In this document: one piece after another, positions 1 to 16,630 of the stretch
Layout of the letters: each line of letters begins with the position of its first letter
Numbering within the stretch: the stretch's first letter is position 1
Assembly (NCBI GenBank): GCA_040005235.1
Contig: JBDTZG010000090.1
Location: 1-16,630 of the forward strand
Length of the DNA: 16,630 nucleotides
Origin: Acidobacteriota bacterium
GTDB taxonomy: Bacteria; Acidobacteriota; Thermoanaerobaculia; Multivoradales; UBA5704
Reading direction: 5' to 3'
The notes under the pieces: model-generated
Database searches by the model: none
What the model was told of the DNA's origin: nothing
Seen by the model: the letters and a program-made list of their open reading frames with translations, nothing else
Program-made: the position numbers and the translations under genes

Positions 1-1484
1 GCATCGTCGATTACAACGAGTGCTTCTTCCTGAACGTCACGCTGACCAACGGCGGCACGATCGCGGCGACCGGGATCAACGCCGTCCTCACCACGACCGA
101 GCCCCAGGTGCAGATCCTCCAGGGTTCCTCGGCCTATCCGGACATCGCGGGCTCCGGCGGAACGGGCACCAATGCGACGCCTTTCAAGGTCCGCACCTCG
201 CCTACTTATCCGGCCGGCAAACCGATGAACCTGGTGCTGAACCTGACCACCGCCCAGGGGCCGCTCTCGATTCCGTTCACGATCGTGACGGCGGGTGGCG
301 TTCCGTCCTCCCTCGCGGTGGCCGGGCCGGTGGCGATTCCCGACAACGACGGAATCGGCGTCGCGATCACGATTCCGGTCGCCAGTTTCTCGTCCGTCCT
401 CTCGAAGGTCGCGGTTCGGGTGCGAATCACCCACACCTTCGACGGCGACCTCGTCCTTCGCCTGCGCGGCCCGGACAATACGGTCGTGCTCCTCGCCTAT
501 CAGGTCGGCGGCGCCGGAGCGGGTTTTGGCACCGATTGCCCCGCGGACGGCAACGACACCACGTTCGACGACCAGGCGGCGACCTCGATCCTCACCGGCG
601 CGGCGCCCTACATCGGCTCGTTCCGGCCGCAGTCTCCGCTCTCGGCTTTCGCCGGCAAATCCGGGGCTCAGGTCAACGGCAACTGGACTCTCGAAGTCGC
701 CGACTTGGGAGCCGCCGACATCGGCAACATCGAATGCGTCGGCCTGTTGTTGAACGGCGCCGCAGCGGGTCCGGGCTGCAACGCCCTGCCGTCGGCGATC
801 CCGGGCGGTCCGTACTCCGTGGGCGAGGGCGGCACGACGAGCCTCTCCGGCAGCGGTACGGATCTCGACGCCCAACCGGTCACCTTCACTTGGGATCTCG
901 ACGGAGACGCGATCTTCGGCGAGACCGGTGCCGGTGCCACCCGGGGTAACGAAACCGGTCCTGCTCCGACATTCTCGGCGGCCGGGCTGGACGGACCTTC
1001 GATGTTCGTCGTGACCTTGCGGGCTTCCGACGGAATCGGTTCGACCGACGCTCCGGTTTCGATCGCGATCCAGAACGTCAATCCTTCGGTCGTCGCGGGC
1101 GGTCCCTACAGCGTGGTACTGAACGGCACGGTCGGTTTGCTGGCCATCGGTACCGACCCCGCGGGCGCCGGCGATCCCCTCACCTACGTCTGGGATCTCG
1201 ACGGAGACGCGATCTTCGGCGAGACCGGCGGTGCGGCAACCCGAGGCAACGAAGTCGGTGCCAACCCCACCTTCAACGCGATCGGATTGCCGAACGGTGC
1301 GGTGGTTCCGATCAGCGTCCAGGTGACGGACGGTGACGGCGGATCTGCTTCCGCCACCGGTACGGTGACCGTGCAAGGTACGGTGCTCGACATTCCCACC
1401 TTGTCGGGGGTCGGCATTGCAATCTTGGCGATGCTCCTTGCGGGGGTGGCGTTCGCCCTCTCCCGGAAGCGCCGGCAGGTCTGA
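1..1484 (+). CDS. 5'-truncated secreted/surface protein: proprotein-convertase P-domain, two PKD/Ig-like repeats, C-terminal IPTL-CTERM sorting signal
   Basis: The frame is open from base 3 (IVDYNECFFLNVTLTNGG...), so the true start lies upstream of the window and the track's start at 108 is internal. P-domain signature: IPDND...V.VRITHTFDGDL.L.L.GPD...GNWTLEV.D....D.G. Two repeats of GGPYSV...WDLDGDAIFGETG..ATRGNE.G..PTF. The protein ends DIPTLSGVGIAILAMLLAGVAFALSRKRRQV (IPTL motif, TM helix, basic tail). Confidence 0.85.
   Translation, partial: IVDYNECFFLNVTLTNGGTIAATGINAVLTTTEPQVQILQGSSAYPDIAGSGGTGTNATPFKVRTSPTYPAGKPMNLVLNLTTAQGPLSIPFTIVTAGGVPSSLAVAGPVAIPDNDGIGVAITIPVASFSSVLSKVAVRVRITHTFDGDLVLRLRGPDNTVVLLAYQVGGAGAGFGTDCPADGNDTTFDDQAATSILTGAAPYIGSFRPQSPLSAFAGKSGAQVNGNWTLEVADLGAADIGNIECVGLLLNGAAAGPGCNALPSAIPGGPYSVGEGGTTSLSGSGTDLDAQPVTFTWDLDGDAIFGETGAGATRGNETGPAPTFSAAGLDGPSMFVVTLRASDGIGSTDAPVSIAIQNVNPSVVAGGPYSVVLNGTVGLLAIGTDPAGAGDPLTYVWDLDGDAIFGETGGAATRGNEVGANPTFNAIGLPNGAVVPISVQVTDGDGGSASATGTVTVQGTVLDIPTLSGVGIAILAMLLAGVAFALSRKRRQV
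891..1228 (+). repeat. Intragenic direct repeat (two PKD-like modules, 300-nt period)
   Basis: The 38-mer TGGGATCTCGACGGAGACGCGATCTTCGGCGAGACCGG is identical at 891-928 and 1191-1228. The flanks diverge but the encoded protein stays similar. Confidence 0.9.
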
Positions 1485-1498
1485 GGCACTGTGAAATG

Positions 1499-1538
1499 AA
1501 AAACCCGGGCGGATGGCAACATCCGCCCGGGTTTTTTT
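1499..1538. terminator. Bidirectional intrinsic terminator
   Basis: AAAAA-CCCGGGCGGATG-GCAA-CATCCGCCCGGG-TTTTTTT: perfect 12-bp stem, GNRA-type loop, T7 tract on + and T5 tract on -. It lies between the convergent stops at 1484 and 1562. Confidence 0.93.
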
Positions 1539-1561
1539 GTGTCCTCCGAACTAGCCCCGAA

Positions 1562-2938
1562 CTACGCCCGAACGAACAGCGCCTCCCGGACCACGGCCCG
1601 TCGAAGCTCGTCGGTTCCTCCAAATCCGAGGTCGCGCGCCGCACGTTCCAGCGCGCCCGGATCGGCGGGCACGGGCCGGCCAAGACGCTCTTCGAAAAAC
1701 CACCGCCAGAGCTCGGATAGCGACAGTCCGGTATCGGCGATTCCGGGTTTGGCGAAACCGCGAGCGGCAAGTGCCCGGGCTTTCGCTTCGGCGCGCTCTG
1801 CCAGCGGCGCGTAGGCGTGGCGGATGCGAAGATCGTCGCGCAGGGCGCCATCGAGCATCGGTTCGAGCAGCGGCAAAATCCGCTCGATGCGTGCCTGGTC
1901 CGCCGCCAGGCGGGCGAGACCGGAGGCATCGAGACGCTGCTTGGCAAGGAACGCGGCGAATTGGGTTTCCTCGGTCAGGCCGTGATCCCGACGAAATCGC
2001 GCGACCGCCTGGTCCCGGGCGGACTCGTCGAGCTTGAGCCCGCCGCGATCGGCAAGGGCGAGCGCCAGAAGTCGCGCCTGTGCGACGGATTGGAGGGCGG
2101 CATAGGTCGAGAGCCCTCCGAGCCGCAGCTCGTCGAGCGGATCGATCTCGGCGCCATCGCCCGCAGCGAGCGCGGTCCGCTGGTCGGCGGCGATTCGGCC
2201 CGCCTCCCAGGCCTCCGTGTGCTGAAAGAAAAAAGTCGCTTCAAAACGCCCCGGATGCTCGTGCCGATTCGCCGCCATCCGCCGCAGCATCGCGAGCGCG
2301 TCCAACTTCTTTTGATCGACTCGACCGGTCGGAAGCCAATCCGAGAGAGCCTCCAGCTCGGAGCCGGGAAGCCCGGCGCGGCGGGCCTGTTCGAGCACCA
2401 AGGCCAGCCCGCGCTCCGGGTAGAGCAGCGCCTTGGCAATCGCGACCAGCGCGCCGCGGGTCGGCTCGGCGATCACTCCGGCCGCCTCCGCCGCGGCGAA
2501 CGTTGCCCGCAGGTTGACCATCGCTTCGGAACCCGCGGCATAACCGGTCGCGGCGGGACCGTGGAACACGGTGACCTCGTCGTCGTCGGTCAACTCGCCG
2601 CGTCCGAAGGCGGCGTAGATTTCGCCCACGCCCACCATGCCGAACGGCGAGCACTCGACGGCGCGCAACGCACCCAGCGAGGCGGCGCCGAAGACATGGA
2701 CCCCTTGGTCGAGCGCCCAGAGGATCTCCTTGTGCCAAACCGAGGCGAGGCGGTCGAAATAGCCGTCGATGACTCCGATGCCCCAAGGGCGTTCGCGAGC
2801 CGCGAGATACAGGTCGCCCTGTGCCACCGGCGGTCGCCACGATGCGTCGGCCAGCTCTGGAACCTCGCGTCGGCCTTCATGGGCGATGAGCGTCGGGCCG
2901 GAAAAGACGACGATCGTTCGTGAGAGGGAAGTGTTCAT
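1562..2938 (-). CDS. tfuA: TfuA-like protein (458 aa), partner of thioamide-forming YcaO, with a ~195-aa helical C-terminal extension
   Basis: Start reassigned to ATG 2938 (SD GAGGAGGGG; ATGA overlap with the ycaO stop). TfuA motifs: VFSGPTL, PPVAQGDL, IGVIDGYF..SVWHKEILWAL, VFGAASLGALRAVE, GMVGVGEIY, DDDEV.V.H, SEAMVNLR, YPER. Confidence 0.92.
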   Translation of the reverse strand: MNTSLSRTIVVFSGPTLIAHEGRREVPELADASWRPPVAQGDLYLAARERPWGIGVIDGYFDRLASVWHKEILWALDQGVHVFGAASLGALRAVECSPFGMVGVGEIYAAFGRGELTDDDEVTVFHGPAATGYAAGSEAMVNLRATFAAAEAAGVIAEPTRGALVAIAKALLYPERGLALVLEQARRAGLPGSELEALSDWLPTGRVDQKKLDALAMLRRMAANRHEHPGRFEATFFFQHTEAWEAGRIAADQRTALAAGDGAEIDPLDELRLGGLSTYAALQSVAQARLLALALADRGGLKLDESARDQAVARFRRDHGLTEETQFAAFLAKQRLDASGLARLAADQARIERILPLLEPMLDGALRDDLRIRHAYAPLAERAEAKARALAARGFAKPGIADTGLSLSELWRWFFEERLGRPVPADPGALERAARDLGFGGTDELRRAVVREALFVRA

Positions 2939-4182
2939 CTCCCCTCCTCGGTTTTTGTCGCGGCATTTGCAGCCGCCGCGCGAGCTCGCGCGCCGGGAAA
3001 CCAACCGGGGATGTCGCGAGAGGTCTCCAAGCCCGGCACCACGATCCGAACGACCGGCAGATCGAGGCCTGGATGCGTCAGGTCGACGGCGATCACCTCG
3101 GGAAAGCCGGCATCCCTCAGTCGGCTGAGGAGCGCCGAGAGATCCTCTTCGAACGTCTCGGCGGCGAAATCCGGCGCGGCGTGATAGTCGCCAACCGGGG
3201 TCGCAAGAAGGACGCTCCGGCGCAACCGGTCGAGAGCGTCGGCGTCGCGCCACGCCTCGTACTTGCGCAGCGGCATGTCGTCCCGCGCTCCGGCGATCGT
3301 CGTGAGACGGCTTTGGGCCGCTTCGGTCAACGCCCGCAACAGGGCGACTCCCCGGCTCGGATGGCATCCCATCCCGCCGCCGGCGCCGCGAACTTGAAAC
3401 GGATCGGCCTCGCGGTCGAGCACCAGGGCGCGAAACGTCGGCACCCGCAGATCGGAGGTGATGTCCCACACGGCGACCGCCACCCCGGCCCGGGCGTAGA
3501 GATCGAGGACCTGGCGGCAGAGCGGATCGTCGATCGTGTCCAGGTCCACACGCGCTTCGTCCTCCGCCGCTTCGCCGCTCAGCTCGGAAAGGGTGTTGGC
3601 ATCCCGTTCGATCACCTCGCACAAGCCGTGACCGATCGCTTCGAGCGCGTGGTTGCCGGAGGCGAGGCCGTTCGACGAGAAGGCGAAGCAGCCGCTGCCG
3701 GGAGGCATCGGCCGGGTAGTGTCCATGTGGACCAGCTCGTAGGGAAGGAGGACCGGCTCACCGGTCGGCAGGTCGACTCCCTCGATCCAGAGTGTCTTCA
3801 GCTCATCGTGAAAGATTCCGGCGGTGGTGCGCGGCAGGCCGTCGAGGTTCGCGACCCGATGGGAAAAACGCAGCTGGTTATGGGTCGCCAGGCGGACCGG
3901 ACGATCGATCCGCTCGGCGTGCCAAAGCTCGATCGCCTCCATCAGGCCGGAAGCGCGAGCGGCGGCGAGATCGAGCCCTTTGCCCTGCGAGACCGCGAGA
4001 GATCGCGAATTCGGCCGGCAGACCATCACGACCGGCAGGCCGATGACGTCGAGACCGGTGACGTTGGCGACCCGGGTGATGCCGAAGATCGGCGCGAGCC
4101 CAGAGATCCGCTCGACCGTCGCTTGCGGATCGATCGTGCGGTGGGTCCCGCGCCGGAAGGATTTGAGGGTTGCTCCACTCAC
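2935..4182 (-). CDS. ycaO: YcaO-family ATP-dependent backbone-activating enzyme, TfuA-associated (thioamide-forming) type, 415 aa
   Basis: Motifs GTHRT..P..T, GITRVANVTGLD.IG.PV, SQGKG, SGLMEAIE.WHAE, the ATP/Mg-binding SSNGLASGN...EA..HGLCEVIERD, GMGCHP, ALLRALTEAAQSR...IAGARDD and C-terminal VVRIVVPGLE. There is no PxPxP azoline-type tail. GTG start without a clear SD. Confidence 0.95.
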   Translation of the reverse strand: MSGATLKSFRRGTHRTIDPQATVERISGLAPIFGITRVANVTGLDVIGLPVVMVCRPNSRSLAVSQGKGLDLAAARASGLMEAIELWHAERIDRPVRLATHNQLRFSHRVANLDGLPRTTAGIFHDELKTLWIEGVDLPTGEPVLLPYELVHMDTTRPMPPGSGCFAFSSNGLASGNHALEAIGHGLCEVIERDANTLSELSGEAAEDEARVDLDTIDDPLCRQVLDLYARAGVAVAVWDITSDLRVPTFRALVLDREADPFQVRGAGGGMGCHPSRGVALLRALTEAAQSRLTTIAGARDDMPLRKYEAWRDADALDRLRRSVLLATPVGDYHAAPDFAAETFEEDLSALLSRLRDAGFPEVIAVDLTHPGLDLPVVRIVVPGLETSRDIPGWFPGARARAAAANAATKTEEGR

Positions 4183-4227
4183 AGACGAATCATCACACGC
4201 CTGGAGGAAGCGACCCGCCGTCCCGGT

Positions 4228-4467
4228 CTACAGTTCCGGCAAATTGACCAGAGTACCCATGATGATCGCGGCGACCGCGCCGGCAGTCCTGGCTCTCTCC
4301 TCGGTCTCCCTGGTGATCTTGCCGACGACCGCTCCGGAAGCCGCCTTCTCTCTGGCGGCCACAGCGGTCCGATCACCAGCCTTTAGCTTCTCGATCTTGC
4401 CGGCCCCGCCGAGAGTAACCTTGTACACCACGCCTGAGTCGGTAACTACGATGAGCCTGTCGGCCAT
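4228..4467 (-). CDS. Small protein A3 (79 aa), putative YcaO/TfuA substrate or RiPP precursor
   Basis: ATG 4467 is preceded by GAGAGGGATTTAAA (the track start at 4584 is too long). Sequence: MADRLIVVTDSGVVYKVTLGGAGKIEKLKAGDRTAVAAREKAASGAVVGKITRETEERARTAGAVAAIIMGTLVNLPEL. Clear paralogue of the two upstream genes. The gene itself is well supported; the substrate role is inference. Confidence 0.85.
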   Translation of the reverse strand: MADRLIVVTDSGVVYKVTLGGAGKIEKLKAGDRTAVAAREKAASGAVVGKITRETEERARTAGAVAAIIMGTLVNLPEL

Positions 4468-4514
4468 TTTAAATCCCTCTCGGATCAAGTCCTGGTGCGT
4501 GCGCCGTTCGACTT

Positions 4515-4760
4515 CTAACCATCGAGCAAAGGCACCTTGACGAAGGTGCCCATGATCACCTTGGCGGTCGAGATCGTGGCGCAATTTTCGCCGGCATCCA
4601 TCAACTTTTGTACGGCGGCGACCGTACCGGCAACCGTCGTCGGTGAAATCGATTCGCCCGCGGTCGCACCCTGCGGCACCAACTCCACGACCTCACCGGG
4701 ATCCCCTAGGGTGATGCGATAAACCCTGCCGTCGTCGCCGACGATTACGATGGTGGACAT
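4515..4760 (-). CDS. Small protein A2 (81 aa), putative YcaO/TfuA substrate or RiPP precursor
   Basis: ATG 4760 is preceded by AGGAGGGTTTTGAA. Sequence: MSTIVIVGDDGRVYRITLGDPGEVVELVPQGATAGESISPTTVAGTVAAVQKLMDAGENCATISTAKVIMGTFVKVPLLDG. Shares the N- and C-terminal motifs with A1 and A3. Confidence 0.85.
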   Translation of the reverse strand: MSTIVIVGDDGRVYRITLGDPGEVVELVPQGATAGESISPTTVAGTVAAVQKLMDAGENCATISTAKVIMGTFVKVPLLDG

Positions 4761-4801
4761 TTCAAAACCCTCCTGGTTCGATTCCCTGCGAGTCTCGACG
4801 A

Positions 4802-5068
4802 TCAATACTTGGTGGTTCCGCCGTCGCCGATCAATGGCAAATTGACGAACGTGCCCATGATTGCGAACGCCTTCTCTCCTGACGCAGCGGCTGCCTTTTG
4901 CTCGCTCTCCGGATGGACGTCGGCGATCAACACCCCTTCGGCAGCCTTTCTCTTGGCGGCGATGGCGTTAGGATCGGTATCCGGAAGCTCGGTAGATGCA
5001 CTCGGATTTCCCAGCGTGACCTGGTACACCTTGCCGGATTCACTGACGATGAAGAGTGTGTCGGCCAT
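4802..5068 (-). CDS. Small protein A1 (88 aa), putative YcaO/TfuA substrate or RiPP precursor
   Basis: ATG 5068 is preceded by GGGAGGGCTTTTGAG. Sequence: MADTLFIVSESGKVYQVTLGNPSASTELPDTDPNAIAAKRKAAEGVLIADVHPESEQKAAAASGEKAFAIMGTFVNLPLIGDGGTTKY. Confidence 0.87.
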   Translation of the reverse strand: MADTLFIVSESGKVYQVTLGNPSASTELPDTDPNAIAAKRKAAEGVLIADVHPESEQKAAAASGEKAFAIMGTFVNLPLIGDGGTTKY

Positions 5069-5129
5069 CTCAAAAGCCCTCCCGATCGACTTCTAGTAAG
5101 TACGTTCAAAGTGCGGCATAACTCACTCG

Positions 5130-5158
5130 ACGGTAGCACAGGCTTGGGTACGCCTCAA
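5130..5158 (-). promoter_or_regulatory. Putative sigma70 promoter for A1-A2-A3-ycaO-tfuA
   Basis: Minus strand TTGAGG (5158-5153), 17-nt spacer, TACCGT (5135-5130), with an extended -10 TGn. It lies about 60 nt upstream of the A1 ATG in the only sizeable intergenic gap. Confidence 0.5.
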
Positions 5159-5224
5159 GATCAACAGGCTCAATGCTTTCAATGGCATTTAGCCATGCGG
5201 CGATGCGACAAGATCCGACGCGGC

Positions 5225-8200
5225 TCAGAGGCTCATCAAACCGAGCTCGGCGCGTTGCGCGAGCCCCGGCGCACCCTGGGCGCGCGAGACTTCGAGCGCC
5301 TCGGTGAAGAGCCACCGCGCCCGTTCCGGTTCGCCTGCGGCCAGCTCGGCTTCGAGGCAGAGAAGCTGCGCGCGCCAATAAAAGCGCGGTCCCAAAAGCT
5401 CGGCTAGCGCCCGGGCTTCGGCGAAAGCTCGTTCGGCGTCCTCCCGCCGGCCGAGGTAGATATAGGCGTCGATCAGGAGGGAGAGAAAGTAGATCTCCGA
5501 AAGCCGGGCGCCCGACGTGCGGTACGCGGCCAAGCCCTCCAACATGCGACGCAGGCCCTCTTCTCCGCGCTCCGGATCGTCGCTCTTGACCAGCGCCCAG
5601 CCGAGCTGGAGGTTGCCGAGCGCCACGGAGGAGAAACCCTTCTCGGTCGATAGCGCCAAGAGGTCTCCGGCCAGCTCCGCCACCTGCTCCGGTTCGCTGC
5701 GCAGCTGATGCACCCAGCCGGCCGAAGAGAGCGCGTCGGCCAGGCTGAAGGGGTGGGCGATCACGTCGCGGGCGGTGCGGATCGCCGAGGCGCAACGCTC
5801 CGCCGCTTCGTCGGGGCGCCCCAGGTGCCAAAGGGCGACTCCGGAGATCGCGAGCGTCGTCACTGCGACGTCCAATCCGGTGATGAAGGTCGGAGTCCGG
5901 TCGCGGGCCGGCGAATCGAGCGCCAGGCCGGCCTCGAACTCGGCGAGCGCAGAGTCGAACTCGCCAAGGAAAAGCTGGGGCATTCCGGCGCACAGATGGG
6001 CCTCGAACTGGAGCGCGCGGTCCTTCCGGCCGAGCGCGATCTCGTTCATCCGCCGCGCGAACTCCAGGGCGGTTTCAAACGAGCAGCGCACCAGATGGAA
6101 AGCCCAGAGGCCGCGGAGCACCCAGAAGAGTTGCGGCGCCTCTCCCACCTGGGTACATAGCTCGCGGGCCCGGTCGTAGTTCGCCTCGACCTCCGGCGCC
6201 GCGTAGCCGCGGGTGGCGATCAGGGCGGGGCCGAGCATCGTGCGCAGGTCCAGCTCGGCTCGGTCGCGCGGCGGCCCCGCAGGTAGCGACTCGCAGAGCT
6301 TGAGCGCGCGTTCGAGATGGCCGATCGCCTCCAGATTCGCCGAACGCTCGGTCGCGCGCCGGCCCGCCGAGAGCCAATAGGTGATCGCCCGCTCGGCGAT
6401 TCCGGCCTCGGACCAGTGCTGGGCGACCAGCTCGGGCCGCCCTTCGGCGAGGTCGGGGAACTTCTCCTCGATCGCCCGCGCGATCCGCGAGTGATACTGC
6501 TGGCGGGTGCTCTTGAGCAGCGACTCGTAGGCCGCGTCCTGAATCAACGCATGGCGGAAAGAATAGGTGATCGCCTCGGCCACCCCGCGCTTGTAGAGAA
6601 TTTCGGCGTCCACCAGCTGATCGAGGCCGCGCCGCAGCTCGGCTTCGGGCTGGCTCGAAACCGCGCGCATCATGTCGAAACTGAACTCGCGGCCGATCGC
6701 CGCAGCGAGTTGCACCAGCTCGCGCACCGAGGCGAGGCGGTCGAGGCGCGCCATCAGCGAGTCGTGCAGGGTCGCCGGAATCGCCAGCGGCGGCAGAGGC
6801 CCGTCCAGCTCGTAGCGGCCGTCGATCGGATGGAGCAGGCCGGAATCGAGCACCATCCGGGTCAGCTCCTCGACGAACAGCGGCACGCCGTCGGTCTTGT
6901 CGATCAATTGGCGCAGCACCTCGGGCGGCAACGGCCGGCCCTCGGTCCGTTCGAGGATCAGCTCTTCGATCTCTTCGTTGGTCAAACGATCGAGAGAGAT
7001 CTGGCTGGCATAGGCGCGGCCGGCCCACGGCAGCACCCTGTCGGGCCGAAGGGTGAGCAGGATCAGCAGCCGGGTGGTCGGCGCCTGGCTCACCAGCATG
7101 TCGAGCAGCTCCTGCGTCGACGGATCGACCCAGTGAAGATCTTCGATGAAGAAGACCACCGGCCCCTTTTCGGCCATCGCCAGCACCAACGCCACGAGGG
7201 TTTCGAGCGTCCGCTCCTTCTGGCGAGGGGGCGACAGGTCGAGCGGCGGGAAGCGGTCGGTGATCTGCAGGCCCAGCATCGAAGCGAGCAGGGGAATTTC
7301 TTCGCCGATCAAGCCGTACGGCCGCAGGCCCTTTTCGAGCCGGGCGATCGTGGCGTCGATCGACTCGTCCGCGCGGAGCCCGAACACCCCCTGAAGCAGC
7401 TCGACGACCGGCGCGAGCGCGCTATGGGTTTGATACGGCGAGCACCGGCCGTCGAGCCAGGTGCGGATACGCCCGTTCGCCTTGTCTCTCAGGTGCTGCA
7501 CCAGGCGGGACTTGCCGATCCCCGCCTCGCCGACCACCGCCACCACCTGGCCGCGTCCTTCGCAGGCCCGGTCGAGGCAGCGATCGAGCGCCACGGCATC
7601 GCCCGTGCGCCCGACCAGGGGCCGCAGCCCCTCTTTGCGCTGGACCTCGAACGGGCTCACGAAGCCGCGCCAGGCGATCACCCGGAAGACCTCGATCGGC
7701 TTGGTGATTCCCTTGAGCTCGCGGGATCCGAGCGACTCGCATTCGAACAGCCCGCGCAGCAACGGGTAGGTCTTGCCGCTGATCGCCACCGTTCCCGGCT
7801 CGGCGATCGCCTGGATGCGCGCCGCGATGTTCGAAACCTGGCCCACGACCAGGGTCTCGCGCGTGTCGACCACCGGGTTCGCGATCCCGCGGCCGGTATG
7901 GATGCCGACCCGCACCTGGAGTCCAACCCCGTGCTTCGCTTCGATTTGGGTGCTGAGAGCGGCCACCGCCGGAACGATGTCGAGCCCGGCGCGCACCGCC
8001 CGTTGCGGATCGTGCTCCAGCGCGGCCGGAAAGCCGAAATAGGCCATCAGGCCGTCGCCCAGAAGTTGCGCCACGTGGCCGCCGTAGCGTTCGACGGCCT
8101 CCGAGCAGACCCGCTGGTAGCTTTGGACGACCGCGAGCAACTCCTCCGGCTCGAGCCGGTCGGCGAGCGCCACCGACCCGACCAGATCGCAGAACAGGAC

Positions 8201-8458
8201 GGTGACCGTGCGCATCACCTCGGTGGCTACCGTGAAAGTCGAGGTGATCGACTCGACGGTGGTCGTCGGGAGCGAAGGGAAAACCGGCTCGGGGGCGCCG
8301 CCGAGCAGCGCTCCTCCGCAATAGCCGCAGAACCGAAGGGCGTAACCGGCCGGCAGCTCCGCCTTGCAGCTCGGGCAGGCAAACGGAAGAGCTGCCCGGC
8401 AATGGCCGCAGAACCGAAAGCCGGGAGGGTTGTCGTTCTGGCAGCTGGTGCAGCGCAT
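5225..8458 (-). CDS. Double zinc ribbon + class III adenylate/guanylate cyclase + AAA/STAND-type ATPase + TPR protein (1077 aa)
   Basis: Four CxxC pairs (CTSC, CGHC, CPSC, CGYC). Cyclase motifs TVLFCDLVGS, LLGDGLMAYFG, RVGIHTG, SNIAARIQ. Walker A GEAGIGKS, Walker B FFIEDLHWVD, then TDGVPLFVEE, IPATLHDSLMARLDRL, FRHALIQDAAY and C-terminal helical repeats. Confidence 0.92.
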   Translation of the reverse strand: MRCTSCQNDNPPGFRFCGHCRAALPFACPSCKAELPAGYALRFCGYCGGALLGGAPEPVFPSLPTTTVESITSTFTVATEVMRTVTVLFCDLVGSVALADRLEPEELLAVVQSYQRVCSEAVERYGGHVAQLLGDGLMAYFGFPAALEHDPQRAVRAGLDIVPAVAALSTQIEAKHGVGLQVRVGIHTGRGIANPVVDTRETLVVGQVSNIAARIQAIAEPGTVAISGKTYPLLRGLFECESLGSRELKGITKPIEVFRVIAWRGFVSPFEVQRKEGLRPLVGRTGDAVALDRCLDRACEGRGQVVAVVGEAGIGKSRLVQHLRDKANGRIRTWLDGRCSPYQTHSALAPVVELLQGVFGLRADESIDATIARLEKGLRPYGLIGEEIPLLASMLGLQITDRFPPLDLSPPRQKERTLETLVALVLAMAEKGPVVFFIEDLHWVDPSTQELLDMLVSQAPTTRLLILLTLRPDRVLPWAGRAYASQISLDRLTNEEIEELILERTEGRPLPPEVLRQLIDKTDGVPLFVEELTRMVLDSGLLHPIDGRYELDGPLPPLAIPATLHDSLMARLDRLASVRELVQLAAAIGREFSFDMMRAVSSQPEAELRRGLDQLVDAEILYKRGVAEAITYSFRHALIQDAAYESLLKSTRQQYHSRIARAIEEKFPDLAEGRPELVAQHWSEAGIAERAITYWLSAGRRATERSANLEAIGHLERALKLCESLPAGPPRDRAELDLRTMLGPALIATRGYAAPEVEANYDRARELCTQVGEAPQLFWVLRGLWAFHLVRCSFETALEFARRMNEIALGRKDRALQFEAHLCAGMPQLFLGEFDSALAEFEAGLALDSPARDRTPTFITGLDVAVTTLAISGVALWHLGRPDEAAERCASAIRTARDVIAHPFSLADALSSAGWVHQLRSEPEQVAELAGDLLALSTEKGFSSVALGNLQLGWALVKSDDPERGEEGLRRMLEGLAAYRTSGARLSEIYFLSLLIDAYIYLGRREDAERAFAEARALAELLGPRFYWRAQLLCLEAELAAGEPERARWLFTEALEVSRAQGAPGLAQRAELGLMSL

Positions 8459-8463
8459 GGGCG

Positions 8464-10761
8464 TCAGAGAATCCGCGTCGGAGCGAGATCGTCGTCAGGA
8501 CCCGGATGAGACACCGAAAGAGTGCGGGAGCCGAGGTGGATCTCCTCCAACAGCTCTTCGAAACGCGGTTCGCCGCGCAGCGGATCGAATACCGGCCGGA
8601 CCCGCAGCCAGGCGAGGTCGGCCGCGCGCCAGCGGATCGCACGGGAAAGTTCCTCGATAGCGCTGCCGTTTTCGCCCAGCGAAGTATGGACCTGCGCGAG
8701 CAGTACGGGCGAAACGTAGTCGGCGCGGGATCGCACCTCCAGCTCGTGCTGAATGCGCCGCGCCGGTTCGAGCCTTCCCGCCCGGGCGTAGGCGCAGGCG
8801 AGCGCCGAGCGCATTTCGATCGCGCTGCCCGAAAGCTGGGCCGCATGTTCGAGCGCGCCGATCGCCTCGTCGTGGCGGTCGAGTTGGGAGAGCGCCTGAC
8901 CGCGGAAGAAATGGGCGACGGCGAAGCGGGGATCGAGCTCGATCGCATGGGCCAGCTCGTCGAGCGCCTCCTCGAACCGGCGCTGGAAGATGAACACCAG
9001 GCCGACGCTCGCGTGGATCGCGAGCGACAGGGGATCGAGATCCTCGGCGATCCGCAGCTCCTCGAACGCCTCCTTGAATCGGCCGCAGGGGGCGAGGACG
9101 TTCACCGCGAACCAATGGTGGGCGGTCGGATAGCGCGGATCGAGTGCGATCGAGCGCCGGAAGTCGTCCTCGGCGCCCTCCCAGTCCCATTCGTAGACCG
9201 CCTCTAGGCAGGCGAGCGAGGCGTAGACCTCGGCGCTCTTGCCGTCCAAGCCCAGCGCCTTTTCCGCCGATTCGCGAGCGCGGGGCATCACCTCGTCCGG
9301 CGCCGCCGCGCCGTAGATTCCGAGCAGCAGGTGGGCGTCCGCGAGACCGGCGTAGGCCTTGGCATAGCCGGGGTCTTTTTCGGTCGCCTGGCGGAATAGC
9401 TCGATGCTCTTCTTGAGCCCCGACTCGGTGCGCTGGTTCCAGTGGAAGCGCCCTTTGAGGTAGAGGTTGTAGGCCTCGAAGCCGCCCGCGGGCAGCACCA
9501 GGGGGCCGGCCTCGGCGATCAGCTTCGGCCGCAGGGTCTCGACGATCGAGCGGGCGATCTCCTCTTGAATCGCGAAGATGTCTTCCAGCTCGCGGTCGAA
9601 CCGGTCGCTCCACAGCTCGAAGCCGTCCGCGGTGTTGACCAGCCGGACCGTGATGCGCAGGCGCGATCCCGCCTTGCGGACGCTCCCTTCGAGCAGGGTC
9701 GAGACCCCCAGCCGGTCGCGCACGGTCCGCAGGTCGGCCTCGCCGTCCTTGGTCACCTCGAACGTCGAGGTACGCGAGGCGACGCGCAGGCCGTCGACCC
9801 GCGACAGCGCGGAGATCAGCTCCTCCGCGGTTCCGTCGCAGAAATACTGCTGGTCCTTTTCCGCGCTCATGTCTTTGAACGGCAGGACCGCGACCGAGGG
9901 TTGCGGCCGGACCGGCGTCTGGCTGGGAAACGCGGAGGTCGGACCGGTCCAGTTGTCCGTCTCTTCCAGTTCGCGAATCAGCTCCTCGGCGTTTTGATAG
10001 CGGTGCTCGGGGGATTTTTGTAGCGCCCGGGCCACGACGTCCTGCAATCGGCCGGGGACGTGCGGCGCCGCGTCGACCAGTGGTTTCGGATCGAGATGGA
10101 GGACGGCGTAGAGCGCGGCCTGCGGATGGTCGGCGCGGAACGGTTTTCGCCCCGAGAGCGCTTCGTAGAGCACCACCCCGAGCGACCAGAGGTCGGCCCG
10201 GGCGTCGATGTCGTCGCCCCGGGCGTGCTCGGGCGACATGTATTCGACCGACCCGACGATTTTGCCCACGTGGGTGACCGGCGTGCCCCCGACCAACTTC
10301 GCGATGCCGAAGTCGAGCACCTTGACCACGCCCTCCTTCGTGATCATCAAATTGGCCGGCTTGACGTCCCGGTGGACGATCCCCTGCTGGTGGGCGCGCG
10401 CCAGACCGCGCGCCGACTGCGCCACCAGGTTGGCCGCCTCGGAAGGAGACAGAGCTCCCTGCTTGAGCCGCGCCGAGAGGGTCTCGCCGTCGTAATAGGC
10501 CATGACGATGAACAGCTGGCCTTCTTCGGTCTCCGCGATCTCGAAGATTGTGCAGGTGTTCGGATGGTCGAGCGCCGAGGCGGCGCGCGCCTCTTGGAGG
10601 AAGCGCTGATTGGTCTCGACGGAGGGGCTGACGTGGGGCGGCAGAAACTTTAGCGCGACCTTACGGCCGAGCTTCAGATCCTCGGCTTTGTAGACCACGC
10701 CCATGCCACCTCGGCCGAGGCGTTCTAAGACCCGATAGTGAGAAACGACCCGGCCGATCAT
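8464..10761 (-). CDS. Hanks-type Ser/Thr protein kinase with TolB-N-like domain and TPR repeats (765 aa)
   Basis: Kinase motifs GRGGMGVVY, VALK, HRDVKPAN, DFG, GSVEYMSPE, DLWSLG. TolB-N-like segment SVAVLPFKDMS...YFCDG..EELISALSRVDGLRVASRTS. TPRs (A..LDP.Y..A). No obvious TM segment. Confidence 0.93.
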   Translation of the reverse strand: MIGRVVSHYRVLERLGRGGMGVVYKAEDLKLGRKVALKFLPPHVSPSVETNQRFLQEARAASALDHPNTCTIFEIAETEEGQLFIVMAYYDGETLSARLKQGALSPSEAANLVAQSARGLARAHQQGIVHRDVKPANLMITKEGVVKVLDFGIAKLVGGTPVTHVGKIVGSVEYMSPEHARGDDIDARADLWSLGVVLYEALSGRKPFRADHPQAALYAVLHLDPKPLVDAAPHVPGRLQDVVARALQKSPEHRYQNAEELIRELEETDNWTGPTSAFPSQTPVRPQPSVAVLPFKDMSAEKDQQYFCDGTAEELISALSRVDGLRVASRTSTFEVTKDGEADLRTVRDRLGVSTLLEGSVRKAGSRLRITVRLVNTADGFELWSDRFDRELEDIFAIQEEIARSIVETLRPKLIAEAGPLVLPAGGFEAYNLYLKGRFHWNQRTESGLKKSIELFRQATEKDPGYAKAYAGLADAHLLLGIYGAAAPDEVMPRARESAEKALGLDGKSAEVYASLACLEAVYEWDWEGAEDDFRRSIALDPRYPTAHHWFAVNVLAPCGRFKEAFEELRIAEDLDPLSLAIHASVGLVFIFQRRFEEALDELAHAIELDPRFAVAHFFRGQALSQLDRHDEAIGALEHAAQLSGSAIEMRSALACAYARAGRLEPARRIQHELEVRSRADYVSPVLLAQVHTSLGENGSAIEELSRAIRWRAADLAWLRVRPVFDPLRGEPRFEELLEEIHLGSRTLSVSHPGPDDDLAPTRIL

Positions 10762-10862
10762 GTTCGGTTCGCCCGGAAGGAGGGCAACCGCGACCCCGAA
10801 CCGAGGGGTTTGCCGGGCTGCGACCTACGATCCGAAGCTCTGGAGCTCCTTCTTTAGCGCGG

Positions 10863-10871
10863 ATCATAGCA
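10863..10871 (-). promoter_or_regulatory. Possible extended -10 promoter for the kinase-cyclase pair
   Basis: Minus strand TGCTATGAT about 100 nt upstream of the kinase ATG. No recognisable -35. Confidence 0.35.
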
Positions 10872-10918
10872 GCGGTGCTTGCCGCCGGGCCGCAGCCGGC
10901 CCTAAAGAGTCTTTGACC

Positions 10919-11959
10919 TTACTGCACGTCGCCGGTGATCACGACTTCGAGCTTCGGAATTTTCTGGCTGTCGGTATGTAACACCAGGTTCGCGGTGAAG
11001 GGCCCCTTCGGCGCATCGGGCGAGAGGGTCAGGCGGATCATGTACTCCCGGCCGTCCTGAATCGCGTCGAACACCGTTTCGAGGCCCTTGCCGCTCATCG
11101 GGTTGTCGATCGAGGTGAGCTTGATGTCCTCGGTCGCGAAGTTGCGGACGTTGAGGGTCTTGGTCACCTTCTCTTTGACCACGACCTTGCCGAAGTCGCC
11201 GGCCGGCGGGGTGACCGCGACCACCGGGCGGACAAAACCGGAGATCGGGATCTGCACCAGCTTCTGCTTCGGGTGGGTGGTGTGAACCGTCAGATAGTCG
11301 GCCAGGCTGCCCACCGGAGCGGCGAAATTGTCGAGCGTCATCTCGATCTGCCACTGCTTGCCCTTGGCGTCGGGCAGGCGCTCGGTGTCGCTCGCCTGAT
11401 GGAACGTCGCCTTCAGGTACGGAAACGGCGAGACCACGTCCGTGACCGCGAAATCGGAGCCGTCCGGCGCCCAAATGCTTTGGATGATCACGCCCGCCTT
11501 CGCCTCGCCCTGCACCGTCAGGTAGCGCGCATAGCCGGGCTTGACCTGGATGTACGGCTCGACCTTCGCCTGGATGGTGAGCTGGATGCGCGGGTTGTCG
11601 GTGTCGTTGGTGTAGACCGAGATACCCTTGGAAATCGGGCCGTTGAACGTCGTGGTCTCGACCACCGCGTGGACCTTGCCGGTCTGGCCGGGTGCCACGC
11701 TCTTGTCGAACTGGGCGACCGTGCAGCCGCACCCCGGCTCGACGCGCTGGATCTCCAGCGTCGCCTGGCCCTCGTTCTTGATCAGAAAATCGTGGACGAC
11801 CTGCTCGCCCTTGGCGACCGTTCCGGCGTCGAAAGTCGCCTCGACGATGACCGCTTTCGGCTTGGTGGTCGGAACCGGGGTGTCGGCCCCTTTCGCCGCG
11901 GCGGCGAGCGGCAGAGCGAGGCACAGCGTCAAAATGGCGGTCTTGGTGCTTCGGTTCAT
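10919..11959 (-). CDS. Exported DUF1573-domain (Ig-like repeat) protein, 346 aa
   Basis: Signal peptide MNRSTKTAILTLCLALPLAAAAKGA. DUF1573 pattern FD.G.V..G..V.H.F..KN.G...L.I..V.PGCGCT......APG..G, followed by two further beta-sandwich segments. SD AGGAG. Confidence 0.85.
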   Translation of the reverse strand: MNRSTKTAILTLCLALPLAAAAKGADTPVPTTKPKAVIVEATFDAGTVAKGEQVVHDFLIKNEGQATLEIQRVEPGCGCTVAQFDKSVAPGQTGKVHAVVETTTFNGPISKGISVYTNDTDNPRIQLTIQAKVEPYIQVKPGYARYLTVQGEAKAGVIIQSIWAPDGSDFAVTDVVSPFPYLKATFHQASDTERLPDAKGKQWQIEMTLDNFAAPVGSLADYLTVHTTHPKQKLVQIPISGFVRPVVAVTPPAGDFGKVVVKEKVTKTLNVRNFATEDIKLTSIDNPMSGKGLETVFDAIQDGREYMIRLTLSPDAPKGPFTANLVLHTDSQKIPKLEVVITGDVQ

Positions 11960-12076
11960 AGCGGCCTGCTCCTTGGCAAGGGACTGATATCACCCACGGG
12001 TCGAATAGGTGGATGCTACACTCTGTCGTCCCGAATCGAACCTGATCCAACCTCGTTTTCTCAAACCCTGGACGCC

Positions 12077-13561
12077 GTGACGACTCCGACTCTCAACGTC
12101 TATCTGATCGCGATCGGTGGCACGGGCATGGCGCCGCTCGCGTGCCTGCTGCAAGAGCAGGGCCATCACGTCCGCGGCACCGACGGGCCACTCTACCCGC
12201 CGATGAGCACGCTGCTCGAAGCGGCGGGCATCCGTCCGGAGGTCGGTTGGGACGTCGGACACCTCTCGCCCCGGCCGGATCTGGTGGTGGTGGGCAACGC
12301 GGTGCGCCGCGACAACCCCGAGGTGGTCGAGGCGGAGCGGCTGGGAATCGAGCGCCTGTCGATGCCCGAGGCGCTCGCGCGCTTCTTTCTTTCCTCGCGC
12401 CGGCCGCTGGTGATCGCGGGAACCCACGGCAAGACGACCACCACGGCGCTCGCCGCCTGGGTCTACACCCGCTGCGGGCAGAACCCGGGCTACCTCGTGG
12501 GCGGCGTCCCGAAGGGGCTTCCCGCGAGCTTTCACATCGGCACCGGGGACCGGTTCGCGATCGAGGGGGACGAGTACAACGCCTCGTTCTTCGATCGCGG
12601 TGCCAAGTTTCTCCACTACCTGCCCGAGACGCTGATCCTCACCAGCGTCGAATACGACCACGCCGATCTCTACGCTTCGCCCGAGGCTCTGCGCGAGACC
12701 TATCGGCGACTGATCGCGCTGCTTGCCCCGACCGGTTGCCTGATCGCTTGCGGCGACGATCCCCACCTTCGCGCGCTCGCCCAAGAGGCCCGCTGCCCGG
12801 TGGTTCTCTACGGCCTGGGACCCGAATGCACGCTCCGGCCGCTCGCGCCGATCGAGGCAACCGCCTCCGGCAGCCGTTTTCGGGTGGCCGATCCGGGGGG
12901 CGCTTCCAGGGCCGGAGGGGGGACTGAAACGGGAACCACCGAGGTCGAGATTCGCCTGGCGGGCGAGCACAACGTGGCCAACGCCCTGGGCGTCTGGGCC
13001 GCGGCCCGGCGTGACGGCCTACCGGTCGACGAGGTGAAGGCGGCGCTCGCGAGCTTCGAAGGAGTGAAGCGCCGCCTGGAGGAGCTGGGAACCTTCGGAC
13101 CCGCTGGAGCTCCCGGAATCACCGTGGTCGACGATTTCGCCCATCATCCGACGGCGGTCGAGAAGACCCTCGGCGGTCTCGCGCAGCGCTACCCTGACCG
13201 GCGCCTGATGGTTCTGTTCGAGCCGCGGAGCCTCACCGCCGGCCGAAGCTTCTTCTACGACCTCTATAAGACCGCTTTTTCCCGCGCCGGCCGGGTGCTG
13301 TTCGCCCCGACTTTCCACGCCGGGCGCTTGACCGACGAGGAGCGGCTCGATTTCGCCGCGCTCGCCGCCGACCTGAACCGCTCGGGGGTGAGCGCCCAGG
13401 TGTTTCCGACCAACGAAGCCCTGCTTGCCGCCGCCCTCGCGGAAGCGAAATCGGGCGACGTGCTGATCACCATGTCCTCCGGAGCGTTCGAAGGAATGCC
13501 GGGCAAGCTCGTGGCCGCCCTCGGCGCGACGGCTCCGCCCTTGCCCCGACCCCTTCCTTGA
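12077..13561 (+). CDS. mpl: Murein peptide ligase Mpl (UDP-MurNAc:L-Ala-gamma-D-Glu-mDAP ligase; MurC family), ~494 aa
   Basis: Start reassigned to GTG 12077 because the track's upstream extension overlaps the DUF1573 gene. Motifs IAIGGTGMAPLA, the Mpl-typical YPPMSTLLE, AGTHGKTTT, EGDEY...FFDR.AKFLHY, DHADLY, DDFAHHPTA, FEPRS. Confidence 0.88.
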   Translation: MTTPTLNVYLIAIGGTGMAPLACLLQEQGHHVRGTDGPLYPPMSTLLEAAGIRPEVGWDVGHLSPRPDLVVVGNAVRRDNPEVVEAERLGIERLSMPEALARFFLSSRRPLVIAGTHGKTTTTALAAWVYTRCGQNPGYLVGGVPKGLPASFHIGTGDRFAIEGDEYNASFFDRGAKFLHYLPETLILTSVEYDHADLYASPEALRETYRRLIALLAPTGCLIACGDDPHLRALAQEARCPVVLYGLGPECTLRPLAPIEATASGSRFRVADPGGASRAGGGTETGTTEVEIRLAGEHNVANALGVWAAARRDGLPVDEVKAALASFEGVKRRLEELGTFGPAGAPGITVVDDFAHHPTAVEKTLGGLAQRYPDRRLMVLFEPRSLTAGRSFFYDLYKTAFSRAGRVLFAPTFHAGRLTDEERLDFAALAADLNRSGVSAQVFPTNEALLAAALAEAKSGDVLITMSSGAFEGMPGKLVAALGATAPPLPRPLP

Positions 13562-13569
13562 CGCACAAT
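13541..13569 (+). promoter_or_regulatory. Possible sigma70 promoter giving a leaderless mRNA for the DUF2318 gene
   Basis: TTGCCC (13541-13546), 17-nt spacer, CACAAT (13564-13569), then 7 nt to GTG 13577. No SD precedes that GTG. Confidence 0.4.
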
Positions 13570-13576
13570 ACCGGCC

Positions 13577-14050
13577 GTGCGATTCCGTCCCATCCATGGC
13601 ATTCTCGCGATCGGCCTGTTCGTGGTCATCGGGTTGATTGCCGAGCTGGCGCTCGCCGGTCGGCTGGGCAAGAACGGCTTCGAGCGGGTGAGCCCCGGGC
13701 CGGACCATCAGGTCTCGATCGACGTGGGCAAGCTCAGGCCTCTGCAGGTTCGGTTCTACCGGTTCTTGAACTCGGCGAACCAGGAGGTCAAATTCTTCGT
13801 CGGCCGGGACGCCGAGGGCACGGTCCAGGTCGCGTTCGACGCGAGCGAGGTCTGTTTCAAGACCAAGCGGGGCTTCAAAGCCCAGGGCGAGTGGGTGGTC
13901 TGCAGGAAGTGCGACAAGTCCTTCCGGCTCGCCGGGATCAACAACGGGCATGGGGGGTGTGAGCCGGTGCAACTGGCTCACCGCGTAGAAGGGGATCGGG
14001 TCCTGATCGCCGAGCAGGACATGCTGACCGGGTGGCGCTACTTCCGGTAA
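13577..14050 (+). CDS. Membrane-anchored DUF2318 / FtrD-like Fe-S-containing protein (157 aa)
   Basis: N-terminal TM helix, then VAFDASEVC....GF...G..VVCRKC...F....I....GGCEPV.L. This matches the DUF2318 pattern DACxxC...CxxC...GGCNP as I recall it. Confidence 0.78.
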   Translation: MRFRPIHGILAIGLFVVIGLIAELALAGRLGKNGFERVSPGPDHQVSIDVGKLRPLQVRFYRFLNSANQEVKFFVGRDAEGTVQVAFDASEVCFKTKRGFKAQGEWVVCRKCDKSFRLAGINNGHGGCEPVQLAHRVEGDRVLIAEQDMLTGWRYFR

Positions 14051-14093
14051 GCTCCTTTAAGTACCCCTAGACAAGTTATTTGGAATCAGCGTT

Positions 14094-14122
14094 TTGACCG
14101 GAGCGGCCGGGTGTTGTATCTT
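14094..14122 (+). promoter_or_regulatory. Putative sigma70 promoter of the mglBA operon
   Basis: TTGACC (14094-14099), 17-nt spacer, TATCTT (14117-14122), with an AT-rich tract upstream. It ends 27 nt before ATG 14150. Confidence 0.65.
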
Positions 14123-14149
14123 CCGAGCGATCCAATACGAGGTCACCCG

Positions 14150-14644
14150 ATGGGTTCAGCCGATTTCATCCTCTACGAAGAGGAATACGCGAGCTTGGAA
14201 GAGGCGCTCCGGCGTTTACGCCAGGAAGCCAACGCCAAAGCCGTCTTCCTGATCGACAAAAACGGCCAGCAAATCGCGGCCGCGGGGGAGATCGAGCAGT
14301 TCGACGCGACCTCGCTCGCCTCTCTCACCGCCGGCAACGTCGCAGCGACCGACGGTCTCGCCAAGCTGATCGGCGAGCGGGAGTTCTCGGTCCTGTTCCA
14401 CGAGGGGCAGCAAGACCACATCCACATCTCGATCGTCGCCAAGCGGGCGATCCTGGTCGTCATCTTCGACGAGCGGTCATCGCTCGGGCTGGTGCGGCTG
14501 CGGGTGAAGAGGGCGAGCGTCGATCTGGAGCGCATCTTCGAGACCATGCTGCAGAAGGGGGAGCGAGGGGATTCTTCGACCGGCCCCGCGAGCCCATTTT
14601 CCGAGATTACCGACGAGGACATCGACGCTCTGTTCAGCGAGTGA
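14150..14644 (+). CDS. mglB: MglB, Roadblock/LC7-domain GAP of MglA (164 aa)
   Basis: ATG 14150 with SD GAGGT. Motifs YEEE, ANAK.VFL.DKNGQ, TSLASLTAGNVAA..GLAKLIGE.EF...FHEG, SLGLVRLR and C-terminal SPF.E..D.DID.LFSE are closely like Myxococcus MglB. It lies directly before mglA. Confidence 0.95.
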   Translation: MGSADFILYEEEYASLEEALRRLRQEANAKAVFLIDKNGQQIAAAGEIEQFDATSLASLTAGNVAATDGLAKLIGEREFSVLFHEGQQDHIHISIVAKRAILVVIFDERSSLGLVRLRVKRASVDLERIFETMLQKGERGDSSTGPASPFSEITDEDIDALFSE

Positions 14645-14728
14645 CGGCTGGGGTTTGCGCCCGCGACGTAACTTCTCTCGCTCTCGCATCCTTCAGCCGC
14701 CCAAATCGCCGACCGAGGTTGTACGACC

Positions 14729-15313
14729 ATGACGTTCATCAACTACGCCAGCAAGGAGATCAACTGCAAGATCGTCTATTACGGCCCCGGGCTCGGGGGC
14801 AAGACGACCAACTTGCAGTATATCTACAATAAAACCTCGCCCGATTCGAAGGGCAAGATGATCTCGCTCGCGACCGAGGCGGATCGCACCCTGTTCTTCG
14901 ATTTCCTGCCGCTCGATCTCGGCAGCATCCGGGGCTTCACCACCCGATTCCATCTCTATACGGTGCCGGGCCAGGTGTTCTACGACGCCAGCCGTAAATT
15001 GATCCTGAAGGGTGTGGACGGCGTGGTCTTCGTGGCCGACAGCCAGGAGGAGCGGATGGAGGCGAACATCGAATCGATCCGCAACCTCGAGGCGAACCTG
15101 AAAGAGCATGGCTACGATCTGCCGACCATTCCCTACGCGCTCCAATTCAACAAGCGGGACCTGCCCGGCGCGTTGGCGGTCGACCAGATGTATCGGGTGC
15201 TGAATTACAAGCGCGAGCCGACTTTCGAGGCGGTGGCGACCACCGGAATCGGCGTCTTCGACACTTTGAAATCGGTCGCCAAGCAAATCTTGATCGAGCT
15301 GCGCAAACGATAG
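14729..15313 (+). CDS. mglA: MglA, small Ras-like GTPase (194 aa)
   Basis: FINY...[20 protein letters not shown] (G1), [10 protein letters not shown] (intrinsic Arg finger/G2), YTVPGQVFY (G3), NKRDLP (G4), AVA.TG.GVFDTLK. Confidence 0.97.
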
Positions 15314-15335
15314 TCCCAGGAGAGCCCCAGAGAAG

Positions 15336-16010
15336 ATGGCCAAACGTTGGCAGAAGGAAGACCTCTCGTACCTCAAACGGTACGGCAAGACGAAGAGCAT
15401 CGACGAGCTCGCCGTCCGCTTCAAGACCGACGAAAAGACCGTGCGCGCCGCCTTGATCGAGGTGGGCGTATTGCCGGCGCCGAAAGAGAAAGCGACCGTC
15501 GCGTTCTCGCGCCCGGCCGGGCCGCGCCCGGAGGCCGATCCGCTGGTCGAGCAGCTGACGAAGGGTCTCGCGCTGCTGCAAAAGCAGGAGTGGGCCAAGG
15601 CCGCCGCCGAGCTCGAAAAAGTGATCGCGGGCGACGAGCCGTCGCTCACCGCTCGGGCGAAGCAGTTCCTCGCGATCTGCCGCCAGAAGCTCGCGGAGGC
15701 GGGTGCCCCCTCGGGCGACTCGGCCGAGCCCAACGATCCGTTCCTCGAAGCGGTGATGCTGCGCAACCGGGGCGACGTCAAGGCCGCTTTGGAGCTGGCG
15801 CGCCGCGGCGGTCGCGACAAGAAGGACGAGCGGTTCGCTCTCCTGGTAGCCTCGATCCACGCCGCGGAAGGTCGCCTCGACGAGGCGGCCAAGGCGCTCG
15901 GCCAGGCGATCGAGCTCAACCCCAGGAATCGAGTCCATGCGTTCCACGACGCCGACTTTGTCGAGCTTCGACGGCACCCCGAGCACCGCCACCTCTTCGA
16001 GCTCCCCTAG
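15336..16010 (+). CDS. TPR-containing protein with N-terminal short HTH/Myb-like segment (224 aa)
   Basis: N-terminus [37 protein letters not shown], a Pro/Ala linker, then TPR helices ([11 protein letters not shown]; [18 protein letters not shown]) and a capping motif [13 protein letters not shown]-like AGGAG upstream. Confidence 0.75.
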
Positions 16011-16630
16011 GCGCGCGCAGCACGCCGCGGGGCTCTCCCTGGTCGCGGTCGGCGGCGGCACGGGGCTGTCCGTCGTGCTTCGGGGGCTCAAGCACCACGT
16101 CGGGACCCGCCAGCTGCGCCAGTTGACGGGGGTGGTCACAGTCACCGACGACGGCGGTTCCTCCGGCCGCCTGCGCCGTGAGCTGGGCGTGCTCCCGCCG
16201 GGAGACATCCGCAACTGCCTGGTCGCCCTGGCCGACGACGAAGCGCTGCTCGCCCGGCTGTTCCAATACCGCTTTCCCGCGGGGGACGGCCTGCTCGGCC
16301 ATTCGTTCGGCAATTTGTTTTTGACCGCGCTCACCGGCATCACCGGCGATTTCCACCAGGCGATCCTCACGGCGGAATCGATCCTCTCGGTCCGCGGCAA
16401 GGTCTTTCCCGCGACCTTGACCGACGTGGTGCTCCGCGGCCGCGGCGTCTCGGGCACGCTCTACCAGGGCGAATCGGCGGTCGGCGGCTCGAACGAGCGT
16501 CTGGAAGGGATCGAGATCGATCCGCCGGCCCCCCCGGCTTTTCCGCCTGCGTTTTCGGCGCTCGAACGGGCGGATCTGATCCTGCTCGGCCCCGGCTCGC
16601 TCTACACCTCGATCCTGCCGAACCTGCTGA
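15937..16630 (+). CDS. yvcK: YvcK/GlmR (CofD-related, UDP-GlcNAc-binding) family protein, 3'-truncated
   Basis: Not in the ORF track because it has no stop in the window. Translation: [18 protein letters not shown]...[34 protein letters not shown]...LFQYRF...[12 protein letters not shown]...GES...[20 protein letters not shown]. The first in-frame ATG after TAG 15847 is 15937; the start is uncertain. Confidence 0.92.

Follow-up and report, generated by a model that had tools for sequence, protein, structure and literature searches.

The five co-oriented genes described here, carried on the minus strand of a 16,630-nucleotide stretch of Acidobacteriota DNA (hereafter the window), appear to form an uncharacterised version of a known type of peptide-modification gene cluster, in which three small paralogous proteins, A1, A2 and A3, are most likely the substrates of the YcaO and TfuA enzymes encoded directly behind them. 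We consider it probable that each is a leader-plus-core substrate, thioamidated in the C-terminal motif that reads IMGTFVNLP in A1. We infer the substrate role, the thioamidation chemistry, its site and the sulfur source from gene order, protein families, distribution, linkage and relatives. The genes and their parts are as follows:

5068-4802, minus strand: A1, 88 aa, candidate substrate
4861-4835, minus strand: conserved motif IMGTFVNLP of A1, residues 70-78
4760-4515, minus strand: A2, 81 aa, paralogue of A1, candidate substrate
4556-4530, minus strand: motif IMGTFVKVP of A2
4467-4228, minus strand: A3, 79 aa, paralogue of A1, candidate substrate
4263-4237, minus strand: motif IMGTLVNLP of A3
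4182-2935, minus strand: ycaO, 415 aa, GTG start, for an ATP-dependent enzyme that activates backbone amides
2938-1562, minus strand: tfuA, whole gene, 458 aa
2249..2938, minus strand: core of tfuA, residues 1 to about 230
1565..2236, minus strand: C-terminal extension of tfuA, residues about 235-458, about 220 aa

Open reading frames, their translations and the sequence itself gave the order A1, A2, A3, ycaO, tfuA, with gaps of 41, 47 and 45 nt (A1/A2, A2/A3 and A3/ycaO, respectively), an ATGA overlap between ycaO and tfuA, and a GGAGG-like site 7-9 nt 5' of the ATG of each A gene; the compact layout described in the original prediction thus held. The prediction had also placed no other tailoring enzyme in the operon, and Pfam scans of the window's neighbouring genes agreed, finding a cyclase-AAA-TPR protein, a Ser/Thr kinase and a secreted P-domain protein, and no further tailoring enzyme, protease or exporter. 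The locus is minimal, and with no leader protease or exporter in the window a classical secreted RiPP is not supported.

The naming of the two enzymes as YcaO and TfuA is borne out by their Pfam domains and nearest solved relatives. YcaO matches PF02624 over model positions 1-325 of 325 (2.4e-83), hence a complete ATP-utilising domain, scores 196.9 bits with TIGR00702 (cut-off 75.65) and has MJ1094 as its closest PDB relative (6PE3, E 1.8e-38). TfuA matches PF07812 over residues 58-176 (1.2e-42), and a Foldseek search with its core retrieved the TfuA of M. acetivorans (6XP8, E 1.1e-12, TMt 0.84). Judged by these similarities, the pair is of the thioamide-forming type. Both genes are present in single copy, YcaO being the only one of the genome, and three ThiS-family genes lie away from the locus. 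Counting the genome of the window, only 9 of 401 from the phylum encode a comparable YcaO, which makes a housekeeping target unlikely. Assignment to the McrA-glycine thioamidation equivalogs was rejected, as YcaO reaches 226 bits where TIGR03266 asks for 365, and TfuA 181.6 where NF033432 asks for 235.2. A SagD-type azoline cyclodehydratase was likewise discarded (TIGR03604, 122.2 bits vs. a cut-off of 219.25), the window's genes including no E1-like or RRE partner. The C-terminal extension of TfuA, predicted to be all-helical from residue 279, matched no Pfam or NCBIfam family and nothing in the PDB. The same extension could be aligned in TfuA of loci from Myxococcota, Terriglobia, Dormibacterota and Rhodobacterales. 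As a correction to the original prediction, the protein is a long form with a C-terminal extension predicted to be helical, a form itself uncharacterised.

The alignment of A1-A3, in which the two other proteins share 37% and 46% identity with A1, contains 20 invariant columns and bears out that the N-terminal and C-terminal motifs noted earlier are common to all three. In the A family as a whole, invariant residues gather at both ends of the protein: a candidate hairpin leader lies near the N-terminus (residues 4-19 of A1), and the C-terminal core follows the consensus I-M-[G/C/A]-T-[F/L]-V-[N/K]-[L/V]-[P/S]. Of 32 aligned members, 7 have Cys and one has Ala at position 72, while A1-A3 themselves carry Gly and have no Cys in the motif. 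In the AF2 model of A1, residues 1-45 are folded (pLDDT about 70-78) and residues 47-52, 54-72 and 79-88 fall below pLDDT 50, the conserved C-terminal motif sitting in the region predicted to be disordered. Pairwise dN/dS between orthologues ranges from 0.11 to 0.73 for the A1, A2 and A3 types and from 0.18 to 0.85 for a shorter paralogue type, and GC3 exceeds GC2 in the A genes; these sequence statistics indicate real coding genes under purifying selection. No RNA run was found to contain the locus. The absence of hallmarks of known classes was upheld: none of A1-A3 reached the cut-off of any Pfam or NCBIfam family, curated RiPP precursors (Nif11, NHLP and others) included, or found a sequence match in the PDB. 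A role as ThiS/MoaD-type carriers was also rejected, there being no ThiS match and the C-termini reading TTKY, LLDG and LPEL, without Gly-Gly.

The A family is small, with 28 members among 5.8 billion proteins and 7 small full-length clusters among 1.84 billion representatives, and the members found here come from MAG records and metagenome contigs only. Among 401 genomes of the class, strong matches are confined to the 3 genomes of one Thermoanaerobaculia genus. The host of the window is a soil acidobacterium. Eight distinct related loci were compared (L015 and L017, as well as L016 and L020, are duplicates), of which one (L019) ends at a contig edge, and in all seven with downstream sequence two to three tandem, diverged A genes lead directly into ycaO and a long tfuA. 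Homologues occurring mostly without ycaO-tfuA, which had been named as grounds for abandoning the substrate proposal, were thus not seen. Since all strong loci stem from one narrow lineage, with YcaO proteins 81-97% identical, this synteny is not independent evidence, and a search of 28 ycaO-tfuA loci from other genera with the family HMM gave no hit at E up to 10.

More distant comparisons nonetheless suggest that the A family is not isolated. In Myxococcota, proteins of roughly 190-270 aa are encoded directly upstream of orthologous ycaO-tfuA (YcaO 54-59% identical), and hhalign matched the A family to their C-terminal half over 77 collinear columns (P 9.5e-5), pairing the hairpins with each other and IMGTFVNLP with ITCFLLNLNS; none of 200 column shuffles reached the observed score of 29.3 (mean 10.2, max 18.3). 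The position equivalent to 72 is Cys in all 7 aligned Myxococcota proteins. A leader-like hairpin motif resembling that of the A family also occurs in other phyla: a scan of the genome collection with IRGADG[SR]L[YW] returned 15 loci (Chloroflexia, Acidobacteriota, Azospirillum or other Proteobacteria), with ycaO and tfuA directly downstream in all 13 that have downstream sequence, the other two ending at a contig edge just past the small ORF. Cores in this group are hypervariable and often repeated (about 15 copies of xVMVxG, 3 of AG[AT]FMPV, 5 of AGFT), as is typical of RiPP logic. Its sequence link to the A family is weak, hhalign giving P 0.29 and 0.045 over about 25 columns. Hairpin regexes matched just upstream of ycaO in 10 of 14 cases, an enrichment that is post hoc, the expressions having been written after examples had been seen. 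Among 26 related ycaO-tfuA loci (L034-L059), neither regex nor HMM picked up a hairpin protein in 15; in three (L035, L049 and L050) a B12-radical-SAM gene takes its place upstream, the sequence of L037 does not extend upstream of the pair, and the resemblance in L048 is by eye only. These YcaO-TfuA enzymes are therefore not tied to the present substrate family. The distant relatives, too, matched no curated family and no PDB entry. The description of the family as unrecognised accordingly stands as regards curated collections and needs amending as regards orphan status, given the Myxococcota relatives and the similar hairpin motif elsewhere.

On the proposed mechanism, the first 45 or so residues of each A protein, a beta-hairpin-plus-helix module, would act as recognition (leader) element, followed by a flexible linker and the short conserved core. 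YcaO would phosphorylate a backbone amide oxygen of the core at the expense of ATP, and TfuA would deliver sulfide, probably off a thiocarboxylated ThiS-type carrier whose gene lies elsewhere in the genome, so that sulfur would replace oxygen and yield a backbone thioamide, the best guess for the site being the Met71 carbonyl or a neighbouring residue. The available text of PMC13063428 describes YcaO as ATP-dependent in mechanism and TfuA as hydrolysing thiocarboxylated carriers of the ThiS type. The substrate reading draws on the identity of the enzymes, the linkage, the relatives in the same genomic position, the leader-motif scan and a precursor-like anatomy, namely tandem diverged paralogues, invariant ends and a motif in a disordered region.

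The folded prediction for residues 1-45 could also mean that the A proteins are stable partners rather than leaders. A1-A3 might then be accessory proteins (adaptors, chaperones, sulfur-relay or regulatory subunits) of enzymes whose true substrate is encoded elsewhere, as with McrA and uL16, which would fit the lack of a protease or exporter in the window, the related ycaO-tfuA pairs without any A-like gene and, as far as PMC13063428 could be consulted, the action in trans of the enzymes on the only characterised thioamidated proteins. We regard this as unlikely, since accessory subunits are seldom maintained as two to three diverged tandem copies, conservation is highest in a short motif of a tail predicted to be disordered, no C-terminus is the Gly-Gly of a ThiS-type carrier, and a YcaO so thinly distributed in the phylum (9 of 401 genomes) hardly suggests a housekeeping target; the multi-copy core repeats in the hairpin proteins of other phyla fit substrates, not adaptors.

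That A1-A3 are substrates of a chemistry other than, or additional to, thioamidation, such as thiazoline formation by Cys72 cyclodehydration or amidine formation, seems quite unlikely to us. One YcaO mechanism installs azolines, amidines and thioamides (PMC13063428, in the part available), and Cys occupies position 72 in 7 of 32 family members and in every one of the 7 Myxococcota proteins. However, TfuA is present and translationally coupled at every locus, the window's own proteins carry Gly72 in a motif devoid of Cys, and the SagD-type model (122 vs. 219 bits) and the lack of an E1-like partner in the window argue in the same direction. It is very improbable, finally, that A1-A3 merely share a transcript with ycaO-tfuA, their linkage reflecting recent common descent in one genus: the narrow lineage of the strong loci (YcaO 81-97% identical) would allow it, but the profile match to Myxococcota proteins in the same position beside a YcaO only 54-59% identical, the hits of the leader-motif-seeded scan in other phyla and the purifying selection on the A genes speak against it.

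The locus has likenesses to the closest known systems as well as differences from them. The archaeal McrA-thioglycine pair (M. acetivorans, MJ1094) provides the best NCBIfam models and closest structures (6PE3, 6XP8) for its enzymes, and the accessible part of PMC5589413 describes ycaO and tfuA as tightly adjoining there too; nevertheless, both enzymes score below the equivalog cut-offs, the archaeal substrate, a large enzyme, has its gene elsewhere while the candidate substrates here lie within the operon, and the solved archaeal TfuA, of 217 residues, lacks the extra C-terminal domain of ~220 aa. In E. coli, YcaO thioamidates the ribosomal protein uL16 at Met82 (tryptic tripeptide MGK), as reported in the consulted part of PMC13063428. 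In this folded small protein the modified Met precedes Gly, and in the A-family core an invariant I-M is mostly followed by G, a parallel that we take as a resemblance. The E. coli enzyme is reported to recognise tertiary structure, with which a folded leader module would be compatible, but unlike the present locus it comes with neither TfuA nor an adjacent small ORF in what is available of that account (PMC13063428). The S12-accessory YcaO model gives only 28 bits for the window's YcaO.

Thioamitide clusters carry further tailoring enzymes beside YcaO-TfuA, and a thioamitide-type cluster was rejected, the window's neighbours including none. The repeated cores of the hairpin-bearing relatives recall the thiovarsolin precursor, which is a repeat precursor. 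In the actinobacterial thioamitides (thioviridamide type) and thiovarsolins, YcaO-TfuA acts on an adjacent gene-encoded precursor, according to the available parts of PMC8120280 and PMC6511847; A1-A3, in contrast, combine a single core with a long leader predicted to be partly folded, belong to another phylum and resemble no curated precursor family. The locus is of the general kind of the TfuA-related clusters surveyed by Malit et al. 2021 (PMC8120280), who, in the part available, report 613 families of clusters and 797 of putative precursors, a few from Acidobacteria; with so many putative families, uncharacterised precursors beside YcaO-TfuA are common.

A wider reading is doubtful when taken as a whole. 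It would place A1-A3 in a cross-phylum superfamily of small proteins (Thermoanaerobaculia, Myxococcota, Chloroflexia, Terriglobia, Dormibacterota and Azospirillum), all serving a single YcaO-TfuA clade as dedicated substrates, with a common beta-hairpin for recognition and cores centred on Met or Gly; the minimal loci, devoid of protease and exporter, would leave an intact thioamidated mini-protein inside the cell, which might act under a STAND-type kinase or cyclase encoded upstream in several phyla. If true, this would be a third thioamidated protein class after McrA and uL16, and not a secreted antibiotic.

Backbone thioamides are very rare; to our knowledge only a few thioamidated peptide families have been characterised, and we know of no substrate for most bacterial YcaO-TfuA pairs. 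Only two thioamidated proteins are characterised according to the text at hand of PMC13063428. The locus offers a three-component test system that requires only a candidate substrate, YcaO and TfuA, its motif led to more candidate substrates in several phyla, and the hairpin motif could aid substrate assignment for some of the enzymes in a large orphan clade; in practice the locus is a good lead for natural products or enzymology rather than a new principle.

The operon would be transcribed from a conserved region upstream of A1 and stop at a hairpin 3' of tfuA:

5130..5190, minus strand: conserved upstream block, from the sequence and an alignment of 8 loci, presumed promoter region
5189-5185 / 5176-5172, minus strand: inverted repeat AATGC / GCATT within the block
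5158-5153 and 5138-5130, minus strand: candidate promoter, TTGAGG, 17-nt spacer, TGc-TACCGT, from sequence and alignment
1499..1531, minus strand: intrinsic terminator, 12-bp GC-rich stem (1531-1504), 4-nt loop, T5

The bounding promoter originally proposed is backed by the block 5190-5130, with columns invariant in 8 of 8 aligned loci, but it is still only a candidate, its -10 hexamer matching the consensus at 3 of 6 positions and a consensus scanner run over 1350-5350 returning 0 promoters. The same scan gave 0 terminators, though the strong terminator was confirmed by its folding energy (-31.7 kcal/mol, z -7.16), which none of 200 shuffles equalled. An A-run on its other side makes the hairpin usable also by a convergent gene on the plus strand.

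The five genes of the putative thioamidation operon are arranged in the window as follows:

5068-4802, minus strand: A1, small protein of 88 aa
4760-4515, minus strand: A2, paralogue of 81 aa
4467-4228, minus strand: A3, paralogue of 79 aa
4182-2935, minus strand: ycaO, 415 aa, GTG start
2938-1562, minus strand: tfuA, 458 aa

ORFs and sequence bore out the original prediction of a compact, co-oriented gene group, with gaps of 41, 47 and 45 nt for A1-A2, A2-A3 and A3-ycaO, respectively, and an ATGA overlap between ycaO and tfuA. The strong terminator proposed to bound the operon was recognized as an RNA hairpin 31 nt past the tfuA stop, having a 12-bp GC-rich stem followed by TTTTT and a folding energy of -31.7 kcal/mol (z -7.2), which none of 200 shuffled sequences equalled. 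A consensus scanner missed this hairpin and reported no promoter. High conservation was seen over the 156 nt preceding A1 in 8/8 aligned loci; this stretch contains a TTGAGG-17 nt-TGcTACCGT arrangement, which is no more than a candidate promoter. Upstream of it, a perfect 5-bp inverted repeat (AATGC, 8 nt, GCATT; 5172-5189) falls within a block invariant in eight related loci and is a possible operator site. Between 4001 and 5500, G+C content dropped to about 0.60-0.61 across the A genes and the DNA preceding them, vs. 0.65-0.70 on both flanks, and GC3 was 0.70-0.76 in the A genes vs. 0.78-0.81 in ycaO and tfuA.

The operon is flanked by genes for a zinc-ribbon/cyclase/AAA_16/TPR protein, a Ser/Thr kinase with TPR and a secreted P-domain protein, none of them a further tailoring enzyme, as had been stated for the operon itself. 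In several phyla a large AAA_16 and/or TPR signalling protein is encoded just upstream of the small-protein/ycaO/tfuA module, as in the window and in the following loci (L-numbers):

window 5225-8458, minus strand: AAA_16/TPR signalling protein
L041 39-3239: AAA_16/TPR signalling protein
L047 31-1920: AAA_16/TPR signalling protein
L052 8-1954: AAA_16/TPR signalling protein
L048 184-3189: AAA_16/TPR signalling protein
L046 2866-3003: AAA_16/TPR signalling protein

Its other parts vary: a cyclase in the window, a Ser/Thr kinase both in Myxococcota and in an Acidobacteriaceae MAG, and, for a Dormibacterota locus, a LuxR-type tail. It may act as cluster regulator, although these genomes encode many proteins of this type. 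Assignment of the region to a defence system was rejected: PADLOC gave no match for A1-A3, YcaO or TfuA, and the neighbouring cyclase and kinase matched generic cyclase and kinase models only.

The genome encodes one YcaO, one TfuA and three ThiS-family proteins. YcaO matched the whole Pfam model (2.4e-83), and its closest solved relative is MJ1094 (6PE3, 1.8e-38). For both enzymes the best NCBIfam models were those of the McrA-glycine thioamidation pair, at scores below the equivalog cut-offs (226 vs. 365 bits for YcaO, 181.6 vs. 235.2 bits for TfuA). The Pfam TfuA domain covers residues 58-176, and the AF2 model superimposed on Methanosarcina acetivorans TfuA (6XP8) over the first ~224 residues (E 1.1e-12, TM 0.84 on the target). 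Residues ~235 to 458 constitute an extra domain, predicted to be helical, to which no Pfam or NCBIfam family was assigned; a Foldseek search with the whole model matched the N-terminal TfuA domain only. This long TfuA is not peculiar to the organism of the window, since proteins aligning to about residue 455 accompany related ycaO genes in Myxococcota, Terriglobia, Dormibacterota and Rhodobacterales loci.

A1-A3 had been described as members of an unrecognized family and, consistently, they showed no Pfam or NCBIfam match above cut-off and no PDB sequence match. With E limited to 0.01, the family has 28 members in a set of 5.8 billion proteins, including the three of the window. Among 1.84 billion representatives its profile retrieved 11 matches at E up to 0.001, seven of which are small full-length relatives; the other four (P0034, P0036, P0037 and P0038; E 1.9e-6 to 6.7e-4) are long proteins with Pfam PKD and other repeats and were discarded as chance matches. 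Strong matches were confined to three genomes of one genus in a scan of 401 genomes of the class, and five weak ones lying within ORFs of 466-2213 aa (E 0.003-0.007) were likewise set aside. According to record titles, the carriers are Thermoanaerobaculia MAGs and, in one case, Holophagales.

In an alignment of 32 sequences, M1, G12, I70, M71, T73 and V75 are invariant and L5, V8, V14, Y15, V17, T18, L19 and G20, around an N-terminal hairpin, nearly so. A fast-evolving short paralogue of 67-71 aa, the second gene in some related loci (L018 6346-6561, L022 954-1169, L023 6223-6438 and L015 6194-6397), ends in ...AAVIMVKL, ...AAIIMAKLP or ...GIMFTFVRLPPLK, and therefore retains only the hairpin and a hydrophobic-Met element; what stays constant is thus Met preceded by a hydrophobic residue. 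Purifying selection acts on the A genes, with pairwise dN/dS of 0.11-0.73 (A1, A2 and A3 types) and 0.18-0.85 (shorter type), in an ungapped comparison that makes dN somewhat too high. The AF2 model of A1 presents three strands and a helix within residues 1-45 (pLDDT ~70-78) and is of low confidence past residue 45, conserved motif included. No meaningful fold match emerged among 48,161 chains (best Z 3.5), and an ESM Atlas search with A1 and a Myxococcus protein returned scores of 0.84 or less only.

Genome and metagenome scans yielded eight distinct A-family loci after merging of duplicates (L015 with L017, L016 with L020). The eighth stops at a contig edge; in all seven with downstream sequence (7/7), two to three A genes directly precede ycaO and a long tfuA, rather than A homologues occurring mostly without these genes, the outcome named beforehand as speaking against the proposal. 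The YcaO proteins of these loci are 81-97% identical and, since the loci are close kin, their synteny alone is weak evidence.

More distant loci extend the comparison. The next relatives of the YcaO are 68% and 63% identical, followed by a very large clade at 54-62% including many Myxococcota (7,946 proteins were retrieved at E up to 1e-30); within the phylum a comparable YcaO occurs in 9/401 genomes, that of the window counted. The A-family HMM found no match (E up to 10) in 28 loci around related YcaO. In eight Myxococcota loci, a protein of ~190-270 aa is encoded directly upstream of ycaO, and hhalign aligned the A family with its C-terminal half over 77 collinear columns (probability 58.6%, P 9.5e-5), pairing ADTLIIVSDSGKVY with SDLLIYAPDGxVY and IMGTFVNLP with ITCFLLNLNS. 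The real score of 29.3 was reached by none of 200 column-shuffled versions (mean 10.2, sd 2.2, max 18.3), and the Myxococcota HMM weakly matched one A paralogue (E 0.0023). The upstream protein of a Sorangium locus (L048) was not accepted as a member, its likeness being by eye only, with INCYVLNLS at its C-terminus and no match to the Myxococcota HMM at E up to 1.

In one Chloroflexia, one Acidobacteriaceae and one Dormibacterota locus, the reading frame immediately before ycaO starts with a comparable hairpin, x-I-R-G-A-D-G-x-L-[YW]. Hairpin regexes gave 10/14 matches just upstream of ycaO, an enrichment that is post hoc because the regexes were made after examples had been seen. When a genome collection was scanned with the leader motif alone (IRGADG[SR]L[YW]), 15 loci were retrieved (three from Chloroflexia, two from Acidobacteriota, ten from Azospirillum or other Proteobacteria), with ycaO and tfuA directly downstream in 13/15 and a contig edge straight after the small ORF in 2/15. 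Sequence comparison gives weak evidence that this IRGADG group is kin to the A family: hhalign aligned about 25 columns on the hairpin with P 0.29 and 0.045, and with P 0.0089 and 0.0057 against the Myxococcota group. The proteins combine a conserved leader with a core that varies and is often repeated: xVMVxG in about 15 copies, AG[AT]FMPV in three, AGFT in five with TFVNMG after them, or, in Azospirillum, a single ...ARIMITPGA tail. RiPP precursors show this pattern. The TfuA of Azospirillum and of one Acidobacteriota locus is short (~250 aa), so the TfuA extension is unnecessary for this leader type. The ~15 tandem xVMVxG units belong to a hairpin-bearing protein of 211 aa in an Acidobacteriota MAG (L071 4450-5085); encoded immediately before ycaO and a short tfuA, it is a striking candidate for a multi-core precursor. 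A Chloroflexia locus (L052 3504-3902, identical to L066) carries a precursor-like gene in two copies; the one nearest ycaO continues in another frame past about residue 65 (frameshift or assembly error), hence the AGFT repeats are missing from its long ORF.

Taken with the original prediction, these data indicate that A1-A3 are probably substrates, in which the N-terminal hairpin would serve as recognition element and YcaO would thioamidate the C-terminal core, the sulfur arriving via TfuA. The modification site can only be guessed from conservation and from a parallel with the E. coli YcaO system, where, according to PMC13063428, uL16 is thioamidated at Met82, which precedes Gly, resembling the Met-containing core of the A family. 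Position 72 of the family is G, C or A, and other YcaO chemistry at Cys-bearing variants appears quite improbable.

Against A1-A3 being substrates stand the absence of a protease or exporter among the neighbouring genes of the window and that of the hairpin protein, by regex or HMM, in 15/26 related loci (L034-L059, with L037 lacking upstream sequence and L048 showing a likeness by eye only). Three related loci have instead, directly before ycaO-tfuA, a gene whose product of ~680-725 aa was recognized by eye as a radical SAM protein of the B12-binding type:

L035 5566-7623: B12-binding-type radical SAM gene
L050 1952-3979: B12-binding-type radical SAM gene
L049 390-2567: B12-binding-type radical SAM gene

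That A1-A3 are accessory proteins and the substrate is encoded in trans is unlikely, and that they are merely co-transcribed with ycaO-tfuA very unlikely.

A YcaO-TfuA cluster beside an uncharacterized precursor is of a general kind already known: a 2021 survey (PMC8120280) counts 613 families of TfuA-related clusters and 797 of putative precursors, and its supplementary lists may already include the Myxococcota or Azospirillum peptides. The strings IRGADG, MGTFVN, CFLLNLN and GADGRLY were not found in the literature searched, nor was Azospirillum in the YcaO/TfuA literature among the matches listed; publications joining myxobacteria, YcaO and TfuA are, judged by titles, reviews or surveys. 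New are the A family, the profile-level link that ties it to a protein family encoded at the same position in Myxococcota, a leader motif with which YcaO-TfuA loci are retrieved from different phyla, and the uncharacterized long TfuA.

Elsewhere in the window, the truncated secreted protein at 3-1484 (plus strand) has a proprotein-convertase P domain and a C-terminus (...IPTLSG..., hydrophobic helix, RKRRQV) that looks like a sorting signal; its partial match to the model of myxosortase-dependent M36 peptidases scored 52 bits, far under cut-off. At 14111-15313 (plus strand), a Roadblock/LC7 protein weakly matching MglB (80.9 bits vs. a cut-off of 200) precedes a protein of 194 aa that has no Pfam or NCBIfam family at 1e-5 and by eye resembles a small Ras-like GTPase; the two may form an MglB/MglA-like pair. 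The DUF1573 protein at 10919-11959 (minus strand) matched the NCBIfam OS_HP2 family (seleno)protein domain with 120 bits vs. a cut-off of 100.
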